Made by a program: the position numbers and the translations under genes
The notes under the pieces: model-generated
The model's database searches: none
Told to the model about the DNA's origin: nothing
The model's input: the letters and a program-made list of their open reading frames with translations, nothing else
Source: Candidatus Aenigmatarchaeota archaeon
Lineage (GTDB): Archaea > Aenigmatarchaeota > Aenigmatarchaeia > Aenigmatarchaeales > Aenigmatarchaeaceae
DNA: 64,000 nucleotides
NCBI GenBank assembly: GCA_043802485.1
Contig: JAZDKZ010000006.1
Span: forward strand, 199,497-263,496
Direction of reading: 5' to 3'
Part shown: piece after piece, positions 1-64,000 of the stretch
Layout of the letters: each line of letters opens with the position of its first letter
Position numbering within the stretch: position 1 is the first letter of the stretch

Positions 1-930
1 GGCATATCCAACCCAGTGGCTTACACCGCAGTCAACTATTCTTTGTTAATTATTCTCGGGATAGCTTTAGCGATAGCGTCATACGCCTTCCTGGACAGCT
101 ATCAGAAGATAAGGATAAGAAAGGACATAGAGAAGATAGAGGACGAGTTCTCAACAGCGCTTTTCCAACTAGGCAATTCGATATCAGGAGGTCTGCCGCT
201 GGAGCTGGCAATTGAAAAGGCCAGAGCCAATCTGAAAGAGATGAGGATATCGGAATTCTTCGACATAATATCGCTTAACATGAAAAGGTTCGGCTACACC
301 TTCGAGCAGGCCCTGTTCGACAAAGACGTGGGAGCCCTGTGGTTCTACCCCTCTAATCTCATACAGTCGATAATGCAGACGTTGATGCAGTCTGCCAAGA
401 AGAGCGTCACATCAGCCGCCAATTCCATGATAATCATATCCAGGTACCTGAAGGATGTCCATGAGGTCAAGGAGGAGATAAACGAGATACTGGGAGAAAC
501 TATAACAAGCATGAAATTCTTGGCAATGTTCCTGGCACCAATGGTTTCTGGTGTAACTCTTACACTGGCAGTTGTCATACTGAGAATACTTGAGAACCTG
601 GGAGGAACAATGGGCAACATCATGGCCTCTTCAGGCGGCATGAACAGCTATCAAACCGTTATGCTGGTGCCGTGGGCCATGGGAACCGGCGGAGAGCCCC
701 TGATAACTCCGGCAATATTCCAACTGGTGGTTGGCTTGTACATGATAGAGACAGCTGTTCTTCTGTCAGTGTTCCTCAATGGTGTTAAATACGGAAACGA
801 TCCAGTAGGAATGAGGGAAGGCATGTGGATGATAGTTCTCTTCGGAATACTCATCTACATATTGAGCTGGTTCATAACCTATGCAATGTTCGGCACATCC
901 ATAGAAACTCTGCTCGCTGTTCCGACATAA
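1..930 (+). CDS. Type IV pilus/archaellum-type assembly platform membrane protein (T2SS-F, TadC/FlaJ/PilC-like); 5' end lies outside the window
   Basis: The frame is open from nt 1, and the tool start at 16 is a GTG inside that open frame. A helical soluble segment (GGLPLELAIEKA...FGYTFEQALFD) is followed by several hydrophobic helices, as in T2SS-F platform proteins. It heads a cluster of pilin-like genes. Confidence 0.6.
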   Translation, partial: GISNPVAYTAVNYSLLIILGIALAIASYAFLDSYQKIRIRKDIEKIEDEFSTALFQLGNSISGGLPLELAIEKARANLKEMRISEFFDIISLNMKRFGYTFEQALFDKDVGALWFYPSNLIQSIMQTLMQSAKKSVTSAANSMIIISRYLKDVHEVKEEINEILGETITSMKFLAMFLAPMVSGVTLTLAVVILRILENLGGTMGNIMASSGGMNSYQTVMLVPWAMGTGGEPLITPAIFQLVVGLYMIETAVLLSVFLNGVKYGNDPVGMREGMWMIVLFGILIYILSWFITYAMFGTSIETLLAVPT

Positions 931-959
931 ATATAAGTAGACCCGACAATTTTTCTTAT

Positions 960-2477
960 ATGAAAGGTACTATGACAGTATATGTCATCGTTATCACTGT
1001 CTCCGTGATAATAATTCTTCTGATAGGCTCACAACTTTTAGACAAAGTGAAAGCAGCAGTCGATGAGGAAGACTTTGACGCTTTCAGACAGTTTGAGGTT
1101 CAGAGGCCTTACATCTTTGACATTAAAGACCTTATCGTGGATCCTAACGACGAAAAAGTTTGGGACTCCACAAAAGCGGCAGACTTCTATTCTGGCGCCG
1201 ACTCTGATTTTTGCAAAGCGATAAAAGACGGCATAGGAAAGAGCATAAAGACAGGCAAGTCCCAGGAGATAGAGTACAAGGTAAAGCCTCCCAACGCGGC
1301 CTTCAAGATAGAGCAATTAAGAAACGCCCTGGCTTCCTGCACCCCAAGCGTCATAGGCGACGAGCTCTACGGCGGAACGACGAGAAAGATATGCGACTTC
1401 AAGCCCATTGACAATTACAACGAATACAGGGAAGACAGCCTGTCTCTAATAAATTATCAGCCGTACATACACAACTGCCATCTTCCTGCCGAGCTAGAGT
1501 ACTCCAACATTGATGACGGCGAGGACGCGTTAAACTACTTATACAGCGGCAGGGGCAACTCCACAGAATACGGTTTCGAGAACGGAGGGACCGTGAGGAT
1601 AGTCGTTTCTAACGCGAAGGTCATGGAAGATTATGACGGCACATGCTCCTACAATATCTATGTCTGCGGCCAGAACGCCATAGCAGCCTCCGAGGCAGAG
1701 ACCGCTGTTGAAGTCTTCAAGAAGATAAGGCATCTGGACGATAGTAACCTCTACTATAGCGAAGCTATAGTCTGGAACGGTGAGCCGAAAGAACTGGAAG
1801 CGGATATAAAAATATGGGCTCTTTGTAGAGCTATTTTCAGCGATTTGATTCAGCAATTTTTATGTCCCGATGATGCAAGACCATCGGTACCTGCGGGTTA
1901 TAATATATATGGATATAATCCTCATTATTATGAATTCGAATTTTCCAGTGCTGTTCCCAGTCCTAGGCTAGCGCTAATAGACGCTGTTGACGCTGGCATG
2001 TGGGAATGGAGCAAAATCCACTTGGAAGACAGAAACGCGATGCAATATTTTTTGGATGAATACTATCATAGCATACAAAATATATATTTCAGCTACTCAC
2101 CTATAGGAAACGATGACATAGATGTTGACAACGGTCTATCTTTTGACTCTGGCTGCTGGAGAGATACTTACGAAACGGCTGATGTAGGAATAAGAACGCA
2201 GATTTTTGACAGCGCGGTAGAAAGCTTCTCTTATTCCCCATCTTTCAACCACAAATTCAAATTTGATAGTACAATAATTGGCGACAAGGTAAGGATGACG
2301 ATGGGAATAAAGAAACTATTTATTACAAAAAAGCCTATGATATTCAAAACATTAACAGAAACAAAAGAAATTAACGTACTCGAAGAAGTGATTAACAAAT
2401 ACGGTCTTGATGAAGATTTTGGATCTAGAGTTATACTAATTATGGACCCCATAACGTTTTGTAGTATCAGTGAATAA
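960..2477 (+). CDS. Secreted/anchored protein, member 1 of a five-gene paralogous Cys-containing family; pilin-like N-terminus
   Basis: An in-frame ATG at 960 gives MKGTMTVYVIVITVSVIIILLIG. It shares CSYNIYVCGQNAIAA, DSGCW and the C-terminal VRMTMGIKK...ITFC modules with the ORFs at 2632, 4525, 6103 and 9089. Confidence 0.7.
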   Translation: MKGTMTVYVIVITVSVIIILLIGSQLLDKVKAAVDEEDFDAFRQFEVQRPYIFDIKDLIVDPNDEKVWDSTKAADFYSGADSDFCKAIKDGIGKSIKTGKSQEIEYKVKPPNAAFKIEQLRNALASCTPSVIGDELYGGTTRKICDFKPIDNYNEYREDSLSLINYQPYIHNCHLPAELEYSNIDDGEDALNYLYSGRGNSTEYGFENGGTVRIVVSNAKVMEDYDGTCSYNIYVCGQNAIAASEAETAVEVFKKIRHLDDSNLYYSEAIVWNGEPKELEADIKIWALCRAIFSDLIQQFLCPDDARPSVPAGYNIYGYNPHYYEFEFSSAVPSPRLALIDAVDAGMWEWSKIHLEDRNAMQYFLDEYYHSIQNIYFSYSPIGNDDIDVDNGLSFDSGCWRDTYETADVGIRTQIFDSAVESFSYSPSFNHKFKFDSTIIGDKVRMTMGIKKLFITKKPMIFKTLTETKEINVLEEVINKYGLDEDFGSRVILIMDPITFCSISE

Positions 2478-2478
2478 A

Positions 2479-2601
2479 ATGAAAGGATTCCAAAAAGAAA
2501 TCATAATAGGCGTTATCCTCATAGTGCTGGCGTTTTTTGTAGCATTGCTCTTTCTTTCAGGCGTCTTGACATTTGACATGATGGGTCTGTCACCTGTCTG
2601 A
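2479..2601 (+). CDS. 40-aa hydrophobic micro-protein (MKGFQKEIIIGVILIVLAFFVALLFLSGVL...)
   Basis: The ORF is below the track cutoff. It starts 2 nt after the stop of the previous gene and has an MKG start plus one hydrophobic helix, like its neighbours. Confidence 0.3.
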   Translation: MKGFQKEIIIGVILIVLAFFVALLFLSGVLTFDMMGLSPV

Positions 2602-2631
2602 TATTTATACAGGGATTATAAAATAAATTTT

Positions 2632-4497
2632 ATGAGAGGACTGTCCGCCCTTATTATAGCGATTATCTTTGCGGTTGTCTGGGTATTGCTAGTGATACTT
2701 TTTTTAAGACATGTCAATACTTTCGTAGAACCTGCCGGAAATTCTGAGAAAGGGTCAGAACAGAGGATAATACCAAATGACGGCTTTGACTACACCACTT
2801 ACCTTCTAAGTGAGGATCCTGTCGACTTGGCTACTTACGACGAATGCGACAAGCTCAAGAACGCAATAAAGTACGCGATTATCAACGAAAGGCCTTATCT
2901 TGTGGACACAATAGCATACGGCAGCAACCTTGTAGACAAGGTGGACTTTCCGTTCATAGGTAACTGCCTAGACGAGGACCTTGTATTCGAGATAGGTGAG
3001 GGTCTTGAACAAGTCGTGTGCAGATTCAGGACTGCCACGCAGAATGAAAAAGTCGGCTTAGAATTCGGGGGCATATCGGACGCATCGATGCTCTATTTTG
3101 ACAACTGTGTATACGCTTTCGACAACCACAACATACTTCCCTCATTATCGTCAAAGAATATAATGGGACCTGCTGTCGAGGAAACGAGCACAGACGCCAG
3201 CACGGTAAAGGTCATCTACTCGCCTGACCACATGTACATAGAAAACGGGGACTATTCGCATTACCCTTTTGTACCAACCAACTCACCTGTTGCAGGCCTT
3301 AATCGCTTGTATTTGATGAACAGTAGCGCCTTTGACATGGCTTACAACGGCGGTGGCTGGCTGAACATCTACGTGGGCAAGGCCGAGTCAGTCAACGGCG
3401 AATGTAGGTATAATGTGTATTTCTGCCCAAGGCCTGCCATAGCTAGTGACATGCAGAGCAGGACGCTTGACGTCTTCAACATATTCAGAAAGCTTGAGAT
3501 ATATCCTGTATACTTCCCCTATTACATAAGAGACCTTTCGGACGATGCCCTTGACATGTCCGGTTATTCTAATGAAGTTTACCATTGGAACTACTATGAT
3601 GTCGATTTAGGCGATGAGGGGTATGATGTCGAGACTATAGTAAACGCCATAAAGGCTGGCCTTTATTTCAACGTTCACTCCAAGGGTTACGAGTTCGCCC
3701 ATCCACACTGGGACATAGAAAAGGATGACAGTATATCAATTTACGAGCTGGCTAACAAGATAGCATTGCACATAGGCGTTAAAACAGGTTCAGGGGAAAT
3801 ATGCGCCCAAAAGGTGTATTTAGGCCTTCCGTACGGAGACAAGTACTGCACCACAACATCACTACTGCTTTTTGTGGACAGGGACGACCCTATCAAATCT
3901 TACAGGTTTACCAGCAATCCCCTTGGTGATAGCTTCACCCGTTTCGAGGGGAGCTTCGGTACAATACCATCTTCTGTTTACACCAGAAACATCAACACGA
4001 ACAGTTATTTGAACGCTGTATTCGGGGCAGACGATGGTATGATTGCAATAGATATAGGAGTCAAAGAGGGCATGGGGGAGATATGCGTTGACGACCAGTG
4101 CACAGACACCTCGATGATAGTAAAGATAAACCCTGGTACAGAAGTAACCATAAGTGCAAAAGAAGACCCTGGTTACGAGTTCGCCTTTTTCGAAGGCTCT
4201 AGCACAACTTATGATTTAGATACGTTTGATAGGACGATAAACTACGGTGATTTTTTGAACGTCATATTTGTTCCTAATGACGGCGAGATAGGCGATTGCT
4301 GGTACCAGTCCTACAACGAAATGCTGAACGATGCTTCAGAATGGAAACGGACACGCTCGATAAGGTTCAACTGTGGCGGTGACAATGTGTGTAGTGGCAC
4401 CCTGAGGATAAAAATGGCAATAAGGAAGGACACGGATGTTGATGGCGAGGACAAGAAAACATACGTCTCAAGTGTGGTTTCATTCTGCGATACTTAA
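2632..4497 (+). CDS. Secreted Cys-containing protein, family member 2, with two tandem beta-repeat (InlB-B-repeat-like) modules
   Basis: The N-terminus is MRGLSALIIAIIFAVVWVLLVILFL. Family motifs are CRYNVYFCPRPAIA, GDCW and GTLRIKMAIRK...VVSFCDT. An internal repeat reads IGVKTGSGEIC... / IGVKEGMGEIC...EDPGYEFAFFEG. Confidence 0.7.
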   Translation: MRGLSALIIAIIFAVVWVLLVILFLRHVNTFVEPAGNSEKGSEQRIIPNDGFDYTTYLLSEDPVDLATYDECDKLKNAIKYAIINERPYLVDTIAYGSNLVDKVDFPFIGNCLDEDLVFEIGEGLEQVVCRFRTATQNEKVGLEFGGISDASMLYFDNCVYAFDNHNILPSLSSKNIMGPAVEETSTDASTVKVIYSPDHMYIENGDYSHYPFVPTNSPVAGLNRLYLMNSSAFDMAYNGGGWLNIYVGKAESVNGECRYNVYFCPRPAIASDMQSRTLDVFNIFRKLEIYPVYFPYYIRDLSDDALDMSGYSNEVYHWNYYDVDLGDEGYDVETIVNAIKAGLYFNVHSKGYEFAHPHWDIEKDDSISIYELANKIALHIGVKTGSGEICAQKVYLGLPYGDKYCTTTSLLLFVDRDDPIKSYRFTSNPLGDSFTRFEGSFGTIPSSVYTRNINTNSYLNAVFGADDGMIAIDIGVKEGMGEICVDDQCTDTSMIVKINPGTEVTISAKEDPGYEFAFFEGSSTTYDLDTFDRTINYGDFLNVIFVPNDGEIGDCWYQSYNEMLNDASEWKRTRSIRFNCGGDNVCSGTLRIKMAIRKDTDVDGEDKKTYVSSVVSFCDT

Positions 4498-4524
4498 ATA
4501 TATAAGAAAAATTAATTTTATAGC

Positions 4525-5148
4525 ATGACAAGTCCTTGGGCCAGTTTCACTTTCCGTGTTCTACTTATGGTTATATTGGTGCTTCTATTATTTATTTTTG
4601 TATCGTATATCCAACAGCTGCTGGCTAGGGGTGAGACACAAATGAATCCTGAGAAAGAGTACGAGGAGCCTCCGGAAGTAGAGGAGACCTACCTGAGCAT
4701 AGGCGAGGATGATGATCCTGAAACCATATTGTACAAGCTCTTTAGCGAATTTGACCCAGGCTTCCTGAATGAAAAGAGCGGAAACACGGCGCTGTACAAT
4801 CCATTCATACTTTACCTCAAGGGAAAAACTTATAGCCCGATTGACGCCAACGCGCTCATAGGCAACATAGTAGATGGCATTAACGAGTTTAATGACTTGC
4901 ACACATCTGCCCAGTTTGGCTTTAATCCTTCTATTGTCACATGTAACATCCACAGTTCGAGCAGCATAAACTATGACAGTGGCTGTTGGTCAAACACGCT
5001 CAGCACCTCGTCATATTGTAATATTTATGTTCATAGTAATACCAATATTTTTAGCGAAAGGATAAAGATAAGAGTATTGTTAACAAATCTGGGTCCTGTA
5101 ATGGGTAAGAGTATACTAAAAATTACTATAACGATGTGTGATGGTTGA
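4525..5148 (+). CDS. Short member 3 of the paralogous family
   Basis: It has an N-terminal hydrophobic helix. It retains DSGCWSNT, YCNIYVHS and ERIKIRVLL...ITITMCDG, the C-terminal module of the family. Confidence 0.6.
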   Translation: MTSPWASFTFRVLLMVILVLLLFIFVSYIQQLLARGETQMNPEKEYEEPPEVEETYLSIGEDDDPETILYKLFSEFDPGFLNEKSGNTALYNPFILYLKGKTYSPIDANALIGNIVDGINEFNDLHTSAQFGFNPSIVTCNIHSSSSINYDSGCWSNTLSTSSYCNIYVHSNTNIFSERIKIRVLLTNLGPVMGKSILKITITMCDG

Positions 5149-5446
5149 TGGCATGGAAATAAGAACAGCATTTTCAGTTATATTAGGCATAATGATGGTG
5201 GCGACTGTGATTATCGCCATGATTGCCCTGATGGGAGGACTAATGACAGTCTCGGTAGAGGAGTGCGAGCCTGCAGACTATTCTGCAGGAGGATATAGTG
5301 GGAAAGCATGTGGCACTTCAACCAGTGGGCAGCTGAGATGCCGTACAGGAGACACGTGCGTTGATTATAACAATGCTAGATGCTGCGAAGAGAATTATTT
5401 ACAGGAAATAAGGGATGGCCTATGTTGCAAGAGGGTAGAGGTTTGA
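5141..5446 (+). CDS. Small membrane-anchored Cys-rich protein
   Basis: The start is ambiguous (GTG 5138, ATG 5141 or ATG 5153) and overlaps the upstream stop. A hydrophobic helix is followed by 8 Cys (CEPAD...CGTSTSGQLRCRTGDTCVDYNNARCCEENY...LCC). Confidence 0.5.
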   Translation: MVDGMEIRTAFSVILGIMMVATVIIAMIALMGGLMTVSVEECEPADYSAGGYSGKACGTSTSGQLRCRTGDTCVDYNNARCCEENYLQEIRDGLCCKRVEV

Positions 5447-5450
5447 TTTT

Positions 5451-5630
5451 ATGAAAGCATTCGTTCAAAAGTATATAGCGATATTAATCGCGCTTTTGTT
5501 ATTCTTGAGTATAGTGGTTATATGGTTAGTTAACTTGAGACTGACAAGCGGACTTTTCGGAGACAAGACAACTGTAGTGATTATTGCAGGAGCTATAGCA
5601 ATGCTTTTAGGCATAAAGGGGATACCATGA
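5451..5630 (+). CDS. 59-aa two-helix membrane micro-protein
   Basis: MKAFVQKYIAILIALLLFLSIVVIW... The ORF is just below the track cutoff. Its stop overlaps the next start (ATGA at 5627-5630), which suggests coupling. Confidence 0.4.
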   Translation: MKAFVQKYIAILIALLLFLSIVVIWLVNLRLTSGLFGDKTTVVIIAGAIAMLLGIKGIP

Positions 5631-5845
5631 TTAAAAACATACCTTTAACTGTGGTGGTATTGATTTTGGCGTTACTGGTTACCAGTTTATTCATTTCGAT
5701 AGGTTATCGTGTCGCGACTGGCAAGAGCGCTAACGACGCTTGCAAATCTTTTGTAAGAGGAGAGTCAAAGGAGATATGGAACAGGGACGAGTTTAAGGTG
5801 TTCCATCCGGGCGATCTTGTTTGCGCCATAGTCGCCCCTTTTTAA
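5627..5845 (+). CDS. Small membrane-anchored protein
   Basis: N-terminal helix IPLTVVVLILALLVTSLFISIG. The start overlaps the upstream stop, and the gene is co-oriented in the island. Confidence 0.45.
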   Translation: MIKNIPLTVVVLILALLVTSLFISIGYRVATGKSANDACKSFVRGESKEIWNRDEFKVFHPGDLVCAIVAPF

Positions 5846-5854
5846 GGTGTTCAT

Positions 5855-6061
5855 ATGGAAACAGCTATGGAAGAGGAAGCATATACAAAGGTAGTAATAA
5901 TCATAGTAGGTATACTGGCAGTGGTATTGTTCGTAGCGCTTCTTGACATAATGACAGGCGGAACACTCTTCAGGTCTTTGATATGCTCTATGGTATGGTA
6001 TCTTCCTCTAACAGGAACGAACCTCGTAGCATACCTTAACTGTGGCGCAGTTCCCCTATAA
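5855..6061 (+). CDS. Small membrane protein
   Basis: Hydrophobic core VVIIIVGILAVVLFVALLDIM. I preferred it over the antisense ORF 5851..6099 on operon orientation only. Confidence 0.35.
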   Translation: METAMEEEAYTKVVIIIVGILAVVLFVALLDIMTGGTLFRSLICSMVWYLPLTGTNLVAYLNCGAVPL

Positions 6062-6102
6062 TATTTAGTTAATTTTATATTATAGGAATCTAAATTCATG
6101 GT

Positions 6103-9051
6103 ATGAAGGCGCTCACGCTGAACATAGTTCTCGTGCTAATAGGGATTGCTCTTTTGACGTTTTTGGCTGTGTCAGGTTTTTATGACCAAATAGTCAAAGC
6201 TGATATAGCTGCTTACATTACCTCGGGCTTCGAAGGCTGCGGCAGGGCAGGGCAGGAGTGCTGCAAAGGAGAGTGGTGCGTCGAGGGCCTTGACTGCTCA
6301 GGCGGCATTTGCATCGAGGAATTCGAAATAAATATCATAATACCAAAGGACTATCTGATATACAACACCACCGAAACTTTTTCTAGAAGCGAGATGGATG
6401 ATTATTTTAAATACAAAGAAGGCTTGGGTTGGGAGGACTGCTCCAACGGAGTGGGCTGCACAGAATGCAGAAAGCAGTTCGACATCCAAAACGCGATAGA
6501 TTGCGAGGAATGCGAACTTTGCGAGGACGGTCTTTGCAAAAAGTGTCTAAAGTGTCAGAGTGCGGAGACAGGCACTTACAACGATCTTTACGAGTGCTAC
6601 GAGTGCAGTGGGTGTGATATCACTGATATCGAAGGCCTTGTAGGTATCCAGAACGATATGTCTGACTCATGCTCAGCATGCGCTAGCTGCGACATAGCTT
6701 ACGAACCTTATATAAGTAGCGGCCTCTCGTGCGACAGCTGCTACCAGTGCGACCTTGAAAAGGTTTTGACACCTTCAGGAGAGTGCTACTCTTGCTGGGA
6801 CTGCGGCTCAGAAGAGATGGTATGCGATTCTTGTTCATCTTCTGTCAACACTGTTTGCGAAAAAAAGCATGACTATGTGCTGTGCAGAAATGTAAAAAAC
6901 TGCATTCTCTCCAAAAAGGGGGACATGTGCCAATTGGACGAGTTCCTTATACCAGATTTCCTGAGGCTACCCTGGCTCTATGACGATTCATACATATCCC
7001 AGATGACAAGCATCCTGAAGCAATGTGTGGAAGAGGATGTAAAAATAACTATTCCGGAATTATTGGAACGCAAGGTCTTTGAGTACGACAATTCTAAAAT
7101 AAACTTTATCCAGGACGATTACACGCTGCCGTCAGACGGAACGCTGCTCAAGATATATTTCGAGGCAGACGACGAATCGTACGTCCCGCCGGCAAGGCTC
7201 TTGGACATGTTGACGTCGGATTACCAGTATGGCGGCGTTACAGGCGAGACAAAAGGATTGCTCTTCAACGACTGTGGCGTCAGAAAGACTGAGCCCATCT
7301 CGAAGCCTGATACTGTTAATGAGATAGTTTACAACAACGACCCAGTACTTTTCGAATCTTCTACAACACCGAAAATGCCTAATGGTGACATACCTGTTAG
7401 CGTAAAGACAGTCGTGACTGACATCTCGTGGAACGAGCAGAATGACAACGACGGTTCCTACAGCCTTTACCTATGTGGCCAAGAGGCCATAGCAACAGGG
7501 GAAGAAGATCCCATATTAAATGTCTATGACTTTTTCGCTTACTTTAACGAATCAGAGGCAGACAACTTTGCATCATACAGGGAATGGAGCATTCCGTACA
7601 ATGATGCGATGGGCGCCTACCATGTCAACGTTACTGTAGTAAAGTACGTTCCGTTTGAGATGGACATAACAGGAAGAACAGCTGATATAGCCCATATAGC
7701 AAAGGCAGCGGTTGCAGGTATAAGGGATTATTTCGTATTCAACTCAGAAACCAACAGGACCATGAAATTCTTCTGCTTTTCCAGCGGAATTTATGATGAC
7801 TTTGACGACTGCTATGGAAACATCTCTGTGGTCTTGAACGACAGGATGCCTTGGAAATTAAAGGGGCTGTACTCATCGGTAAACATAGCAGCCAGTCCTC
7901 CCAGCCGTAAATTCATATACTATAATGATGAAAGGAACCTCTATTCTGGTACCTTCGAGATTGAACTAGCTTTCTTCATGTACACTACGAACTTCACAGA
8001 AATAAACAAAACCATCTTCGTTTCGCCTGTTTTAATTATAGATGGAAGCTCCATACCAGGCTCAACGGTTCTGGATTTCACACCATGTGAGCAAAGAGAA
8101 CTCCAGAACGGGTTTGTAGCCTATGGTTATCACAAAAACCTTGGAACTGTCTACGCGGTTGATTATGAATTATGGGGCACAGAGTACTACAAGGACCCAG
8201 AAGACATAAGACCGTCTCATATGAAAATATACGGAGTCAGCATGCTGTCAAAAACAGACTCTGACATAAGTTATCTGAACGAGGACCCGGACAACTGCAT
8301 CGCGCTGTGCGCTTCTGGAGCTGAGATGCGGGGCAGGATAACTGAAGACGATACAACGTGCTTGAACGCAGCAGCCAGGTGCTCTTATGAGGAAGGTTTT
8401 CTAAGACTCTTGGACATGGTTGAACTCCAAGCGAACAGGGTCGTATATGAAAACATGCAGGAAGATGCTGAAGAGGTTGAAGACTTCATAGAAGAAATCA
8501 AGCAAAAGGTGCTCGCTGTTCCCGTGACCTATACCATAGGCGTCATGGACGGGGGCGGATCGATATGCGCAGACAGCCTTGACATAGACCAGTTCTGCGT
8601 AAGCGACAGCCTGACAAGAGATTTTGAGTACTGCCAAGGGATGCTTTTCACCGCCAATCCAGATGAGGACTATACCTTCATGAGGTTTAAGAACAGCACA
8701 AACGTCTATTACGGCATAAATCCAATGCTAAACTTTGCGCGGGAAGGGGAGTACATATACGCAGATTTCAATCCGACATTATACTACACACTGGCAGTTG
8801 CAGAGGGTTCAGGGAGTCTATGCATTACAGGTATCGACTTTCCTGTCTCGGGCTGCGGCTATGACGCATCAGGAACCGTGGTACCAGTACCAAAGGACAT
8901 AATGGTGAGTCTCACAGCCACACCAGCACTAGGCTTTACATTCAATAACATAGGAACAGGCTACGAGGATATACCCCCTGTGACGGATAGAAGCACCGAT
9001 TTCATGACCATGATGAGTGCAAGTCTATACGCGTACTTTGACCCAGAGTAA
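6103..9051 (+). CDS. Giant secreted Cys-rich protein, family member 4 (knot-like module, CxxCxxC array, family core, two beta-repeat modules)
   Basis: N-terminus MKALTLNIVLVLIGIALLTFLAV. It contains six CxxCxxC heptads (aa 113-252), the family motif YSLYLCGQEAIATG, and C-terminal repeats GVMDGGGSIC... / VAEGSGSLC...LTATPALGFTF. Confidence 0.75.
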   Translation: MKALTLNIVLVLIGIALLTFLAVSGFYDQIVKADIAAYITSGFEGCGRAGQECCKGEWCVEGLDCSGGICIEEFEINIIIPKDYLIYNTTETFSRSEMDDYFKYKEGLGWEDCSNGVGCTECRKQFDIQNAIDCEECELCEDGLCKKCLKCQSAETGTYNDLYECYECSGCDITDIEGLVGIQNDMSDSCSACASCDIAYEPYISSGLSCDSCYQCDLEKVLTPSGECYSCWDCGSEEMVCDSCSSSVNTVCEKKHDYVLCRNVKNCILSKKGDMCQLDEFLIPDFLRLPWLYDDSYISQMTSILKQCVEEDVKITIPELLERKVFEYDNSKINFIQDDYTLPSDGTLLKIYFEADDESYVPPARLLDMLTSDYQYGGVTGETKGLLFNDCGVRKTEPISKPDTVNEIVYNNDPVLFESSTTPKMPNGDIPVSVKTVVTDISWNEQNDNDGSYSLYLCGQEAIATGEEDPILNVYDFFAYFNESEADNFASYREWSIPYNDAMGAYHVNVTVVKYVPFEMDITGRTADIAHIAKAAVAGIRDYFVFNSETNRTMKFFCFSSGIYDDFDDCYGNISVVLNDRMPWKLKGLYSSVNIAASPPSRKFIYYNDERNLYSGTFEIELAFFMYTTNFTEINKTIFVSPVLIIDGSSIPGSTVLDFTPCEQRELQNGFVAYGYHKNLGTVYAVDYELWGTEYYKDPEDIRPSHMKIYGVSMLSKTDSDISYLNEDPDNCIALCASGAEMRGRITEDDTTCLNAAARCSYEEGFLRLLDMVELQANRVVYENMQEDAEEVEDFIEEIKQKVLAVPVTYTIGVMDGGGSICADSLDIDQFCVSDSLTRDFEYCQGMLFTANPDEDYTFMRFKNSTNVYYGINPMLNFAREGEYIYADFNPTLYYTLAVAEGSGSLCITGIDFPVSGCGYDASGTVVPVPKDIMVSLTATPALGFTFNNIGTGYEDIPPVTDRSTDFMTMMSASLYAYFDPE

Positions 9052-9088
9052 AGTTGAAATTTATATGTAAAAACAAGGAGATAAGAAT

Positions 9089-11794
9089 ATGGGATTAGGA
9101 CCTGAAGCAAAATTAATACTGAAAATATTGTCCATTGTAATAGTCCTTGCTGTAATCATGTTGGTATTTCTTCCTTTATTCTTCGGTATCAACATAATAG
9201 GCTTGTTAACACAGACTCCTGACAACCTAGGAGACATTTTCCTAGCAAAGGATTTTGATGAAGCAGACATGTATGAGGGATACGAATTGATATATGACGG
9301 CATGGTGCTCCCAAAGGACGGTGGCGAGGACAGCATAAGCAATGAGTTGAGGTCTTACGAGGTTATTTCTGATTGCAGTGGCTGCACATCTTGCGGTACA
9401 AGGGACTTGGAAGGTATGCAGGCAGTAGGTTGTGATAGCTGTAGCGTGTGTAATGAGATAGACGAACCTGGGAGATTCGAAAATTGTTTAGGATGTCAAA
9501 GTGGAAGATGTATGTTCTGTGACGATGAGAACAAGTACGAGCTCTGTAAAGAAATAAAGTCGTGTATATTGGAGTACTATGGCGACAGCAACTATAAGGA
9601 CGTTCACGGCTGCTTCCTGAGACAGATACCGCATAACGACGGCACGTCATTTAACATAGACGTCTTGAAGAGCGTTCTCGACACGTGCGTCGGTGAGCCT
9701 ATAATGATCAACATGGGAAACGACTTTGTGAGAGAACTATGCTACTTTGACCCTAATTTCATAGCTTTCTACGATGTGAGCAGGCCCGAAGACTATTACA
9801 TGAAGCATGAGATGAATGCTATATATGGTGCCGCAAATCCAAGCAGAATTCCATCAATCTACAGAAATATTCTTGAATCTGATGTCATCACACCGTTTTA
9901 TATGGAAGACAACGAGGTACTAGACCGCTATAGAATTTACATTTCCTTTACAGGTACTCCAAACGGTGAATACAAAATATTAGGGGGCTATCTCGGTGCA
10001 AATTATGAGAAAGAATTTACTATGGTCACAACTGATTCGAATGGTCTATGGTACGGAGAACTAGGATTTCCAGAGGAATGGAGAAGTGATGTAGACGATG
10101 ATGAAAGCAAAAACAAATTTAATTTCATATGGGTTAGACAATGGGACAGTTCCAGTGTAGCTACGAATCTGAACGGAGCAGTCTATCTCAACGACCCAGA
10201 ATCAGGTTACATCTGGTCCCATGACCTAAGGTTTTCAAAGTGCAACTTCGAAACCAACCCCGAGCCCTATCTTGACCCTAGACCGTGGTGGGTATACGGC
10301 GACTTGACAGAATCGCCGTTAACTAAAAATCAAGGAAGCCAAGACTCTGCTATAAAGGTCTTCTATGATTCAAATATGCCTGGCGGAGGTAACAGCGACC
10401 TCAGAGGGAACATAAAGCTACAGATAGGAAGGCTGGACACTGACTTTCAAAGGAACTGTATGTTCGACATATACGTCTGCTCCCAAGATGCCCTTGCAGA
10501 GTATGAGGGAGAGAATATACTCAACATAAACGACTTTATGATAAACTTTGATCCATTGTATGTCAACAAGGTAATTGACGCCGGAAGCCATGAGATAATA
10601 CTCTATAATTATTTCGAACTAGAGCTTGACAGGGGCTACACAGCTGATGAGATAAGGTCAGCATTGAAATCCGGTTTTAGGGTTTGGGAGCACACATTTT
10701 TCCCTTACGCAAGCTTCTACGGCTCTACTGCGTGGATAGACCGAGTCAACAACGATGGCATATACCAGGGAACATGGTTGGAAAGGATGCCAGACGTCAG
10801 TTATGATAACGATTGTTGGAGCACTAGCGTTCAGAACCTCATGACGCAAGACTCAAGGTTCATCGTAGGAGGCTGCGAGGGCGACATGTGTACCGGAAAG
10901 TTAAAGATAAGGATAGCTTTCAAGTACGAGGATCCGAAAGACAATTTAGGAATTAGACAATTCCTTTACCCGACTGTCACTTTCTGCAGCTCAGAGGAAG
11001 AGACACCGCCAGAACCTCCGCAGATGTACCCAGGTCTGGTTGGTACTTGTGAAGAAGTTTATGACTACCACATATCCACTCCAGGCAATCCGGATTACTG
11101 CCAATTCAGCTGGGGCAAAGCCTCTTGCAATGCAGTAACAGGCGATTGCTCATGCGCACCAGGGGCAACAAGGCAGACGCTGGGCTCGTTCTTCACATAT
11201 CACAATACCGACTCTCCTCCTGGCAGCTGGCTTGCTCCTTTCTATGAAACAGACTTTAACGGCTATGGCTTTTTGATAGGCTGTGTTGAGACAACCAGCT
11301 CGATCATCGAAAGGCCTACAGGAGTATGCACATTGACTTATGACATAATATCCCAAAACATAAAATCTTGCGACGACCCGCCATCTCCACTATGCCAAGG
11401 CAGCGAAGCTAGTTCCCAATGTTTAGGAAGTCCAAGAGAGGTTTTCCAGAATTACAAGTGGGGCCCTGGAAGCAGTGGCTATAACGATCCAGTCTACGGC
11501 CATACCTACATGACAACTGCAGTTACTGGTTCAAATACAATATTGGGTACGTGCCAAGAGTACTGGAATGTTCCTCAATTCGGGGTTTATTCCTACGGCC
11601 GTCCCCCGACTCCGGTCCAAAAAACAGATTGCCGATGGAATTGGGGGTCGGCAGAATGCGATGAAGACACGCACGAGTGCTCGTGCCCCGAAGGCCCACC
11701 GACAGAAATTGTAAACGGTTACATATGGAATCCTGATGTAACAACCTCTTACCTAAAGCCAGGCTACGGCAGGCTCTACGCGTGCATAGGGTAG
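9089..11794 (+). CDS. Giant secreted Cys-rich protein, family member 5 (CxxC region, family core, duplicated Cys/Trp C-terminal domain)
   Basis: An N-terminal helix is followed by CSGCTSC/CDSCSVC/CLGCQSGRCMFC. Family motifs are CMFDIYVCSQDALA, NDCWSTS and GKLKIRIAFKY...TVTFCSSEE. Two roughly 85-aa C-terminal repeats follow (GTCEEV...CQFSWGKASC...CSCAPG and GTCQEYW...CRWNWGSAEC...CSCPEG). Confidence 0.75.
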   Translation: MGLGPEAKLILKILSIVIVLAVIMLVFLPLFFGINIIGLLTQTPDNLGDIFLAKDFDEADMYEGYELIYDGMVLPKDGGEDSISNELRSYEVISDCSGCTSCGTRDLEGMQAVGCDSCSVCNEIDEPGRFENCLGCQSGRCMFCDDENKYELCKEIKSCILEYYGDSNYKDVHGCFLRQIPHNDGTSFNIDVLKSVLDTCVGEPIMINMGNDFVRELCYFDPNFIAFYDVSRPEDYYMKHEMNAIYGAANPSRIPSIYRNILESDVITPFYMEDNEVLDRYRIYISFTGTPNGEYKILGGYLGANYEKEFTMVTTDSNGLWYGELGFPEEWRSDVDDDESKNKFNFIWVRQWDSSSVATNLNGAVYLNDPESGYIWSHDLRFSKCNFETNPEPYLDPRPWWVYGDLTESPLTKNQGSQDSAIKVFYDSNMPGGGNSDLRGNIKLQIGRLDTDFQRNCMFDIYVCSQDALAEYEGENILNINDFMINFDPLYVNKVIDAGSHEIILYNYFELELDRGYTADEIRSALKSGFRVWEHTFFPYASFYGSTAWIDRVNNDGIYQGTWLERMPDVSYDNDCWSTSVQNLMTQDSRFIVGGCEGDMCTGKLKIRIAFKYEDPKDNLGIRQFLYPTVTFCSSEEETPPEPPQMYPGLVGTCEEVYDYHISTPGNPDYCQFSWGKASCNAVTGDCSCAPGATRQTLGSFFTYHNTDSPPGSWLAPFYETDFNGYGFLIGCVETTSSIIERPTGVCTLTYDIISQNIKSCDDPPSPLCQGSEASSQCLGSPREVFQNYKWGPGSSGYNDPVYGHTYMTTAVTGSNTILGTCQEYWNVPQFGVYSYGRPPTPVQKTDCRWNWGSAECDEDTHECSCPEGPPTEIVNGYIWNPDVTTSYLKPGYGRLYACIG

Positions 11795-11938
11795 ATCATA
11801 CCGGTAGAGTCAGTCTAGGTGTTATGTATTCTCCCATCCATCCTGTTATCAAAGTTTGGATTTCGTCTAAGAAGAGAACAAAAATAACAAGTATCACCAC
11901 TACAATAACTGTTACGTATACCCAAGTTTCCATGCCCT

Positions 11939-12211
11939 TCATGACAAGCACCTGTTATCTACGCAGTCAAAGCTGCCGCAATCGGTATCATCGATACAGC
12001 CGCAGAAGTTCGAGCCTCCGTTTATGCTGAGGCATATGCCGTTGCCCCGTTCGCGGCATTCTGACGTTGTTTTGCACTCGTTGGAAGTCTGTGAAGAAGT
12101 GGCACCAATAGGTGCTGCGCGCGCCTGGTTAGAAAATAGGAAGCCAGAAAAAACAGACATCACTAACAAGAGGACAAACACCATCATCATCAAAATAAAG
12201 ACCAAGTCCAT
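11939..12211 (-). CDS. Small secreted Cys-rich (8 Cys) protein; the only minus-strand gene in the island
   Basis: A signal-like N-terminus (MDLVFILMMMVFVLLLVMSVFSGFLF) is followed by CKTTSECRERGNGICLSINGGSNFCGCIDDTDCGSFDCVDNRC. The overlapping plus-strand ORFs are low-complexity. Confidence 0.55.
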   Translation of the reverse strand: MDLVFILMMMVFVLLLVMSVFSGFLFSNQARAAPIGATSSQTSNECKTTSECRERGNGICLSINGGSNFCGCIDDTDCGSFDCVDNRCLS

Positions 12212-12274
12212 AATCTCTATTGTTTTTTTCCAATATATAAAACTTTAATAGCAAGCTTCGCTCTAAATAATTAC

Positions 12275-12592
12275 ATGGGTAAGGGTGCCAGTTTTGTAAT
12301 GAATATAATTATAATCGTGTTTATTGTGGTAATCATGGCACTTATCTACTTTCAGATTGTCAACCCGACGGTAAAGGCCCAAGAACAAGTGGTTTCAGAT
12401 ATGGATATAATGTGGTACTGCCCTGATTGGCAAAAGAACGGATGCTCGATTGTTAGCGCCGAAAATATCAAGATAAAAGATACTGACGACGGCTATCTCT
12501 CTGATCTCTGCGCAGAAAGATACGGTACTGCTTGGAGCAAAGATGTCTATGAGCAGTGCAAGGAGTTATGCAAAGGATGCACGAGTGAATAG
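12275..12592 (+). CDS. Pilin-like protein (small-pilin paralog A)
   Basis: MGKGASFVMNIIIIVFIVVIMALIYF has a KG followed by a hydrophobic helix. It has 4+ Cys and the tail DLCAERYG...CKELCKGC, shared with the ORFs at 18570, 18945 and 19890. Confidence 0.6.
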   Translation: MGKGASFVMNIIIIVFIVVIMALIYFQIVNPTVKAQEQVVSDMDIMWYCPDWQKNGCSIVSAENIKIKDTDDGYLSDLCAERYGTAWSKDVYEQCKELCKGCTSE

Positions 12593-12595
12593 GTT

Positions 12596-12910
12596 ATGAT
12601 TATGAAAGGTGTTTCGTTAGCAGTAACAGCTGTCATACTGATGGTATTAGCAGCAGTAGTCCTTTTAGCATACATATACTTTATATCAGGCAGCAAAGGT
12701 CAGATAGACATACTGCAATACCAGTCAGCACTGAGAAGCTGTTGCGGTGACAGGACAAAATACAAATGCGATGGAATTACCATAAACTGCAAGGTTCCGT
12801 GGAGCGATGAGCCTATGTCTATTGATAAACTTGCTGAGAAAGCCGGTATAACATGGGATTCTACTGAATTTGACAGTTTTTGTTTCTGTCCAGAACCAGC
12901 AGGTGCTTGA
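12596..12910 (+). CDS. Pilin-like protein (small-pilin paralog B)
   Basis: (MI)MKGVSLAVTAVILMVLAAVVLLAYIY. An alternative ATG at 12602 gives an MKG start. The C-terminal half is Cys-rich, and the gene sits 3 nt after the upstream stop. Confidence 0.6.
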   Translation: MIMKGVSLAVTAVILMVLAAVVLLAYIYFISGSKGQIDILQYQSALRSCCGDRTKYKCDGITINCKVPWSDEPMSIDKLAEKAGITWDSTEFDSFCFCPEPAGA

Positions 12911-15900
12911 ATGGTAGCAATTACACAGGCAATAGAAACTGCAATAGCAGTTATAATATTCGTATTCCTAGTAATGCTTTTCTTCATGATATTCGGCAAT
13001 TCTGAATGCGAAGGCATGTCTGACTCGACGGCAGCGCAGCTAGCTGACGCCGTAAACAAGGTCGTGCTGGAAGACGGCATCCAACCGTGGACAGGAGGAG
13101 GCGTTCCAGGCGACGATGACACTGACTACTACGAACCTGTTGCCATAAGGCTCTGCGAGGTAAACTCTATGAACGGGTTTGCAGCTCAGTTCATGGCGCA
13201 GCAGCCTACATACATGATTGTTTTTGAATCCTTTCCCGAAGGCACTGTTTCTTGGCACGAGACTCAACCCTGGAGCGGGGGCGCTGTCCAAGCAGTATTA
13301 GAGTATTCACAGATGAGATGGGGGCTTAAAGCATTGACTTTTGGCGGAAAGCTTACTGCGATATTGGTGAGAAGGGGTGGAGGGTTTGTCAAAAACGTTA
13401 TAACAAAATACTCGTGGGCGCTTTTAGGCAGAAAACTCACCAGAGCTTTGGACTATGTTAGGAACAGTCGGATTGTCAAATGGTTCATGGTCAAGTTGGG
13501 CAGATCAAACACCCAGACAACTATCGCCGATACAGCAGACGACTTCCTCAACCCGAGATATATGACTAACAATAATTTGGGGTTGACCAGCGAATACAAC
13601 AAATTCTTGTTGGTGTCTAAAAAAGGCAGAGACCATGCTCTGGTAGCTATGGGAGCAATAGAAGGAGTATTCGACTACAGTGCAAATGCTTTTGTCCCAA
13701 TACCAAACAAAGCAGGAAAGTATATTGTCAATGAAGGCTTCAGAGACTTTATGATTAATTTTGTAGACAATATGGGTGAAGACGGCAAGGTTCTGGGTGA
13801 TATGCTCCAGATACCATCAAGATTCCCAAAACTCGCTGAAAGACTAAGCAGTATCAAAGATCGTTTATGGCGCCCGCTCAAAGGAGCTGTAACAGACTGG
13901 TGGCACGATAGCAGCCTGAAAAGATACGTCTATGACGCACCGAGAGAACTCTACAGAAAGATAAGGGGAAAAACAGACGATGCAAAGAATGCGTTCAACA
14001 AAATATTCAACTATGGGAACGGCATGACCGATCCTAGGATAATATCCAAACAGGCAGGAGCTGCCAAAGAATACGCGATGAGGAACAGCGACAAGCTCAT
14101 GAAGGAGGTAGTCGACAATTTTGACGACCCGAAGATAGCAGACTTTGTAAATGATCTGCAAAAGGTTACAGGAAAGGTCTACGAGAGCGGTGCCGACATA
14201 ACTCAGACTGACATAATTTCGTACATAAACAAGTACAACAGATGGGAAAACATGCAGGACTTTGTAGAGTTCCTACCAAGGGAGCAGCTGGACCTGAGGA
14301 GTAATGCATACAAATGGATGGGGGGGGATATAAAGGACAGCGCTGAAAAATTGAAGAAAGGAGATATTTCATACGAGACTTTCATTGAAAGGTTTAAACC
14401 TTGGGACGATTTGGAGGGAAGACAAAGTGATTTGGTAAATGATTTCTCTAAAGGCTATACAAGGAATGGCCAAAAATTCACTATTGAAGTCGAACACGCT
14501 AAAGACGCATACGAGTACGCCAGATTAAGGGCAGCAGCAGAAGGGATATTTGACGCTGCAAATAGTGGTAGAACGAACTGGCTCGCAAACCAGGCTGACG
14601 AAATAGAAACCGCTCTAATAAGAGAGCAGTACAGACTGGACAAGTATGTTACAGACGATGTGAAAATAATAGACTATATAATGAAAAACTCCATATCAGA
14701 TTCTTCCCTGGATAAATTCCCCTTAGTGACAAATACCCTCAGTTATGGATGGCAGAGATTAAAGAGGGGAGTGTATCTGGACCTTAACAGGATAGGCGGG
14801 ATAGAGGGAGCCCCGTCATTAGCACCTTATAATTTAGTCCCAGGAGCCTACACGGCTGAGAGGGTGGTTGAAAAGGAGACTGAGATAAAAGAAGGCGGGT
14901 GCGCCAGCAATTCGATATGCAGGATAGTGAAAGGCCGTGCAGAGGGCCCGACAGAAACTGCCAGAGCATACTTACTTGATAGGAAGGTTCCAGAAGGTAT
15001 AGAAGTAAAGCTTTGGAGGGAAAACCCAGACATTGGTGTTGTCGGATCAGACAGAACTGTCGCAGGCGTTAACACGATATTAATGAGCATATTTCCGCCT
15101 CAGGAGAATCCTAATTTCTATGTGGTAAGCCCGTGCTTTGCAATTGCCAAGGTCTGGAAAGAAGGAAGCGAAGGGCCTGTTTACGTAGAGATAGACAAGA
15201 GCAAGAAATGTGATGTCAGCGGTTGCAATCAGCTAACCACCGACAACGTCGACACACCAAACTATTGCTATGCTAGCGAGGAGTTTGTATGGGGGGAGAG
15301 TGACGAACCCAACCAGTGGAGCTATGTGGCCGCTTATTTTGGATGCGTATTCGCTTGCGAAGGCGGTACAATAGGTCTAGGAACGCCCGAGTGCATAAAG
15401 ACTTGTAAATATAGCACTATAGGAGCATTGCTATTGCAAGCAACGGCTGCAACGCAGGAATATAGAAGCCCGAGCTGGGAAAGACAAGACACAGGCTGGG
15501 GCTATTGGAACTATCAAAAGGCAGAAGACGTATGCGACCTGATAGACATGGTATCCAGCATAGGCGGTGGAAAAAGTTTTACTAATGCTAAAGGCCTTGA
15601 CAAGCTAAAAGCAGCAAAGGGGCTGGGAGAAAAGTGGGATATTTTCAAACAACTGGGCAAGGGCGACGTGGCAAAATTCGTCGGAGGGCAGTTCTTCAAC
15701 CTTAACGACGTGTGCTACAGCCTGCTGCTTATGGGAGACACATCTTTGTCATGGCCTGTAAAGACACCGGCAGCCGAAGTTTGGAGAAAGGGAGCCATTC
15801 TAGGACAGGACTGCATGCAGCAGTCGGCAGGCAGTTGTGTATGGCTGAGAAAGTGCACCAACGCAGCAAATGATTGCCCAATAGGTTGGTATTGCGACAT

Positions 15901-15931
15901 GGATGCGAACATTTGCAGAAAGGGTGATTAG
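12911..15931 (+). CDS. 1006-aa membrane-anchored protein of unknown function with a six-Cys C-terminal module
   Basis: The ATG directly abuts the upstream TGA. N-terminus MVAITQAIETAIAVIIFVFLVMLFF, then a long charged helical middle. The C-terminus is C-x7-C-x5-C-x6-C-x5-C-x6-C (CMQQSAGSCVWLRKCTNAANDCPIGWYCDMDANIC). I recognised no family. Confidence 0.7.
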   Translation: MVAITQAIETAIAVIIFVFLVMLFFMIFGNSECEGMSDSTAAQLADAVNKVVLEDGIQPWTGGGVPGDDDTDYYEPVAIRLCEVNSMNGFAAQFMAQQPTYMIVFESFPEGTVSWHETQPWSGGAVQAVLEYSQMRWGLKALTFGGKLTAILVRRGGGFVKNVITKYSWALLGRKLTRALDYVRNSRIVKWFMVKLGRSNTQTTIADTADDFLNPRYMTNNNLGLTSEYNKFLLVSKKGRDHALVAMGAIEGVFDYSANAFVPIPNKAGKYIVNEGFRDFMINFVDNMGEDGKVLGDMLQIPSRFPKLAERLSSIKDRLWRPLKGAVTDWWHDSSLKRYVYDAPRELYRKIRGKTDDAKNAFNKIFNYGNGMTDPRIISKQAGAAKEYAMRNSDKLMKEVVDNFDDPKIADFVNDLQKVTGKVYESGADITQTDIISYINKYNRWENMQDFVEFLPREQLDLRSNAYKWMGGDIKDSAEKLKKGDISYETFIERFKPWDDLEGRQSDLVNDFSKGYTRNGQKFTIEVEHAKDAYEYARLRAAAEGIFDAANSGRTNWLANQADEIETALIREQYRLDKYVTDDVKIIDYIMKNSISDSSLDKFPLVTNTLSYGWQRLKRGVYLDLNRIGGIEGAPSLAPYNLVPGAYTAERVVEKETEIKEGGCASNSICRIVKGRAEGPTETARAYLLDRKVPEGIEVKLWRENPDIGVVGSDRTVAGVNTILMSIFPPQENPNFYVVSPCFAIAKVWKEGSEGPVYVEIDKSKKCDVSGCNQLTTDNVDTPNYCYASEEFVWGESDEPNQWSYVAAYFGCVFACEGGTIGLGTPECIKTCKYSTIGALLLQATAATQEYRSPSWERQDTGWGYWNYQKAEDVCDLIDMVSSIGGGKSFTNAKGLDKLKAAKGLGEKWDIFKQLGKGDVAKFVGGQFFNLNDVCYSLLLMGDTSLSWPVKTPAAEVWRKGAILGQDCMQQSAGSCVWLRKCTNAANDCPIGWYCDMDANICRKGD

Positions 15932-16651
15932 ATGAAGAGTATAACAGAGCATTTCTTGCTGTTCATAGTGGGCATATTCGTCATTGTTATAGTCATGACA
16001 ACAATATTCGGAAAAGGAATAGCCTACAATTATCTAAGCTACCTGTCGACCATCGAGCCGAGAGGCCTCCAAGAGAACATAAGAAACGTGCTGACTGTAG
16101 CATCCTATTCGCCAGGAGAGTTTGAGGCAAGGATTCCGATAAACGTCAAGCACAGCATAACCATAACAGACAACCCGAAGACCATTGTCATTCTACCCGA
16201 ATCGGAAAGCCAGCTGGCGCAGACAAATCCGCAGCCTTTCATGTCACAGTGCGACATGGTCAAGAGGTGCACAAAGGTCTGCAAGATGATAGGCGACAAA
16301 TGCGCTGGGCGTGAGGATTGCTGCGGCCTGCTCAGCTGCAATACAAGAGGCCGCTGCGAGAGCACCTTTGGCATGTGCGGCAACCAGATTCTTGAAGATG
16401 GAGAAGAGTGCGAGCCTGCAGACCCGGAAGGAGAACCACCCTTTGATGGTATTGATAATAATTGTGAAAGCCAGTGCAGCGAGGACTGTAGTTGTCCTGA
16501 TGAGTTAAAAACCACCCAGCCATGCACAAACAGTAACCAATGCTTCCATCAGATGGAATGCCTCACCTTCGTAAAGTTCTACGACGTGGGAGAGGTAATG
16601 ATTATAAGAAAGTATTTTGAGGGAGACCAATGCAAGATAACCATCGAATGA
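15932..16651 (+). CDS. Membrane-anchored protein with a knottin-spaced Cys module and a CGN...GEEC repeat
   Basis: The ATG abuts the upstream TAG. N-terminus MKSITEHFLLFIVGIFVIVIVMTTIF. CKMIGDKCAGREDCCGLLSCNTRGRC has C6C5CC4C5C spacing, and CGNQILEDGEECEPAD resembles the myxococcal Cys-rich repeat. Confidence 0.65.
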   Translation: MKSITEHFLLFIVGIFVIVIVMTTIFGKGIAYNYLSYLSTIEPRGLQENIRNVLTVASYSPGEFEARIPINVKHSITITDNPKTIVILPESESQLAQTNPQPFMSQCDMVKRCTKVCKMIGDKCAGREDCCGLLSCNTRGRCESTFGMCGNQILEDGEECEPADPEGEPPFDGIDNNCESQCSEDCSCPDELKTTQPCTNSNQCFHQMECLTFVKFYDVGEVMIIRKYFEGDQCKITIE

Positions 16652-17121
16652 AGGGGGCCTTCGCCCTTAGCGAGACTTTCATAAAAATACTGTCAACAGG
16701 AGTGTTGGCGATAATACTCCTGGCCATTTTTCTGTCGATAAACAATTATCACCTTATCTACGCGGAGAATGCAATCGACAGGGAGGCCCTTATTGTCGGC
16801 AACACTGTGCTGTCCAGCTGCATAGCGGAAGGCTACGACGAAGGAAAGCCTATAAAGGCCCTTTTGTCAGAGGAGAAGATAGTATACAAATATGATTCTG
16901 TAAGCGAATCAAACATAGACTGCTTGGAATATGAAAAGGGAATATACATAGAGATTTATGACGAGGATTCATTGTTGTACGGATTTGGAGACAGGCATGT
17001 GTGTAAAAGCCCGTCAAATACCATTTGTGAGGTGGACAGGGGCATGATGGTATTTCCCGCTGCGCTGAAAGGAGCAGCAATCGTGATACCTGTAACTGTG
17101 AACGTATATGTTGGTGATTAG
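16648..17121 (+). CDS. Pilin-like protein (minor-pilin candidate)
   Basis: The ATG at 16648 overlaps the upstream stop (ATGA). N-terminus MKGAFALSETFIKILSTGVLAIILLAIFL. Confidence 0.6.
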   Translation: MKGAFALSETFIKILSTGVLAIILLAIFLSINNYHLIYAENAIDREALIVGNTVLSSCIAEGYDEGKPIKALLSEEKIVYKYDSVSESNIDCLEYEKGIYIEIYDEDSLLYGFGDRHVCKSPSNTICEVDRGMMVFPAALKGAAIVIPVTVNVYVGD

Positions 17122-17682
17122 ATGAAAGGAATAGAGCTTTTGGCATCAATACTGGCGTTAATGATAATGATAGGTGTGGGTTCGCTTTTCGGAGGCATAA
17201 TAATATCAGTCATAAACCTCTCCGAACAGCCCAGTCTCGGTCCTATACACTATGAGATGTTCATGTTTCCCGCATACCCGCCGGTAAAGTACGAGACCAT
17301 GCTGCTCTCGTATCTGGAGACCACGGAGCCCTCTTCAGGCTTGCAGATAAAAAAGATACTGACCTACGCGGCCTATCAGAGGACCATTGACAGCATCTAC
17401 ATAGAAGGAGAGACCATAAGCAGAAGCGAGCTGGAGCAGGCGACCAGAGATGTTTTCGAGAAGTGGCTACCTGGAGGAGCGTACCTTATAGAGCTGAAGA
17501 TAGGAAAAGAGAACCATGTCATAGCGAAGAACTCTGACGTCCTGGGAAAGCTGTCAAAAGAAGTGTTGAGAATAAGGAAAATATCTGTGCCGCTGTTCAT
17601 TGATGAAGAGACTTACATTGCCAACTACCCCAAAAACAGCGAGCTGCCAATGAATATCATTCTTGATTTTTATGTCCAATAG
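17122..17682 (+). CDS. Pilin-like protein (minor-pilin candidate)
   Basis: The ATG abuts the upstream TAG. N-terminus MKGIELLASILALMIMIGVGSLF. Confidence 0.6.
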   Translation: MKGIELLASILALMIMIGVGSLFGGIIISVINLSEQPSLGPIHYEMFMFPAYPPVKYETMLLSYLETTEPSSGLQIKKILTYAAYQRTIDSIYIEGETISRSELEQATRDVFEKWLPGGAYLIELKIGKENHVIAKNSDVLGKLSKEVLRIRKISVPLFIDEETYIANYPKNSELPMNIILDFYVQ

Positions 17683-18520
17683 AAAAGGCATGACCATACC
17701 TGTGCTGGGAACCGTTTTGATAGTGATAGCTGTAGTCATCACTTCATTCGGAGGTGTCTTTAGCCAGCAGTTCGCGGTAGAGAAGCTACAGAGTGGAGGG
17801 CTGACAATGTCGTTGCAAAACCACGAAGAGTTCTGGATAAAGGCCTTTGATCAGAGCGTGGAAATAATAGCCAAGAGGTCTGCCTTCGAGTTAGCAAGAA
17901 CTGGAGGCTTCCAAAGCTCAGAACCTGCAACATGGTACAAAGACTATCCAACCATGGAAATACTCGAAAGCGAGCTGGAGAAGAAAATAAACAGGAATCT
18001 GCCGGTAGGCAATATAAACGCCAAGAGGAGCATAGAGTTCTACAACAGCATAATAGACGTCAGCGGCTATGACACGGACTGCCTTGTAAACTCAAAATCA
18101 GAATGCTTTATCGTTGACGGAGAAAAGTACTTTGCCATAAGTGACAAGTCAATAGAAGCAAAGATGTCACTTGACCCGCACACTTTCAGTTACAAGATAG
18201 GCTCCAACTACTTTAGGCTCATGAAAGCTGGAAGGATAATAATGGACGAGTACAACACCGAATTTGACAACGTGGCAGGCCTGCTGAACACGCTGAGAGC
18301 TGATTCAAGGTTTGACGGTCTACATCTGGAAACAGCCTTGGTGGACGGCCTGATAGAGTTCAGGATATCTGATAGGGAATGCGTAAGTAGCGGCAAGTAC
18401 TTTTGCCTTGCCCCGACAAAACATGACGAATATGGAGCAGTACTCGGAGGCACTAGAGTTCCTTATGACTTTCTGATACTCAAGTTCAGGGTGGACAAAG
18501 AAAACCTGTACCACGACTAG
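17672..18520 (+). CDS. Pilin-like protein (minor-pilin candidate)
   Basis: The ATG at 17672 overlaps the upstream gene by 11 nt. N-terminus MSNRKGMTIPVLGTVLIVIAVVITSF (RKG plus a hydrophobic helix). Confidence 0.6.
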   Translation: MSNRKGMTIPVLGTVLIVIAVVITSFGGVFSQQFAVEKLQSGGLTMSLQNHEEFWIKAFDQSVEIIAKRSAFELARTGGFQSSEPATWYKDYPTMEILESELEKKINRNLPVGNINAKRSIEFYNSIIDVSGYDTDCLVNSKSECFIVDGEKYFAISDKSIEAKMSLDPHTFSYKIGSNYFRLMKAGRIIMDEYNTEFDNVAGLLNTLRADSRFDGLHLETALVDGLIEFRISDRECVSSGKYFCLAPTKHDEYGAVLGGTRVPYDFLILKFRVDKENLYHD

Positions 18521-18569
18521 TCCTTCTAAATCTAAAAAGTTTATATGAGAGATACATCATAATTCTATC

Positions 18570-18893
18570 ATGGAACTCTCAATAAATGCTGTCATCATAA
18601 TTATAATAGCAATGATAGTTCTTTTGGCAATAGGTTCTTTGTTCACTGGAGTATGGAGCCCCCAGAAACGAGGGATCCAAGTCGAGATGGCAAAGAACAA
18701 CGCATGCCGCATGCTCTCATTATCCAACTGCGAAACAGAACTGGATAAGATAAAAATCAAGGACTTTGATGTGGACAATGATGGAGTTGTAGGAAATGAT
18801 GATGACGACACACTTAAACTGCTCTGCTCTAGTTATTACGGCATGGATGACGAGAACGATTGCAAAACGAAGATATGCGATTGTGAGGAATGA
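18570..18893 (+). CDS. Small pilin paralog C, lacking the KG leader
   Basis: MELSINAVIIIIIAMIVLLAIG. An in-frame TGA at 18546 prevents a longer leader. It has 4+ Cys, FDVDNDGVVGNDDDD and the tail LLCSSYYG...CKTKICDC. Confidence 0.65.
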   Translation: MELSINAVIIIIIAMIVLLAIGSLFTGVWSPQKRGIQVEMAKNNACRMLSLSNCETELDKIKIKDFDVDNDGVVGNDDDDTLKLLCSSYYGMDDENDCKTKICDCEE

Positions 18894-18944
18894 GCCAAAA
18901 GCTTATATATCCGGTTTATCAATAAAATTAAAAGGTGAAAAACA

Positions 18945-19367
18945 GTGAAAGGTATCGAATTACCAATAAACATTTTAGTGATAGTTGCAGTGGCTGTTAT
19001 CGTTTTACTAGGTCTGGTTGCTTTGTACTTTAGCGGCTTCATGGGCCCAGCAGGCGTCATGAATGCGCAGGCAACGAAACAGAAATATTGCGCATCCATA
19101 ATGAACAATCCAATGGGTTGCCAAGGCGGTGTGTATACAAGCAGTATACAGATAAACGATTTTGATGCAGACAAAGACGGGGTCTTAGGAACTTCGGACG
19201 GCGGCACAAGTTGGCATGAAACCGATGCTGTATGGGACAGCCAGTTACCGGTTGATGTTTGCACAGCAGACGACAACGTTCAAGACAACCTGGCATCATT
19301 GCTGGCTTGCTACTTTGGAGCAACATCCGAAAGAAACGCCCTGCAAATATGTGGCTGCACGATATAG
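18945..19367 (+). CDS. Small pilin paralog D
   Basis: The GTG start sits after AGGTGAAAAACA. N-terminus MKGIELPINILVIVAVAVIVLLGL, with FDADKDGVLG and the tail LLACYFG...QICGC. Confidence 0.7.
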   Translation: MKGIELPINILVIVAVAVIVLLGLVALYFSGFMGPAGVMNAQATKQKYCASIMNNPMGCQGGVYTSSIQINDFDADKDGVLGTSDGGTSWHETDAVWDSQLPVDVCTADDNVQDNLASLLACYFGATSERNALQICGCTI

Positions 19368-19507
19368 GAAAATAAGAGCCAAGACCTTTATGTCAGTTAA
19401 AACTGTGATAAAGTAAAGCCTTTTGAGTTTTTGACCCTTATTTTTATTCTTAATCACGTTCAACGGTTTACAACAAACCACTAATACAAAATCAAAGAGG
19501 TGAAAAA

Positions 19508-19804
19508 ATGGCAGAAAACACAAAAAAAGAAGCAGAGAGCAACGTGGTCTTTGTCGGCAAAAAGCCGGCAATGAGCTATGTTCTTGCATGCGTAACACAG
19601 TTCAACGAGGGAAATACTGAGATAATGCTGAGAGCAAGAGGAAGGGCAATATCTCACGCAGTGGACGTAGCAGAGATAGTGAAAAACAAGTTTGTGACAG
19701 ATACAGAGATCAAGAACGTCAAGATAGACACAGAGGAAGTCGAAACAGATAGCGGTGAGAAGCTGAACGTTTCCTCGATAGAGATTACGCTTGGCAAAAA
19801 GTGA
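19508..19804 (+). CDS. albA: Alba (Sso10b-type) DNA/RNA-binding protein
   Basis: The 98-aa sequence [21 protein letters not shown]...[24 protein letters not shown] is typical of Alba. There is a strong SD (GAGGTGAAAAAATG). Confidence 0.85.
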
Positions 19805-19889
19805 TTCAGTTTTCCAGGGGCTTTAGTTTTTTGCCCTTTGCAACCTTTCTTGGGTTATTTTTATATATGCGTTTCCTCAAATAGAAATT

Positions 19890-20246
19890 ATGAAGGGTAT
19901 TTCACTTCCGATAAATGTTCTGGTAATTGTCATTGTAGCAGTGATAGTTCTTTTGGGCGTGATGGCCCTGTTCATGGGAACTTGGTCTCCTTTCGGGACC
20001 TCAATGAGTGCGGAAGCTGCGAAATCAGCAGGATGCAGAAAAGTGATAAACAATTGTTATAAATCGGAGGAAGATCTTGATACTTATACCAAAACTATTT
20101 TGATATTCAATGGTCAAGATGGTCTGCCTAATTTTGACGTTGATGGTATTGATTATGTTGGTACTGGGGTGAATGGAGACAACATGTATAATTTATGTGT
20201 TAAATTTTATGGCGCAAAATGCAGAGATCTGTGCGGTTGCCAGTGA
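19890..20246 (+). CDS. Small pilin paralog E
   Basis: MKGISLPINVLVIVIVAVIVLLGV, nearly identical in N-terminus to the ORF at 18945. It has FDVDGIDYVGTG and the tail NLCVKFYGAKCRDLCGC. Confidence 0.7.
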   Translation: MKGISLPINVLVIVIVAVIVLLGVMALFMGTWSPFGTSMSAEAAKSAGCRKVINNCYKSEEDLDTYTKTILIFNGQDGLPNFDVDGIDYVGTGVNGDNMYNLCVKFYGAKCRDLCGCQ

Positions 20247-20297
20247 TTGCTTTTTCTAATATATATTTAAATTGAGTTATCTATAACAATTGAATAA

Positions 20298-20825
20298 GGG
20301 CTGGTAGATCAGCGGTAGATCGCTTGCTTTGCAAGAAACTTAAATAGAACCCTGCATATCTATATGATATGCCGTTTAAAGACACAAGGGTTCTAAAGAA
20401 ATACAAGCACGAATGGTACCTAAGAAAAAAGAAAGGCCTTCCGACAAGAACAAAACCAATTTTGTCCGATGCAGACAAAGCAAAAAGAAGGCTTGAAACC
20501 AAAAGGAGAACAAACGAGAAAGTTAGGGCAAGAAAAAGTAGCATTTTGAAAGAAAGGCTTGGTGACAAGTGTTACTTTTGCCTTTATGAAAAGAGGTTAA
20601 CTTGCCATAGGAAAGATGGAAAGGCTCACAAACAATTTTGTAGCATGAGTTTAGGTGCATTCAAAAATGAGCTTGACAAGAACGCTGACAAGTATGTCAG
20701 AGTTTGCTTCAAATGCCACAAAGCAATCCATTGGTGTATGGATAAGCTCAAGCTAGATTGGCGTGAAATAGAAAGAAGGTTTCCAAAGTAGCAAGAGGCC
20801 ATGGGTTCGAATCCCATCCAGTCCA
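20298..20825 (+). tRNA. tRNA-Ala(UGC) interrupted by a 456-nt intron (20334..20789) at canonical position 37/38
   Basis: The 5' exon is GGGCTGGTAGATCAGCGGTAGATCGCTTGCTTTGCA. The 3' exon is AGCAAGAGGCCATGGGTTCGAATCCCATCCAGTCCA. It has a G3:U70 pair and anticodon TGC at 20330-20332. A full helix-bulge-helix-bulge-helix motif surrounds both junctions (see finding). Confidence 0.9.
20369..20791 (+). CDS. HNH-type nuclease-like protein encoded inside the tRNA-Ala intron
   Basis: CYFC...LTCHRKDGKAH...VCFKCHKAIHW matches the CxxC...HxKDG...CxxCHxxIH layout of phage-type HNH endonucleases. The N-terminus is basic. The TAG stop (20789-20791) straddles the intron/3'-exon junction. Confidence 0.6.
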   Translation: MPFKDTRVLKKYKHEWYLRKKKGLPTRTKPILSDADKAKRRLETKRRTNEKVRARKSSILKERLGDKCYFCLYEKRLTCHRKDGKAHKQFCSMSLGAFKNELDKNADKYVRVCFKCHKAIHWCMDKLKLDWREIERRFPK

Positions 20826-20827
20826 CT

Positions 20828-21358
20828 CTAATATCTAGAACGAGGTTCTTTTACAAGACCTATTTTTTCTGCCTTTTTAAGCAACTCTTGTTTTTTATTG
20901 TATTCTTGTCTTGTCTTGTCTTGGTTCTGCTTTTCCATTTCCTTTGCTTTTCCAACAGAAATTCTATAGCCTTCTATCACCTTTTCAGAATTTTCTATCA
21001 AATACTTCATTTCGTTTTCCCATTCTCTGCTTGATGAAAGCATCTCTACTTTTGGCAGGTCTCCTTTTATTTGATACCAAAGCCTAAGAACAGGTAATAC
21101 GCCTTTTTTAATGCTTATTGAATTTCCCCCCATCATAGAATGGCCAGTTGAGTGTACTATATTAAATCCATAGAAATTCTTTATTTCCCTGTCAATTTCC
21201 GTGTTCCAAGCATGTTGTTCATATTTTATCCTTTCTCCTGCATCACTTACTTTGTCTACAAAATCAACAATGTTCCTATAGAATTTTTCCCTCTCATTAA
21301 CAGTCTGTTCTAAACCGCCTAAAGACATTTCTTCCAGTTCCTTTTTTGAAACTGTCAT
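20828..21358 (-). CDS. Hypothetical protein (176 aa)
   Basis: This is a clean ORF convergent with tRNA-Ala. I recognised no motif. Confidence 0.5.
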   Translation of the reverse strand: MTVSKKELEEMSLGGLEQTVNEREKFYRNIVDFVDKVSDAGERIKYEQHAWNTEIDREIKNFYGFNIVHSTGHSMMGGNSISIKKGVLPVLRLWYQIKGDLPKVEMLSSSREWENEMKYLIENSEKVIEGYRISVGKAKEMEKQNQDKTRQEYNKKQELLKKAEKIGLVKEPRSRY

Positions 21359-21429
21359 AATAATTTATTATATGGAAAAGGATTTAAGTCTGAAAAATCG
21401 GTTTTAGAAATTTACCCTTAATAACAGGT

Positions 21430-21627
21430 TCAGTACATTCTGCGAAAGCCTGTCTTGGCCTTTCTTTCAATGCTTGTATTTGTATTTGGGTCTGCCAGTG
21501 TAGCCAAACCGTAACCATCGACATTCTCTTCAGGTATAGAATGGTCAACCCTTTTTGGAATATAGGGGCTTCCGGAAATATCTACAATACTCGAAACAAA
21601 TATCTTTTTAATTTTTACTTCTTTCAT
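21430..21627 (-). CDS. Hypothetical small protein (65 aa)
   Basis: The ORF lies immediately downstream of the 16S with its own AT-rich upstream region (CTTTATATTTG). I recognised no motif. Confidence 0.35.
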   Translation of the reverse strand: MKEVKIKKIFVSSIVDISGSPYIPKRVDHSIPEENVDGYGLATLADPNTNTSIERKAKTGFRRMY

Positions 21628-21690
21628 AAAATCACGTATTAACTATTAATCAGTAACAAATATAAAGCTTACGCTAGGTTTGAAAAAATT

Positions 21691-21722
21691 GCTGATGCAG
21701 CATGACTAGCTCTAAAAATATT
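21691..21722 (-). other. 3' half of the 16S processing stem
   Basis: GCTGATGCAGCATGACTAGCTCTAAAAATATT is largely complementary to 23236..23273 (GCTGATG/CATCAGC, CTCTAAA/TTTAGAG, AATATT/AATATT) with internal bulges. Confidence 0.6.
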
Positions 21723-21723
21723 A

Positions 21724-23204
<1,481 letters not shown>

Positions 23205-23235
23205 TGCGGATCTTGCACTTTGATCGTTATCGTTT

Positions 23236-23273
23236 AATATTTATTTAGAGTCTGTCGTCATTACTACATCAGC
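23236..23273 (-). other. 5' half of the 16S processing stem
   Basis: AATATTTATTTAGAGTCTGTCGTCATTACTACATCAGC pairs with 21691..21722, which brackets the mature 16S as in archaeal pre-rRNA. Confidence 0.6.
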
Positions 23274-23451
23274 CAAAAAAAGCTCTTGACCTCATCTTTA
23301 GCCACAAGCAAAAAAGGTTTTTCATCTTGACCTAATGGTACATCCAAACCGAACGCCGTCTCGTGGCATTTAAAAGTCTATTCAGTTGTAACTATAAATA
23401 ATTACCTTAATCCTTTTAAAACTTATCTTTAAAGTTTTTTTCAGAATAAAA

Positions 23452-23940
23452 TCATTTCTTTATAGTCTTCATGAACCTTTGCGGGTTTTTTGGTGATATT
23501 ATGTACTTTTTTCCGTCCTTGGTCTTGATAAGAACAACATCCCTCATGTTGGTTATTATCACCCTGGTCCAGCCAAGGCTCGGAATGTAGTAAACTCCGC
23601 AATAGAAGCTGGCTCCCACTCGGAAGCCGAAAGGGAACATGGTCTTTTCAACGCTTTTGATATCGTCAAGCCTTATCTTGATGAACATGAACGGCGACCA
23701 GGATGTAAGCACACCACCCTTGATTCTATATTTGGTGTTGTAGAAGCTTCCTGTCACAATCAGGACCATCAAAAGCGTGCCAAGCATTATGGCGCCTACA
23801 AAATTCTGCCCTGCCTGCGACTCTAACCCGACATAATAGTAGACAAGAATGAAAATGAAAGCAGTGAACACTGTCAGAATTATGAACATCCTTCCTATCC
23901 AGTGGCTCTTGTAAGGATTATTGACGATATCTCTTTCCAT
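23452..23940 (-). CDS. Membrane protein with a bacterial-PH-like (YdbT/DUF304-like) C-terminal domain
   Basis: Two N-terminal TM helices are followed by YRIKGGVLTSWSPFMFIKIRLDDIKSVEK...VVLIKTKDGKKYIISP, which resembles bPH_2 domains. This rests on motif recall only. Confidence 0.45.
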   Translation of the reverse strand: MERDIVNNPYKSHWIGRMFIILTVFTAFIFILVYYYVGLESQAGQNFVGAIMLGTLLMVLIVTGSFYNTKYRIKGGVLTSWSPFMFIKIRLDDIKSVEKTMFPFGFRVGASFYCGVYYIPSLGWTRVIITNMRDVVLIKTKDGKKYIISPKNPQRFMKTIKK

Positions 23941-23970
23941 TATATAATCATTGCTGCCGGATGTTAAATA

Positions 23971-24237
23971 TCAGACTGATTTCACAAGCTGTCTTTTCGA
24001 AACAATGATGTCCTCTCTCATAACAGTCTTCCTCTTGGATACCTTGGCTATCTGGACAGCTCCCCTGAGCACGTCCATCGCAAACTTCTCTGTCATCCTT
24101 CTGATTTCCTTCTTGCCAATGTCTGATATCTTTATAGAGGGGTCTATCTTTTTCACCATTTTTTTGAAAGGAGCGATCGCAAGTTGTGGCACATAAATCA
24201 CCTTTTTAGACGCTAATACTCTCATTCTGGAAGTCAC
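23971..24237 (-). CDS. Archaeal histone-fold protein
   Basis: LAIAPFKKMVKK...ISDIGKKEIRRMTEKFAMDVLRGAVQIAKVSKRKTVMREDI parallels the HMf-type histone fold (LPIAP...RKT..EDI). Confidence 0.75.
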   Translation of the reverse strand: MTSRMRVLASKKVIYVPQLAIAPFKKMVKKIDPSIKISDIGKKEIRRMTEKFAMDVLRGAVQIAKVSKRKTVMREDIIVSKRQLVKSV

Positions 24238-24321
24238 TGCTTCTAAAAATCCAATAATAACTATTAAGACTCACAATTTAAAAGTCTTACGCTATGAGGC
24301 ATTTGAAAAAGCAGCGATAGA

Positions 24322-24330
24322 TTTAAATAT
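24322..24330 (+). promoter_or_regulatory. TATA-box-like element TTTAAATAT of micro-ORF cassette A
   Basis: It lies 53 nt upstream of the ATG at 24375. The same element sits at the same spacing upstream of the ATG at 24915, and the cassettes are about 77 percent identical over 60 nt. Confidence 0.5.
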
Positions 24331-24374
24331 CATTGATTCTCTTTTAAGATTAGTCAAGATTCGAGGTGAAAATT

Positions 24375-24440
24375 ATGGCAGAAATGAAATTCGATGATGA
24401 AGAAGACGACGACAATTGGGAAGACGAGGACGACGAGTAA
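24375..24440 (+). CDS. 21-aa highly acidic micro-ORF (MAEMKFDDEEDDDNWEDEDDE)
   Basis: GAGGTGAAAATTATG gives a canonical SD at the genome-typical spacing. The ORF is below the track cutoff. Confidence 0.35.
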   Translation: MAEMKFDDEEDDDNWEDEDDE

Positions 24441-24522
24441 GAAGTGATGTTGTTTCTTTCAACACAGGACAAAAAAAAACTTTCCTTTTGATTTTTGTTT
24501 ATTAAAAAATGAGGTGAAAAAT

Positions 24523-24558
24523 ATGGCAAAGAAGAAAGCAGCAAATAAAAAGAAGTAA
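24523..24558 (+). CDS. 11-aa Lys-rich micro-ORF (MAKKKAANKKK)
   Basis: GAGGTGAAAAATATG gives a canonical SD and spacing. A T-run and the hairpin at 24597 follow. Confidence 0.35.
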   Translation: MAKKKAANKKK

Positions 24559-24596
24559 TTTGAACCTATCGATTTCTAACTTTAGTTTTTATTTTC

Positions 24597-24614
24597 GGGT
24601 GTCTGATGACACCC
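24597..24614. terminator. Perfect hairpin GGGTGTC-TGAT-GACACCC after micro-ORF cassette A
   Basis: The hairpin has a 7-bp stem and a 4-nt loop, is preceded by TTTTTATTTTC, and recurs identically at 25009. Confidence 0.5.
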
Positions 24615-24861
24615 ACCATAATTTTTATGCGTGATTCAAATGGATTACAACCCGAGAACTCGGTCTCTAGTTACAAGGTCGCTTGCCGAATACAGGATAA
24701 GAAAATGGTTCAAGACAAAAAAGAGGATTGAACCGTCGCCTGCCAAACTTCTTAGCCAGCTGACAAAGCCGGACGACGGCAGAAGCCTGAAGCTGTTATT
24801 GTGTACAGAAGAATGATATACGAATGGACCAGAAATAATTAAGTTGTTATAACAGTATGAT

Positions 24862-24870
24862 TTTAAATAT
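24862..24870 (+). promoter_or_regulatory. TATA-box-like element TTTAAATAT of micro-ORF cassette B
   Basis: It lies 53 nt upstream of the ATG at 24915. The CTCTTTTAAGATTA block is shared with cassette A at identical spacing. Confidence 0.5.
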
Positions 24871-24914
24871 CCAAAATCCTCTTTTAAGATTATCCAATAT
24901 TTTTGGTGAAAGCT

Positions 24915-24989
24915 ATGGCAACAAAGAAGAAAAAAACAGCAAAGTCAAAGAAAAAGGCAAAGAAGAAAGGAAAGAAAAAGAAAAAGTAG
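24915..24989 (+). CDS. 24-aa Lys-rich micro-ORF (MATKKKKTAKSKKKAKKKGKKKKK)
   Basis: TGGTGAAAGCTATG gives an SD at canonical spacing. A T-run and the hairpin at 25009 follow. Confidence 0.35.
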   Translation: MATKKKKTAKSKKKAKKKGKKKKK

Positions 24990-25008
24990 GACTTTAATTT
25001 TTTATTTA

Positions 25009-25026
25009 GGGTGTCTGATGACACCC
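25009..25026. terminator. Second copy of hairpin GGGTGTCTGATGACACCC
   Basis: It is an identical 18-mer lying between micro-ORF B and the 3' end of the convergent tRNA-His, so it could terminate transcription in both directions. Confidence 0.5.
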
Positions 25027-25049
25027 GGTATAATTTTCTATGAAAAAAA

Positions 25050-25121
25050 GGCCGCAGCCGGGATTTGAACCCGAACCAGGGGCTCCACAGGCCCATATGC
25101 TACCATTACACCACTGCAGCC
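25050..25121 (-). tRNA. tRNA-His(GUG) with an encoded G-1
   Basis: The reverse complement is G-GCTGCAG...CCTGTGGAG...TTCAAATCC...CTGCGGC-C. The anticodon loop is CTGTGGA, and G-1 pairs with C73, the His identity feature. Confidence 0.85.
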
Positions 25122-25160
25122 ATTGATAAAATTTCTTTGTCTTGAGAATATAAAAACTTG

Positions 25161-25958
25161 TTATTTCTTTGCACTGACAAACCAGTCCCACATCTTGGGC
25201 TTGCCTGCGAATATCACATGGTCGCTTATCCCCTTCTTCCACGGGTAGAGGACCTTGGATATCTTGATGTTCTTGAAGCCCGCGTTCTTGAGCCGCAGTC
25301 TGAGCTCGAAGTTGTAATAGAACTTCTGTCTGCAACCATCATCATCGTATATACCTTTCACAAAATCGTACTTTCTCCTCTCCAATATCCTATTGGTCTT
25401 TGCCAAAACTCTCTTTTCATCACTGCAGCTTTTGAACTGCTCGTCCATTATTAGAATTCCCTGGTACAGGATGGAGCCCATTGACGGAAAGATGCCAAAA
25501 AATATACCACCTTTCTTGATTGTGCTGTTTATGGACTTTAGTGATTTTCTGATGGACCTCAAATCAGGGAACAGGACCGAGTTGGCCGATATGACCACAT
25601 CAAAACTTTCTCTGAATTCCTCAAGGTTTTTCATGTCACCTAGAACGAACTCTATGTTCTTTCTGGAGTTCTTCCTCTCAGCTATCCTCAGCATTTTGGG
25701 TGAAAAATCAATACCGTAAACCTTTTTGAAATCAGAAGCCAGGTAATCCAGTATCTCGCCCCTTCCACATCCTATGTCAGCCACCGTCTTTCTCCTCATA
25801 TTCTTGATGCCTTTCAATTTCTTGAACAAAGGATTACTTACACCCTTCTGAAAAGGACTGACAACCTCTTCATGATAGTTCTTCGCTCTTCTGTCCCAAT
25901 CACATCTGTTCATACTATAGAATAAGTTAAAACAATATTTATTGTTTGAAGATTTCAT
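25161..25958 (-). CDS. Class I SAM-dependent methyltransferase
   Basis: Motif I is VADIGCGRGEILDYL and post-I is VYGIDFSPKML, in a typical roughly 260-aa Rossmann-fold methyltransferase layout. Confidence 0.75.
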   Translation of the reverse strand: MKSSNNKYCFNLFYSMNRCDWDRRAKNYHEEVVSPFQKGVSNPLFKKLKGIKNMRRKTVADIGCGRGEILDYLASDFKKVYGIDFSPKMLRIAERKNSRKNIEFVLGDMKNLEEFRESFDVVISANSVLFPDLRSIRKSLKSINSTIKKGGIFFGIFPSMGSILYQGILIMDEQFKSCSDEKRVLAKTNRILERRKYDFVKGIYDDDGCRQKFYYNFELRLRLKNAGFKNIKISKVLYPWKKGISDHVIFAGKPKMWDWFVSAKK

Positions 25959-25980
25959 GTGTTCTTAAAATAAAAATGAA

Positions 25981-26107
25981 TGCGAGGGGCCGGATTTGAA
26001 CCGACGAAGGGACTAACCCACAAGGTTTCCCATGTGCTTCTGAGCATCGCATCCTAAGCTTCGCATCCTAAGATCTTGCGCCTTAGACCAGACTTGGCTA
26101 CCCTCGC
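25981..26107 (-). tRNA. tRNA-Leu(UAG), class II, with two predicted introns (26060..26074 at 30/31; 26027..26052 at 37/38)
   Basis: It has acceptor GCGAGGG/CCCTCGC-A, D arm GCCAAGTCTGGTCTAAGGC, T arm GTCGG-TTCAAAT-CCGGC and a long variable arm. Removing the two BHB-bounded segments gives the anticodon arm CAAGG-CTTAGGA-CCTTG. Confidence 0.75.
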
Positions 26108-26143
26108 ATGAAAATAACTTTCAGATTAGAATATTTAAAAGCA

Positions 26144-26599
26144 TTATATTTCCAGGGTCTCAAGCTCTTCCTTGAGCCTTATGACCTCTTCCTCGAGCTT
26201 TGAGATGGCGCTGTCAGCGACAGTCTCCTCCTTCAAGGGACCAGTGATAAAGTTCTTTACGCCTCTCAGATTGACAAACTCCCTGCTGAAATCACTGGTA
26301 GAAGAAGCAAAGCTGTGCAGAGCCTTTTCCATCCTATCGTCAGAGTCAAAGTTCATCCTGTGTATCTCCTTCCTGACATTCAGCAAACCCTTGAGGTTGC
26401 CAATGGATTTTTTTATGTCCTGCAGACCATAGAGAATCTCCTTGTACCTGTCAATCCTGACAAAGACAGGAGCTATCCTAGGAGCCTCATCTATAACCTT
26501 CTGCAAATCAACCACCTCATGAGGCAATGCAGGTGCTCCCATAGGCTCGTAGAACGGCCTTGCAGAAACAGCTTTTTTTATTTCTTCTAGATTATCCAT
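26144..26599 (-). CDS. Hypothetical coiled-coil protein (151 aa)
   Basis: It is a clean ORF with a C-terminal heptad-like segment (ISKLEEEVIRLKEELETLE). I recognised no family. Confidence 0.5.
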   Translation of the reverse strand: MDNLEEIKKAVSARPFYEPMGAPALPHEVVDLQKVIDEAPRIAPVFVRIDRYKEILYGLQDIKKSIGNLKGLLNVRKEIHRMNFDSDDRMEKALHSFASSTSDFSREFVNLRGVKNFITGPLKEETVADSAISKLEEEVIRLKEELETLEI

Positions 26600-26711
26600 T
26601 TAACCACTAAGAATATTTTCTCTATTCGGTATTTATTGTTTATGTATGGTCCATCTCATCAGTTTTGCCATTACCAAAAATCATAAAAGGCGGTAAACCC
26701 AAAAGAAAATA

Positions 26712-27848
26712 ATGGACCTTCATGAATACATGAGATCTACTGAGATAAACACCATATTCATTCTGGCAGTTTCCATGCTGAACCCAGTCCTTGCTCCTTA
26801 TGTAAAAAGTATAGGATTCAGCGATTTGCAGCTAAGCCTTCTTTTCGCAGTCAATCCGCTGATATTGATATTCTATTCAACTTTCATAGGGCGTCTTTCA
26901 GACTATACAGGAAGAAGGAAAGCCATAATATTAGGAATAATGGGCGAGTCTGTAGCCATGCTCATCTACATCTTTAGCACGAGCATGCTGATGTTCGTCG
27001 TTGCAAGGGTGCTGGACGCCATAGCAGGAACCACTGTAGCCATAGTGTCTCTTGCTGCCATCGAAGACAGCATAAAGAAGAAAAGAGGCAAGTACACTGG
27101 AATAAGCTTTAGCCTCGAATATGTCGGAAAATTATTAGGACCTGTTGTGGGCGGTCTGTTGGCAGATGTACTATTCATCAAAGCGCCTTTCGTTACAGCA
27201 CTTGTTGTGATTGCACTATTGCTCTTCTTGCTGCCAAAAGGAAATATAAGCAAAACAAAAGTAAAGAAAAAACTTGACTGGCTAGGAGGCATACGCCATT
27301 TTTTTTCCTTCAGGGAACTTAAAGGGATGGCAATAATAGGAATAGCCATGCATTCGGCCATACCAGCTTTTCTGGTTTTCCTACCACTCATGATCACAGA
27401 ACAAATGAATCTAAGCTATGTCTTTGTCGGGTATGCCATATTTGTTTTAGAGTCGCCACACATACTCCAGTTCCTGTTTGGTAAGTGGGCTGATAGGAAC
27501 GCGAAGAAGCTGATTCTGGCAGGAACATTGATATCAGGCATCTTGATGTCGCTGATGTCTCAGATCAATGTCTATACCGTGCTTCTCCTGGTTCTGTTCG
27601 TTAGAGGGATAGGCCTTAGCATGTGGAACATATCTGCATGGACGCTGATGTCAAACATAGGGGAAAAGAAAAGGATGGAAGGGGAAGTCATAGGATCTTA
27701 CATGTCCATAGTCAAGATAGGATCTTTTTTCAGCTTTATCCTAAGCGGGCTGTTCGTCTATTTGTACGGCATAAGCAGCCTGTTCTTGGTGAATGGCTTA
27801 ATAATAGTGTTGGGAGTGCTGCTTTCTTATCCGTTCTTAAAGAAATAA
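26712..27848 (+). CDS. MFS transporter
   Basis: About 12 hydrophobic segments, plus the loop motif GRLSDYTGRRKAIILG between TM2 and TM3. Confidence 0.75.
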   Translation: MDLHEYMRSTEINTIFILAVSMLNPVLAPYVKSIGFSDLQLSLLFAVNPLILIFYSTFIGRLSDYTGRRKAIILGIMGESVAMLIYIFSTSMLMFVVARVLDAIAGTTVAIVSLAAIEDSIKKKRGKYTGISFSLEYVGKLLGPVVGGLLADVLFIKAPFVTALVVIALLLFLLPKGNISKTKVKKKLDWLGGIRHFFSFRELKGMAIIGIAMHSAIPAFLVFLPLMITEQMNLSYVFVGYAIFVLESPHILQFLFGKWADRNAKKLILAGTLISGILMSLMSQINVYTVLLLVLFVRGIGLSMWNISAWTLMSNIGEKKRMEGEVIGSYMSIVKIGSFFSFILSGLFVYLYGISSLFLVNGLIIVLGVLLSYPFLKK

Positions 27849-27920
27849 TGCACCGACCGGGATTCGAACCCGGATCGCAAGCTTGGCAAGCTTGTATCCT
27901 AACCATTAGACTATCGGTGC
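27849..27920 (-). tRNA. tRNA-Gly(GCC)
   Basis: The reverse complement is GCACCGA-TA-GTCTAATGGTTAGGAT-A-CAAGC-TTGCCAA-GCTTG-CGAT-CCGGG-TTCGAAT-CCCGG-TCGGTGC-A. It abuts the MFS stop codon. Confidence 0.85.
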
Positions 27921-27979
27921 TCAATTATCTTATAATTTTGACAAGTATTTATATAAATTAAGAGAGGCTTAGAACTATT

Positions 27980-28615
27980 ATGGTCAAACTGGTTTCTTTT
28001 GGTCTTGGCGGCATTTTGATAAAAGAGGACAACGGCTGGGATATGATTAGGAAGAAGTACAAGATACCCAACCTATGGGAGAGCTATATGGACGGTGTTC
28101 TTACAAGGAACGAAGCAAAGGTTGGTGAATATATAATATGGAAGCTGCAAGGCGTCACCAAGAGCAAGCTGCAGAAAGATTTGAAGAATTTCAAACTGAT
28201 GAAAGGAGCCAAGCAAACCATAACAGCTCTAAAGAAGAGAAAAATAACTCCTGTCATTATTTCTGACAATCCGGAGTTTCTGGTGAAAGCTGTTGCCAAG
28301 AAACTGGGAATAAAACAGATAGCCTATGACACTATATTATTCGACAAGAAAGGCTATGCCTACGACACGAAACCGATACACCCGTCTAAAAACAGAATGG
28401 TATCAAAGCTTAAAGCTTTGAAGGACTTTGCCAAAAAGAAAAAGATATTATTGAAAGAATGCGCCGTTGTTGGCAACGGCTCCAGCGACGTCACTATTTT
28501 CAATAAAGCAGGATTGTCGATAACATTCAACGCAAAAGATGTAAAGGTCAAGAAAATTGCGGATAAAAATGTAAGTAGCAACAATCTTAGAAAAGTTCTG
28601 GACTATATTCTATGA
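27980..28615 (+). CDS. HAD-superfamily (SerB-like) protein with degenerate catalytic motifs
   Basis: The C-terminal VVGNGSSDVTIFNKAGLSITFNAK resembles GDGANDxxM..AG.GIAFNAK. Motif I reads FGLGGIL instead of FDxDxTL. Confidence 0.55.
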   Translation: MVKLVSFGLGGILIKEDNGWDMIRKKYKIPNLWESYMDGVLTRNEAKVGEYIIWKLQGVTKSKLQKDLKNFKLMKGAKQTITALKKRKITPVIISDNPEFLVKAVAKKLGIKQIAYDTILFDKKGYAYDTKPIHPSKNRMVSKLKALKDFAKKKKILLKECAVVGNGSSDVTIFNKAGLSITFNAKDVKVKKIADKNVSSNNLRKVLDYIL

Positions 28616-28625
28616 AATCATAAAG

Positions 28626-28709
28626 CGCCGACGGCAGGATTTGAACCTGCACGTCCTTGCGGACAGTAGTTTTCGAGACTACCGCACTACCAGATTATGC
28701 GACGTCGGC
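28626..28709 (-). tRNA. tRNA-Ser(CGA), class II
   Basis: The reverse complement is GCCGACG-TC-GCATAATCTGGTAGTGC-G-GTAGT-CTCGAAA-ACTAC-TGTCCGCAAGGACGT-GCAGG-TTCAAAT-CCTGC-CGTCGGC-G. Confidence 0.85.
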
Positions 28710-29164
28710 ATAATAGAAAATTATTTGGAATAATATTTAAAACAAGATTTATTCAGAACTAGGCACGATTAAACTTTTCTATCGGAACGGAAAATACCTT
28801 TACCGTCAATGGCGGATCGGATACCTGCCTTTAGCAATATTATTATATGGAGAGCCTCCACAAGGTCGCAGTGCAATCCGCCAAAGCGGTTGGTGATGAG
28901 TTGGTTTTTTTGATGGTCATCCAAAGAGAATAGAAGAAGTCAGGAGTCATCCCAAATTAACATCTTGTGAAGATTCCGTAGACTACTGCAAACATGTGCT
29001 TTGACCAAAGATTTTTAATAAAGTTTTGCATAGTCTCGGTACATTGTTTATGTTAACTAATAATAATGTTTTGTATTATTCAAAACATATTCTGTAGAAT
29101 ATAGGTTTTATTGACTTGGAGTTCACTCATATAATTTAAGTTCTAATATTTCTATATTCTTATT

Positions 29165-29596
29165 ATGGATAAGGGGAAAGTAAAGGATTTTCTAAAAGAC
29201 TTGGCTACTGGTTTAATAGCAGAGAGGGGTGTCAAGGCAGGAATATTAGGTGGTTTGGTAAATGGATTCTTCTTCTTGTTAGTTTATTTGTTTGCTGGTG
29301 TAAAAGAACTTCCTATAGGCATTTTTTCTTTTTCAGTAGCATTCCTTTTCATTATAACACATATAATAGAAGCTGCTGTTTTCGGATTAGTTTTTAGCGT
29401 TTTCTATATTTTTATACCTGTTGAGAAAGGCTTTCACAAGGCTATTCTGCTCTCTCTTGTATTTTGGTTTTTGTTAAAGTTAATACCGTTCTTTTCTTTG
29501 TTAACAACAAACCCGTTAATAGCCATAGAAACAGTGATACGTTATATTTTTATGGGTGTTTTGGTTTACATATTCTGGAACATGATTAAAGAATAG
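29165..29596 (+). CDS. Polytopic membrane protein, unknown function
   Basis: It has four hydrophobic segments and lies in an AT-rich region between tRNA-Ser and tRNA-Glu. Confidence 0.5.
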   Translation: MDKGKVKDFLKDLATGLIAERGVKAGILGGLVNGFFFLLVYLFAGVKELPIGIFSFSVAFLFIITHIIEAAVFGLVFSVFYIFIPVEKGFHKAILLSLVFWFLLKLIPFFSLLTTNPLIAIETVIRYIFMGVLVYIFWNMIKE

Positions 29597-29598
29597 AG

Positions 29599-29611
29599 TG
29601 CCCCCAGAGGG
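29599..29611. repeat. Partial copy of the tRNA-Glu 3' end (candidate distal att site)
   Basis: TGCCCCCAGAGGG matches TGCCCCCACAGGG at 30430..30442 at 12 of 13 positions, in the same orientation. Confidence 0.45.
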
Positions 29612-29671
29612 CTCTATGGAAATGGGTAAATCCCCTAAAGCCTTAAATTTTGGGTTTTCTATATTAAAGGT

Positions 29672-30145
29672 ATGAATAAATCTATGTTTGACATTGGAAT
29701 AGCGATGATAGTAATAGCAGCGATTAGTATTTTTGTTTATGTTGTATTTTTTTCAAATATCATTTCTCCACCTGTTCCAGAAATAATTGTAACAAATAGT
29801 GGTGGTTCTGCAATGTTGGCTGCTGAATGTGCAGATAAATCTTATCTCTATGATAATGCAGACATTGTCGTAATAGGTACTGTTAGTAAAGTCGAAACTA
29901 AACAGGAAAATCAGATTTATACATATTCAAGCATTCTTGTTGAAAGTTTTGAGAAAGGAGAGCTCAATTCTAATAAGTTAAAGATTAAAACACCTGGCGG
30001 ATGTATAGGAACAACTTGTATGCAAGTAGAAGATCAACCAATTTTTCATGAAGACGAATTAGTCAGAATTTATTTGAAACAAGATGAAAATGAATTCTCA
30101 ATAATTTGTGGTATAGCTGGAGTAGAAGAAGTTGGAAGAATTTAA
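29672..30145 (+). CDS. Membrane-anchored/secreted protein, unknown function (inside candidate integrated remnant)
   Basis: An N-terminal helix (IGIAMIVIAAISIFVYVVFF) is followed by a soluble domain with 4 Cys. Confidence 0.5.
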   Translation: MNKSMFDIGIAMIVIAAISIFVYVVFFSNIISPPVPEIIVTNSGGSAMLAAECADKSYLYDNADIVVIGTVSKVETKQENQIYTYSSILVESFEKGELNSNKLKIKTPGGCIGTTCMQVEDQPIFHEDELVRIYLKQDENEFSIICGIAGVEEVGRI

Positions 30146-30159
30146 ATTAGCCCAGATAG

Positions 30160-30372
30160 TCAAATTGGAAGCAATGGCTCAAAGTCCTTGTTTAGCCATA
30201 AAGCAATTTTGATTAAATGATTTACATATTTTGCTATTTTGCCCTTTGTTATTTCCTCTAACTCACAAGACTTTACAAATTCCTTGATTTTTTTCTGATT
30301 GTTAGAAGATAATTTTTCAGTTCTTTTCAAAGAATTTTCTAGAACTCTATTGTAATTGTGAATATCCCTCAT
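30160..30372 (-). pseudogene. N-terminal fragment of a tyrosine-recombinase/integrase-like gene
   Basis: The 70-aa ORF (LKRTEKLSSNNQKKIKEFVKSCELEEITKGKIAKYVNHLIKIALWLNKDFE) resembles, from memory, the N-terminal SAM-like arm of archaeal integrases. No catalytic domain follows, and it lies 58 nt from the tRNA-Glu 3' end. Confidence 0.4.
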
Positions 30373-30429
30373 AATCTAGAATGAGAAACTAATCTTTTTA
30401 TGTTTTATGGGATTTGACCTATTTGGTAA

Positions 30430-30504
30430 TGCCCCCACAGGGATTTGAACCCTGATTGCGAGGTCGAGAACCTCGCGTCCTTAACCGGGTTAGACGATGG
30501 GGGC
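30430..30504 (-). tRNA. tRNA-Glu(CUC)
   Basis: The reverse complement is GCCCCCA-TC-GTCTAACCCGGTTAAGGAC-G-CGAGG-TTCTCGA-CCTCG-CAAT-CAGGG-TTCAAAT-CCCTG-TGGGGGC-A. Confidence 0.85.
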
Positions 30505-30531
30505 TTTGAATATAATTCAATGGTATGTTTT

Positions 30532-31392
30532 TTAAATGTTATAAAAGTTCTTTTTGACAACACTATGAATCTCTTCTATCAAGTCTGTGGGAAGCATGCT
30601 CTCTCCATATCTTTTGGCAGCCAGCTCCCCTGCCTTGCCGTTGACATAGGCAGCAGCGCAGGCAGACAAGAACTTGTCATTTCCCCTTGCAAGATAAGCC
30701 CCACATAACCCGGTCATTGTGTCGCCGAAACCCCCCTTTGTCATCAACGTCGAACCTGTCTTGTTCAGCATCACCTTGCTACCATCTGATATGACGTCCA
30801 CATTGCCCTTGAGAATTATGACATTATTTATTTTTCCGGCTTCTGTCTTGACTGATTGAACCCTATGTTTCAGATTATTGGTAACACTAACTCCAGTAAG
30901 ATTCCTAAACTCGTCGGCATGCGGCGTGAGAACGCAATTCTTTTCTCTCAAAAGGCTCGCCTTTCCAGCAACAGCCCTTATTGCATCAGCGTCGATAACC
31001 ATGGGCAGGTCTATTTTCTCTATCAACTTGATGATGACAGCATTGGTCTCCTTCTTTCTCCACAGACCAGGACCTATCACAACAGCGGTCCCTCGAACCT
31101 CTTTAATCAAGGAAAGTATTTTCCTGACATGCCTCATTTCAAGTTTGTCTCCTTTCAAAGGCTCTGTTATTAGAGACGGAGAAAAAATAGCAGCAATGTC
31201 AGCAGACCTCTGCGGCGAGGCGATATAGACCAAATCGCAGCCAGCCCTGTACGCAGCCATGCCGACAAAGCAGGCAGAACCTGTGTGTCGCTCACAGCCT
31301 GCTATCACAACCAGCTTGCCGTACTGGCCCTTGTGCGACCACTTTTCTCGCCGCCCATATATTTTTTTCAGGAGATTCCTGCTAGTGTACAT
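30532..31392 (-). CDS. ADP/ATP-dependent NAD(P)H-hydrate dehydratase (YjeF C-terminal/carbohydrate-kinase family)
   Basis: HKGQYGKLVVIAGCERHTGSACFVGMAAYRAGCDLVYI and GGFGDTMTGLCGAYLARG match the Nnr dehydratase signature regions. Confidence 0.75.
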   Translation of the reverse strand: MYTSRNLLKKIYGRREKWSHKGQYGKLVVIAGCERHTGSACFVGMAAYRAGCDLVYIASPQRSADIAAIFSPSLITEPLKGDKLEMRHVRKILSLIKEVRGTAVVIGPGLWRKKETNAVIIKLIEKIDLPMVIDADAIRAVAGKASLLREKNCVLTPHADEFRNLTGVSVTNNLKHRVQSVKTEAGKINNVIILKGNVDVISDGSKVMLNKTGSTLMTKGGFGDTMTGLCGAYLARGNDKFLSACAAAYVNGKAGELAAKRYGESMLPTDLIEEIHSVVKKNFYNI

Positions 31393-31428
31393 GCTTAATC
31401 TATCGTATTACCAGAAGATAAAAATTTG

Positions 31429-31502
31429 TGAGCCCGGGGAGATTTGAACTCTCATCACCAGGTCCGAAGCCTGGCGCTCTATCCAGGTTGAGCTACGGGC
31501 CC
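31429..31502 (-). tRNA. tRNA-Arg(UCG)
   Basis: The reverse complement is GGGCCCG-TA-GCTCAACCTGGATAGAGC-G-CCAGG-CTTCGGA-CCTGG-TGAT-GAGAG-TTCAAAT-CTCCC-CGGGCTC-A. The T stem has one A.C mismatch. Confidence 0.8.
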
Positions 31503-31545
31503 ATCTAATTAAATAGTTTCCGAGAATGATTTAAAACGTTTGTGT

Positions 31546-32805
31546 CTAAGGGTAGACTCTATTAATGGTTCTCGGAAAAGGCAGCGTATCCATTATATGG
31601 TCTGCTCCACTGATCCACATCACCATCCGGTCTATGCCCATGCCGAAGCCAGAATGCGGAACGGTGCCATACTTTCTCAGATCAATGTACCATTCATAAC
31701 TTTTAGTGTCCAGCCCGAACAGTTCCATCGACTCTAGTAACTCATTTAAATCGGATATTCTCTCGCTCCCGCCTATTATCTCGCCCGCCCTCGGAACCAT
31801 CAGGTCCGATGCAAGGACAACGCTAGGGTCCTTGGGGTCAGGCTTCATGTAGAACGCCTTCTTCTTCCTCGGGTATGCCATGAGGAAGAAAGGCTTGTTG
31901 TCCAGCTTTTCTATCAGGTCTTTCAGGTCCTTGTCCGTGAGAACATCCTCGACATTCTTGCCAATCTTCTCAACAGCGTCCTTGTAGGTTATCCTTAGGA
32001 AAGGCCTTTTGATTTCCTCAAGCTCCTTGGTATCTCTACCCAATCCTTCCAACTCCTTCTTGCAGTTCTCAAGAACATGTTTCACAATGTAGACCACGAA
32101 TTCCTCCTCAAACTCCAGCAGCTCCTCGTGACCCATCCATGCAGCCTCCATCTCCTGGTGCCAGAACTCTGTAAGATGCCTCCTGGTCCTTGACTTTTCA
32201 GCCCTGAAGCTTGGAGCAAGTGTGTAGATGTTCTCAAGGGTCTGTATCATGGCCTCGAAATAAAGCTGGCCAGACTGGGAAAGAAAAGCCTCATCACCAA
32301 AGTATTTCACCTCGAACAGTGTCGTCCCGCCCTCGCACGCGCAGCTGGTGAACAGCGGCGGCTGCACCTCGTAGAATCCTTTTTCCTTATAGAAAGCATG
32401 AACAGCCCTAATGACTTCGGCCCTTATCTTGAATATCTTTAGAAGCTTCTGCGACCTTATCCACAAGTGCCTGACATCCCTTGTGTACTCCTCGCTCAAG
32501 TCCTTTGTCAAAGGGAAAGTCTCTGCCAGACCAACTATCTTCAACTCCTTGGTCTGCAACTCATAGCCACCAGGCGCTCGGCCGTCCTCCTTGACAGTTC
32601 CTGTGACCTCTATCGAGGACTCCATGGTGGCTTCCTCTGCCTCCTTTATGCCCTTGCAGGCCAGCTGGATAACTCCGGTCGAGTCCCTGAGCAGTATGAA
32701 GACCAGCTTCTTCTGGTCTCTCTTCCTGTATATCCAGCCTCTGAGGGAAACTTCCTTGCCTGTCATCTCCCCTGAAAGGACCTTGTTGATATGTATGAAA
32801 GTCAT
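31546..32805 (-). CDS. asnS: Class IIb aminoacyl-tRNA synthetase, most like asparaginyl-tRNA synthetase (AspRS not excluded)
   Basis: An OB-fold N-terminus (VSLRGWIYRKRDQKKLVFILLRDSTGVIQ), motif 2 FRAEKSRTRRHLTEFWHQEME, and a C-terminal GFGMGIDRMVMWISG...LPFPRTINRVYP. The FPRT ending favours AsnRS over AspRS. Confidence 0.65.
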   Translation of the reverse strand: MTFIHINKVLSGEMTGKEVSLRGWIYRKRDQKKLVFILLRDSTGVIQLACKGIKEAEEATMESSIEVTGTVKEDGRAPGGYELQTKELKIVGLAETFPLTKDLSEEYTRDVRHLWIRSQKLLKIFKIRAEVIRAVHAFYKEKGFYEVQPPLFTSCACEGGTTLFEVKYFGDEAFLSQSGQLYFEAMIQTLENIYTLAPSFRAEKSRTRRHLTEFWHQEMEAAWMGHEELLEFEEEFVVYIVKHVLENCKKELEGLGRDTKELEEIKRPFLRITYKDAVEKIGKNVEDVLTDKDLKDLIEKLDNKPFFLMAYPRKKKAFYMKPDPKDPSVVLASDLMVPRAGEIIGGSERISDLNELLESMELFGLDTKSYEWYIDLRKYGTVPHSGFGMGIDRMVMWISGADHIMDTLPFPRTINRVYP

Positions 32806-32854
32806 GTAATCACTATTGTTGTTATAATCTTATAAATAATAGTTTAAGAATTTT

Positions 32855-34258
32855 CTATTTCTTGTTCAGAATCTCGGCAACTTCCTTGGCATCAGCCCTT
32901 CCCTGGGTCTTGGCAATGACCTTGCCTATCAGATATGAAAGCGCCTTCTTGTTACCACTTTTCAGTTCTTCAAAGGCCTTGTTCTCATCTTTCAGAACTT
33001 TCATCACAATCTTCTCCAAATCTCCACTGTCTACCTTGCAGTATTTCGAAAGTAGCGAATCAAGATTTTCAGGCTTGAGTATTATCTCCCTGAGTATGAG
33101 CTCCCCTCCACGGTCGCTGACCATGCAGGATTCAACAGCACCAAGCAGCTTGACAAACGTATCGCTGTCAAGCTTTGTTTCATCCAGCTCCAGGTTGTTG
33201 TAGAACAGGGTCTTCTTCAGTATAATCATCCATGTGGCAGTAAGCTTGGGGTCAACTTTCTTGATAACATCCTCATAGAAGCTGGCTAGTGCTAAATCAG
33301 AAGTTATCGAAGCTGCAAGCTCGTTGGATATGCCAAAGCCTTTGATATATTTTTCAAACTTCTGCTGCGGAAGCTCTGGAAGGGTTTTCCTGATTTCCTC
33401 TACATAATCCTTCCCTATCTGAACTCTTGAGAGGTTGGGCTCGAATATGTAACCATAATCATCCTCAAACTCCTTCTTCCTCATCTCCTTTGTCTTTCTC
33501 TTGGCATTGTCCCACATCAGCGTCTTTCTCTCCACAGTCTCGCCTTTCTTAACCATCCTCTCCTGCCTCTTGACCTCATATTCAATGGCCTTGCCTATAT
33601 CCTCAAAGCTGGAGATGTTCTTTATCTCAACCCTTTCCCCGCCTTTCAAGGAAACATTAACATCAGTCCTCATGGACATCTCGCCCTTGACAAAAACCCC
33701 TAGATATTCAAGAATTGATGACAGCCTCTTCAAGAAGGTCCTCACCTCTTTTGAGGATGAAAAGTCAGGCTTTGTGACTATCTCGCACAGCGGGATGCCG
33801 GAACGGTTGTAATCGACAAGAACGTGGGTGGCAGTGGTGACATCGCCCCCGACATGATGCAGCTTGGCAGGGTCCTCCTCAAGATGTATCCTCTCTATGT
33901 TTATCGTCTTCTTATTGCCTTCAGCGTCTTGGGTCTCAAGCTTGCCGTTTCTAGCCAAAGGTATCTCGTACTGGGTTATCTGAAAGTTCTTTGCCATGTC
34001 CGGATAGAAGTAGGTCTTCCTGGAAAAGAAGAACTCTGGAAGCAGCTCAAAGTCAAGTGCCAAAGCAATCTTTATCCCAGCTTCAAGGGCAGCCTTGTTA
34101 AGCACAGGCTTGCTGCCAGGCATGCCAAGGCATATTGGGCAGCATCTTGTGTTGGGCTTCTCAGGCATGTCTCTTATGGAGCAGCCGCAGAATATCTTGG
34201 TCTTGGTGTTCAGCTGGACATGCGTCTCCAACCCTATCATCACTTCTACCATATTCAC
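32855..34258 (-). CDS. gatB: Asp/Glu-tRNA amidotransferase subunit B
   Basis: The N-terminal IGLETHVQLNTKTKIFCGCS and the YqeY-like tail are typical of GatB. It overlaps gatA by 4 nt. Confidence 0.9.
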   Translation of the reverse strand: MNMVEVMIGLETHVQLNTKTKIFCGCSIRDMPEKPNTRCCPICLGMPGSKPVLNKAALEAGIKIALALDFELLPEFFFSRKTYFYPDMAKNFQITQYEIPLARNGKLETQDAEGNKKTINIERIHLEEDPAKLHHVGGDVTTATHVLVDYNRSGIPLCEIVTKPDFSSSKEVRTFLKRLSSILEYLGVFVKGEMSMRTDVNVSLKGGERVEIKNISSFEDIGKAIEYEVKRQERMVKKGETVERKTLMWDNAKRKTKEMRKKEFEDDYGYIFEPNLSRVQIGKDYVEEIRKTLPELPQQKFEKYIKGFGISNELAASITSDLALASFYEDVIKKVDPKLTATWMIILKKTLFYNNLELDETKLDSDTFVKLLGAVESCMVSDRGGELILREIILKPENLDSLLSKYCKVDSGDLEKIVMKVLKDENKAFEELKSGNKKALSYLIGKVIAKTQGRADAKEVAEILNKK

Positions 34259-35604
34259 ACCTTATGATACTTTATCTCTCCTCTCTCTTTCTCGTAAGCA
34301 TGAGCAACGCTTATTATCTTCTTCTCCTGCAGATGGTCACCCATTATGTGCAGGCCAACCGGCAGGCCATCGACAAAGCCGCAAGGAATGGAAATGCAGG
34401 GCATGCCTGAAAGGTTTATCGGGACTGTGAGAACGTCTGCCTGGTATTCCTTCAAAGGATCAATATTGACCAGTTCCGAGAGCTTGGGCGGTAGCATGGG
34501 CATTGTCGGTGCAGCCAGCACATCAACCTTCTTGAAGACCTTCTTGAAATCCTGAATAACAAGGGTCCTCACCTTCATGGCCTTCAGGTAGAGCTCATCG
34601 CGGTAGCCAGCCATTCTAGAATAGGTACCAAGTATTATCCTCCTCTTGGCCTCTGTGCCAAAGTTGGCAGACCTTATGTCAGAAAAGTACTGGTTAAAGT
34701 TCCTGTCACCGATGTCAGAGCTGGCCCCGTACCTCATGCCGCAATACTTTGCCAGATTGGTAGAAGCCTCTGACATTGCTATTATGTAATAAGCAGCAAG
34801 AGCCTGCTTTGTAAGAGACATGGAGACCTCCTCATATTGGAAGCCTTTGCTTTCCAGGAGCTTTATCGCCTCCCAGACCCTCTTCTGGATATCCTCATCA
34901 ACATTATCAAAATATTCCTTTGGAACCCCTATCTTCAGTTTCTTATCATCAATTTTCGTATAGCCCTGCTTTTCTATGGCAAGACTAGTCGAATCCTTTG
35001 GATCATGACCAGCAATCAAGCCAAGGCCTTTGGCACAGTCCATAACACTTCTAGCCATCACACCTATCTTGTCAAGCGAGCCTGCGTATTCTATCAAGCC
35101 ATATCTGCTAACAAGGCCGTATGTAGGGGTTAACCCCACGACACCACAGAAAGAGGCAGGACATGATATCGAGCCGCCTGTTGACTCGGCTATTGTTATG
35201 TGCTTCGCGTCAAGGGCGGCTGTGATGCAACCGGAGCCACCGGAACTCCCGCCACAGCTTCTTTCAACATCCCAAGGGTTCTTGGGAACCTTGTAGGTGT
35301 TCTTGCAGAAAGTGCCGAAGCCGAACTCGTCCTGGCATGTCTTGCCTATGATAGAGCCTGCTTTCCTCAGTTTATCAACAACAGAAGCATCAAAGACAGG
35401 CTTGTAATTGGAAAGTATCCTGCTCCCAGAACCGGAAAGCATGCCCTTTGTACATATGCAGTCTTTCAAGGTAAAGACTCTGTCCTCACTACCTATGATG
35501 TCGGCTATTGCTGTGAAACAGCTCAATTTCTTGTCTATTCTCCTACATTCCTCTAAAATACCCATATCAAACAGCCCTCGGTCCTTTGAAAAAGCCTTCT
35601 TCAT
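34255..35604 (-). CDS. gatA: Asp/Glu-tRNA amidotransferase subunit A (amidase signature family)
   Basis: It has the amidase signature GGSSGGSG with conserved Ser/Lys context, and lies between gatC and gatB. Confidence 0.9.
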   Translation of the reverse strand: MKKAFSKDRGLFDMGILEECRRIDKKLSCFTAIADIIGSEDRVFTLKDCICTKGMLSGSGSRILSNYKPVFDASVVDKLRKAGSIIGKTCQDEFGFGTFCKNTYKVPKNPWDVERSCGGSSGGSGCITAALDAKHITIAESTGGSISCPASFCGVVGLTPTYGLVSRYGLIEYAGSLDKIGVMARSVMDCAKGLGLIAGHDPKDSTSLAIEKQGYTKIDDKKLKIGVPKEYFDNVDEDIQKRVWEAIKLLESKGFQYEEVSMSLTKQALAAYYIIAMSEASTNLAKYCGMRYGASSDIGDRNFNQYFSDIRSANFGTEAKRRIILGTYSRMAGYRDELYLKAMKVRTLVIQDFKKVFKKVDVLAAPTMPMLPPKLSELVNIDPLKEYQADVLTVPINLSGMPCISIPCGFVDGLPVGLHIMGDHLQEKKIISVAHAYEKERGEIKYHKV

Positions 35605-35848
35605 TCTGATCAGAGTTCCTGAGAGCGTCCTCCTGCGACAGGCATTCTTCTGACTCGTCCTCCCTGAAGACGTTCTTCACCTCAACAGGTTGGAAAGAAG
35701 GCTCAATGCCCTCTGTGTCAACATCCTTTATCGCAGAAAAGGCGTCTAGTATCTCGGAGATGTCCTTCGAGAATTTTTGGGTCTCATCATCTGTCAGGTT
35801 AAGCCTTGAAAGCTTGGCAACATGCCTTATGGTCTTTTCGTCAATCAT
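35567..35848 (-). CDS. gatC: Asp/Glu-tRNA amidotransferase subunit C
   Basis: I trimmed the start to MIDEKTIRHVAKLSRLNLTDDE (ATG at 35846-35848) because the longer ORF would overlap tRNA-Asn. The sequence is typical of GatC. Confidence 0.8.
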   Translation of the reverse strand: MIDEKTIRHVAKLSRLNLTDDETQKFSKDISEILDAFSAIKDVDTEGIEPSFQPVEVKNVFREDESEECLSQEDALRNSDQNEEGFFKGPRAV

Positions 35849-35860
35849 GAAATCACGGAG

Positions 35861-35933
35861 CGGCTGGGACAAGACTCGAACTTGCAACCTCCTGATTAAC
35901 AGTCAGGCATTCTACCTATTGAACTACCCAGCC
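35861..35933 (-). tRNA. tRNA-Asn(GUU), copy 1
   Basis: The reverse complement is GGCTGGG-TA-GTTCAATAGGTAGAAT-G-CCTGA-CTGTTAA-TCAGG-AGGTT-GCAAG-TTCGAGT-CTTGT-CCCAGCC-G. Confidence 0.85.
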
Positions 35934-35991
35934 ATTTATGTTCACTACTAGAGTGTTTGTCGTAAACCCTAATTATTGTTAAGGTTTCGAG

Positions 35992-36063
35992 CGCCCATGG
36001 TAGGGATCGAACCTACGACCTTCTGCTTAACAGGCAGCTGCTCTACCGCTGAGCTACATGGGC
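35992..36063 (-). tRNA. tRNA-Asn(GUU), copy 2 (divergent body)
   Basis: The reverse complement is GCCCATG-TA-GCTCAGCGGTAGAGC-A-GCTGC-CTGTTAA-GCAGA-AGGTC-GTAGG-TTCGATC-CCTAC-CATGGGC-G. Confidence 0.85.
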
Positions 36064-36189
36064 ATGGTATATCAAAATATCTTTCGAGTATTTATAAAAA
36101 TTAACCGGTTGTTTTTCTGACATGTACGTCTTGTGACGTAAAGCTTAAATATTTGTTTACTCAAAGTAAAGAGTAACAAAGGTGAAAAA

Positions 36190-36369
36190 ATGGAAGCGAT
36201 AATGAAACAAACAAGACCAATAGATAAGACAGATTTAGGAGATTACGAAGCAAGATCAGTAGGTGGTCTTTGCGCAGACATACCTTCAGAATGCTACAGA
36301 TGTCCTGGTATGGACTTTCCTAATTGTCCTAAAAATGATGGAAATAACATGAAACAATCAAGATATTAA
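36190..36369 (+). CDS. 59-aa 4-Cys small protein (not in ORF track)
   Basis: AAGGTGAAAAAATG gives a canonical SD. The sequence is MEAIMKQTRPIDKTDLGDYEARSVGGLCADIPSECYRCPGMDFPNCPKNDGNNMKQSRY. Confidence 0.45.
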   Translation: MEAIMKQTRPIDKTDLGDYEARSVGGLCADIPSECYRCPGMDFPNCPKNDGNNMKQSRY

Positions 36370-36646
36370 TTTTATTGTTTTTTCTAATTTATTCAAACAA
36401 ATATTTCTCAGAATATATAACTTTATAAATCACTTTCCTTATAGATAAAATACTCAGAAAGGTAATTTATCTTCATGTTACCTCTGGCAAGGTAATGTGA
36501 GCGTGTAATAAACTACCGTAAGGTTCAATTTCTAAACATAGTTAATATGGAATGCTTAAAAACATTTCGTGTTCACAACATATATTTCCGAAAAAACATG
36601 TGCAAGGCACATACACTAGAAAAAACAAAATATAGAGGTGAAATTA

Positions 36647-37795
36647 ATGGATACATTAATTCAATCTGCTTTTAACAGAGCTTTTAGTAGTGAAAAACCT
36701 ACCGTCGCAGCACCAGGAGTACAGGGTAGAATCGATGGTATGAATGGCATAGATTGGGAGGCTAAGGTTTCGGAGGAATTCGACATCGAGATGCATAAGG
36801 CAAAGATAATGGTTGTCGGATGCGGAGGAGCTGGTAGCAATACCGTCTCGAGACTGACCGAAATGGGCGCTTCAGGCGCTGACATAATAGCCTTGAACAC
36901 TGACGCAAAACACTTGTCAATAACAAAAGCTCATAAAAAACTGTTAATAGGAAAGGATACCACAAAAGGTCTCGGAGCAGGAGGCTATCCACAAGTAGGG
37001 GAAAAGTCTGCAGTAGAGCAGAGAACGCAGATCAAGCAAATGTTAGAGGGAGCCGACCTTGTTTTCGTCACAGCAGGTATGGGAGGCGGAACAGGCACAG
37101 GCGCAGCACCAGTCGTTGCTGAAATCGCAAAGAGCTTGGGAGCCATAGTAGTCGGTTCTGTAACAATGCCCTTCAGGATGGAGGGAACAAGAATACAAAA
37201 AGCCGAGGACGGTCTCTCAAAGCTAAGACAGGTAACAGACACAGTAGTTGTCATCGAAAACCAGAAATTGTTGGAATACGCCGGTTCAATGCCAATAGCA
37301 CAAGCATTCTCACTGGCAGACGAGCTTATTTCAATGATGATAAAGGGAATAACAGAGACAATAACAGTGCCTTCGTTAGTTAACCTAGACTTTGCAGACG
37401 TCAGGACGATAATGAAGTGCGGCGGAGTGTCCGCTATCTGCGTAGGAGAGAGCGACTCGCAATCCAGAATAAAGGATGCAGTACTGAAAGCATTGAACCA
37501 CCCGTTGTTGGAAGTGGACTACCAAGGCGCTTTGGGAGCATTGATACACGTGATTTGTGGTCCAGACTGCACACTTGCAGAGATAAACGAGGCAGGGGAG
37601 TTGATTTCAAAGAGACTGTCTTCGGAAGCACAGATAATCTGGGGAGCAAGAGTTTCGCCAGAGTATGCAGGAAAGGTTCAGGTCATCGCAATTGTAACAG
37701 GCGTAAAGTCGCCTTACATATTGGGACCTGTACAGAGAGGAGAAATGGCGAGGACTGCAGAAAGCGAATTAGGAATACCAGTCATCATGAGGTAA
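36647..37795 (+). CDS. ftsZ: Cell division GTPase FtsZ
   Basis: It has the tubulin signature GGGTGTGAAPVVAEIAK and NTDAKHL. The ATG at 36647 sits after GAGGTGAAATTA; the tool's GTG at 36638 lies inside the SD. Confidence 0.95.
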   Translation: MDTLIQSAFNRAFSSEKPTVAAPGVQGRIDGMNGIDWEAKVSEEFDIEMHKAKIMVVGCGGAGSNTVSRLTEMGASGADIIALNTDAKHLSITKAHKKLLIGKDTTKGLGAGGYPQVGEKSAVEQRTQIKQMLEGADLVFVTAGMGGGTGTGAAPVVAEIAKSLGAIVVGSVTMPFRMEGTRIQKAEDGLSKLRQVTDTVVVIENQKLLEYAGSMPIAQAFSLADELISMMIKGITETITVPSLVNLDFADVRTIMKCGGVSAICVGESDSQSRIKDAVLKALNHPLLEVDYQGALGALIHVICGPDCTLAEINEAGELISKRLSSEAQIIWGARVSPEYAGKVQVIAIVTGVKSPYILGPVQRGEMARTAESELGIPVIMR

Positions 37796-37949
37796 TTCCT
37801 ATGAGACCACACATGAAAGAGGTTAGAAAGGTAGAAATGGAGGACGCGCCTTTCTTCCTAATATTTTTTTCAAAGAACAATTAGGGAAAACACCCTCTTT
37901 CCTTTTTCTTTTTTTTAATTTTAAAAGCTGTAGCTCTATTTAAGCCGGA

Positions 37950-38714
37950 ATGCACAAAATTTACTCTATGGACTTTTTCCCTCTGCTGCTGACAGTTCTT
38001 GCAGGATTCTCAACAACCCTTGGAGCGCTTATCGCCATTTCAATAAAGAAGGCAAAGTTCTGCTATCTCTGCGTTGCCTTTGGCTTCTCTGCCGGAGTAA
38101 TGATATTCATATCATTCACAGAACTGCTTTCCCAAGGAATAAAAAGCACAGGCTTGACAACAGCCTTTCTAAGCTTTTTTGGTGGGATAATGGCAATATA
38201 CCTAATAGATGTCCTGATACCTCACACATATGAGGCAGAGACATGCAACAAGAAGGGAAAGGTAAAGAGGACTGCCCTTTTTCTTGTATTAGGAATAGCC
38301 ATACACAACTTCCCCGAGGGCATAGCGGTTCTTTTCTCATCAATGGCAGACGCTAGGTTAGGAATAATGATAGCTATTGCAATAGCTTTGCACAACATAC
38401 CTGAGGGCATCGCTGTCTCGATGCCAATACTGTACGCCACAAAGAGCAAGAAGAAGGCATTCTTTTATTCGGCGCTGTCAGGCGCGGCAGAACCGTTTGG
38501 GGCTCTGATAAGCATGGTATTCCTAGGACAGTTTATAGATCAGTCCACCCTTGGCATAATTTTGTCTGCTGTTGCAGGCATAATGGTCTTCATAAGCTTT
38601 GACGAACTTCTGCCATACGTATACAAGCAGAAAGAAGGAAATAACCACCACATGTCAATGTTCGGTCTGTTTTTGGGAATGTTTGTCATGGCAGCGTCCA
38701 TGCTGATTTTATAG
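37950..38714 (+). CDS. zupT: ZIP-family zinc transporter (ZupT-like)
   Basis: It has duplicated HNFPEGIAV / HNIPEGIAV motifs and about 8 TM segments. Confidence 0.8.
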   Translation: MHKIYSMDFFPLLLTVLAGFSTTLGALIAISIKKAKFCYLCVAFGFSAGVMIFISFTELLSQGIKSTGLTTAFLSFFGGIMAIYLIDVLIPHTYEAETCNKKGKVKRTALFLVLGIAIHNFPEGIAVLFSSMADARLGIMIAIAIALHNIPEGIAVSMPILYATKSKKKAFFYSALSGAAEPFGALISMVFLGQFIDQSTLGIILSAVAGIMVFISFDELLPYVYKQKEGNNHHMSMFGLFLGMFVMAASMLIL

Positions 38715-38758
38715 GCAGTAAGATAGAATTAAATAATTTATGTTTTATCTATCTTAAT

Positions 38759-38986
38759 ATGAGCGCATACGTAATGATAAACACGGAACCAGGAAGTGAA
38801 TTAAATGTCCAAAAAAAGTTAGGAGAAATAGAAAGTGTTAACGATGTTTACATAACATACGGAATCTATCACATTATAGCAACTGTTAATGGTAAAAATA
38901 TGGAAGATATGAAAAAAATAAAAGAAGATATAAGACATATAGATGGAGTCAAACAAATACTCTACCTTCTTAAGAAAACTGAATAA
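38759..38986 (+). CDS. Stand-alone Lrp/AsnC ligand-binding (RAM) domain protein
   Basis: The 75-aa sequence AYVMINTEPGSELNVQKKLGEIESVNDVYITYGIYHIIATV matches the RAM-domain pattern. No HTH is present. Confidence 0.7.
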   Translation: MSAYVMINTEPGSELNVQKKLGEIESVNDVYITYGIYHIIATVNGKNMEDMKKIKEDIRHIDGVKQILYLLKKTE

Positions 38987-39003
38987 AACAGTGTCTTAGA
39001 AAT

Positions 39004-39156
39004 TCAGACTATTTTTTCTTTTGGTGTGAAATATCTAAACCACAGGAACCAGACAAGCCAAAGTGCTTCAGCATATTCTCCATTCAGAAACCCGTGAATG
39101 CCCTTGATTCCCAGAAGGCCAAGAAAGCCCATAAACCAGTTTTTTCTCATAATCAT
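39004..39156 (-). CDS. 50-aa hydrophobic micro-protein
   Basis: MIMRKNWFMGFLGLLGIKGIHGFL... The start is preceded by AGTGATATT (a near-SD at canonical spacing). It lies 24 nt downstream of the nitroreductase stop. Confidence 0.35.
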   Translation of the reverse strand: MIMRKNWFMGFLGLLGIKGIHGFLNGEYAEALWLVWFLWFRYFTPKEKIV

Positions 39157-39179
39157 AATATCACTTTTAAAATCCTTTT

Positions 39180-39845
39180 TCACTGGAACTTTATATATGT
39201 GGGACTCTTCTCCTCTATGACATCCTTCAACTGATGCGTCTCGCCAAAGGACTCGTAATGAACATACTCTTTCATCTCCTGCTTCTTGGCATGAGGGGCT
39301 TCGTCTGCAGGGTAGCCCAAGGTTATGATTGCACAAGGTCTGACATACTCAGGGCATTGCAGTATCTTTGTTATTATTATCTCGGAAAAGGAACCAACCC
39401 AGCAAGTCCCAAGGCCCATAGAATGGGCAGTCAAAAGCAGGTTCTGTATTGCCGCTGCAACTGCCTGAACTCCGTACAACTTCAGACCCCTCTCTCCGTA
39501 GACAGCACCAGCAAGCCTGCAGTTCATACAGGCAACTATGAAGACGGGCGCTCCTAGCATCCATTTCTGGTTATAGCATCCCTCGGCAATGTCGTTCTTC
39601 AGAGACGGATTCCTCACAACAACAAACTCCCAAGGCTGGTAGTTGCCAGCAGACGGTGCATGTCTAGTAGACTCCAGAACTCTGTCAACAATCTTGTGAG
39701 GAACGTCCTTATCCTGGTATTTCCTTACAGATTTTCTCTCCCTTATTATGGTGGATAAAATCTCTGGAACGTCAATAATAGGTTCCACTGGCTCTTCCTT
39801 TATCTTGCTTCCCTTGCCGAATCTTGCTAAAGAATCAAAAGGCAT
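39180..39845 (-). CDS. Nitroreductase-family flavoprotein
   Basis: RKSVRKYQDKDVPHKIVDRVLESTRHAPSAGNYQPWEFVVV is the classic nitroreductase N-terminal motif. Confidence 0.8.
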   Translation of the reverse strand: MPFDSLARFGKGSKIKEEPVEPIIDVPEILSTIIRERKSVRKYQDKDVPHKIVDRVLESTRHAPSAGNYQPWEFVVVRNPSLKNDIAEGCYNQKWMLGAPVFIVACMNCRLAGAVYGERGLKLYGVQAVAAAIQNLLLTAHSMGLGTCWVGSFSEIIITKILQCPEYVRPCAIITLGYPADEAPHAKKQEMKEYVHYESFGETHQLKDVIEEKSPTYIKFQ

Positions 39846-39904
39846 AAAACTATTTAGATGGTCAAGTTAAAAAAGTTTTATATCATCATGTCCAATTGAT
39901 TTAT

Positions 39905-41605
39905 ATGAAGTATTCTGTGCTTGCCAAGGTCTACGAAGAGTTAGAGCAGACTCCGGCAAAGCTGGAGAAAGCCGACATAGTTGCCGCTCTGCTGAAGGAA
40001 ACATCCAGTGACCTGCTACCAGATGTAGTTCTGCTCCTAAACGGCAGGGTATTCCCTAGCTGGAGCGAAGAGGAGCTTGGAGTTGCCAATCAGCTGATGA
40101 TAAGAGCAATAGAAAAAGCGTATGGAATCAGTAACACGGACGTCACAAAAATGTTCAACAAGACAGGCGACCTGGGCCTGACAGTCAAGGAATTGTCAAA
40201 AGAGAAAAAGCAGGCAACTTTGAGAAAGAAGACACTAACAATAGAAAAAGTCTTTGAAAACCTCCAGCTGTTATCAAAGCAAGAGGGCAAGAGGTCGCAG
40301 GAGAGGAAGCTGAACCTAATAGCAGAGCTGCTTTCACAGGCAGGACCCATAGAAGCAGTATATGTTGTCAGGACTGTTCTGGGCCAACTAAGAATAGGGG
40401 TCGCGGAAGGGATTGTCAGGAACTCGATAGCAAAGGCCTTTGACGTCTCTCCAAAGGATGTCGAGAACGCATGGTTCCTGAACCCGGACTATGGAGAGAT
40501 AGCTCTTATAGCAAAGGAGAAAGGAGAGAAGGGGCTGAAGGGAGTCAAGATAAAGATTGGAAGACCGATAAAGGTGCAGCTGGCAGAGAAGGCACCGTCG
40601 CTTGAAGAGGCTCTGGAATCTTTTGATGAGCCTGCTCTTGAGTACAAGTACGACGGAGTAAGGATGCTGATACATAAGAAGGGAGACGATATACGAATAT
40701 TCACAAGAAGGCTTGAGGACATAACCAAAGCCTTTCCAGATGTTGTTGACATCTGCAAAAAGAGCCTGAAGGCAAAGGACTGCATCGTCGATGGAGAGGG
40801 TCTAGCAATAGACAAAAAGGGAAAGCCAATGCCTTTCCAGATGTTATCGCAAAGAATCAAGAGAAAGTACGACGTTAGGAAGACGGCCAAGCAGATACCA
40901 ATCGAGCTGAACCTGTTCGACATAATATACATGAACGGAAAAAGCTTTTTCGATACCACACTCAAGGAAAGAAGAATCATACTTACCAAGATAGTCAGGG
41001 AAATCCCAGGAAAGATACAACTTTCAAAGCAGCTGGTCACAAAAGACTTGAAAAAGGCCAAAAAGTTCTACAAGGATTCTCTTTCAAATGGACAGGAAGG
41101 CTTGATAGTAAAGAACCTTCAAGCCACATACCAACCGGGCAGGAGGGTTGCTGGAGGCTGGCTGAAGGTAAAGCCGACCCTAGAGTCGTTGGATCTGGTT
41201 ATATCAGGTGCTGTATGGGGAACTGGAAAAAGAGCTGGCTGGCTGGGCTCGTATAATCTGGCATGCAGGGACCCCAATACAGGCGAGTTCCTGGAATGCG
41301 GCATGCTTGGATCAGGGCTGAAGGAGAAGAAGGTAGAAGAGGACGACGTGACCTTGGAAGAACTGACAGAACTACTAAAGCCGCACATAGAGTCTGAGAA
41401 AGGAAACGAAGTGAGGATAAGGCCGCAGTTTGTCATAGAAGTCGCTTACGAGGAGATACAAAAAAGCCCGACATATTCCTCAGGCTATGCGCTTAGGTTC
41501 CCAAGGCTTTTGAGAATCAGAATAGACAAGGGACCTGAGGAATCCGATGATTTGAACAGGCTGGAAAAGGTATTCATGATACAAAAAGGCAAAAGAAAGG
41601 CTTAA
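39905..41605 (+). CDS. lig: ATP-dependent DNA ligase
   Basis: Motif I is EYKYDGVR, with downstream DGEGL, LIVK and WLKVK motifs. The length is archaeal Lig1-type. Confidence 0.9.
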   Translation: MKYSVLAKVYEELEQTPAKLEKADIVAALLKETSSDLLPDVVLLLNGRVFPSWSEEELGVANQLMIRAIEKAYGISNTDVTKMFNKTGDLGLTVKELSKEKKQATLRKKTLTIEKVFENLQLLSKQEGKRSQERKLNLIAELLSQAGPIEAVYVVRTVLGQLRIGVAEGIVRNSIAKAFDVSPKDVENAWFLNPDYGEIALIAKEKGEKGLKGVKIKIGRPIKVQLAEKAPSLEEALESFDEPALEYKYDGVRMLIHKKGDDIRIFTRRLEDITKAFPDVVDICKKSLKAKDCIVDGEGLAIDKKGKPMPFQMLSQRIKRKYDVRKTAKQIPIELNLFDIIYMNGKSFFDTTLKERRIILTKIVREIPGKIQLSKQLVTKDLKKAKKFYKDSLSNGQEGLIVKNLQATYQPGRRVAGGWLKVKPTLESLDLVISGAVWGTGKRAGWLGSYNLACRDPNTGEFLECGMLGSGLKEKKVEEDDVTLEELTELLKPHIESEKGNEVRIRPQFVIEVAYEEIQKSPTYSSGYALRFPRLLRIRIDKGPEESDDLNRLEKVFMIQKGKRKA

Positions 41606-41801
41606 ATCTTTATTTTTTTATCTATTCTTTATGAGTGAATTAATGCCACAAGATACGACGTTGTTTCAAATAACATTGAAAAACTATGCAAAAAACATGT
41701 TAGAAGGAGCACGAGATGCTTTTGTTATCTATGGTTCTGAAAACAAAAATAACCCATATAAGAGTTTCATTAATTTCTATAGAAGTTTAATCTGATACTA
41801 A

Positions 41802-42131
41802 CTATTCCACTTTTTTTGGAATCTTCTTGCTTATATCAAAAATCTGCCATTTCTTATAGTTGATTTTGACTGCCAGTATCGGAGCGGCTTTGCAAGCATT
41901 GGCAGCCTCAACCATGATATTAAGCTGCTCAAGATTCTCCTTGGTATAGTAGACCTTTTTTCTGGACTTGCACTCTATGAACTGGGGTTTGCCGCCTTTT
42001 ACTGCAACCAAGTCACAGATAGCTTCATGCCCCATGCCAGAACCGGCAACTCTGTGAACGATAAACCCCTCTTTAACGAGCTTTTCCAAGAGTTCTCTTT
42101 CTCTTCTGTATCCTTTGGAGCTTCTGGGCAT
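41802..42131 (-). CDS. hjc: Holliday junction resolvase Hjc
   Basis: I trimmed the start to MPRSSKGYRRERELLEKLVKEGFIVHRVAGSG...DLVAVKGGKPQFIECKS, which is the Hjc catalytic core pattern (E...D...E-x-K). Confidence 0.8.
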   Translation of the reverse strand: MPRSSKGYRRERELLEKLVKEGFIVHRVAGSGMGHEAICDLVAVKGGKPQFIECKSRKKVYYTKENLEQLNIMVEAANACKAAPILAVKINYKKWQIFDISKKIPKKVE

Positions 42132-42338
42132 AAAAATTAACTGGTTTTCGGCATTAATAAGTCTAAAGAAGATTAAAAGACCCAACTCGTCCAACATTGA
42201 GCCGCTGGGTCCAGAATAAGCCTCGATTAGAGGTAACCATTATATTAGAACATTCATTTAAAAGAATTCTGGTTATGGAAAAACCATATTGCAATAGAAG
42301 TTTTATATTTGCTGTCCGATTATTATCAAGAGATAAAA

Positions 42339-43178
42339 ATGAAAATGGTTGTTTCGATCATTGCAATGTTCCTGGTAACGCAGCTTCTGGGCCTCTATAT
42401 AGGCGTCCAGTACCTGGGCCTGATAGAGTACGGAGAGCTGCCGCCTGTTTTCGAGAACCCGGAAAGCTTCGGCAACCCCTTTATGCTCTTCATGTACATG
42501 ATGGTGTCGACTGCCGGCATCCTATTGCTGATAAAGTTCTGGAAGCCATCGATAAGGGCGCTTGAAGCCTTTGTGGTTTTCTTCTCGTCATGGCTGGCAT
42601 TTGACTTCCTACTTCCCATATCACTAGGTTATGTGTCGCTAGGCCTGCTTTTGGCAATAGTGTTAACTGTTTGGAAGGTTTTTAGGCCAACCATACTGAA
42701 CCAGAATATCGCTGCTATCATATCCGGAGCCGGAGTAGGAGCAATTCTCGGCTCCTCGTTCGGCATAGCTCCGTCCATACTTTTCCTAGTGCTGCTCTGC
42801 ACATACGACTTTATCGCGGTTTTTGTCACAAAGCACATGGTACTTATGGCCAAAGAACTGACCAAAAGACCGATGGCCTTCACCATAGCATCGCCGTACA
42901 AGTTCAAGAAGCCAACATATGTCGGCATAAAGGGCAAGAAGAAAATGTTCCACGTGTTCCAGTTAGGTGTGGGTGATATGGTAATACCCCTCATGTTCTC
43001 GGTTTCGCTTCTTAGATATTTCCCTGTGACAAGCTCCCTGATAACGATAGCCGGCTCCACAATAGCGCTGCTGTCGCTGATTCTTTTTATGAAGAAGAAG
43101 CCGATACCGTTGCCTGCAATGCCGTTCATTGCTGTTGGAACTCTTTCCGGCTTTCTGATATCGATGTTGTTAGTATAA
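42339..43178 (+). CDS. Presenilin/signal-peptide-peptidase homolog (A22 intramembrane aspartyl protease)
   Basis: It has the YD (TYDFIAVF), GxGD (LGVGDMVIP) and PAL-like (PLPAMPF) motifs in a polytopic membrane protein. Confidence 0.8.
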   Translation: MKMVVSIIAMFLVTQLLGLYIGVQYLGLIEYGELPPVFENPESFGNPFMLFMYMMVSTAGILLLIKFWKPSIRALEAFVVFFSSWLAFDFLLPISLGYVSLGLLLAIVLTVWKVFRPTILNQNIAAIISGAGVGAILGSSFGIAPSILFLVLLCTYDFIAVFVTKHMVLMAKELTKRPMAFTIASPYKFKKPTYVGIKGKKKMFHVFQLGVGDMVIPLMFSVSLLRYFPVTSSLITIAGSTIALLSLILFMKKKPIPLPAMPFIAVGTLSGFLISMLLV

Positions 43179-43187
43179 GAAAAAGAA

Positions 43188-43201
43188 GGGTGGTCACACC
43201 C
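43188..43201. terminator. Hairpin GGGTG-GTCA-CACCC between convergent genes
   Basis: It is a 5-bp GC-rich stem flanked by T/A runs. It lies 10 nt after the presenilin stop and downstream of the minus-strand micro-ORF. The stem sequence is related to the hairpins at 24597 and 25009. Confidence 0.45.
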
Positions 43202-43245
43202 AAAAGAAATTTATCATTTCTTTGTTGAGAAAGAATCTTCAAATT

Positions 43246-43299
43246 TTAGAAGTCATCTGCTTCTTCTTTCATTGGTTTCATTTGCTTCTTTTTGGCCAC
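43246..43299 (-). CDS. 17-aa Lys-rich micro-ORF (MAKKKQMKPMKEEADDF; GTG start)
   Basis: GGAGGTCGGTAATGTG places the GGT 10 nt before the GTG, the genome-typical spacing. TTTAAATA sits about 45 nt upstream, and the GGGTG...CACCC hairpin follows. Confidence 0.3.
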   Translation of the reverse strand: MAKKKQMKPMKEEADDF

Positions 43300-43386
43300 A
43301 TTACCGACCTCCTCGTTACATGACAGAGGAGCGCCGACTCTATTTAAACTTTAAATCGTTCTTAAACTTGACTTTTCACTGGGTGG

Positions 43387-43956
43387 TTATAAGAAAAAAG
43401 ACAGTATGAGATCTATTCCCCTGGCAGCTATGAAAAGTCCCATCACCTTTGATATTATATCTATTGTTCCCTTTCCCAGAATCTTGCCTACGAGGTTGTA
43501 CGCCCTTAAGAAAAGCCATATGACTAAAAGCGAAGCCAGCATCGCCATTGATGTTGCAAATATGCCTATGCTATTAGCAAAAAGTATCGCGCTTGTTATC
43601 ACTCCAGGCCCTGTTGTTATCGGGGTTGCTATGATAACAGCTGCCACGTTATAGTTCCTTGCCTTTTCTTTCGATATCTTGAAGTTTAGTATCATCTCCA
43701 GACCAAGAATAAAAAGAACAATACCGCCGACAATGGTAAAACTCCTGAGCGATATGCTGAATGCGTCCAGTATAGAGTTTCCGCCAAGTATGAAAATGAA
43801 TGCAAGGGTTCCTGCGACAATCACTGCCTTATTTATGCTCTTTATCTTATCCTTCTTGCTGAACTTTTTTGTCAGGTCAGCAAAAACTATGTAAGAAGAA
43901 AAGGGGTCCATGATTATAAAGAATATTATGAACGCCTGCAAAAAGTCGATGAACAT
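43387..43956 (-). CDS. MarC-family (UPF0056) integral membrane protein
   Basis: It has six hydrophobic segments and the N-terminal FIIFFIIMDPFSS motif typical of MarC. Confidence 0.65.
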   Translation of the reverse strand: MFIDFLQAFIIFFIIMDPFSSYIVFADLTKKFSKKDKIKSINKAVIVAGTLAFIFILGGNSILDAFSISLRSFTIVGGIVLFILGLEMILNFKISKEKARNYNVAAVIIATPITTGPGVITSAILFANSIGIFATSMAMLASLLVIWLFLRAYNLVGKILGKGTIDIISKVMGLFIAARGIDLILSFFL

Positions 43957-43998
43957 AAATTATATTCAGCTTAAGCGTCTTATAACCTTTTCTAAGAA

Positions 43999-44325
43999 CT
44001 ACTCGTACTCACGCCAAACATGATTGCACTTGACGCACCTGTAGAACCTTGTCGGTGCCTCGTCTGCTGCCCTCATCTGCTGCATCCACCAGAAAGCTAT
44101 CTTGTTGTCACACTTGGGACAGGCTGCATCAGTCTTTGGCAGAACGTCAATCTTGCTCTTCTTGTCCAGAACGATAATCTTGCTCTTTATCTTTTCAGAG
44201 GAAACTGTTATCTTGAACTTTTTCTCTTTAGGTGTCGTCTTCTTGCCACACTTTCTACAAACAAGAACGACTTTGCTCCCAGACTTTTTGGGAAGCATAA
44301 GACCGCCGCAATTACAGAATTCCAT
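43999..44325 (-). CDS. tfs: Transcription factor S (TFIIS-like cleavage factor / RpoM)
   Basis: An N-terminal CxxC...CxxC ribbon is followed by the C-terminal CPKCDNKIAFWWMQQMRAADEAPTRFYRCVKCNHVWREY. Confidence 0.9.
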   Translation of the reverse strand: MEFCNCGGLMLPKKSGSKVVLVCRKCGKKTTPKEKKFKITVSSEKIKSKIIVLDKKSKIDVLPKTDAACPKCDNKIAFWWMQQMRAADEAPTRFYRCVKCNHVWREYE

Positions 44326-44384
44326 TTTTTATACCTCAAGCTTTTACCTTTTATTTCTATCTTGAGAAATATTTAAAGGTATCG

Positions 44385-44852
44385 CTAAGCCAGTCCTGTA
44401 AGATCTACAAAAATTATTTTCACCCATCCGAGAAGCGGGAACTTTAGAATTGCCCTACCGTAGATGTCTCTCTGGCTTATTATCCACGGATCAACATAGA
44501 GATTGTTGTCACCCTTTGTCCTTATGCCGTCAGCATTAATCTCGTTAACCCTGTGAATTATGGGATAAGGCCTGTCCTTTACACTGAAAACAATTATGTC
44601 GCCTACAGCAACCTCCTCCACATGCTGGACAATGATCATGTCGCCCTTGTAGAAGGTCGGTACCATGCTGTTGGAAAAGACCGCCACCACAGGCGTGTTT
44701 GTATTGAGAAGGTTGCCCAACCCAGTGTTCACCATGTATGCTATGGCAAAACCTAGGAACAAGTAGACGATGGTCCCGAACCACCCGTCTGTAAATTTGT
44801 CCCATTTCTTCTTGTACTTTTTCCAAGTTTTGAGTTTTGCCATTCTTTTCAC
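44385..44852 (-). CDS. Signal peptidase I (archaeal Sec11/S26B type)
   Basis: It has a TM anchor, the catalytic box VFSNSMVPTFYKGDMIIV, and then IIHRV...GDNN. Confidence 0.8.
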   Translation of the reverse strand: MKRMAKLKTWKKYKKKWDKFTDGWFGTIVYLFLGFAIAYMVNTGLGNLLNTNTPVVAVFSNSMVPTFYKGDMIIVQHVEEVAVGDIIVFSVKDRPYPIIHRVNEINADGIRTKGDNNLYVDPWIISQRDIYGRAILKFPLLGWVKIIFVDLTGLA

Positions 44853-44969
44853 CTAAAGCAAAAATATTTCCTGTCAGGTAAGGGTTCTGTATTAAACTCA
44901 TGGTAGATGTTTCTTTTATAACTTTCGCACTATAAATTTTTCATTATAGAAGTTTTGCTTTGAAATTTA

Positions 44970-45236
44970 TTATTTGTCCAAAGCTCTTTTGAATTCTTCT
45001 GCGAACTCGTCGCATTGCTCCTGAAGAGCTTTTGTGGACTTTAGCAAAAGCTTTTCTGGCTTGCTTCCCTTGACAATCAGCTTTGGCTTTTCTATGAAAG
45101 GATGTTCTCTCACAGCGGCTGCCTCGCCGCCCTCGTTCCAGACCTGTGTGGCTAAAAGATTGGTTATTGTCTCTGTCTCATCCTCAAACTCTAGCTTGAG
45201 CAAATCCTTTTCACTTTCAAGAACTTTAATATTCAT
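44970..45236 (-). CDS. rpoL: DNA-directed RNA polymerase subunit L (Rpb11 homolog)
   Basis: I trimmed the start to MNIKVLESEKDLLKLEFEDETETITNLLATQVW...HPFIEKPKLIVK, which is the RpoL pattern. Confidence 0.8.
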   Translation of the reverse strand: MNIKVLESEKDLLKLEFEDETETITNLLATQVWNEGGEAAAVREHPFIEKPKLIVKGSKPEKLLLKSTKALQEQCDEFAEEFKRALDK

Positions 45237-45258
45237 ACTATCAGTATCTACTTGGCAG

Positions 45259-46125
45259 TTATTTAAAGTTTTCCATTTCATCTGGGTTCAAAATAGGCTT
45301 CTTGAACTCTGTCCTGTTCTCTATCGTTATTCTCGGGCACGCAGTGTTGATGTAGCAGTCCAGATCCATTCCTAGAAGTTTGTCAGGCTTTACCTCGTTG
45401 AAGACAAGTATGTAAGCCTTCTTTCCTTCTGTTTCCAAATCCTTTTTTATTTTTTTTGCCAGCTCGAGATTCTTCTGACCAGGCTTTACAGAAACCAGTA
45501 TGCCGAATCTTTTTGCGTCCATTGCCAAAGCTATGGCGACATATTTCTGCTTTTCGAACTTGCTCTTGTCAACTTCATAGATGTCATTTTTCTCTATGTC
45601 CAAAACAAAAACAGGCTTTTCTGTTTTCAGCGCCAATCCCAACGGATGGAATCTGCCAGAGCCTATGTAGAGAAAAGAGTCAACATTATTTTCGATTGAT
45701 TTGGCAGCAGAGACATCGCAACCAAGTATCTGCCCGTCATAATATTTTCCCTTTCCAATTACAACCTTCTTTCCTGCCTTCTCCAAGAAATTCTTTGCAG
45801 GTTTCAAAGAATCCAGAAACTGGACTGCAGACACCAATCCTATCCTTTCTCCTTTTAGCTTCTCGATATTCTTTTCCAGGACTGGGAAAGTATCATACTC
45901 CTGCCTCATCTCCACATACTCGACAGGAATGTCAGAATCGATAAGCTTGGAATGGCCGTAGTGAATTATCTTGTCGCATCCCAGAGCTTTAGCCTCGTCT
46001 ACGCACAGGTCGCAGGCTCCGTAACAGCTTTCGCAGTCTATCATCACGTCTCCCAATTCATCTGCTATTCCAAGAGCATTGTTCTTCAAACCGTCGGGTA
46101 TCTGCAAAATTTTCATTGCTATCAA
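45259..46125 (-). CDS. dph2: Diphthamide synthesis protein Dph2 (2-(3-amino-3-carboxypropyl)histidine synthase)
   Basis: MKILQIPDGLKNNALGIADEL...CESCYGACDL, with three conserved Cys regions, as in archaeal Dph2. Confidence 0.75.
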   Translation of the reverse strand: MIAMKILQIPDGLKNNALGIADELGDVMIDCESCYGACDLCVDEAKALGCDKIIHYGHSKLIDSDIPVEYVEMRQEYDTFPVLEKNIEKLKGERIGLVSAVQFLDSLKPAKNFLEKAGKKVVIGKGKYYDGQILGCDVSAAKSIENNVDSFLYIGSGRFHPLGLALKTEKPVFVLDIEKNDIYEVDKSKFEKQKYVAIALAMDAKRFGILVSVKPGQKNLELAKKIKKDLETEGKKAYILVFNEVKPDKLLGMDLDCYINTACPRITIENRTEFKKPILNPDEMENFK

Positions 46126-46161
46126 TATTATCTATCAAGGCAGAAGTTTAAAAGAGTTTAG

Positions 46162-46908
46162 TCAGCCAAAGACTTTTGACAGTAAACCCACGTAGTTGAA
46201 AAACTCTAAATAGTTGAAAATTATGAAAACAAAGGGCGTCAGAATCATCAGCAACAAAAGTAAAAGTAGCACGAGAAGACCTCTTCTGCTTCCCTCTTGC
46301 CTGAAACCGAAAATCATTCCTGCAATCAAACCTCCTATGTGGGACACATAAGAGACATTGGAGCTTGCGCCTATGGTTATGGCAACGAAGAACTCTGCAA
46401 GATTATACAACGTATAGATAAGGGCCACAAGTATCAACGGGACAGGTATCAGATAAGGATAGAAGATGAACTCGAAAGGTTTCGCCAGCATGCCTGTACC
46501 TACCAAGCCGAAGATGGCTGCCGACGCGCCGATGGTAGGTATGACGGCAGAGCCGTAGCCTATTATTGTGCTGGTCAGAACTGCAAGATTCCCAACAATA
46601 GCTGAAATGAAGAAAATCATGAGAAACTTTTTCCTTCCAAGCTCCAGCTCGATGACTCTGCCGAAAAAGTACAGGGCAACCATGTTCAGGATAAGGTGTG
46701 ACGCGTCACCATGCAGGAATATGGAAGTGAGGAACACCTCAACCTTGCCATCAAGCACGTTCTGAAGCGAGAAGCCGTATCTGCTGAATATCTCGTTGAT
46801 GAAATTCTCTCCGTATGAAAAACCAAAGTATACTTGAAGAACGAATATGACAATGAAAAGAATAATGAAGAAATATGTCAGGTTCGGCTTCTCGTACTTC
46901 TTTTTCAT
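46162..46908 (-). CDS. Rhomboid-family intramembrane serine protease
   Basis: It has HGDASHLILNM (the HxxxN region), GASAAIFGLVG (catalytic GxSxxxFG) and a later HIGG. Confidence 0.8.
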   Translation of the reverse strand: MKKKYEKPNLTYFFIILFIVIFVLQVYFGFSYGENFINEIFSRYGFSLQNVLDGKVEVFLTSIFLHGDASHLILNMVALYFFGRVIELELGRKKFLMIFFISAIVGNLAVLTSTIIGYGSAVIPTIGASAAIFGLVGTGMLAKPFEFIFYPYLIPVPLILVALIYTLYNLAEFFVAITIGASSNVSYVSHIGGLIAGMIFGFRQEGSRRGLLVLLLLLLLMILTPFVFIIFNYLEFFNYVGLLSKVFG

Positions 46909-46954
46909 AACAAGAATTTGATTATCTAACTTAAAAGTTTCGTGTTAGTAAAAA

Positions 46955-49186
46955 CTAACCTTCAATCTCAGAGACCCACTGCCTGACCTTGTTTATGGCA
47001 TCAATGTTCACTGACAAGGACTTTATTCCAGCTTTGATAAGAAACTCGACAGCGTCTCTTCTGTTGCTCGGCAGCTCCCCGCATATAGATGATTCAACAT
47101 TGTATTCGTTGCACACTTCGATAACATGCTTGAAAAGGAACTTCATGCCAGGATGCATCTCGTCGAACAATTCTATCAAGCGTTCGTTGTTTCTGTCAAT
47201 GCCTAGCGTAGTCTGCGTCAAGTCGTTCGAACCGAATGAGGCGAAAGCGATTCCTGCCCTGCAGAACTCTTCTATGTTCAATGCACAAGCAGGCGTCTCC
47301 ACCATTATGCCAAAATTATCCGGAGCGCCGACCTCCCTGGCAATCTCCTTGGCCTTTCTCAACTCATTAACATTAATTATGAATGGTATCTCCCACACAA
47401 CATTGTCCAAGCCCTTGTCGTGCAACATCTTCAAGGCTCTCAGTTCTGCTTTCAATATTTCCGGCTCATCCAGGCTTCTTCTAATGCCGTGCCAGCCAAG
47501 CATAGGATTGTCTTCGTGGGGCTCGTTCTCCCCGCCTTTCATGTTCCTGAACTCGTCTGTCCTTGCGTCAAGGGACCTAACCCAAACATGCTTTGGATAG
47601 AATGCCTGCGCAACCTTCTGAACATTCTCAAATATGATGTCAGTAAGCTCCTGGCTCCTTCCCTGCCTTACATATTCAATAGGATGCATGCCTGTCTTTG
47701 TGAGCATGTGTTCCAATCTCAGCAGACCCACACCGTCAGCATGCTTTGCCCTCTCAGCAGTCTCTGGGAATGCCAGATTGACTTTTACTTCTGTTTTGGT
47801 CTTTACATCAATAATCTCTTCCTTCGCTTCAGATTTTATCAGGACATCGCCTGCATAGACCTTGCCATTGGAAGCATCAACAGTTATTTTCATGCCTTCC
47901 TTCAGAACTTCTGTCGCCTTCTTTGTCCCGACGATGCACGGTATGCCAAGCTCTCTTGAGACAATGGCCGCGTGGCATGTCGAACCGCCAGAGTTGGTGA
48001 CAATGGCAACGGATTTCTCCATCGCAGGAACATAATCAGGCGAAGTCATCTCAGTGACAAGAACATCGCCGTGCTGTATCTTGTCTATCTCGTCCATGTT
48101 CTTGATAATCCTGACAATGCCGGTAGCAACACCTGGCGAAGCGCCGTAGCCTTCCAGAATTGGCGTCCCCTCGACCTTTTCTGTTATCTTCTCCTCCAGA
48201 GTTGTGACAGCCCTTGTCTGGAGTATGTATACCTTCTTCCTCTCGAAAGCCCATTCAATGTCCTGAGGCCTGCCATAGTGCTGCTCAATTTTCTTGCAGT
48301 ATGCGGCTAAAGCCAGAATCTCATAATCGCTAAGAAGCTGCGCGTTCCTCCTGTCAATGGCAACATCTTTCTTTATTGTAGCTTCTGTCATAGGGTCTCT
48401 TATCCTTTCCAAAGCCTTTTCCCCGATGTGCTTTTCAAGTATGTCTCCGTTCCCCTTGTCAACAACATACCTGTCAGGATCAACCTCGCCCTGCACCATT
48501 GTCTCTCCCAGTCCCCAGCATCCCTCTATGATGATGTGATTTGAGCCTTTCACAGGATTCGTTGGATCAATGGTGAAAGCGACACCAGCCTTTTCAGAAT
48601 TGACCATCCTCTGGACTATCACACCGATGGACGAGTCCTGCGGCTGGTTGTTCTTGTACCTGTAATACATAACGCGGGAAGTATAAAGCGAAGCCCAGCA
48701 CATCTTTATCTTGTCAATAACATCATTGTCCCCTCTCACGTTGAGGAAGGTCTCGTACTGGCCTGCGGATGACGCGTTCTCGATGTCCTCCATAACGCCA
48801 GAGCTCCTCACAGAAACAAAAGGCTTTTCCATGGGCCTTATCAGCGATATGTCTATCTCAGGAGCGCCGTACAGTTTTCTGTAGGCTGCCAGGACAGCTT
48901 TTCTTATCTCATCAGGCATCTCTGCCTCAATGATAAACTTCTTTATGATATCTGATGCTTTGGCCAGTAATCTCACATCAGCATAGTCTATCTTACCGAC
49001 GATATCCTGGATTTTTCCTCTCAGCTCGTTGTGCTCCAAAAACTTGTTGTATGCTTCAACTGTAACGAAGAAGACGTCAGGAACCGGGAAATCGGCGTTT
49101 ATCAGCTCTGCAAGGTTTGCGGACTTGCCGCCAATCTGTTTGACATCGTCCTTGCCCATATTCTTAGGTTCAAGTATGAACGGCAT
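46955..49186 (-). CDS. ppsA: Phosphoenolpyruvate synthase (pyruvate, water dikinase)
   Basis: It has an ATP-grasp N-terminus, the phosphohistidine swivel GGSTCHAAIVSRELGIPCIVG, and a PEP-utilising C-terminal TIM domain. Confidence 0.9.
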   Translation of the reverse strand: MPFILEPKNMGKDDVKQIGGKSANLAELINADFPVPDVFFVTVEAYNKFLEHNELRGKIQDIVGKIDYADVRLLAKASDIIKKFIIEAEMPDEIRKAVLAAYRKLYGAPEIDISLIRPMEKPFVSVRSSGVMEDIENASSAGQYETFLNVRGDNDVIDKIKMCWASLYTSRVMYYRYKNNQPQDSSIGVIVQRMVNSEKAGVAFTIDPTNPVKGSNHIIIEGCWGLGETMVQGEVDPDRYVVDKGNGDILEKHIGEKALERIRDPMTEATIKKDVAIDRRNAQLLSDYEILALAAYCKKIEQHYGRPQDIEWAFERKKVYILQTRAVTTLEEKITEKVEGTPILEGYGASPGVATGIVRIIKNMDEIDKIQHGDVLVTEMTSPDYVPAMEKSVAIVTNSGGSTCHAAIVSRELGIPCIVGTKKATEVLKEGMKITVDASNGKVYAGDVLIKSEAKEEIIDVKTKTEVKVNLAFPETAERAKHADGVGLLRLEHMLTKTGMHPIEYVRQGRSQELTDIIFENVQKVAQAFYPKHVWVRSLDARTDEFRNMKGGENEPHEDNPMLGWHGIRRSLDEPEILKAELRALKMLHDKGLDNVVWEIPFIINVNELRKAKEIAREVGAPDNFGIMVETPACALNIEEFCRAGIAFASFGSNDLTQTTLGIDRNNERLIELFDEMHPGMKFLFKHVIEVCNEYNVESSICGELPSNRRDAVEFLIKAGIKSLSVNIDAINKVRQWVSEIEG

Positions 49187-49246
49187 ATGATGTATATGTT
49201 TGGCATCCTCTTAAATATTTTTATTGTTATTTGTGCAATTATACAC

Positions 49247-50269
49247 ATGAAAATACTGGAAGTTGACCTGCCCAAGAAGGTCGTCATAGGCAACGGAGCC
49301 TTGGGAAAGCTGGGAGACATCTGCAAGGAACTGGATTTGAAAGGCTCTGTAACAGTCTTTACAGACAAGTCAATCATGGATTTGTACGGCAAAGGCGTCT
49401 CAGAGCTCTTGGAAAGCTATGACTACAAAGTCAATATGAAGGTTCTTCCCAAGAAGATTGAGATGAGCCAGCTCATGCTGAACGGATGCGACTTTACCAT
49501 AGGACTGGGCGGCGGCAGGTCGATAGACGCTGCCAAGATGGCAGCAAAGAAGAGCAATGTTCCTTTCATTTCTGTACCAACAGCCATATCGCACGACGGC
49601 ATAGCCAGCGACCGGGCTGTCATTGATGTTTACAGCATCCCTGCTGTTAATCCAACAGCAGTTGTCATTGACATGGACGTTGTCATGAAATCGCCGTACA
49701 GACTCATAGCTTCTGGTTGTGGCGACGCCATGGCCAAGTTCACAGCAGTGGCTGACTGGGAACTGTCGCACATGAAAACAGGCGAGTACATATCAGAATA
49801 TGCTGCTGCCATAAACAAGACTTCCGCTGAACTGATACTCAATTCTGCTGCTTCTATAAGGAACATGGAAAGGAAGGGTGTAAGAAATCTAGTAGAGGCT
49901 TTGGTATTCTCAGGCATATCCATGTCCATAGCTGGCTCAAGCAGGCCTGCCTCAGGCTCTGAGCACCTGTTCTCTCATGCATTGAAGGAGATATACCCGC
50001 AGAGAACAAGCCTTCACGGTGAGGAATGCGGTTTGGGCACAATCCTTTGCTCCTATTTGCACGAGATGGACTGGGAAAGAATTGTAAAGGCATTGAACGT
50101 GATAGGCTGCCCGACAAATGACGAAAAGATAAAAATACCCAAAGAAGTCATAATAAACGCACTATACAGGGCAAAAAGCTTAAGAAACGACAGATACACT
50201 ATCTTAAACTACAAGGACGTGAACAAGATAAAGGCAAAGGAAGCCGCAAGGGCGACCGGCGTCATATAG
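49247..50269 (+). CDS. egsA: sn-Glycerol-1-phosphate dehydrogenase
   Basis: I trimmed the start to MKILEVDLPKKVVIGNGALGKLG, because the longer ORF overlaps ppsA. GGGRSIDAAK and HDGIAS/...SGSEH are Fe-ADH/G1PDH-type motifs. Confidence 0.8.
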   Translation: MKILEVDLPKKVVIGNGALGKLGDICKELDLKGSVTVFTDKSIMDLYGKGVSELLESYDYKVNMKVLPKKIEMSQLMLNGCDFTIGLGGGRSIDAAKMAAKKSNVPFISVPTAISHDGIASDRAVIDVYSIPAVNPTAVVIDMDVVMKSPYRLIASGCGDAMAKFTAVADWELSHMKTGEYISEYAAAINKTSAELILNSAASIRNMERKGVRNLVEALVFSGISMSIAGSSRPASGSEHLFSHALKEIYPQRTSLHGEECGLGTILCSYLHEMDWERIVKALNVIGCPTNDEKIKIPKEVIINALYRAKSLRNDRYTILNYKDVNKIKAKEAARATGVI

Positions 50270-50283
50270 AAAGCAATTTAAAC

Positions 50284-51141
50284 ATGCCCTTGTTAATAGT
50301 GTCTAGTGAGCCTATGGAAGAGTGGAGAAAATGGAAGCATATTACAAAGCTTGATCCTGACAAGAAAATAAACGATAAGATTATCGAGGACATCATAGAA
50401 ACAGGCACGGATGCGATAATGATATCTGGGACACAGAACATCACCAAAGACAATGTCACAGACCTTCTTGCCATGCTCAAAGAGTACGACATACCAAAGG
50501 TTCTTGAACCGGCTTCGCCAAGAGGCATGGTCTACAAGAACATCGACTGGATGTTCGTGCCGTCTGTTTTCAACACATTCTACTCGCACTACATAAACGG
50601 CCTTCACAAGACATGGATCAAGGCGCACAAGGACCAAATAAACTGGGACATTGTAGTCCCAGAGGCCTACATAATCCTCAACCCCAAGTGCGCGGCAGCA
50701 AAGGTTTCCAAGGCATACGAGCTCACAAAGGAAGGGGCTGTTGCAACAGCCATCTGCGCAGAGAAATTCTTCAACTTCCCCATTATCTACATAGAGTACT
50801 CTGGGACTTATGGCGATCCGGAGATAGTAAAGGCAGTCAAAGATTCCCTGAAGAACGCTCACCTTCTCTACGGGGGTGGGATAAACACAAAAGAAAGGGC
50901 AGAGGAGATGTCCAATTGGGCAACCATTGTTGTCGGCAATACAATCTACGAGAACGGCACGCACTCCTTCATAGACACTGTTCGCGGTCGTCTGTTAAGG
51001 GAAATGTCTGATATACAGGGCAAGCTTGGAAAGCTCAAGAAGATGAGGAAGCAGCACAGGAACGAAAGGCCTTCTGAGGAAAAGGTTTTCAAGCCTGACA
51101 TCAAAGTTCCTTCAATCAAGGAAAAGAAAGAAAAAGATTAG
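50284..51141 (+). CDS. Geranylgeranylglyceryl phosphate synthase (PcrB family) with a Lys-rich C-terminal tail
   Basis: WRKWKHITKLDPDK and the GGGI...VVGN region match GGGPS/PcrB. About 40 extra C-terminal residues are Lys- and Glu-rich. Confidence 0.8.
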   Translation: MPLLIVSSEPMEEWRKWKHITKLDPDKKINDKIIEDIIETGTDAIMISGTQNITKDNVTDLLAMLKEYDIPKVLEPASPRGMVYKNIDWMFVPSVFNTFYSHYINGLHKTWIKAHKDQINWDIVVPEAYIILNPKCAAAKVSKAYELTKEGAVATAICAEKFFNFPIIYIEYSGTYGDPEIVKAVKDSLKNAHLLYGGGINTKERAEEMSNWATIVVGNTIYENGTHSFIDTVRGRLLREMSDIQGKLGKLKKMRKQHRNERPSEEKVFKPDIKVPSIKEKKEKD

Positions 51142-51278
51142 ATGCTGTTGCAGTAGACACAGTCCTTTTTGCAAAGTATTGCCCATTTTTTGCTGATTCT
51201 CTTGCATTTTCTGCAGTCCATTATTAGCGTTCAGCAAGAAGAATAATAAAAACGGTTTACCACCGCCGGTGGTGAAAA

Positions 51279-52457
51279 TCACCTTTTCTTGTATTCATCG
51301 AGCCATTTGGTAAAGTCCCTCTTCTCGACCTTCTTCATCGTTGACTCTAGGTCCTTCGGGGCTATGGCTCCGTAATGGTTCCTCATGACAGGCTTTACAC
51401 TGTCTATGACTATGATGCCGCTCTTTTTCATAAAGGACCTTACCTTGTCGTCCATGTCTGCTATGACTATCTTCGGTCCATTTTTCTCCAGAATCCTGGC
51501 AGATATCTTCGATGGGCTATAGTCCTCTATCCAAACAACCTTGTTTGTGACCTCGAACTCTTTCACAGCGTTTGAAACAGCCTCCCTTGAGAAATCAGGG
51601 ATTCTGACCACTGCGACCAGGCCCTCATCCTGTATCTCTATGACCTCCTCCTGCTTCCTTATCCTGTCCTCATAGACGCTTTTCAGCTTCTTCTGCTTTG
51701 AGAGCTCGAACTGGAACTGCTTTATCACAATCTCCATCTTTACAAGCTCCTTGTCCTTCATCAGCTTCCTCCTCACGCTCTCGTTCTTCTTTGTCTCCTC
51801 TTCCTGGTATATCTTCTTCTGCCTTTCAAGGGTCCTGACCTTTTCATCAAGCTTCTCGGCGTACAGCCTTGATATCTCGTACCTTCTTTCCAACTTCTTC
51901 AGCTTCTTCCTGTACTTTTTGGCCAGGTTCTTCCAGTCAAGGTTGACCTCCTTGAACTCGGTCTTCACCTCGATATCTTCCCCTGGCTTTATCATGTCAA
52001 TCGCTTCTGCTATGTTCTTGGCCTTGCCGATGACTAACAGCTTCTTGGCATTGTCCTTGTGCTGGCCCAGGTTCATGGTGTTCAGGGCGCGGTTTATGCT
52101 GTTGAAGACGCCCTCGTACTGTTTGTAGGCGAACGAAGCTGCTGCGAGCGCGTCCCTTTCATGAGCGTCCTTGATGTCAATCCTGAGAACCCCGTGCTTT
52201 TCCTCGACTGTAAGGTCGTGGTCAGGGCTGTATATCTTGCAGTTGAAAGAGGCGGCTATCTTCTTTATGCTGGGAGACACCTTCTTCTTGTCCGTAGCGA
52301 CTATGAGGGCGTTGCCGAAATTCATTATATCCTTGATTATGTTGTTCACAGAAAAATTCTTCCTGCTGCCTGTGTAGAGCAGGTTCTTGTCCAAATCATA
52401 AATAGCAAGACCTGAAGTGGTGCCCATGTCCACCCCGACTATCAAAGGCTTTGTCAT
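51279..52457 (-). CDS. DUF460/COG2433-type protein (RNase H-fold predicted nuclease with coiled coil)
   Basis: The N-terminal LIVGVDMGTTSGLAIYDLD is RuvC/YqgF-like, followed by a long Lys/Glu coiled coil and a C-terminal domain. The call rests on motif recall. Confidence 0.6.
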   Translation of the reverse strand: MTKPLIVGVDMGTTSGLAIYDLDKNLLYTGSRKNFSVNNIIKDIMNFGNALIVATDKKKVSPSIKKIAASFNCKIYSPDHDLTVEEKHGVLRIDIKDAHERDALAAASFAYKQYEGVFNSINRALNTMNLGQHKDNAKKLLVIGKAKNIAEAIDMIKPGEDIEVKTEFKEVNLDWKNLAKKYRKKLKKLERRYEISRLYAEKLDEKVRTLERQKKIYQEEETKKNESVRRKLMKDKELVKMEIVIKQFQFELSKQKKLKSVYEDRIRKQEEVIEIQDEGLVAVVRIPDFSREAVSNAVKEFEVTNKVVWIEDYSPSKISARILEKNGPKIVIADMDDKVRSFMKKSGIIVIDSVKPVMRNHYGAIAPKDLESTMKKVEKRDFTKWLDEYKKR

Positions 52458-52493
52458 GAAAATAATTATAAGTTTAAAGTGAAATATCTATCT

Positions 52494-53018
52494 ATGCAAA
52501 ATTCCAAAAAGTATGTCATATGCGGGGCGCCGTGCTCAGGCAAGTCCACCCTGATATCAGAACTCTCTAAAAGAGGCTTCAGAACTGTGGATGAGGCGGC
52601 CAGGATAATAATAAATCAAGGAATTAGTGAGGGTAAGACCGTTGAAGAAGTAAGGAGCAACCCGTTGGAGCACCAAAGAAAGGTGACAAAACTAAAGGTT
52701 GAACTCGAGGAAAGCCTTCCAGAAGACGAGATTTGCTTCCTCGATACTGGAATACCTGACAGCATAGCATACTACCGTCTGCACGGCCTTGACATCGGGG
52801 AGCTTCTCGAAATATGCAGGAAAGCCGCATACAAAAAAGTTTTCTTCCTAGAGCTGTTCGACTACAAGAGGGACTATGCTAGGTTAGAGAATAAGGAAAC
52901 AGCAGAAAAACTGAGCGAACTAATAAAGAACGCATACAAAGAAATGGGCCACGAAATTGTGATTGTCCCCAGAATGCATGTGAAAGAAAGAGCGGATTTT
53001 ATCCTATCAAACCTTTAG
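52494..53018 (+). CDS. P-loop ATPase (AAA_28/NadR-like predicted kinase/ATPase)
   Basis: It has Walker A ICGAPCSGKST and Walker B-like CFLDTGIPD. The protein is small (about 175 aa). Confidence 0.6.
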   Translation: MQNSKKYVICGAPCSGKSTLISELSKRGFRTVDEAARIIINQGISEGKTVEEVRSNPLEHQRKVTKLKVELEESLPEDEICFLDTGIPDSIAYYRLHGLDIGELLEICRKAAYKKVFFLELFDYKRDYARLENKETAEKLSELIKNAYKEMGHEIVIVPRMHVKERADFILSNL

Positions 53019-53020
53019 AA

Positions 53021-53656
53021 TCATTTGTAATTCTTTTCAAGTATCTTTCTAATATCCTTCGCAATCTTCTTGCCTATGCCCTTCACCTTTCTCAGGTCCT
53101 CCTCGGAAGCGTTGAGCACAGCCTGAGGCGTTTTGAAATGCTTCAGCAAGGCCTTGGCCCTTACAATCGAGATGTCAGGAAGGCTTGATATGAAGTACTC
53201 CTGCTTTTCAGTCATGCTGGCAGGAACCTTCTTGTTCTTCAGCACATTATTCCTCTTTTCCAGCAGCTGCTCCCTCATGGCTATCCAGTAGACCATCCCT
53301 GCTGTGTCTGTGATGTCCCTTGTCCAGATGATAGGAATGCCCAGGTCTATCGCTATGGCGGAAAGGGCCCCTCGTATGGCATTGGGCTGCAGGGTGCCAT
53401 AAAGGGTCTCAGTACCCTCTATTATGAGCAAAGGCTTTTCAAAGTTGTTCTTCATTGCATTGAGCTGCTGGAACATCCTCTTGTCAGTTATGCTCTTGAC
53501 AAAATCCTTGACAGTCTTCCTCTCTATGCAGGTCCTGTCAGAGACCAGAAAGTCCGCGCAGAGCAGCATCTTCCTCTGGACCTCGCAGTCATACTGCTTG
53601 AAATATTCCAGAATGTCCCTTTCCCTAGAATCAACGAAAATCAGAACCCTGTTCAT
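53021..53656 (-). CDS. XPF/ERCC4-family nuclease with a C-terminal HhH2 (Hef nuclease-domain equivalent)
   Basis: It has ERCC4 core VDSRER...ADFLVSDRTCIERKTVKDF and a C-terminal HhH (LRKVKGIGKKIAKDI). Confidence 0.8.
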   Translation of the reverse strand: MNRVLIFVDSRERDILEYFKQYDCEVQRKMLLCADFLVSDRTCIERKTVKDFVKSITDKRMFQQLNAMKNNFEKPLLIIEGTETLYGTLQPNAIRGALSAIAIDLGIPIIWTRDITDTAGMVYWIAMREQLLEKRNNVLKNKKVPASMTEKQEYFISSLPDISIVRAKALLKHFKTPQAVLNASEEDLRKVKGIGKKIAKDIRKILEKNYK

Positions 53657-53958
53657 CAGTTATAATTAACCTGCCCGATTTCTTAAAATTAATCATTGAC
53701 ATAAAAAAGATTTAAATTGATTGACTGTAATTATTTGAAGATGGCAAGAGGAGTGAGGGACTTTTTCCAAAGTTTGTTTTCAAAGAACGGACATGACGAA
53801 GATTTGTATTGTCCTAATTTTAAAAATAAAGATTGTGCTTCTGTAGCAACATTTAAGGGAAGAGTGTCCGAATATTGTAAAAGTGGTAATTTTTCTATTT
53901 GTCCCTCTAAAAGAATGCGTTCTTCTTTAGAAACTAAGGTTTACAAGCGCGACTGATT

Positions 53959-55491
53959 TCAAATAAAGTCTGATATGGTCTTGGTACCGCCGTTTTTTCT
54001 CATTTCCTTCAGAGTCTCCTTCATCATACTCTCCTTTCTTTTGGCAGTCCAATAATATGCTTCGTCCCTGGTTCCTCTGGTTATGAGAAATATTACCTTG
54101 CCGACCTTGGTCCTACCGACCCTTCCCCTTCTCTGTATGGACCTTATCTCCGAAGGGACAGTGTCATAGAATATGGCAATGTCAGTAGTGGGTATGTGCA
54201 GACCCTCCTCAGCAACCGGCGAACCTATCAGGCAGTTGTAGTAGCCGTCGTTGAACTCGCGTATTACCTCTATCTGCTGCTTCTGTGAAAGGCCCCTTTC
54301 TCCTGACTGGCCTATCAAGATGGCAGGCGAGCACATCTCTCCAAGGATCTCGTGTATCTTGTAGATGTTGTCCCTGAAATGAGAGAAGATGATTATCCTC
54401 GTGTCCTTGTTGCTGTCAAGCTCCCTCTTAACGACTTCCTGTAGCTTCATTATCTTCGGATGCTCTTCTGACTCTTCTATTATCTTCACAGCCTTCATGA
54501 ACTCGACGTCATTGAGTATGCCCTTGTCAGACTTTGTCTTCTTCAGCTTGACCTTCTCAAGATAGAGGCAGACAGCGCTGATGCTCTGCGTCTCCATCAG
54601 CTGCAGGGCGTGCCATATCTTTATCGACTCGACTATCAGCGATATCATGTAGAAATGAATGGGCTTCCTGTTGGTGGATATCTCCTTGCTCACCCTTCTC
54701 TGCGCTTCCAAAAGCTCCCCCTTTGTCCTGACATTGATGTTGTATCTCTTCAGCTTCTCGAGCCTCCTGTGCAGGGCCTTTTTCATATTCTCCTGCGCAG
54801 TCTTCAGGTTGTCAGGCAGATCCACTTTAATAATCTCTGTCTCTATCTCCTTGACATAGGGCTCAACATCCGGATCGCTCTCCGTCCTTATCTCGACAGA
54901 ATCTATGAAAAGGTTCTTGCATATGATCCTTATCTTGATCTCGTTCGAACCTGGGGAAGCTGTGAGGCCCAGGATTCTGGGATATTGGGACTTTTCCATG
55001 TACACCTTTGCCACAAACGGATAGGCGTACTTTTTCACAGAACGGTGGCACTCGTCAACAACCAGCAAAGAGAACTTTGAGAAATCAAGCAGGCCGCTCT
55101 TTATGTCGTTCTGAACGGTTTGCGGCGTTGCACTGATGACCTTGCAGCCATCATACAAATCCTCCCTGTCCCTGGGCGATGTCTTGCCTGTAATCAGAAC
55201 AATCTCCTCCTCTGGGATGTTCAGAAACTTTTGGAAAGACCTGAGGTGTTGCTCGCACAAGGGTCTTGTGGGAGCCATTATCAGAATCTTTGAGCCAGGG
55301 TTCTTCTCCATCCTGTGCGCTGCCAATAAAACAGCGATAGTGGTCTTGCCCATGCCTGTCGGTATGACGCACAGCGTGTTCTTCTTTGAGGCAGTCCCGA
55401 GAATAGCCTCCTGATAAGTCCTTGATTCAATGGTGTTGGGATTTATCAGAGGATGATCAATAAAAGACATAAAAAGTAATTGCGCTTCCAA
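53959..55491 (-). CDS. Hef/FANCM-like SF2 helicase (COG1111, ERCC4-related helicase) without a nuclease domain
   Basis: It has motif I IPTGMGKT, motif II VVDECH, motif III TASP and motif VI QRRGRVGR, and it ends without an ERCC4 domain. Confidence 0.8.
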   Translation of the reverse strand: MEAQLLFMSFIDHPLINPNTIESRTYQEAILGTASKKNTLCVIPTGMGKTTIAVLLAAHRMEKNPGSKILIMAPTRPLCEQHLRSFQKFLNIPEEEIVLITGKTSPRDREDLYDGCKVISATPQTVQNDIKSGLLDFSKFSLLVVDECHRSVKKYAYPFVAKVYMEKSQYPRILGLTASPGSNEIKIRIICKNLFIDSVEIRTESDPDVEPYVKEIETEIIKVDLPDNLKTAQENMKKALHRRLEKLKRYNINVRTKGELLEAQRRVSKEISTNRKPIHFYMISLIVESIKIWHALQLMETQSISAVCLYLEKVKLKKTKSDKGILNDVEFMKAVKIIEESEEHPKIMKLQEVVKRELDSNKDTRIIIFSHFRDNIYKIHEILGEMCSPAILIGQSGERGLSQKQQIEVIREFNDGYYNCLIGSPVAEEGLHIPTTDIAIFYDTVPSEIRSIQRRGRVGRTKVGKVIFLITRGTRDEAYYWTAKRKESMMKETLKEMRKNGGTKTISDFI

Positions 55492-55496
55492 AGTTT

Positions 55497-58079
55497 TTAA
55501 TAGGTGGCCTTCTCTTTCAAGGCAACCGGCGATGCGCCTGCGTGCCAGCTCTGCCTCGGCCTTACCTGTATGCTGAACAACCTTTCAGAATTGTCGTCGA
55601 GAACAACAGCAGCGCCCTTCATTCTAGGCAGACTAGATATCGACTTCCTTATGTCGAAAAGCAGGTAGGTCTGCATCACCGCCGATAATGCATCCAAGTC
55701 AGGCTTGGCTGTTAATCTATGCGAGATGACCATGTCTGACTGTGATATGGCATCGCCATGAAGCTTGTTGGGCCTCTGGGTTATCAGCACCAGGCTGATG
55801 CCAGGCTGCCTTCCCTGCTTTATCAGCGTAAGCATGTCGTTAGTGGCAGCAGTCTTGCCGTCGTCCGGAATAAAGTTATGCACCTCATCTAGTATTATCC
55901 AAGTCATTGGTACTTTTTTGATGTCCTCGCCGCCTATCACTGCCAGCTCCTCCTGCCTTCTCGCCGAGACTCGTGCCTGGTATATCTCCCTTGATAATAT
56001 ACCGACCAAAAGGTTCCTCACGTTCCACTCCTGTAAAGAGACGTCGAGGATGGTTGTGACGCCTGGCTCCAGTATCTCCTCTATGGGAGTTGCCTTTTCC
56101 GAGAATATGCCCCATCCTCTAGCTGAGACGAATCTGTTCTCCAAAGCCATCTTCTCCTTGTCGTCAGACCTCTTGTCGTCCTCTATCTGGTCTATAATGT
56201 CGTTAATAGAATAGTCGCCTGAAAGCTTCTTCAGCGTCCTTTCCAACAAAATTCCCAAAGGCTCGAAGATGTCTATGTTGAAAGTAAGGGCCCAGTCTGC
56301 TGCCGAAAGATCAGATGGCTTTATCGAGAACACGCCGTCATAGGCAATGCCGGCCTTTTCATAGAAATCGACCAGGCCGAAAGGCACAATGTTCTTGACA
56401 TTGAAGCCTTGGGGTTTCAGCCCCCATTTGTTCAGAAGCAACAGATCCTTGTCATTTGGGTTCTTCATTGACCAGAATATCCCCATAGTGTCTATCATCA
56501 GGCATGACAGGTTCAGCTTTACCTCGTCAGGCTGCTTCATTATCTCCTCTGCGATTATTGCAGCTGTGTAGCTGTTGTGAACTATTATGTCATTTGCAAT
56601 AAAGTTATGCAACTCTGGAACAGATATGTCATACACCTCAAATTCTCCTTCTAGGACTTCAATAAGAACTATCTCATCCCAAAAAATATCAGATGTTGCC
56701 AATTGATGTAGCATTTCACTGTTGTCAACCTCAGCTATTTGCAAAAGTTTCTGTCTTGAGGGGGAATAATTTATGCTGCTTCTTAGCGCCTTTGGTGTAG
56801 TATATCCAAGATGTCTGCCACATTCTGCCCAATTTTCCGGCCTGTAAATATCCCAAATATCCTTCGGGACAGTATCCACGTTAGGATTCCTGTTTATATC
56901 ATTAATCTCGTTCAGACATCTACTCTGCCTCTTTGTTTTCACGCTAAAAAACCCTATCTCCCGTATGAAGGTCTCTATGTTCCCAGATGATATCACTATC
57001 TCGAAAGAGACTATGACCTTGTTATTTATTTTGATATTTTTTTTCTTTATTTTTGACTGTATCCCGAACCTAAGTAGAAGATGTTGTACCTGTCTTATCA
57101 TTTTTTTTGAAGATGAACAATATGATATCTCCCAAACATACCCATTTTTTGTCTTGTAACGATATATGCTTCCATCACAGCTGAAAAGCCTGTTTAGGAA
57201 AAGTGAAAGCTGAGATTTTTCCAATCTAAATATGATATCGGGTATGAACTTGTCCTTTGAGAGCCTTCCATAGACGCCAATCTCTTCCAGCCATTCTCTT
57301 AAGGAGCTCTTTTTCATAGGCGTATACGTTCCTTTAGCAAACCCCTGTCCATCAAACACGAGTTTCATTTTTTTTCTGTCGACTTCTCTTTTAGATTTCG
57401 AAACCCTGTAGCAACCGTCTTTGCTGTGTCTCTCAATCTTCAAGGTAGAATCGAAGATCTTTACAGATTCGAAGAAATCTTCACAGATATATTTGTCGTT
57501 GTTGCTGAACAAGACGAAACTGTTTGACAGGTGCCCCTCAGCAAGAAGGTAGGCCAAAAGCTTAATTTTATGTTCCTCGACCATCTGATTGCCGAAACAT
57601 TCTATTTTTCTTGCCGCGGCTATCCTGCTGCCCACTGTAAGCTCTTTTGCGTCCTTCCATCCCTTTATTGTTAGTAGCGGATGTTCTGGAGTAAGTTTTA
57701 TCTCCCTGCCGCTCCTCAGCTTAACATGTAACAACCTATCAACCTTTCTTTTGAAGAAACCGTCTCTGTAGGCAGGCGCCGTCTTGAGTCTTTTGTTAAG
57801 AGCAAATATGGAATCGTCTCTGTCTTCAAGGTCTTTTATGGGAACCATTAAACCGTCGTTTAGGGGTATGAGAGTGTTGCCTTCAAGGCACTTGCCTTGG
57901 CCTCTCTTGCCTGTCACAAGCACTATATGGGGTCTGAGAACATCCATGAGAACGGGATTGGTCAGATGATAGTCACTGCCCTTGCCCACGATGTGCTTCC
58001 CGAGAAAGATGCAGCCCCTTTTGCCATAGGTTTTCATGTCCTCAGGGTCCCTTCCGACGACTATCTCCTCGACTGCCAT
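55497..58079 (-). CDS. HerA/DUF87-like ATPase interrupted by an intein in the Walker A loop
   Basis: The exteins read ...VLVTGKRGQGK / SYTAAIIAEEI..., which reconstitutes GKRGQGKS. Walker B is WIILDEVHNF, and ITQRPNKL is present. Confidence 0.75.
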   Translation of the reverse strand: MAVEEIVVGRDPEDMKTYGKRGCIFLGKHIVGKGSDYHLTNPVLMDVLRPHIVLVTGKRGQGKCLEGNTLIPLNDGLMVPIKDLEDRDDSIFALNKRLKTAPAYRDGFFKRKVDRLLHVKLRSGREIKLTPEHPLLTIKGWKDAKELTVGSRIAAARKIECFGNQMVEEHKIKLLAYLLAEGHLSNSFVLFSNNDKYICEDFFESVKIFDSTLKIERHSKDGCYRVSKSKREVDRKKMKLVFDGQGFAKGTYTPMKKSSLREWLEEIGVYGRLSKDKFIPDIIFRLEKSQLSLFLNRLFSCDGSIYRYKTKNGYVWEISYCSSSKKMIRQVQHLLLRFGIQSKIKKKNIKINNKVIVSFEIVISSGNIETFIREIGFFSVKTKRQSRCLNEINDINRNPNVDTVPKDIWDIYRPENWAECGRHLGYTTPKALRSSINYSPSRQKLLQIAEVDNSEMLHQLATSDIFWDEIVLIEVLEGEFEVYDISVPELHNFIANDIIVHNSYTAAIIAEEIMKQPDEVKLNLSCLMIDTMGIFWSMKNPNDKDLLLLNKWGLKPQGFNVKNIVPFGLVDFYEKAGIAYDGVFSIKPSDLSAADWALTFNIDIFEPLGILLERTLKKLSGDYSINDIIDQIEDDKRSDDKEKMALENRFVSARGWGIFSEKATPIEEILEPGVTTILDVSLQEWNVRNLLVGILSREIYQARVSARRQEELAVIGGEDIKKVPMTWIILDEVHNFIPDDGKTAATNDMLTLIKQGRQPGISLVLITQRPNKLHGDAISQSDMVISHRLTAKPDLDALSAVMQTYLLFDIRKSISSLPRMKGAAVVLDDNSERLFSIQVRPRQSWHAGASPVALKEKATY
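56574..57890 (-). mobile_element. 439-aa intein with a LAGLIDADG homing-endonuclease domain
   Basis: It starts CLEGNTLIPL (block A) and ends IIVHN followed by Ser +1. The two dodecapeptide motifs are LLAYLLAEGH and FLNRLFSCDGS. Confidence 0.85.
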
Positions 58080-58128
58080 GAAAAGAATTTAGTGAATCTT
58101 ATTTAAATAGAAATAATATATTATTCTC

Positions 58129-58482
58129 ATGGCAAAGGCCAAGAAAAGAAAATACACAGCCGGAACGTTCTGGTTTTTAGCAATATTCATAGTATCAATC
58201 TTGGGAACATTTCTCCCTAATACGATGATATTATGGCTCATACTAGGCATAAGCGGAGCCATAGTGGCCTACGAGAACATCCAGAGAAAGGAGGAGACAT
58301 CATTCCTCATAGCCATATCAAGCATACTCATAATAATAGTGATGTTCCTGCTCTTCCCCATGTTCAGCGGGGTGGACATGTCATTAATAGGTGACTTTCT
58401 GCTCAACCTGGGAGTGGCATTCGGAGTCGCAGGGTTTGTCGTATCTTTAGGCCTGATAACAAGGCTTGGATTAGAGAAATAG
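58129..58482 (+). CDS. Small polytopic membrane protein
   Basis: It has four hydrophobic segments. I recognised no motif. Confidence 0.5.
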   Translation: MAKAKKRKYTAGTFWFLAIFIVSILGTFLPNTMILWLILGISGAIVAYENIQRKEETSFLIAISSILIIIVMFLLFPMFSGVDMSLIGDFLLNLGVAFGVAGFVVSLGLITRLGLEK

Positions 58483-59028
58483 TCCTACAAGCGATACTGC
58501 AAAGGCTATAGCCCAGATTTTCTTGTTCCAGACAAGGATTTTCGAGCCGTCCAAAGGCGGTATGGGTATTAGGTTGAACATGGCCAGGAAGAACGATATT
58601 CTTGCTGTCAATGTAAGCAGCTGAAGAGGTATGAGGAAATTAACAGCCAGCATTGAGACGCCGATTATTATGTTTATCAGGGGCCCTATGAAGTTTATCA
58701 TGCCTCTCTGGTTCCTGGTCACACGGGCTACCTTGAAGGCGAAATCCCCCTTGTAGGGGGAGGTGTAGACTGCCCCTGGGGCGACAAAGGCAAAGCCGCC
58801 CAGAAGTGACATCACCAGACCTAAAATTATGCCCCACTTCCACATCCTGTACTCGGCCGAGAAGCCATAGTGCTGGGCTAAAAACTTGTGAGCCATCTCG
58901 TGGGAGAAGAAGGCGAATATGACTATGAACAGGGTCGTAGGTATCATGCCTATGTCAAAGGAGCTGAATATCAACGTCAATGCCAGAACTGATATCGTCA
59001 GATCAATTGCTTCCTTTCTCGAGAACAT
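58471..59028 (-). CDS. M50-family (site-2 protease-like) membrane metalloprotease
   Basis: It has HEMAH inside a TM helix and a later NLIPIPPLDG motif. Confidence 0.8.
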   Translation of the reverse strand: MFSRKEAIDLTISVLALTLIFSSFDIGMIPTTLFIVIFAFFSHEMAHKFLAQHYGFSAEYRMWKWGIILGLVMSLLGGFAFVAPGAVYTSPYKGDFAFKVARVTRNQRGMINFIGPLINIIIGVSMLAVNFLIPLQLLTLTARISFFLAMFNLIPIPPLDGSKILVWNKKIWAIAFAVSLVGLFL

Positions 59029-59114
59029 ATAGATTGTTTTTCCTCTGGATTATATAAAAATTATCAGTGGGCGAATATCTAAGTCCTTTTCTGATTCTTA
59101 ACGTCATAATACAA

Positions 59115-59540
59115 TCAATCGCCTAATTCTTTTTCTAAAACTTTTACAAGTTTAGAAACTATAGACAATATCGTAGCTTTGTTCCTTTTCCAATACTCCT
59201 TTTTCACAAAAAACCCTTTGTATGTGATGTTGTTTCTTAGTATTCTTGTCTGGTCTATAAATCGAACTTCGAATTCTGAAAATTCTTTATAATATTTCAA
59301 ATAGCCGACCAAGATTTCATGGCTCAGCGTCTTATAGCCGCGAATAGCCATTAATGCGGTAATAGACTCTTTGACAACCTCGTAATAGCCTTCCACTAAT
59401 AGGGACGTATATTTATCAGAATCAACGTGTTCAAGGTACTCTAATCGAAGTTTTACCATCTTCAAGATGGACCTTGCCATCTCCTTATCAGGTCTTACTT
59501 TTCTCACTTCTTCGGAATTCTCATCCCATTCTCTCATCAA
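59115..59540 (-). CDS. HEPN-domain protein (toxin-like partner of the upstream nucleotidyltransferase)
   Basis: It is about 140 aa and all-helical, with an R-x4-x-H-like segment (RILRNNITYKG region). It overlaps the MNT gene by 4 nt (ATGA). Confidence 0.6.
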   Translation of the reverse strand: MMREWDENSEEVRKVRPDKEMARSILKMVKLRLEYLEHVDSDKYTSLLVEGYYEVVKESITALMAIRGYKTLSHEILVGYLKYYKEFSEFEVRFIDQTRILRNNITYKGFFVKKEYWKRNKATILSIVSKLVKVLEKELGD

Positions 59541-60061
59541 AGCACCTTCAGGTATCCGTAGAGGACAACGCCGTTGATTATATTGTTCAGTAACTCCTTG
59601 CTCAGTTCAGATAAATCTTCTTCGAACAGCAGACTTATTTTTCTTTTCAGTTTGCCTTCAAAGCCTTTAAGGTCTATGTTTTCCCTCTTTGCCAGCAAAA
59701 ACAGGTCTATGTCGCTTGTTTCCACATCCTCTCCCCTGGATGCAGACCCGAACAAAGCAACTGTTGCCGGCATAAAGCTTTTCTCTAAAAAATCTATCAG
59801 ACCGGAATCGTAAATCCTCAAAACAATATCATTCCTTTTGTATACCTTAAACCTTTGGTCCTCCCGGTTGGCAGTAAAAGTTTGATAGATGTCCTTCTTC
59901 CCTTTTTTTACAAACCCCTCTTCTTCCAGTTTTTTAACGTGGTTTGAAACAGAAGGAAGCCCGATTTTTGCTAATCTCTCTATTTCCCTCAAGTGAAACT
60001 GTTTTGTAGGGCTGTCGAAAAACAGCTGTAAAATCTTATAGGTATTATAATTTCGTAGCAT
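59537..60061 (-). CDS. Minimal nucleotidyltransferase (MNT) with an N-terminal winged-helix domain
   Basis: It has the motif GSASRGEDVETSDIDLFLL (GSxxRGxxxxxSDxDL), with a wHTH-like N-terminus (HLREIERLAKIGLPSVSNHVKKLEEEGFV). Confidence 0.8.
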   Translation of the reverse strand: MLRNYNTYKILQLFFDSPTKQFHLREIERLAKIGLPSVSNHVKKLEEEGFVKKGKKDIYQTFTANREDQRFKVYKRNDIVLRIYDSGLIDFLEKSFMPATVALFGSASRGEDVETSDIDLFLLAKRENIDLKGFEGKLKRKISLLFEEDLSELSKELLNNIINGVVLYGYLKVL

Positions 60062-60117
60062 ATGATATAATTTTATATCAACTGATATATAAACATATCA
60101 GATAGAATTTATTCATG

Positions 60118-60420
60118 TCAGAAGGATGCGGTCTCAAACCTCTTCCTTGCTACCCTGTAGGCCTGGGCCCTTGAGAGGTTCTCTGCCTCCATTATCTCGT
60201 TGACAAGGTCCTTGAGCTTGCCGTATATCTTCTTCCTCGGAGTGACGGTCTTTGGTTTGCTGGCAGGTTTTTTCTTCGTTGCTACCCCAAGGGCAACATT
60301 CTTGGTCCTTTTAACAGTCTTTTGAGATTTCTCATGGTGAGATATCTCATCCAAGAAGCCCCTTATCTTCTTAAGATCGTCCTTTGTTTCCTGCTTGAAC
60401 TTGTGCCACAAATCTTCCAT
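60118..60420 (-). CDS. Hypothetical Lys-rich protein (100 aa)
   Basis: It is a clean ORF. I recognised no motif. Confidence 0.45.
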   Translation of the reverse strand: MEDLWHKFKQETKDDLKKIRGFLDEISHHEKSQKTVKRTKNVALGVATKKKPASKPKTVTPRKKIYGKLKDLVNEIMEAENLSRAQAYRVARKRFETASF

Positions 60421-60649
60421 GCTAAAAGTTAGGCGAACCTGCCTTTAAACTTTTCTGTTGACATCGAAATTTTTTTCCAACAACAGCCCCATGGTTTCCT
60501 GTCCAACACGCAAGGTTTACGAAAAAATATGGAAAACCCAGCGAAAATATTCTCTGTCTTATCCAAATCTTTATAATAAAAAATATACAATAATGATAAG
60601 CAACGCAGGATTACACTGTTGATAATCATCGACGGAACCCTAGATTATC

Positions 60650-60859
60650 ATGAACGACAAGAACGGAGTGAAAGGTAGAATTATCGCTACCCTTAGGGTT
60701 AACCCGGACGGCATGACGATTCTTGACATCTCGAAAAAAGTCGGGATGAGCAGGCATGCTGTGACAAAATACATCTATCAGCTTCTTGGCGAGAAAAAGA
60801 TTTCTCAGAGGCAGATCGGTTCTGCCAAGGTATGCTATCTGGAGAAGGGTAAAAAATGA
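60650..60859 (+). CDS. Small winged-helix transcriptional regulator
   Basis: The 69-aa sequence ILDISKKVGMSRHAVTKYIYQLLGEKKISQRQIG shows an HTH plus wing. Its stop overlaps the next start (ATGA). Confidence 0.65.
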   Translation: MNDKNGVKGRIIATLRVNPDGMTILDISKKVGMSRHAVTKYIYQLLGEKKISQRQIGSAKVCYLEKGKK

Positions 60860-61449
60860 AGTCAACAGTAGGCAAGGTATCGGCGATAATGGTTCTGGTA
60901 GCCTTTATGCTGGCCTCGGCGCTTGTCTTGAACGTTGCCTTGGCCCAGAATGATATGTTTGAGGCAAATGTATCTGAAAATATAATAATTGATTCTTCTA
61001 TAGACCAGATTGGAATTGATGCTTTACAGAATGTTACAACAGAAGCAGAGGACAGTGGAACTGTTTCTAAGGGTTCCGTCTTTGAAAATATTTCATTGGA
61101 TGACTCTGTCAAAGTTGTGACATTGATTAATAATGAGACATTCTCCTTAGAGGATGAGACATCTCTTAGTGTTACAGAACCGACTTTCAATGTTGAACTC
61201 GATTATCCGCAGAGGATAACAAGAGGGGAACTGATAGACATACAGGCTGTTCTTACCAGCGATGCTTTTGCAAAGAACGTGTACCTGAAATGGTTACTGC
61301 CCATAGGCTTTGAGATAGTCGCAGGCAATGCCATAGAGACCTGCGGCGACTTGAACAACACACAATGCGCTTCAGAGATATCTGTAAGGACTAACAACAC
61401 AAACATAGGCCTTGGCGAGATAAGGGTTGTGGTGGACTATGAAGAGTAG
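60856..61449 (+). CDS. Secreted protein with a signal peptide
   Basis: The N-terminus MKSTVGKVSAIMVLVAFMLASALVLNVALAQN is signal-like. The gene overlaps the next ORF by 11 nt. Confidence 0.6.
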   Translation: MKSTVGKVSAIMVLVAFMLASALVLNVALAQNDMFEANVSENIIIDSSIDQIGIDALQNVTTEAEDSGTVSKGSVFENISLDDSVKVVTLINNETFSLEDETSLSVTEPTFNVELDYPQRITRGELIDIQAVLTSDAFAKNVYLKWLLPIGFEIVAGNAIETCGDLNNTQCASEISVRTNNTNIGLGEIRVVVDYEE

Positions 61450-64000
61450 CACCAAAACCGGACAGAGCCAACTCCTGATTCCGCTAATCGTGATCATAAC
61501 GTCGGCCATAGTCTTTGCCACCAATGTTACTATGAACATGACCAACAGTCCTACGGGTTATGCAATAGGAATTCCTGACCAGACATTCTCCTTCCCGATA
61601 GAAGTGTGGGCCAACACCTCGATTGGTTTTGAAGTGAAAGGCGACTCGATCAAAGCGACTCTGCTATTGGATAATGGCAGCGTTATTTCAGATGGGAAAC
61701 TCAATTTCTATCTGAACGAGACGCCTTTGTATTCTGATTATACTGACAAGCATGGTAGGATTGATTTCCCGTTGCCGTTCAACGGAACCATCCGCGCAAC
61801 TTATGCTGGCGGGGAGTACACGAATCCATCTGAAAATAATCTCGATTTGAGATTAGATTCATCTGAAATCGAGACACTTTCAGATGAAAGTATCAAAAAT
61901 GAAAAAAGAGGATCTAACTGGATAGATTCATGCCAAGGTGATACCTGCTCAAGAAAAATATATGCAACTGATATAAATATCAAGAACGAGGAAGGTGAAT
62001 ACAGACCTTTCACAGAAGTCGTAAAAATGTCATGGAACGACGAATTACTGTCTTTCAATCTGTCTTGGTACGAGGGTTCTATCGAAATAAAGCCCTTCTT
62101 TGTCTATGACAATAAACACTACAATGTACAGCAGATAATGGAAATGCAGCCTGACATCAATATATCAGGCGAGCTTTTTGAAAGGGAATATAACTGGGAA
62201 TACGGCCTAAACATATTGAACATATCACCCAAGATATCAGACAAGCTTGACAATGTAGGCTTTTACATAGCAGAAACAAGGGGAATCTCTATAGACGATA
62301 TAGATAACTACAAGGACAAGCAGAAAATAAAGGACAAAATAAAGATTGGTTATCAAGACCTGATAGACAAGAACTATAGCTACGAGATTGTCAACAAGAC
62401 CCATGTCCTTATAGGAAAGGTAAAGAACAAAAGCGAGCTTCTCCTTGACCCGGTCGTGGAAGTGGACGGCAGCACCGAGGACGTCGCAGACATATGGGCC
62501 GGAGACGCTGTGGCAAACCATGACGACCATGTGCAGATAAAATGGAGCATAGACTCGTTGTATTCGGTCGCAGCATCATTGGTCAATGTCACTCAATGCT
62601 TCTACATAGGAACTGTAAACGGCGCGGGTGTTGACAGTGATGTGAGATTCTGGAGAATAAACGACCAAACATGGACAGAGGCGAGCATAACCACAACAAT
62701 ATATAACGGCCAGTCTGCGCTGAACCAAACTGAAGGCACTTGGAACTCTACCTCAATAAGCACTTGGACATGTACCAATGTCACTAACGCTGTAATCAAT
62801 GATTTCAACGCAGCAAACACCTATTCAACTATAAGGTTCGAAGACGTAGACAACGCTTGGGACGGCGGAATGTCGTCAGTCACCACAAGCAGCACTGGAC
62901 TGGCATTTGGTGACTCTAACAATAACGTGCTTTTCGTGGCCAAGGAATTCGGCTCATATTATCCCTTCCTTATAGTGTTCTTCAACCCCAAAGAGCCGAT
63001 CTTTTCAGAAGGTTCTGTCAACGGCACAGCCTTCGTGAACAAGGCAGTCAATCATACAATCAACATAGCTTATCCTGACGGTTACATCTTCTCATGGAAC
63101 GGAACATCCGACTGTTCAGGTGGCTGGAGCAACTCATCCTGGGTAGATGCTTCAGAGGATTCCACAACTGCATGGAATGTATCCATACCTTCCTCAGGCT
63201 GCGCTGGGAAGGCTGTCGCCTGGAAGTTCTATGCCAACAACAGCGGAGGCTGGAACAATTCAAGCACCTATACATATGACGTCTACAAGTACGGAACATT
63301 GGAGCTTAGTTGGACCGACGGCTCTCAGATAAATGATACTTGTTCATCAGGCAGTCTGTGTGAATTCAGCCAATATGATATATTCAAAACGAATGCCACT
63401 GTTACTTGCAGCGGCGGGGCAGGAGCATTGTGCGGCTCTGTTTCAGTCGATATAAGGTACAATTCTTCCAGTGCATTCCCAGATGATGTCATTAATACGA
63501 CAGCAGGGGCAACACCCTTCCATAACGACGAGCAAATGGACATAGAGAGGCTCTCGAACGGCACCAATTACATTGTCAACGGTGGACTCGAGTGGGGCAA
63601 CACAAGCGGATGGTATATTGTTACAGGGCTTGTGACACCGACCATAAATTCCAATGCAAAGTACGACGGCAGCTATGGTATTGGCTACAATTCCACAACA
63701 GCAACCACAACCTCCACTGCAAGCATATTATACTGGAGCATAATACAAAACTCGAGCTCAGGCTTTAACCCGGTAAACGTCACGGAAGATCTGTATTTTA
63801 CCATGTTTATTGGGGACCATATGTTTTTTGGCACCGCCGAGAACTATGTAGGCCTATATAGTGTAACTAATGTCATAATGGGCTTCGGCGATGGCACAGT
63901 AAAAACTGTATACACAACTAGAGGAAGTTGGTATCCTGGTTATGGCTGGCTTGGCGGCAATCCGTTGGGTTCTTGGAGAAGAATAACATCAAAGATAAGC
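61439..64000 (+). CDS. Large surface (S-layer-like/adhesin-like) glycoprotein candidate; 3' end lies outside the window
   Basis: I read this frame codon by codon from the ATG at 61439 to nt 64000 (854 codons) and found no stop. It is absent from the ORF track, presumably because no stop is reached. It has an N-terminal helix (LLIPLIVIITSAIVFA) and more than 30 N-x-S/T sequons by manual count. Confidence 0.8.
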   Translation, partial: MKSSTKTGQSQLLIPLIVIITSAIVFATNVTMNMTNSPTGYAIGIPDQTFSFPIEVWANTSIGFEVKGDSIKATLLLDNGSVISDGKLNFYLNETPLYSDYTDKHGRIDFPLPFNGTIRATYAGGEYTNPSENNLDLRLDSSEIETLSDESIKNEKRGSNWIDSCQGDTCSRKIYATDINIKNEEGEYRPFTEVVKMSWNDELLSFNLSWYEGSIEIKPFFVYDNKHYNVQQIMEMQPDINISGELFEREYNWEYGLNILNISPKISDKLDNVGFYIAETRGISIDDIDNYKDKQKIKDKIKIGYQDLIDKNYSYEIVNKTHVLIGKVKNKSELLLDPVVEVDGSTEDVADIWAGDAVANHDDHVQIKWSIDSLYSVAASLVNVTQCFYIGTVNGAGVDSDVRFWRINDQTWTEASITTTIYNGQSALNQTEGTWNSTSISTWTCTNVTNAVINDFNAANTYSTIRFEDVDNAWDGGMSSVTTSSTGLAFGDSNNNVLFVAKEFGSYYPFLIVFFNPKEPIFSEGSVNGTAFVNKAVNHTINIAYPDGYIFSWNGTSDCSGGWSNSSWVDASEDSTTAWNVSIPSSGCAGKAVAWKFYANNSGGWNNSSTYTYDVYKYGTLELSWTDGSQINDTCSSGSLCEFSQYDIFKTNATVTCSGGAGALCGSVSVDIRYNSSSAFPDDVINTTAGATPFHNDEQMDIERLSNGTNYIVNGGLEWGNTSGWYIVTGLVTPTINSNAKYDGSYGIGYNSTTATTTSTASILYWSIIQNSSSGFNPVNVTEDLYFTMFIGDHMFFGTAENYVGLYSVTNVIMGFGDGTVKTVYTTRGSWYPGYGWLGGNPLGSWRRITSKIS

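What the first reader, a model, noticed from the sequence alone, without database searches (positions are those of the whole stretch)
20298..20825. tRNA-Ala(UGC) with a 456-nt BHB intron that encodes an HNH-like protein
The exons assemble into a canonical tRNA-Ala (G3:U70, UGC). The junctions form a textbook helix-bulge-helix-bulge-helix motif. The anticodon stem continues into a 4-bp helix, TTTG (20328-20331) paired with CAAA (20784-20787). This helix is flanked by 3-nt bulges, CAA (20332-20334) and GTA (20788-20790). A further helix follows: GAAAC (20335-20339) paired with GTTTC (20779-20783). Cleavage after the second bulge nucleotide gives splicing exactly at 37/38. Almost the whole intron is a 140-aa ORF with a CxxC...H-x-KDG...CxxCHxxIH pattern typical of HNH nucleases, and its stop codon straddles the 3' splice site. 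To my knowledge, archaeal tRNA introns are normally tens of nucleotides long and non-coding. ORF-bearing archaeal introns are known mainly as LAGLIDADG genes in rRNA introns. An HNH gene in a BHB tRNA intron would be an unusual mobile-intron configuration.
Basis: partly seen in the sequence, partly recalled or inferred. Interest (0 to 1): 0.8.

Follow-up and report, generated by a model that had tools for sequence, protein, structure and literature searches.

The report
HNH gene inside archaeal tRNA intron
An archaeal alanine tRNA gene is split by a 456-base intron that carries a nuclease gene of its own; a close relative has the same tRNA gene without the intron, so this looks like a mobile, protein-coding tRNA intron, a kind I could not find described for archaea.

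Summary
Window 20298-20825 (a Ca. Aenigmatarchaeota MAG) is a tRNA-Ala(UGC) gene. A 456-nt intron (20334-20789) sits at the canonical 37/38 site and is framed by a perfect 3-4-3 bulge-helix-bulge (BHB) motif.

Relatives with 94.4% 16S identity carry, at the syntenic locus, an intron-less tRNA-Ala that matches the predicted spliced exons 72/72. A more distant relative has a 310-nt intron there with a frameshifted ORF but an intact BHB.

Across eight loci the BHB helices covary: 95.5% of cells are paired and 13 of 14 pairs show compensatory changes.

The 140-aa ORF fails the Pfam, NCBIfam and PDB sequence profiles. It does belong to a large family (681 representatives). Of 79 members, 41 match PHROG HNH families (best E 5e-12). 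The AlphaFold model (pLDDT 96.6) matches phage HNH endonucleases. The Cys and His motif residues are invariant.

Family members also occupy 37/38 BHB introns of tRNA-Ile and tRNA-Val, or lie free between tRNA genes in tRNA arrays.

Best reading: a mobile BHB intron driven by an HNH homing endonuclease. Splicing and nuclease activity are inferred, not shown. No description was found in the searched literature. I rate it a new variant of a known kind.

The parts
20266..20272 (+). TATA-like box (TTTAAAT) of the tRNA-Ala gene, about 29 nt upstream of tRNA position 1
   Evidence: Sequence. The same ATATTTAAATTGA element precedes the intron-less allele in L025. Promoter function is inferred.
20298..20333 (+). 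tRNA-Ala(UGC) 5' exon (positions 1-37; anticodon TGC at 20330-20332)
   Evidence: ARAGORN on the joined exons gives tRNA-Ala(tgc) with G3:U70. Identical to the intron-less allele.
20328..20339 (+). 5' strand of the BHB: central helix TTTG (20328-31), 3-nt bulge CAA (20332-34, cut after 20333), outer helix GAAAC (20335-39)
   Evidence: Covariation across 8 loci.
20334..20789 (+). 456-nt BHB intron at canonical position 37/38
   Evidence: The BLAST alignment to the intron-less relative L025 breaks at these ends. No group I or other Rfam family matches.
20340..20351 (+). Conserved TTAAATAGAACC element. Its TATA-like box lies 29 nt upstream of the ORF start codon, making it a candidate internal promoter for a leaderless mRNA.
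   Evidence: Conserved upstream of family ORFs both in introns and in free-standing copies. TATA-like hexamers upstream of long ORFs in this window peak at -30..-26 (14 of 45). Function is inferred.
20369..20791 (+). 140-aa ORF encoding an HNH-like zinc-finger nuclease, with invariant C68, C71, H80, H87, C113, H117 and H121. The TAG stop straddles the 3' splice site.
20779..20790 (+). 3' strand of the BHB: outer helix GTTTC (20779-83), central helix CAAA (20784-87), 3-nt bulge GTA (20788-90, cut after 20789). It overlaps the last codons of the ORF.
20790..20825 (+). tRNA-Ala(UGC) 3' exon (positions 38-73; no encoded CCA)

Best explanation
This is a functional tRNA-Ala(UGC) gene interrupted at 37/38 by a mobile bulge-helix-bulge intron that carries its own HNH-type homing-endonuclease gene.

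Proposed mechanism:
1. The precursor is transcribed from the tRNA promoter.
2. The anticodon stem stacks onto a 4-bp helix and a 5-bp helix separated by two 3-nt bulges.
3. The archaeal splicing endonuclease (EndA) cuts after the second nucleotide of each bulge.
4. The ligase joins the exons into mature tRNA-Ala and, as for other archaeal BHB introns, probably circularises the intron.
5. The 140-aa protein is made either from a leaderless mRNA started at a TATA-like box inside the intron, or from the intron RNA. The stop codon is intact in the precursor and the read-through mRNA (U|AG across the splice site). It would be re-formed in a circle, because the intron begins with AG.
6. The protein has an N-terminal helical part and a C-terminal zinc-bound beta-beta-alpha-metal domain. 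It is proposed to cut intron-less tRNA-Ala genes near the anticodon loop.
7. Repair from an intron-bearing copy then installs the intron.
8. Once fixed, the ORF decays while selection keeps the splice motif.

Shown here: the exon/intron anatomy, the empty allele, BHB covariation, family conservation, the HNH-like fold, and the recurrent tRNA association.

Inferred: splicing, expression route, nuclease activity, target site and homing.
For: 1. Gene anatomy. The joined exons form tRNA-Ala(tgc) with G3:U70. The BHB is perfect, 14 of 14 pairs.

2. Empty site. Ten contigs from relatives with the same synteny were recovered (Alba, pilin-like gene, tRNA-Ala, convergent 16S). The 16S of L025 is 94.4% identical to the window's. 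Eight of the ten contigs carry a 72-nt intron-less tRNA-Ala(tgc). The four compared base by base (L025, L029, L032, L034) match the window's exons 72/72. The other two contigs lack the 37/38 intron but carry a 20-nt T-loop intron. Alignment to the window breaks at the intron ends.

3. Decay stage. The syntenic locus L011 (Alba 85% identical, 16S about 90%) has a 310-nt intron. Its ORF is N-terminally truncated and frameshifted, yet its BHB is 14 of 14 paired. In L009 the ORF lacks the N-terminus and an ATG.

4. Same site in distant hosts. Intact ORFs sit in tRNA-Ala(UGC) of two other Aenigmatarchaeota (L001, L002) and of a Woesearchaeote (L007, 16S 72-77% identical), in the last two within the 16S-23S spacer.

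5. Covariation over 8 loci. 95.5% of cells are paired, against 37-52% for slid controls. 13 of 14 pairs show changes on both sides. 0 of 500 shuffles reach the observed value.

6. Protein. The family has 681 representatives at E<=1e-3. Seven Cys/His columns are invariant. dN/dS among intact copies is about 0.08-0.2, with dS saturated. The AF2 model has pLDDT 96.6. The top BFVD hits are almost all HNH endonucleases (best E 7.9e-4, TM about 0.5). 41 of 79 members hit phrog_2255 'HNH endonuclease', best E 5.3e-12. Long family members carry arrays of HTH DNA-binding domains.

7. Other targets. Family ORFs sit in 37/38 BHB introns of tRNA-Ile(GAU) (L010) and tRNA-Val(UAC) (L017). Free-standing copies lie between tRNA genes in tRNA arrays (L004, L024).

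8. Expression. The TATA-like box at -29 lies at the genome's modal position.
Against: - No transcript data, so splicing is not observed.
- The window's own ORF misses Pfam HNH. Only 1 of 79 members touches it, at E 0.021.
- NCBIfam and PDB sequence profiles give nothing.
- Foldseek against solved structures gives no hit at E<=1e-3 for either the full or the core model. The weak lists are, however, led by HNH nucleases.
- RNAfold's minimum-energy fold of a mini-precursor prefers a slipped register (-32.0 kcal/mol against -26.9 for the BHB conformer).
- The covariation alignment was assembled from segments chosen by a BHB scan, so it leans towards the structure. The register is, however, fixed independently by the anticodon.
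- The empty allele could reflect precise intron loss rather than gain.
- Only 64 kb of the genome was available, so a second, intact tRNA-Ala(UGC) elsewhere cannot be excluded.
Confidence: 0.7

Rival explanations
1. The intron is real and spliced, but it is vertically inherited and no longer mobile. On this reading the HNH protein has been domesticated for a host function (for example tRNA or DNA metabolism, or defence) or is an inactive relic, and the intron-less allele in relatives arose by precise loss.
For: Three syntenic Aenigmatarchaeota loci share the same insertion site. The ORF is under purifying selection, which a host function would also produce. No cleavage data exist.
Against: - The distribution is patchy. 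The closest relative (16S 94.4%) is empty, whereas hosts at 72-77% carry intact copies.
- The same family sits in introns of three different tRNA species and as free-standing copies beside tRNA genes in arrays that carry mobile-element genes.
- Decayed copies exist, which argues against an indispensable host function.
Confidence: 0.17
2. The HNH gene is a free-standing selfish nuclease cassette with its own promoter. It merely lodged in a pre-existing non-coding tRNA intron as a safe harbour. It targets something other than the intron-less tRNA allele, so the intron and the gene move independently.
For: The promoter-like element plus ORF module is conserved in free-standing copies (L004, L024, L016). 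Short ORF-less introns exist in the same tRNA-Ala of relatives (T-loop intron in L031/L033).
Against: - In intact copies the last codons of the ORF form the 3' strand of the BHB and the stop codon sits on the splice site (W, L001, L002, L007, L009). Gene and splice motif are therefore physically interlocked.
- No relative was found with a short ORF-less 37/38 intron other than clear decay products.
Confidence: 0.08
3. The locus is not a working gene: either a tRNA pseudogene disrupted by an inserted ORF, a self-splicing group I intron, or an assembly chimera.
For: Standard tools do not call the tRNA. RNAfold's MFE does not give the BHB.
Against: - The same architecture occurs in at least four independent assemblies.
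- The exons are 100% identical to a working-looking allele.
- The BHB covaries and is kept even where the ORF has decayed.
- Rfam finds no group I/II intron even at E<=10, and 92% of the intron is coding, leaving no room for a ribozyme core.
Confidence: 0.03

Closest known systems
Archaeal rRNA BHB introns that encode LAGLIDADG homing endonucleases (for example the Desulfurococcus mobilis 23S intron with I-DmoI, and Thermoproteales 16S introns)
   Same: Both are removed by the protein splicing endonuclease at a bulge-helix-bulge motif, with the ORF inside the intron. Both show presence/absence polymorphism, decayed remnants and a homing model (PMC4496867; PMC6125680).
   Different: The host gene here is a tRNA, with the intron at the canonical 37/38 site, not an rRNA. 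The nuclease is a small HNH-type zinc-finger protein, not LAGLIDADG. The ORF's 3' end is built into the BHB itself.
Ordinary archaeal tRNA introns (non-coding BHB introns at 37/38 and elsewhere)
   Same: Same position, same 3-4-3 hBHBh' geometry, and presumably the same EndA/ligase pathway (review PMC4090602).
   Different: Known tRNA introns are short and non-coding. The 2014 review contains no mention of 'ORF', 'open reading frame' or 'homing'. This one is 456 nt and 92% coding. How tRNA introns spread has been attributed to integrative elements, without direct evidence (PMC3293823).
Bacterial and phage group I introns in tRNA anticodon loops and other genes, some carrying homing-endonuclease genes including HNH types (for example I-HmuI; from my own knowledge and PMC3984707)
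   Same: A mobile intron in a tRNA anticodon loop or other conserved gene, with an intron-borne nuclease gene and a homing cycle of invasion, fixation and decay.
   Different: Those introns self-splice as ribozymes. Here no ribozyme is detectable and splicing must be done by the host's protein enzyme.
Free-standing homing endonucleases in phage tRNA gene clusters (T4 SegB; from my own knowledge, see also PMC2988022)
   Same: Free-standing members of this family sit between tRNA genes in dense tRNA arrays (L004, L024), as SegB does in T4.
   Different: SegB is a GIY-YIG enzyme of a bacterial virus. The copies here are HNH-like, occur on uncharacterised metagenomic contigs, and have siblings inside BHB introns.
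Phage HNH endonuclease families (PHROG 2255, 3106, 8048, 4234 and others)
   Same: Sequence matches for about half of the family members, a similar predicted fold, and the CxxC...H...CxxCHxxxH pattern.
   Different: A helix of about 28 residues is inserted between the two core strands. There is a conserved N-terminal M-P-[FY]-K-[DN]...W-Y-x-R-K-K-x-G-L-P-T-R extension. The family is not captured by Pfam or NCBIfam models.

Membership tests
tRNA-Ala | Cloverleaf with anticodon UGC, G3:U70 identity pair and A73 | tested here: met
   ARAGORN on the joined exons. The identical intron-less gene scores 73.8 bits with Rfam tRNA.
Archaeal BHB (bulge-helix-bulge) intron | Two 3-nt bulges separated by a 4-bp helix and flanked by helices (hBHBh'), with cut sites that yield a correct tRNA | tested here: met
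   14 of 14 pairs in the 3-4-3 geometry, with the junction at 37/38. The product is identical to the empty allele.
Archaeal BHB (bulge-helix-bulge) intron | Helices maintained by compensatory change in homologues | tested here: met
   Over 8 loci, 95.5% of cells are paired, 13 of 14 pairs change on both sides, and slid controls give 37-52%. Caveat: the segments were picked with a BHB scan.
Archaeal BHB (bulge-helix-bulge) intron | Actual excision by the splicing endonuclease and exon ligation | not testable with these tools
   No RNA data are available. A second intron-bearing tRNA in the window (25981-26107) suggests the host splices tRNAs.
HNH / beta-beta-alpha-metal nuclease superfamily | Match to curated HNH sequence profiles (Pfam PF01844, PF13392 and others) | tested here: not met
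   The window ORF has no HNH hit. 1 of 79 members hits at E 0.021. NCBIfam gives nothing and the PDB profile search gives nothing.
HNH / beta-beta-alpha-metal nuclease superfamily | Match to phage HNH families (PHROGs) | tested here: met
   41 of 79 members hit phrog_2255 (best E 5.3e-12), and nine further HNH phrogs are hit. The window ORF itself is only weak (E 0.037), so membership is by transitivity.
HNH / beta-beta-alpha-metal nuclease superfamily | beta-beta-alpha fold with a zinc-binding CxxC...CxxC and catalytic or metal-binding His residues | tested here: inconclusive
   The model is confident (pLDDT 96.6; strands 77-81 and 109-113, helix 114-126). C68, C71, H80, H87, C113, H117 and H121 are invariant. 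Hits to predicted viral HNH structures reach E 7.9e-4, but hits to solved structures do not better E 0.4.
HNH / beta-beta-alpha-metal nuclease superfamily | Metal-dependent nuclease activity | not testable with these tools
   Needs purified protein.
Mobile intron with a homing endonuclease | Intron-plus and intron-minus alleles of the same site in related genomes | tested here: met
   Syntenic intron-less allele, 72/72 identical exons, 16S 94.4%.
Mobile intron with a homing endonuclease | Signs of the homing cycle (intact, decayed and empty states) and of transfer between lineages or sites | tested here: met
   Intact copies: W, L001, L002, L007. Decayed copies: L011, L009. Empty sites: L025-L034. 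The same site is occupied in two phyla and other tRNA species are occupied too.
Mobile intron with a homing endonuclease | The endonuclease cleaves the intron-less allele and the intron is copied in by repair | not testable with these tools
   Inferred only.
Group I (or II) self-splicing intron | Ribozyme core detectable by covariance model | tested here: not met
   No Intron_gpI or gpII hit at the gathering threshold over the window, nor at E<=10 over 20200-20900.

The most novel reading that the evidence does not exclude
This locus may be one instance of a widespread, so far unrecognised class: HNH-driven mobile BHB introns that home into the anticodon loops of several tRNA species (Ala, Ile, Val and probably more). 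The hosts would be DPANN archaea and the tRNA arrays of their mobile elements or viruses. If so, endonuclease-mediated homing followed by ORF decay would be a concrete mechanism for how archaeal tRNA genes gain introns. Many short non-coding tRNA introns could then be the decayed remains of such elements.
Probability: 0.4. Interest if true: 0.85.

Novelty: new variant of a known kind. Interest (0 to 1): 0.74.

Why it matters
How archaeal (and, by extension, eukaryotic nuclear) tRNA genes acquired their protein-spliced introns is an old open question. The papers read here attribute it to integrating elements, without direct evidence (PMC3293823). They state that little is known about intron transmission (PMC4496867).

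A tRNA BHB intron that carries a nuclease gene gives that question a testable mechanism, because intact, decayed and empty states occur at one syntenic locus and sibling copies occupy other tRNAs.

It also extends intron-borne homing endonucleases in archaeal BHB introns from LAGLIDADG in rRNA to HNH in tRNA.

There is a practical side. Default tRNA finders missed this gene. Genomes carrying such introns may therefore look as if they lack an essential tRNA, and the ORF ends up labelled 'hypothetical protein'.

The small, apparently tRNA-gene-specific nucleases could also be of interest as reagents.

Tried and rejected
1. Group I/II intron: rejected (Rfam).

2. Assembly chimera or pseudogene: rejected, given independent assemblies, an identical empty allele and covariation.

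3. ARAGORN's tRNA-Cys(gca) call with a 454-nt intron: rejected as a placement artefact. G3:U70, the BHB register and the empty allele all give Ala(UGC).

4. Direct profile classification of the ORF failed or was marginal: Pfam, NCBIfam and PDB sequence profiles. A domain-only AF2 model searched against the PDB did not improve significance.

5. RNAfold MFE does not recover the BHB, so thermodynamics alone is uninformative here.

6. Several loci have family ORFs flanked by tRNA halves (L018, L020, L021, L022). I could not resolve them into a clean tRNA plus BHB by brute-force splicing. They may hold extra introns or be degenerate, and I did not count them as evidence.

7. IMG/VR scans found only one free-standing viral relative (L016). 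Two further queries found none. A viral reservoir is therefore only suggested by neighbouring integrase and prohead-protease-like genes.

8. The search for related loci with the broad 79-sequence alignment failed for lack of a conserved stretch.

9. dS between intact copies is saturated, so dN/dS is only indicative.

Full report
**Source and observation**

The window comes from a Candidatus Aenigmatarchaeota MAG. The ORF in question is 100% identical to an NCBI protein named 'hypothetical protein V1818_03820' on a 265-kb contig. An archaeal 16S rRNA lies at 21724-23204 on the minus strand.

- The 5' exon is 20298-20333 and the 3' exon is 20790-20825.
- The anticodon stem is CTTGC/GCAAG.
- A 4-bp helix TTTG/CAAA follows.
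- The two 3-nt bulges are CAA and GTA.
- The outer helix is GAAAC/GTTTC.
- The 140-aa ORF runs 20369-20791. Its TAG stop spans the 3' splice site.

Default ARAGORN and Rfam do not call the gene. When the exons are joined, ARAGORN returns a 73-base tRNA-Ala(tgc) with G3:U70. ARAGORN's own intron mode shifts the intron by one base and calls Cys(gca). I treat that as an artefact.

**The empty allele**

The strongest single result came from searching for the neighbouring Alba gene and fetching contigs of close homologues.

Ten contigs encode an Alba protein 86% identical to the window's. They show the same gene order: Alba, a pilin-like gene, tRNA-Ala, then a convergent 16S.
- Eight of them carry a 72-nt intron-less tRNA-Ala(UGC).
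- The four compared base by base (L025, L029, L032, L034) are 72/72 identical to the window's joined exons.
- The flanks are 82-88% identical, and the BLAST alignment breaks at the intron ends.
- The 16S of L025 is 94.4% identical to the window's.

This fixes the splice product and shows a presence/absence polymorphism at an orthologous site. The site itself is ambiguous by one nucleotide, A|A, with the same product either way.

A further syntenic locus, L011, has Alba 85% identical and 16S about 90%. It carries a 310-nt intron at the same position. Its ORF has lost its N-terminus and is frameshifted, yet its BHB is perfect, with an entirely different outer helix CGTGT/ACACG.

Intact ORFs occupy the same site in three other hosts:
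- L001, another Aenigmatarchaeote (ORF 64% identical);
- L002/L003, an Aenigmatarchaeote whose tRNA-Ala has three introns and lies in the 16S-23S spacer;
- L007, a Woesearchaeote (ORF 51% identical, 16S only 72-77%), also in the spacer.

The closest relative is therefore empty, a middling one holds a wreck, and distant ones hold intact copies.

**The splice motif**

I scanned each locus for a 5-4-3-5 BHB and required the spliced product to be a tRNA. The best solution always put the junction one base after the anticodon.
- tRNA-Ala(UGC): W, L001, L007, L009 and L011. L002 also has a perfect BHB, but its other introns block the tRNA call.
- tRNA-Ile(GAU): L010.
- tRNA-Val(UAC): L017.

I aligned the two strands of these eight motifs and counted pairs.
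- 95.5% of cells pair, against 37-52% when the partner strand is slid by 1-3 columns.
- 13 of 14 pairs show changes on both sides.
- 0 of 500 shuffles reach the observed value.
- The intron-specific helices are 100% (central) and 87.5% (outer) paired.

One caveat applies. The segments were chosen with a BHB scan, so the count leans towards the structure. The register, though, is dictated by the anticodon.

RNAfold's MFE for a shortened precursor prefers a slipped helix (-32.0 against -26.9 kcal/mol for the BHB conformer). I regard that as uninformative next to the covariation.

No group I or II intron model matches, even at E<=10.

**The protein**

The window's ORF does not pass the curated sequence profiles.
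- Pfam gives only noise.
- PHROGs gives HNH families at E 0.037-0.74.
- NCBIfam and a PDB sequence-profile search give nothing.

The ORF does belong to a large family. A profile of six homologues finds 681 cluster representatives at E<=1e-3 and 307 at E<=1e-10.

Most members are about 140 aa. Longer ones add arrays of helix-turn-helix DNA-binding domains.

In a 79-member alignment the invariant columns are C68, C71, H80, H87, C113, H117 and H121, with C116 nearly invariant.

When each member is scanned against PHROGs, 41 of 79 hit phrog_2255 'HNH endonuclease' (best E 5.3e-12). Nine further HNH phrogs are also hit.

The AlphaFold2 model is confident (pLDDT 96.6). It shows two long N-terminal helices and then a strand-strand-helix core, with H80 at the end of the first strand and C116/H117/H121 on the helix. 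A helix of about 28 residues is inserted between the strands.

Foldseek against predicted viral structures returns almost only HNH endonucleases (best E 7.9e-4, probability 1.0, TM about 0.5). Against solved structures nothing reaches E 1e-3. The weak hits are led by HNH enzymes such as T5 SciA, Cap5, McrA, Gme and GVE2.

dN/dS among intact intron copies is about 0.08-0.2, with dS saturated.

I conclude that this is a divergent branch of the HNH superfamily. Membership is shown by transitive sequence similarity and by motif. The structural link to solved enzymes is only suggestive, and activity is untested.

**Wider context of the family**

Besides the Ala, Ile and Val introns, family ORFs are flanked by tRNA halves in L018, L020, L021 and L022. 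I could not resolve these.

Family ORFs also lie free between tRNA-Thr and tRNA-Gly in dense tRNA arrays (L004, L024). One lies free on an IMG/VR viral contig (L016).

Some arrays carry neighbouring mobile-element genes: an integrase in L017 and a prohead-protease-like gene in L018.

The family is thus tightly associated with tRNA genes, as expected for nucleases whose targets are tRNA genes.

**Expression**

A TTAAATAGAACC element (20340-20351) lies directly after the outer helix, 29 nt upstream of the ATG. It is conserved upstream of both intron-borne and free-standing copies.

In this window, TATA-like hexamers upstream of long ORFs peak at -30..-26 (14 of 45). That fits leaderless transcription in this genome. 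An internal promoter is therefore plausible but inferred.

In intact copies the last codons form the 3' strand of the BHB and the stop codon sits on the splice site (W, L001, L002, L007, L009). Because the intron starts with AG (W, L002) or AA (L001), a circularised intron would regenerate a stop codon. This follows directly from the sequence. Its relevance is inferred.

**Mechanism and rivals**

The best-supported model (confidence about 0.7) is a mobile BHB intron. The host EndA and ligase remove it from pre-tRNA-Ala. Its HNH protein cuts intron-less tRNA-Ala DNA, and repair copies the intron in. After fixation the ORF decays while the splice motif is kept.

Three rivals were weighed.
- A vertically inherited intron with a domesticated or dead nuclease and precise loss in the empty lineage (about 0.17). 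The patchy distribution, the multiple tRNA targets and the decayed copies weaken it.
- A selfish cassette merely parked in an older intron (about 0.08). The interlocking of the ORF's 3' end with the BHB weakens it.
- A pseudogene, ribozyme or chimera (about 0.03). This is largely refuted.

**Comparison with what is known**

Protein-spliced archaeal introns that carry homing endonucleases are known in rRNA genes, with LAGLIDADG enzymes (PMC4496867; PMC6125680).

Self-splicing group I introns with nuclease genes occur in bacterial and phage tRNA and other genes (PMC3984707).

Archaeal tRNA introns are treated as short non-coding elements. A 100-kb review of tRNA introns contains none of the words 'ORF', 'open reading frame' or 'homing'. 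The origin of tRNA introns has been ascribed to integrating elements without direct evidence (PMC3293823).

Nine full-text searches combined tRNA intron, BHB, HNH, LAGLIDADG, homing, DPANN, Woesearchaeota and Aenigmarchaeota. None found a description of an ORF-bearing archaeal tRNA intron. The library lacks most subscription-journal papers, so prior description cannot be excluded.

I rate the finding a new variant of a known kind: an HNH homing-endonuclease gene in a BHB intron of a tRNA.

**Limits**

- There are no expression or biochemical data.
- Only 64 kb of the host genome was seen.
- The number of fully resolved loci is small (eight).

Noticed in passing
window 25981-26107 (-): A second intron-bearing tRNA, with class II features (long variable arm) and Rfam tRNA 37.3 bits. 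ARAGORN's call of Lys(ctt) with a 43-nt intron looks doubtful. The insert contains a 12-nt direct repeat, CTTAGGATGCGA.
   Followed up: partly
window 21724-23204 (-): A complete archaeal 16S rRNA with no 23S anywhere in the 64-kb window, so the rRNA genes appear unlinked. The 16S is convergent with the tRNA-Ala gene. In L007 and L002 the intron-bearing tRNA-Ala instead sits in a 16S-23S spacer.
   Followed up: partly
window 20826-21723, ORF 20828-21358 (-): About 900 nt, including a 176-aa ORF of unknown function, separate tRNA-Ala from the 16S end. In the intron-less relative L025 only 65 nt lie there. This is a second indel difference right next to the intron.
   Followed up: no
L002/L003 2887-3490; L031 2814-2905, L033 2447-end: The tRNA-Ala of one Aenigmatarchaeote has three introns: D-loop about 39 nt, 37/38 with the ORF, and T-loop about 34 nt. 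Strains with the intron-less anticodon loop (L031, L033) carry a 20-nt T-loop intron that sister contigs (L025 and others) lack. Small non-canonical introns are therefore also polymorphic in this gene.
   Followed up: partly
L004, L010, L017, L018, L020, L021, L022, L024: Dense tRNA arrays (8 to 19 or more tRNAs in a few kb) hold members of the same HNH family. ARAGORN calls putative suppressor tRNAs there: anticodon cta in L010, L020 and L022, and tta in L017 and L021. An integrase (L017) and a prohead-protease-like gene (L018) lie nearby. These may be viral or mobile elements, some with BHB introns in their tRNAs.
   Followed up: partly
L002 2060-2809 and L003 424-1194, 2054-2809: ORFs with faint LAGLIDADG_3 hits lie within or just after the 16S rRNA of the same operon that holds the HNH-bearing tRNA-Ala intron. 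One rRNA operon therefore hosts two classes of intron-type nuclease genes.
   Followed up: no
window 18945-19367 and 19890-20246 (+): Two paralogous small proteins with an N-terminal hydrophobic segment resembling archaeal pilin or class III signal peptides flank an Alba gene (19508-19804). This block is syntenic in L011 and L025 and served as the anchor for finding the empty allele.
   Followed up: partly
window 35860-36063 (-): Two tandem tRNA-Asn(GTT) genes 58 nt apart.
   Followed up: no

What the first reader, a model, noticed from the sequence alone, without database searches (positions are those of the whole stretch)
24321..25026. Duplicated promoter-SD-micro-ORF-hairpin cassettes encoding tiny poly-Lys and poly-acidic peptides
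Two cassettes (24321-24614 and 24861-25026) share several elements. Each has a TTTAAATAT box, then a conserved CTCTTTTAAGATTA block 17 nt later. Each then has a GGTGA Shine-Dalgarno and an ATGGCA start exactly 53 nt from the box. Identity is about 77 percent over 60 nt. Each ends in a T-run and the identical 18-nt hairpin GGGTGTCTGATGACACCC. Cassette A encodes MAEMKFDDEEDDDNWEDEDDE. After a TGTTG/CAACA hairpin and a second SD, it encodes MAKKKAANKKK. Cassette B encodes MATKKKKTAKSKKKAKKKGKKKKK. The strong expression signals, conserved spacing and terminator-like ends argue for real, highly expressed units. They could be micro-proteins such as nucleic-acid-binding polycations with a polyanionic partner. 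Alternatively they could be small RNAs. Nothing lies downstream that they could attenuate.
Basis: partly seen in the sequence, partly recalled or inferred. Interest (0 to 1): 0.6.

Follow-up and report, generated by a model that had tools for sequence, protein, structure and literature searches.

The report
Histone-linked acidic and polylysine micro-genes
Two tiny unannotated gene units in an uncultured DPANN archaeon (Aenigmatarchaeota) encode a Trp-containing polyacidic peptide and polylysine peptides. Relatives keep this set next to an unusually basic histone gene, which makes the acidic peptide a testable candidate for a histone partner in archaea, where no histone chaperone is known.

Summary
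The window is from an Aenigmatarchaeota genome of 769 kb.

Cassette A is an archaeal transcription unit with these parts:
- a BRE/TATA promoter;
- Shine-Dalgarno sites that are perfect or near-perfect;
- a 21-aa acidic Trp peptide (net -13) and an 11-aa polylysine peptide;
- an end made of oligo-T, a 7-bp GC hairpin and oligo-T.

It is transcribed divergently from a 73-aa histone with net charge +12. The trio of histone, acidic-Trp micro-ORF and polybasic micro-ORF recurs widely:
- in 25 of 32 distinct metagenome loci, against 0 to 1 hits in control flanks;
- in other genera;
- in four further contigs whose outer flanking genes are all different.

All 29 distinct acidic peptides contain Trp, and 20 end in W, Y or F. 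Sixteen ordinary, weakly charged histone paralogues of the same family have no such neighbours.

Cassette B is a recent copy found only in this genome. It joins the A promoter directly to a longer polylysine ORF and the A 3' end, and it replaces most of a 346-aa gene that relatives keep.

No Rfam, Pfam or NCBIfam family matches. The micro-genes are real (about 0.9). Their function is inferred only: the acidic peptide as a charge-matching, aromatic-anchored histone partner, and the polylysines as polyanion counter-ions. No expression data could be obtained.

The parts
23971..24192 (-). Archaeal histone gene: 73 aa, GTG start behind a GGTGA Shine-Dalgarno, net charge +12. It is the conserved divergent partner of cassette A.
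   Evidence: Pfam CBFD_NFYB_HMF at E 5.9e-10. The nearest solved structures are HPhA and HMfB. Orthologues have net +9 to +14 and carry the micro-ORFs; 16 other paralogues have net -2 to +8 and carry none.
24314..24352 (+). Cassette A promoter: BRE-like GCGATAGA, TATA box TTTAAATA(T) at 24322, and the conserved promoter-proximal block CTCTTTTAAGATTA (24339-24352). The inferred transcription start is near 24352-24354.
   Evidence: The motif (A/G)GYGATAnnTTTAAATA lies 50-66 nt upstream of the first ORF in 20 of 26 related loci. The transcription start is inferred from the usual archaeal TATA spacing and was not measured.
24363..24369 (+). Shine-Dalgarno GAGGTGA of the acidic ORF.
   Evidence: It is perfectly complementary to the 16S 3' end ...GGATCACCTCCT. 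The genome holds only 69 GAGGTGA, and 19 of them precede a start codon.
24375..24440 (+). Acidic micro-ORF A1: MAEMKFDDEEDDDNWEDEDDE (21 aa, net -13).
   Evidence: The orthologue in the congener G003 is MAELKFDDYDEEEDWEDDEDDE, with differences by codon position of 3/3/10. All 29 distinct homologous acidic peptides contain Trp.
24448..24464 (+). Small TGTTG/CAACA hairpin in the A1-A2 spacer. It is not conserved.
   Evidence: It is absent from the G003 spacer. Most relatives carry a roughly 90-nt structured RNA at this position instead.
24511..24517 (+). Shine-Dalgarno GAGGTGA of the polylysine ORF A2.
24523..24558 (+). Polylysine micro-ORF A2: MAKKKAANKKK (11 aa, net +6).
   Evidence: Thirty distinct homologous polybasic ORFs of 7-25 aa were found, starting M-A/G/P.
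24581..24629 (+). Cassette A 3' end: oligo-T, hairpin GGGTGTC-TGAT-GACACCC (24597-24614), then ATAATTTTTAT.
   Evidence: The stem GGGTG(T/C)C / G(A/G)CACCC is invariant or compensated in 7 aligned operons, with free loops. It is present in 15 of 32 metagenome loci, always between T-runs.
24640..24816 (+). Remnant (N-terminal 52-58 codons) of a 346-aa gene of unknown function that is intact in congeners.
   Evidence: tblastn gives 62% identity over residues 1-52, with no other copy in the genome. The full-length gene is present in G003 and G001. It has no Pfam family.
24854..24892 (+). Cassette B promoter: TATA box TTTAAATA(T) at 24862 and the block CTCTTTTAAGATTA at 24879. It is a copy of the cassette A promoter.
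   Evidence: 76% identity to A over 62 nt.
24904..24909 (+). Shine-Dalgarno TGGTGA of ORF B.
24915..24989 (+). Polylysine micro-ORF B: MATKKKKTAKSKKKAKKKGKKKKK (24 aa, net +16).
24994..25041 (+). Cassette B 3' end: oligo-T, the identical 18-nt hairpin (25009-25026), then ATAATTTTCTAT. It is a copy of the cassette A 3' end.
25049..25121 (-). tRNA-His(GUG), convergent with cassette B. It marks the ancestral right border of the locus.
   Evidence: The same tRNA follows the 346-aa gene in G003.

Best explanation
The two cassettes are genuine, unannotated archaeal micro-gene units.

What is shown:
- Cassette A is the local copy of a conserved bicistronic operon that is transcribed divergently from a histone gene.
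- Its order is: BRE/TATA promoter, a short leader with a Shine-Dalgarno fully complementary to the 16S 3' end, an ORF for a polyacidic peptide of about 20 aa that always contains Trp, a spacer, a second strong Shine-Dalgarno, an ORF for a polylysine or polyarginine peptide of 7-25 aa, and then an end made of oligo-T, GC hairpin and oligo-T.
- The trio of histone, acidic-Trp micro-ORF and polybasic micro-ORF stays together in many diverged genomes while the genes around it change.
- The trio is tied to one histone clade that is unusually basic (net +9 to +14 in 73 aa).
- Cassette B is a recent duplicate found only in this genome. In it the A promoter, Shine-Dalgarno and ATGGCA start are joined directly to a lengthened polylysine ORF and the A 3' end. 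This is as expected from recombination between the two repeated GGTGAAA..TATGGCA start regions. The copy sits where most of a 346-aa gene was lost.

What is inferred:
- The acidic peptide (net -13, with an aromatic anchor) binds the DNA-binding face of the +12 histone. It would then act as a minimal charge-neutralising partner, chaperone or DNA competitor, in the way that disordered acidic, aromatic-anchored stretches of eukaryotic histone chaperones work.
- The polylysine peptides act as diffusible polycations, either on DNA or RNA (like an H1 tail or a protamine) or by titrating the acidic peptide.
- The 3' hairpin between two U-tracts terminates transcription and/or protects the 3' end of these very short mRNAs.
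For: - Anatomy and duplication.
- Lineage: Aenigmatarchaeota, from the record titles.
- Shine-Dalgarno strength: GAGGTGA is complementary to the 16S 3' end, and the motif is rare in the genome.
- Homologous operons: found in G003, G001, G019, G020 (two copies) and G013, and aligned.
- Metagenome survey anchored on the histone: of 32 distinct loci, 28 have the acidic micro-ORF, 26 the polybasic one and 25 both, all on the divergent strand. Controls gave 0/32 on the opposite strand and 1/24 on each strand of the downstream flank.
- Peptide features: Trp in 29/29 acidic peptides, and 20/29 end in W, Y or F.
- Coding signature: in-frame indels, and a 3/3/10 distribution of differences by codon position between this genome and G003.
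- Histone clade specificity: linked histones have net +9 to +14; 16 other paralogues of the same family have net -2 to +8, and 0/16 have the micro-ORFs.
- The trio persists with wholly different flanking genes: rhomboid/ARMT1, TFIIB, PGK/FBPase, and CDC48/ParA.
- Promoter: the BRE/TATA motif is conserved.
- Hairpin: the stem is conserved with one compensated pair and one G-U variant.
- Origin of B: the 346-aa gene is intact in G003 and G001 and reduced to a remnant here.
- Literature analogy: the aromatic anchors W485 and Y476 in the disordered acidic domain of APLF bind the histone DNA-binding surface and are needed for chaperone activity (PMC6101569). Histone chaperones are described as 'virtually absent from prokaryotes' (bioRxiv 10.1101/2021.11.30.470311).
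Against: - There is no transcript, ribosome or peptide evidence.
- Conserved linkage in one histone clade could partly be phylogenetic inertia.
- No fusion of the histone with either peptide exists. All 68 homologues are about 73 aa.
- Polybasic micro-ORFs of the same style also occur away from histones, at C7:86026 beside a tRNA and beside POR genes in relatives. The polycation is therefore not histone-specific.
- In this genome and in G003 the acidic peptide ends in D/E and not in an aromatic residue.
- Peptides of 7-11 residues may be too short-lived to act in trans.
- Binding was not modelled or measured.
Confidence: 0.5

Rival explanations
1. The peptides are real, but they are general polyelectrolytes of a reduced cell. 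The polylysines would be RNA- or ribosome-associated micro-proteins (like bS22, bL37 or eL41) or genetically encoded substitutes for polyamines. The acidic peptide would be their neutralising partner. The histone linkage would be incidental, arising from a highly expressed neighbourhood next to the 16S rRNA and tRNA genes.
For: - Polybasic micro-ORFs with the same promoter, Shine-Dalgarno and terminator style occur at other conserved loci unrelated to histones.
- The locus lies next to the 16S rRNA and tRNA-His genes.
- No spermidine synthase was detected in this genome or its genus, although the search detected it in 10 of 14 control genomes.
- Earlier scan notes report tiny polylysine genes in other ultra-small organisms. 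These notes are unchecked.
Against: - The acidic-Trp ORF follows the hyper-basic histone through complete turnover of the flanking genes. In several of those loci no rRNA or tRNA is nearby.
- There is no match to eL41 or to any NCBIfam or Pfam family.
- The low-complexity, variable-length sequences do not look like site-specific ribosomal proteins.
Confidence: 0.25
2. The act of translation matters and the peptides do not. The ORFs would be cis-acting leader or sensor ORFs, with poly-Lys and poly-Asp/Glu codon runs sensing charged tRNA or stalling ribosomes, and would control a downstream gene or the stability of the transcript.
For: - The codon runs are strongly biased towards one amino-acid class, and some ORFs are only 7-11 codons long.
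- A hairpin with U-tracts follows.
- In congeners a co-oriented gene follows cassette A.
Against: - The downstream gene differs or is absent from locus to locus. Cassette B faces a convergent tRNA.
- The hairpin lies 38 nt beyond the stop codon, and no alternative structure overlaps the ORF. Fold z-scores are only -0.5 and -1.6.
- The invariant Trp and the aromatic C-termini point to selection on the peptide itself.
Confidence: 0.07
3. The polylysine peptides are exported polycations that act on membranes or on the host, in this presumed episymbiont. The acidic peptide would be an intracellular neutralising partner, comparable to an anionic pro-piece.
For: Oligolysines are membrane-active polycations (general knowledge). 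DPANN archaea depend on hosts (general knowledge). The polycation and polyanion are encoded as a pair.
Against: There is no signal peptide, no hydrophobic segment, and no transporter or processing gene conserved beside the module. The conserved neighbour is a histone.
Confidence: 0.05
4. The cassettes are small non-coding RNA genes, and the ORFs are incidental readings of purine-rich tracts.
For: Purine-rich tracts are free of stop codons in every frame. The conserved 3' hairpin could be part of an sRNA. Relatives carry a structured RNA inside the operon.
Against: - No Rfam family matches, even at a permissive threshold.
- There is no significant fold beyond the terminal hairpin.
- Shine-Dalgarno sites lie at the correct spacing before every ORF in about 30 loci.
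- The GAN codon periodicity with wobble variation and the 3/3/10 pattern of differences point to coding.
- The CTGATGA in the hairpin loop is not conserved, so it is not a C/D box or K-turn element.
Confidence: 0.04

Closest known systems
Disordered acidic, aromatic-anchored histone-binding stretches of eukaryotic histone chaperones (APLF acidic domain; the cap-anchor motifs of Spt16, YL1, ANP32E and Nap1)
   Same: A short disordered run of Asp/Glu is punctuated by an essential aromatic residue (W or Y). The proposed target is the basic DNA-binding face of a histone-fold dimer. The charge magnitude matches the partner (-13 against +12).
   Different: Here it is a free-standing peptide of 13-32 aa encoded next to the histone, not a domain of a large protein. 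It is archaeal and has no sequence homology. Binding is untested. Trp is preferred, often at the very C-terminus.
Prothymosin-alpha / linker histone H1 polyanion-polycation pair
   Same: Extreme, opposite net charges in disordered polypeptides, in the context of chromatin.
   Different: The peptides here are 5 to 10 times shorter, are co-transcribed as a pair, and belong to a prokaryote. No interaction data exist.
DSS1/Sem1 (Pfam PF05160)
   Same: A small, very acidic, Trp-studded disordered protein that binds basic grooves and can mimic DNA.
   Different: No Pfam match at E<=10. The peptide is a third of the length, the conserved spacing of the DSS1 Trp residues is not seen, and DSS1 is restricted to eukaryotes.
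Tiny polybasic ribosomal proteins (eL41/eS32; actinobacterial bS22 and bL37)
   Same: Products of 10-35 aa that are almost purely Lys/Arg, are strongly expressed, and are easily missed by annotation.
   Different: No match to PF05162 or to any NCBIfam model. Length and sequence vary greatly between close relatives. There are several paralogous loci. A polyacidic partner ORF is present.
Lys/Ala-rich H1-like nucleoid proteins (chlamydial Hc1/Hc2, H1 C-terminal tail)
   Same: K/A-rich low-complexity polycation that plausibly coats nucleic acid.
   Different: Much shorter (11 and 24 aa), with no repeat architecture and no homology.
Metazoan replication-dependent histone mRNA 3' stem-loop
   Same: A short 3' hairpin conserved in sequence, with a 4-nt loop, on mRNAs tied to chromatin proteins.
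   Different: Here the hairpin is flanked by U-tracts like a terminator, its loop is free to vary, it does not lie on the histone mRNA itself, and no binding protein is known. This is an analogy only.

Membership tests
Ribosomal protein eL41/eS32 (PF05162) | Match to the family profile | tested here: not met
   There was no hit in this genome or in 12 relatives at E<=0.1. The control was weak: the search gave hits below the cut-off in only 2 of 14 control genomes. No Pfam hit for the peptides at E<=10.
Ribosomal protein eL41/eS32 (PF05162) | Resides in the ribosome | not testable with these tools
   Needs ribosome purification or cryo-EM.
bS22 / bL37-type tiny ribosomal proteins | Match to curated NCBIfam models | tested here: not met
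   No NCBIfam family at E<=10.
DSS1/Sem1 (PF05160) | Match to the family profile | tested here: not met
   No Pfam family at E<=10 for four acidic peptides of 21-32 aa.
DSS1/Sem1 (PF05160) | Small acidic protein with conserved Trp residues | tested here: met
   29/29 acidic peptides contain Trp, and 64% of their residues are Asp or Glu. This is a resemblance in composition only.
Acidic aromatic-anchor histone-binding motif (chaperone-like) | Acidic stretch with an aromatic anchor residue or residues | tested here: met
   The motif definition comes from PMC6101569.
Acidic aromatic-anchor histone-binding motif (chaperone-like) | Association with a histone | tested here: met
   Genomic linkage only: 28/32 loci against 0-1 in controls, specific to the hyper-basic clade, and kept despite turnover of the flanking genes.
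Acidic aromatic-anchor histone-binding motif (chaperone-like) | Direct binding to the histone and competition with DNA | not testable with these tools
   Needs ITC, EMSA or NMR, or at least a multimer structure prediction, which was not available.
Transcription-attenuation leader peptide | A conserved co-oriented downstream gene under its control | tested here: not met
   The downstream gene varies or is absent.
Transcription-attenuation leader peptide | Alternative terminator/antiterminator structures overlapped by the ORF | tested here: not met
   There is only one terminal hairpin, 38 nt past the stop codon. Fold z-scores are -0.5 and -1.6.
Known ncRNA families (Rfam 15), including C/D-box and K-turn RNAs | Covariance-model match, or conserved C/D boxes | tested here: not met
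   No Rfam hit on the cassettes. The CTGATGA of the loop is replaced by CCTTGG, GAAA, ATTC and others in relatives.
LysW/ArgW amino-group carrier proteins | Zinc-ribbon CxxC pairs plus a C-terminal EDWGE tail | tested here: not met
   No Cys occurs in any acidic peptide, and the termini are mostly W, Y or D/E. The family features are recalled from general knowledge.
Archaeal nucleosomal histone (for the neighbouring gene) | Histone fold profile match and the RKT DNA-binding motif | tested here: met
   PF00808 at E 5.9e-10. KRKTV is conserved. HPhA and HMfB are the nearest solved structures.

The most novel reading that the evidence does not exclude
The acidic-Trp micro-protein would be the first dedicated partner of an archaeal histone: a free-standing, roughly 20-residue chaperone or DNA competitor with an aromatic anchor. 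The co-transcribed oligolysines would act as histone 'tails in trans' or as antagonists of the acidic peptide. Together with the hyper-basic histone they would form a three-part, charge-driven chromatin switch in DPANN archaea.
Probability: 0.3. Interest if true: 0.85.

Novelty: new variant of a known kind. Interest (0 to 1): 0.66.

Why it matters
Histone chaperones and readers are regarded as eukaryotic inventions. They are described as 'virtually absent from prokaryotes' (bioRxiv 10.1101/2021.11.30.470311), and how archaeal histones are kept from aggregating or are regulated is an open question.

This locus offers a concrete candidate that is cheap to test. The parts are a 21-residue peptide that can be synthesised, a 73-residue histone, and polylysine peptides. 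All three are conserved as a unit.

The locus also shows that gene callers miss strongly signalled genes of 7-32 codons in reduced genomes. Five of six of these peptides are absent from a collection of 15 billion proteins. Such micro-genes can duplicate and replace ordinary genes.

Tried and rejected
1. Known ncRNA. The Rfam gathering scan of the window and permissive scans of five cassette loci found only the 16S rRNA and tRNA genes.
2. K-turn or C/D-box reading of the CTGATGA in the hairpin. Rejected because the loop is not conserved.
3. The hairpin as a genome-wide terminator or a transcription-factor palindrome. The exact pattern occurs only at the cassettes in this genome. In 301 genomes of the phylum it turned up outside the cassettes only twice. 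This matches my own estimate of chance (about 4-5 hits) and the 3 hits given by the reversed-pattern control.
4. eL41. Not found, but the control was weak.
5. Pfam and NCBIfam searches on the peptides. Nothing at E<=10.
6. A fusion of the histone with either peptide (Rosetta stone). None found: all 68 homologues are about 73 aa, within a range of 54-84 aa.
7. Global RNA structure of the transcripts. Not significant. The apparent pairing between the post-hairpin ATAATTTTT and the A1 start region is not kept in cassette B or in G003.
9. Literature searches for polylysine or acidic micro-proteins in DPANN archaea. Nothing relevant was found.
10. The polyamine-surrogate idea. Spermidine synthase is absent from this genus. 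This is compatible with the idea but not discriminating.
11. A structure prediction of a histone-peptide complex was not possible, because the tool predicts single chains only.
Full report
**Observation**

The window is archaeal. It holds a 16S rRNA gene at 21724-23204 (-) and several tRNA genes. It lies in a 769-kb, 7-contig genome of 44% G+C. Close relatives are labelled Candidatus Aenigmatarchaeota.

- TTTAAATAT at 24322 and 24862;
- CTCTTTTAAGATTA 17 nt later in both;
- GGTGA at 24365, 24513 and 24905;
- ATGGCA at 24375, 24523 and 24915, so the first ATG of each cassette is 53 nt from its box.

The promoter-to-start segments are 76% identical over 62 nt. The 18-mer hairpin occurs exactly twice, where 0.04 is expected with up to 3 mismatches, and nowhere else in the genome.

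**The cassettes read as archaeal expression units**

TTTAAATA is a consensus archaeal TATA box (general knowledge). It is preceded here by a conserved GCGATAGA-type BRE. The motif (A/G)GYGATAnnTTTAAATA lies 50-66 nt upstream of the first ORF in 20 of 26 related loci.

The block CTCTTTTAAGATTA then falls between the TATA box and the inferred start of transcription near 24352. It is therefore promoter DNA and not leader RNA.

The 16S rRNA ends ...GGATCACCTCCT, so GAGGTGA pairs with it over 7 nt. The genome has only 69 GAGGTGA. Nineteen of them precede a start codon, and two of those nineteen belong to cassette A.

Each unit ends with oligo-T, a 7-bp GC hairpin and a second T-run. Apart from that hairpin the transcripts have no significant fold (z = -0.5 and -1.6). 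No Rfam family matches.

**Comparative evidence for coding**

A congener (G003) has the same cassette A in the same place. Its acidic ORF reads MAELKFDDYDEEEDWEDDEDDE and its basic ORF reads MAAKKKAKAAAKKSKKK.

Against this genome there are in-frame indels, and the substitutions fall 3/3/10 on codon positions 1/2/3. They mostly interchange GAT, GAC, GAA and GAG.

Homologous operons occur in G001, G019, G020 (two copies) and G013. Seven of them align along their whole length.

Cassette A is transcribed divergently from a histone gene (23971-24192, -). The gene matches Pfam CBFD_NFYB_HMF, and its nearest solved structures are HPhA and HMfB. It encodes 73 aa with net charge +12.

I used an alignment of this histone to fetch 39 metagenome loci. 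Of these, 32 are distinct and have at least 500 nt upstream of the histone. On the divergent strand:

| Feature | Loci |
|---|---|
| Shine-Dalgarno-led acidic micro-ORF | 28 of 32 (27 with an aromatic residue) |
| Polybasic micro-ORF | 26 of 32 |
| Both | 25 of 32 |
| Either kind, opposite strand of the same DNA (control) | 0 of 32 |
| Acidic ORF, downstream flank, each strand (control) | 1 of 24 |
| Polybasic ORF, downstream flank (control) | 0 of 24 |

Pooled with the genome-derived operons, the peptides look like this:
- All 29 distinct acidic peptides contain Trp. Twenty end in W, Y or F. The median length is 19 aa and net charge runs from -7 to -18.
- The 30 polybasic peptides are 7-25 aa (median 10). 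They start M-A/G/P and carry +4 to +16.

The linked histones form a clade with net charge +9 to +14. Sixteen other histone paralogues from the same archaeal family have net -2 to +8, and none has such neighbours.

Four further contigs keep the trio although every other neighbour differs: rhomboid and ARMT1-like; TFIIB; PGK and FBPase; CDC48 and ParA-like. One of these contigs comes from a MAG labelled Hadarchaeaceae. The order of the acidic and basic ORFs is also sometimes swapped.

Linkage that survives this much rearrangement argues for a functional module and not just inherited gene order.

**Origin of cassette B**

In G003 and G001 the order is: histone, operon, a 346-aa gene of unknown function, then a convergent tRNA-His.

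In this genome only the first 52 or so codons of that gene remain (24640-24816; 62% identity; no other copy). Cassette B fills the rest of the interval up to the tRNA.

B matches the A promoter from about 25 nt upstream of the TATA box through ATGGCA. It matches the A 3' end from the stop codon to 16 nt beyond the hairpin, including the identical loop. It lacks the acidic ORF and the spacer. No relative has a second unit of this kind.

B is therefore a young derivative. It most simply arose from a duplicate of A by recombination between the two repeated GGTGAAA..TATGGCA start regions, followed by lengthening of the lysine run. This route is inferred.

**The hairpin**

Across three genera and 15 metagenome loci the stem GGGTG(T/C)C / G(A/G)CACCC is kept. 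There is one compensated pair (U-A to C-G in G001) and one G-U variant. The loop varies freely: TGAT, CTTG, GAAA, ATTC, ATTT, TTCG.

The CTGATGA seen here is thus accidental and is not a C/D box. The hairpin always sits between T-runs, and it follows the polybasic ORF whatever lies beyond. It is therefore a 3'-end element of this mRNA, either a terminator or a protective stem. That role is inferred.

**Function (inferred)**

No Pfam or NCBIfam family matches any peptide at E<=10. eL41 is not detected (with a weak control). Five of six peptides are absent from a collection of 15 billion proteins. No histone-peptide fusion exists.

The best-supported reading rests on three points:
- the conserved linkage;
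- the charge match (-13 against +12);
- the invariant aromatic residue.

Together these recall the disordered acidic, aromatic-anchored histone-binding stretches of eukaryotic chaperones. In APLF, W485 and Y476 bind the DNA-binding face of the histone and are required for activity (PMC6101569). Chaperones are reported as virtually absent from prokaryotes (bioRxiv 10.1101/2021.11.30.470311).

The polylysines are probably general polyanion binders, because similar micro-ORFs occur at other conserved loci. One lies at C7:86026 beside a tRNA. Another lies beside POR genes.

Spermidine synthase is absent from the genus. This is compatible with a polyamine-like role but is not decisive.

**Limits**

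Binding was neither modelled nor measured. Earlier notes from this scan report similar acidic-Trp and polylysine micro-ORFs in other archaea and in ultra-small bacteria. I treated these as leads and not as evidence.

**Verdict**

These are real, conserved, unannotated micro-genes (about 0.9). Together with a hyper-basic histone they form a conserved module, and that linkage is shown. The histone-partner mechanism is plausible but untested (about 0.3 to 0.4). Cassette B is a recent duplication-deletion derivative.

Noticed in passing
L055:1168-1267 (-), L054:1971-2070 (+), L056:1960-2059 (+) and 10 further loci (alignment A5); absent from window 24441-24510: In most relatives the spacer between the acidic and basic ORFs holds a conserved structured RNA of about 90 nt. 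It is a long closing helix carrying two hairpins, with an invariant CUGAC/GUCAG stem. Ten of 25 predicted pairs show compensatory changes, and no Rfam family matches. This genome, G003 and G013 have lost it.
   Followed up: partly
Own genome C7:86026-86076 (locus L117:1227-1277), with L012, L051 and L010 (alignment A4): There is a second conserved polybasic micro-gene family (here MAAKKKAKKTTKKKKR), about 70% identical in DNA across four genera. Its order is: TATA box, an inverted repeat in the leader, GAGGTG, the ORF, a hairpin GACC-(C/U)GA..GAUGA-GGUC, and a U-run. The tandem G-A pairs of the hairpin look like a K-loop or K-turn, a possible L7Ae site. A tRNA gene follows on the same strand in 3 of the 4 loci.
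   Followed up: partly
L003:1527-1583 (-) and L004:1497-1538 (+): A third polybasic micro-ORF family (MAKKKAKKGKKK...) lies beside pyruvate:ferredoxin oxidoreductase genes in two different families of the order. Each copy has its own TATA box, GGTGA, and a T-run, hairpin, T-run end.
   Followed up: partly
window 24640-24816 (+): This is a pseudogene remnant of a 346-aa gene with no Pfam family. The gene is conserved directly downstream of the operon in two congeners (L002:1527-2567; L054 from 2306).
   Followed up: yes
window 24193-24321, and the equivalent intergenic DNA in L002, L015, L005 and L054: The histone leader and promoter region is conserved. It holds a minus-strand TATA box (TTATAAAT or TTTTAAAT) and a GGAAGT-N4-ACTTCC hairpin in the histone 5' leader. 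In G020 (L005) a copy of this leader and of the operon occurs without the histone immediately beside it; the histone lies 3.7 kb away, next to a second operon copy.
   Followed up: no
G002 contigs C1 and C5, positions 10-120 (L006, L031, L046): The polylysine ORF with its GGGTGC..GCACCC hairpin lies at the very start of two contigs. Histone fragments end two other contigs. This suggests the histone and micro-gene region is duplicated in that genome too and breaks the assembly.
   Followed up: no
L118 (GCA_041862315.1, JBGVTA010000077.1): A MAG labelled Candidatus Hadarchaeaceae carries the same trio of hyper-basic histone, acidic-Trp micro-ORF and polybasic micro-ORF. Either the module reaches beyond Aenigmatarchaeota or the contig is mis-binned.
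   Followed up: no
Own genome C6:168004 (+), outside the window: A 31-codon ORF behind a perfect GAGGTGA (VGINVWKEMKKKPKKGSIMHEIEKVGKKKKK) may be another unannotated lysine-rich micro-protein gene.
   Followed up: no

Follow-up and report, generated by a model that had tools for sequence, protein, structure and literature searches.

One 127-nt tRNA gene of a Candidatus Aenigmatarchaeota archaeon carries two alternative anticodon-loop cassettes, and we estimate at roughly 60% the probability that this single gene supplies both tRNA-Leu(UAG) and tRNA-Leu(CAG) by alternative bulge-helix-bulge (BHB) splicing of a single precursor. Four observations underlie this reading, namely, the architecture of the gene, its conservation among relatives, the covariation of its splice half-sites, and the presence of the splicing enzymes. 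Dual output is predicted from sequence, and it explains the conserved architecture better than the other readings considered here.

Gene organization and two predicted splicing routes

The gene lies on the minus strand of a 64,000-nt stretch of contig JAZDKZ010000006.1, referred to below as the window, in an assembly of 769 kb and 7 contigs (G000) from which about 11% of the genome is missing. An earlier note on this DNA had described the gene as about 40 nt longer than a class II tRNA, and the Rfam match agrees: 50 nt separate CAAG from CUUG, compared to 9 in the model, placing 41 extra nucleotides in the anticodon arm. The acceptor stem (GCGAGGG/CCCUCGC), discriminator A73 and long variable arm were read from the gene sequence; the variable arm, UGGGUUAGUCCCUUC, and the A at position 73 are those of a class II tRNA-Leu, and the gene body shares about 90% identity with the assembly's other three Leu genes. 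The gene is flanked by two ORFs, both on the minus strand. It is preceded by a single promoter-like element, the TTTAAATA box, a putative promoter, and a T-rich tract lies 3' of it. The upstream block with TTTAAATA is also found in orthologues of the same genus and of the same family. In the following list, gene nucleotide i corresponds to window coordinate 26108-i, and arrows mark predicted cuts.

25981..26107, minus strand: whole class II tRNA-Leu gene, 127 nt (Rfam RF00005, 37.3 bits, model positions 1-71)
26132..26139, minus strand: archaeal TATA-box-like element TTTAAATA, 25-32 nt 5' of gene nt 1, read directly
26075..26107, minus strand: shared 5' exon, gene nt 1-33, tRNA positions 1-30
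26077..26080, minus strand: CGCA, tRNA positions 25-28, 5' strand of the BHB central helix, covarying with its partners and directly followed by the bulge AG↓A
26060..26074, minus strand: spacer I-a, the earlier note's intron 1, 15 nt, AUCUUAGGAUGCGAA, ending in half-site UGCG-AA↓G
26053..26059, minus strand: cassette 1, G-CUUAGG, positions 31-37, anticodon UAG, G37
26046..26052, minus strand: spacer I-b (AUGCGAU), with the second half-site copy UGCG-AU↓G, 4/4 with CGCA
26039..26045, minus strand: cassette 2, G-CUCAGA, positions 31-37, anticodon CAG, A37, kept in relatives
26027..26038, minus strand: spacer I-c, AGCACAUGGGAA, with the shared 3' half-site UGGG-AA↓A
26027..26052, minus strand: canonical 37/38 intron of the UAG route, the earlier note's intron 2 (I-b, cassette 2 and I-c), 26 nt
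26046..26074, minus strand: long intron of the CAG route (I-a, cassette 1 and I-b), 29 nt
25981..26026, minus strand: shared 3' exon, positions 38-73 (A38, CCUUG, variable arm, T arm, 3' strand of the acceptor, A73), with no encoded CCA

The earlier note had drawn two introns around a UAG anticodon, and both could be reproduced. Intron 1 (26074-26060; 15 nt, gene nt 34-48) has the central helix CGCA (28-31) with UGCG (43-46), paired at 4/4, the bulges AG↓A and AA↓G, an outer helix of 3 bp and an inner helix of 2 bp. Intron 2 (26052-26027; 26 nt, gene nt 56-81) has the helix CUUA (50-53) with UGGG (76-79), including two G.U pairs, and the bulges GG↓A and AA↓A. As had been noticed, the outer helix of intron 2 is incomplete as long as intron 1 is present, G49-C83 being the only pair possible. 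Removing both segments restores a canonical cloverleaf, an 86-nt RNA with the arm CAAGG-CUUAGGA-CCUUG, which ARAGORN calls tRNA-Leu(tag); the predicted junctions are GGCGCAAG↓GCUUAGG↓ACCUUGUGG. We therefore retain the two-intron route, with introns at 30/31 and 37/38, as the very likely source of tRNA-Leu(UAG), while what was called intron 2 turned out to hold a CAG cassette. A call of Lys(CUU), obtained with ARAGORN in intron mode with one forced 43-nt intron, was rejected since it leaves no paired Leu-type anticodon stem; it is an artefact of the single-intron model.

The CAG cassette belongs to the repeat on which the earlier note had commented. The 12-nt repeat CTTAGGATGCGA is indeed present in two exact copies (26061-26072 and 26047-26058, minus strand; chance expectation, 0.01), but the repeat is better described as three 14-nt units, CUUAGGAUGCGAAG, CUUAGGAUGCGAUG and CUCAGAAGCACAUG, the third of which had been overlooked. 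In this third unit, located within intron 2, a G is followed by CUCAGA, constituting a complete cassette for positions 31-37 with the anticodon CAG. The CGCA of the 5' exon is common to both alternative 30/31 introns. With the second UGCG as its partner, predicted cuts at 33↓34 and 62↓63 excise 29 nt, with an inner helix of 7 bp (nt 35-41 with 50-56); one strand of this helix is CUUAGGA of intron 1, a genus-specific and quasi-palindromic element, and the other comes from cassette 1. Cuts at 69↓70 and 81↓82 (CUCA with UGGG, 4/4) excise a further 12 nt. The UGGG of spacer I-c can thus pair either with CUUA (two G.U) or with CUCA (one G.U), and all four half-site pairings in the gene are 4/4 with 3-nt bulges. 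Since the 12-nt intron has no inner helix in this gene, it is a relaxed, bulge-helix-loop (BHL)-like motif, a point against dual output. The product of the CAG route is an equally perfect 86-nt class II tRNA, called Leu(cag) by ARAGORN, with the predicted junctions GGCGCAAG↓GCUCAGA↓ACCUUGUGG, and the two products differ at positions 34 and 37 only. The gene thus holds two 31-37 cassettes with different anticodons, each of which can be joined in phase by a BHB half-site of its own.

Since CGCA can pair with either UGCG, and UGGG with either CUUA or CUCA, the two routes are mutually exclusive. In the mechanism that we propose, one transcription unit would contain, in order, the 5' exon, UGCG-AA↓, G31-CUUAGG37, UGCG-AU↓, G31-CUCAGA37, UGGG-AA↓ and the 3' exon; the archaeal splicing endonuclease would cut in the 3-nt bulges of the BHB motifs, and RtcB would join the exons. 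Route 1, losing 15 nt and 26 nt, would give tRNA-Leu(UAG), and route 2, losing 29 nt and 12 nt, would give tRNA-Leu(CAG), so that the competing helices would decide which 7-nt anticodon cassette stays. Both routes would presumably be used in the cell; their ratio might depend on, or even be regulated through, how stable one fold is compared to the other. When the folding ensemble is forced to contain one or the other 30/31 BHB, the energies are nearly equal, only 0.8 kcal/mol apart (-46.4 versus -45.6 kcal/mol; unconstrained, -48.6).

The unconstrained MFE fold uses the CAG-route helix, that is, CGCA with the second copy of UGCG plus the 7-bp inner helix. This would be in line with a gene that yields tRNA-Leu(CAG) only, the UAG cassette being part of a long 30/31 intron. 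We consider this highly improbable, because the assembly has no other UAG-bearing Leu gene, yet CUA makes up 8.7% of its Leu codons, because relatives that lost one cassette retained UAG, and because most of the dual genes of relatives have a 3' half-site that matches CUUA (see below). The notion that the gene is a decaying pseudogene, its BHB motifs being chance products of a local tandem repeat, is hardly credible: the repeat units are short, and truncated, decayed fragments of the dual type do exist in one relative (G017), but here all arms are intact, the TATA-like box is present, the gene is the assembly's only source of UAG, and orthologues from the genus to the class level keep the architecture with compensatory changes.

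Conservation of the cassettes and covariation of their half-sites

We compared the gene with 151 related Aenigmatarchaeota genomes representing 87 genera. In orthologues found by BLAST, from the genus to the class level, both cassettes are kept while the spacers vary freely. The earlier note had called for such a comparison and had suggested that intron 1 arose by local duplication of the anticodon-loop region. This origin did not hold up, since the intron is also present in relatives whose copy lacks CUUAGG (AUCUAAAAAUGCGAA, AUAAAAAUGCGAA and AUAUUUAAUGCGAA); as judged from these alignments, intron 1 was not born from anticodon-loop duplication in this lineage. What the repeats share, AUGCGA(A/U)G, is rather to be read as a conserved, covarying BHB half-site preceding each cassette, and the truly duplicated, old unit is, by the same comparison, the half-site together with its cassette. 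In some relatives (G094 and G147), the whole stretch from the D stem to the cassette is duplicated.

A pattern search that required two cassettes but allowed any combination of UAG and CAG found two cassettes in one Leu gene in 43/151 relatives, belonging to 31/87 genera, compared to 2 matches for the reversed pattern used as a control. Every one of the 43 pairs consisted of one UAG and one CAG cassette, with UAG first in 40 and CAG first in 3, the order being swapped in three lineages; no pair with the same anticodon twice was found among these 43 genes. Since this pattern required both cassettes, the census was repeated with a pattern that asked for a UAG cassette separated from the 3' exon by an intron of any kind, the CAG cassette not being required. 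Among the 55 real matches, 49 share their gene with a CAG cassette, and the remaining 6 comprise four with short plain introns, one with a long plain intron and one that looks decayed. The dual-cassette design would be old and widespread in Aenigmatarchaeota.

The sequences of the cassettes are constrained at the anticodon and next to it. The CAG triplet is kept despite drift at position 32 or 33 (35 CUCAG, 8 UUCAG, 3 CCCAG and 1 AUCAG). Position 37 tracks the anticodon, being G in 51/55 UAG cassettes and A in 49/55 CAG cassettes, and the stand-alone genes of the class show the matching residue (CUUAGGA and mostly CUCAGAA). One gene, L011 (G056:C6:26729-26847), combines two cassettes, CAG first and UAA second (A-CUCAGA and A-CUUAAG), in a Leu(UAA) body with the stem CAGGA/UCCUG, both cassettes being preceded by UGCG half-sites, thus indicating that the cassette design is not tied to the UAG gene.

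We then determined whether positions 25-28 covary with the four nucleotides ending two nucleotides before the second cassette. In 40 distinct sequences, this helix is 95% paired, and all four pairs show compensatory changes, the variants being CGCA/UGCG, CGCU/AGCG or GGCG, CGCC/GGCG, CAGC/GCUG, GGCU/AGCC and GGCC/GGUC. The covariation score was 0.363, compared to 0.119 for shuffles (0/500 reached 0.363) and to at most 0.046 when the partner was slid. A stricter subset consists of the genes, about half of the total, whose first cassette directly continues the stem, so that one canonical intron would suffice. Even there, the second half-site is 97% paired, with a covariation of 0.348 versus 0.081 (0/500). 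A site joining position 30 to G31 of the second cassette would have no role unless that cassette is used, and this is the strongest argument for a second route.

These data bear on the reading that the gene makes tRNA-Leu(UAG) only and that the CAG cassette and its half-site are never joined, serving instead as a folding aid, a decoy or a relic of duplication. We regard it as less likely than dual output. The shared 3' half-site does fit CUUA better than CUCA, at 4/4 in 39 versus 19 of 43 genes, and most genes short of 4/4 with CUCA have a C34.A mismatch. However, UAG-only output leaves unexplained why a half-site from position 30 to G31 covaries where the UAG cassette needs no 30/31 splice, and in the genes with a contiguous first cassette, cutting at the second half-site would destroy UAG precursors. 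Nor does it account for a CAG triplet that is retained where positions 32 and 33 vary, for the anticodon-specific position 37, for the swapped order or for the CAG and UAA combination of L011. Dual output accommodates these features.

Some relatives depart from the common layout. In the variant dual genes L073 (G094), L125, L151 and G147:C2:99344-99409, the second cassette follows either a duplicate of the 3' strand of the D stem and the 5' strand of the anticodon stem (AAUGGGACUAGG repeated) or a whole second anticodon arm; these genes have no complementary half-site before that cassette, and a BHB motif could not be drawn (2/4 pairs). In three relatives, the CAG cassette reads CCCAGA and thus has C33. 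Spacer I-c of many orthologues contains a recurrent CUGG or CCUG 3-8 nt past the CAG cassette (CUCAGAGACCUG and CUCAGAAGAUCUGG), which could form a small hairpin with C34-A35-G36 that would rival the splice helix. A candidate dual gene for CAA and GAG (L021 and L022), read by hand, proved unsupported, as its second "cassette" lacks a BHB half-site.

Leucine tRNA complement and splicing enzymes

In the assembly, 44-45 of the 46 standard archaeal anticodons could be assigned, including the C34 tRNA of each remaining box, namely, Pro, Gly, Val, Ala, Thr, Ser, Lys, Glu, Gln, Arg-AGR and Leu-UUR; the set lacks only Arg(CCG) and a stand-alone Leu(CAG). Four Leu-type 5' halves are present, those of the dual-cassette gene and of the UAA, CAA and GAG genes, with no other CAG or UAG gene in the assembly. 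CUG is the commonest Leu codon (29.9%). BHB-like segments were removed by brute force before running ARAGORN; as this was too permissive for long genes, it served as a guide only and the genes were read by hand.

A pattern-based count found stand-alone UAG or CAG genes in 0/55 dual-type genomes, compared to 26/96 others, which shows only that the dual gene is the UAG gene. A stand-alone CAG gene occurs in 5 genomes only, too few for a two-sided comparison of complementarity. According to a BLAST census of the sister genomes, the Leu set consists of the dual gene plus UAA, CAA and GAG where the dual gene is present, and of UAG plus UAA, CAA and sometimes GAG, with no CAG, where it is not. No stand-alone UAG or CAG gene was found in the Leu gene sets of the present assembly, G001, G003 (JAFGAZ01, Candidatus Aenigmatarchaeota isolate Zod_Metabat.1000) and G017, while in the family-level sisters G004, G013, G015, G019 and G020 the UAG gene has a single cassette and a CAG gene could not be detected. 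Leu(CAG) is thus dispensable in the class, and sister genomes that live with UAG and no CAG gene fit UAG-only output. Genomes without a dual gene would be expected to have two separate genes, but only G035 does, with UAG and CAG genes 370 nt apart, and this counts against simple complementarity. In G002, of the same genus, neither a UAG nor a CAG gene was found, pointing to an assembly gap. Codon usage likewise gave no signal, which again suits UAG-only output: CUG usage does not separate dual from non-dual genomes, the odds ratios of 1.0-7.4 and 1.8-3.5 overlapping, with GC3 ranging from 0.17 to 0.54 across the genomes compared. These observations temper our confidence in dual output, which we still prefer.

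The closed genome G087 (CP066684.1, 875 kb) has the dual gene plus an intact class II tRNA with a CAG anticodon at 582673-582757 (plus strand), which bears G73 and a Ser-like variable arm (CCCGAAAGGG); its presence beside the dual gene also speaks against dual output. Possible identities are an unusual Leu(CAG), a tRNA of the Ser type that reads CUG, and a gene carried by a mobile element. Its anticodon arm is repeated exactly over 16 nt at a distance of 160 nt upstream, in a region with tRNA-like scraps. In this genome, most tRNA genes are heavily interrupted, so that only 8 exceed the Rfam threshold; ARAGORN finds 12. The Leu(CAA) gene of G087 (about 757700-758130, minus strand) is interrupted at least five times, a repeated 5' end being among the interruptions.

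The assembly encodes the enzymes that the proposed splicing would require. RtcB is present (PF01139, 575 bits), as is one EndA alpha subunit of 182 aa (C7:89235-89783; matches to PF01974 and PF02778), which aligns end to end with the subunit of the M. jannaschii homotetramer. Between its catalytic Tyr and His, this EndA has a 7-residue Lys-rich insert that aligns without gaps with those of the N. equitans alpha subunit and of ARMAN-2 and that appears to be the L3 loop of Kaneta et al. According to Kaneta et al. (2018; PMC5829648), L3-bearing alpha4 EndA of DPANN archaea goes together with tRNA genes that are heavily disrupted; the enzyme described here resembles this type in its single alpha subunit and Lys-rich insert. 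It may tolerate relaxed motifs. A second, divergent EndA subunit may be encoded in the missing 11% of the genome.

Directly after the RtcB stop codon, outside the window, lies a 28-nt tRNA-Leu 3' end, UUCGCAGGUUCAAAUCCUGCCCUCCGCA (G000:C6:30642-30669, minus strand), identical to the 3' end of the Leu(GAG) gene. In G017, RtcB is followed by a longer, decayed 3' fragment of the dual-cassette type (L218), and a second decayed fragment (L091) is found on another contig. These fragments look like remnants of insertions into Leu tRNA genes.

Relation to known disrupted tRNA genes

tRNA genes with multiple, non-canonical BHB introns are known from Thermoproteales, Korarchaeum and ARMAN (Sugahara 2008 and Fujishima 2010, via PMC4390854 and PMC4090602). 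The present gene resembles them in its 4-bp helices with 3-nt bulges, in the placement of introns at 37/38 and 30/31 and in the completion of one intron's outer helix by removal of the other. In those genes, the introns are all discarded and each gene gives one tRNA, whereas here an "intron" holds an alternative anticodon cassette that is complete, conserved and served by a separate splice half-site.

A functional parallel would be the tri-split tRNA-Gly of Caldivirga maquilingensis, in which a 5' quarter and a 3' half are shared by two alternative anticodon-loop transcripts (Fujishima et al. 2009, via PMC4390854). Both systems have shared outer pieces and alternative anticodon pieces joined at BHB motifs; the Caldivirga pieces, however, are separate genes joined in trans, whereas the gene described here is one 127-nt unit with one putative promoter, so that a choice between its pieces would be alternative cis-splicing of one precursor. 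In the literature that we searched, alternative anticodon modules are known only in trans, from this tRNA-Gly. In N. equitans, two 5' halves of the split tRNA-Glu(UUC/CUC) reportedly share one 3' half, a finding ascribed to Randau et al. in 2005. There too, two isoacceptors with different residues at position 34 draw on a common exon module, but the halves are trans-spliced from distant loci, unlike the single gene here. Split and tri-split tRNAs (the former described in PMC4390854) come from separate loci that are transcribed separately, while the modules described here lie within 127 nt, with one TATA-like box and one T-rich tract. The gene resembles a tri-split tRNA in having alternative anticodon pieces, but does not belong to that family.

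We found neither alternative cis-splicing of a tRNA gene nor a design of this kind described in the literature that we searched, and we propose the term "alternative-cassette tRNA gene" for the category. Every tRNA finder and every inventory of decoding capacity assumes that one tRNA gene gives one tRNA. If dual output is real, alternative splicing, thought to be a device of eukaryotic mRNAs, would also act on archaeal tRNA precursors by means of a protein endonuclease, and isoacceptors that seem to be missing in DPANN and other intron-rich archaea might be hidden in the introns of other tRNA genes. A dual gene of this type would also be a cis-acting intermediate between ordinary intron-containing genes and trans-spliced tri-split tRNAs, and would thus bear on the evolution of fragmented tRNA genes.

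Other tRNA genes of these genomes showed features of their own. The tRNA-Ser(GGA) gene of the assembly (G000:C1:25548-25651, plus strand) has a 20-nt 30/31 intron with the helix CGCU/GGCG and the bulges AG↓A and AA↓C; a 30/31 site with such a half-site recurs in the assembly and is also found in Leu(UAA) of G002, G019 and G020 and in the single-cassette Leu(UAG) of G004. A tRNA read as Glu(UUC) (G000:C5:11839-11953, minus strand) seemingly has C33 instead of U33 (loop CCUUCGA) after removal of its BHB intron. In the window, two different tRNA-Asn(GUU) genes (72.9 and 72.8 bits) stand in tandem about 60 nt apart at 35860-36063 (minus strand), in a genome whose tRNA genes are otherwise single copy. 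Finally, tRNA-Ile(UAU) of the same assembly (C7:69848-69987) contains two introns.
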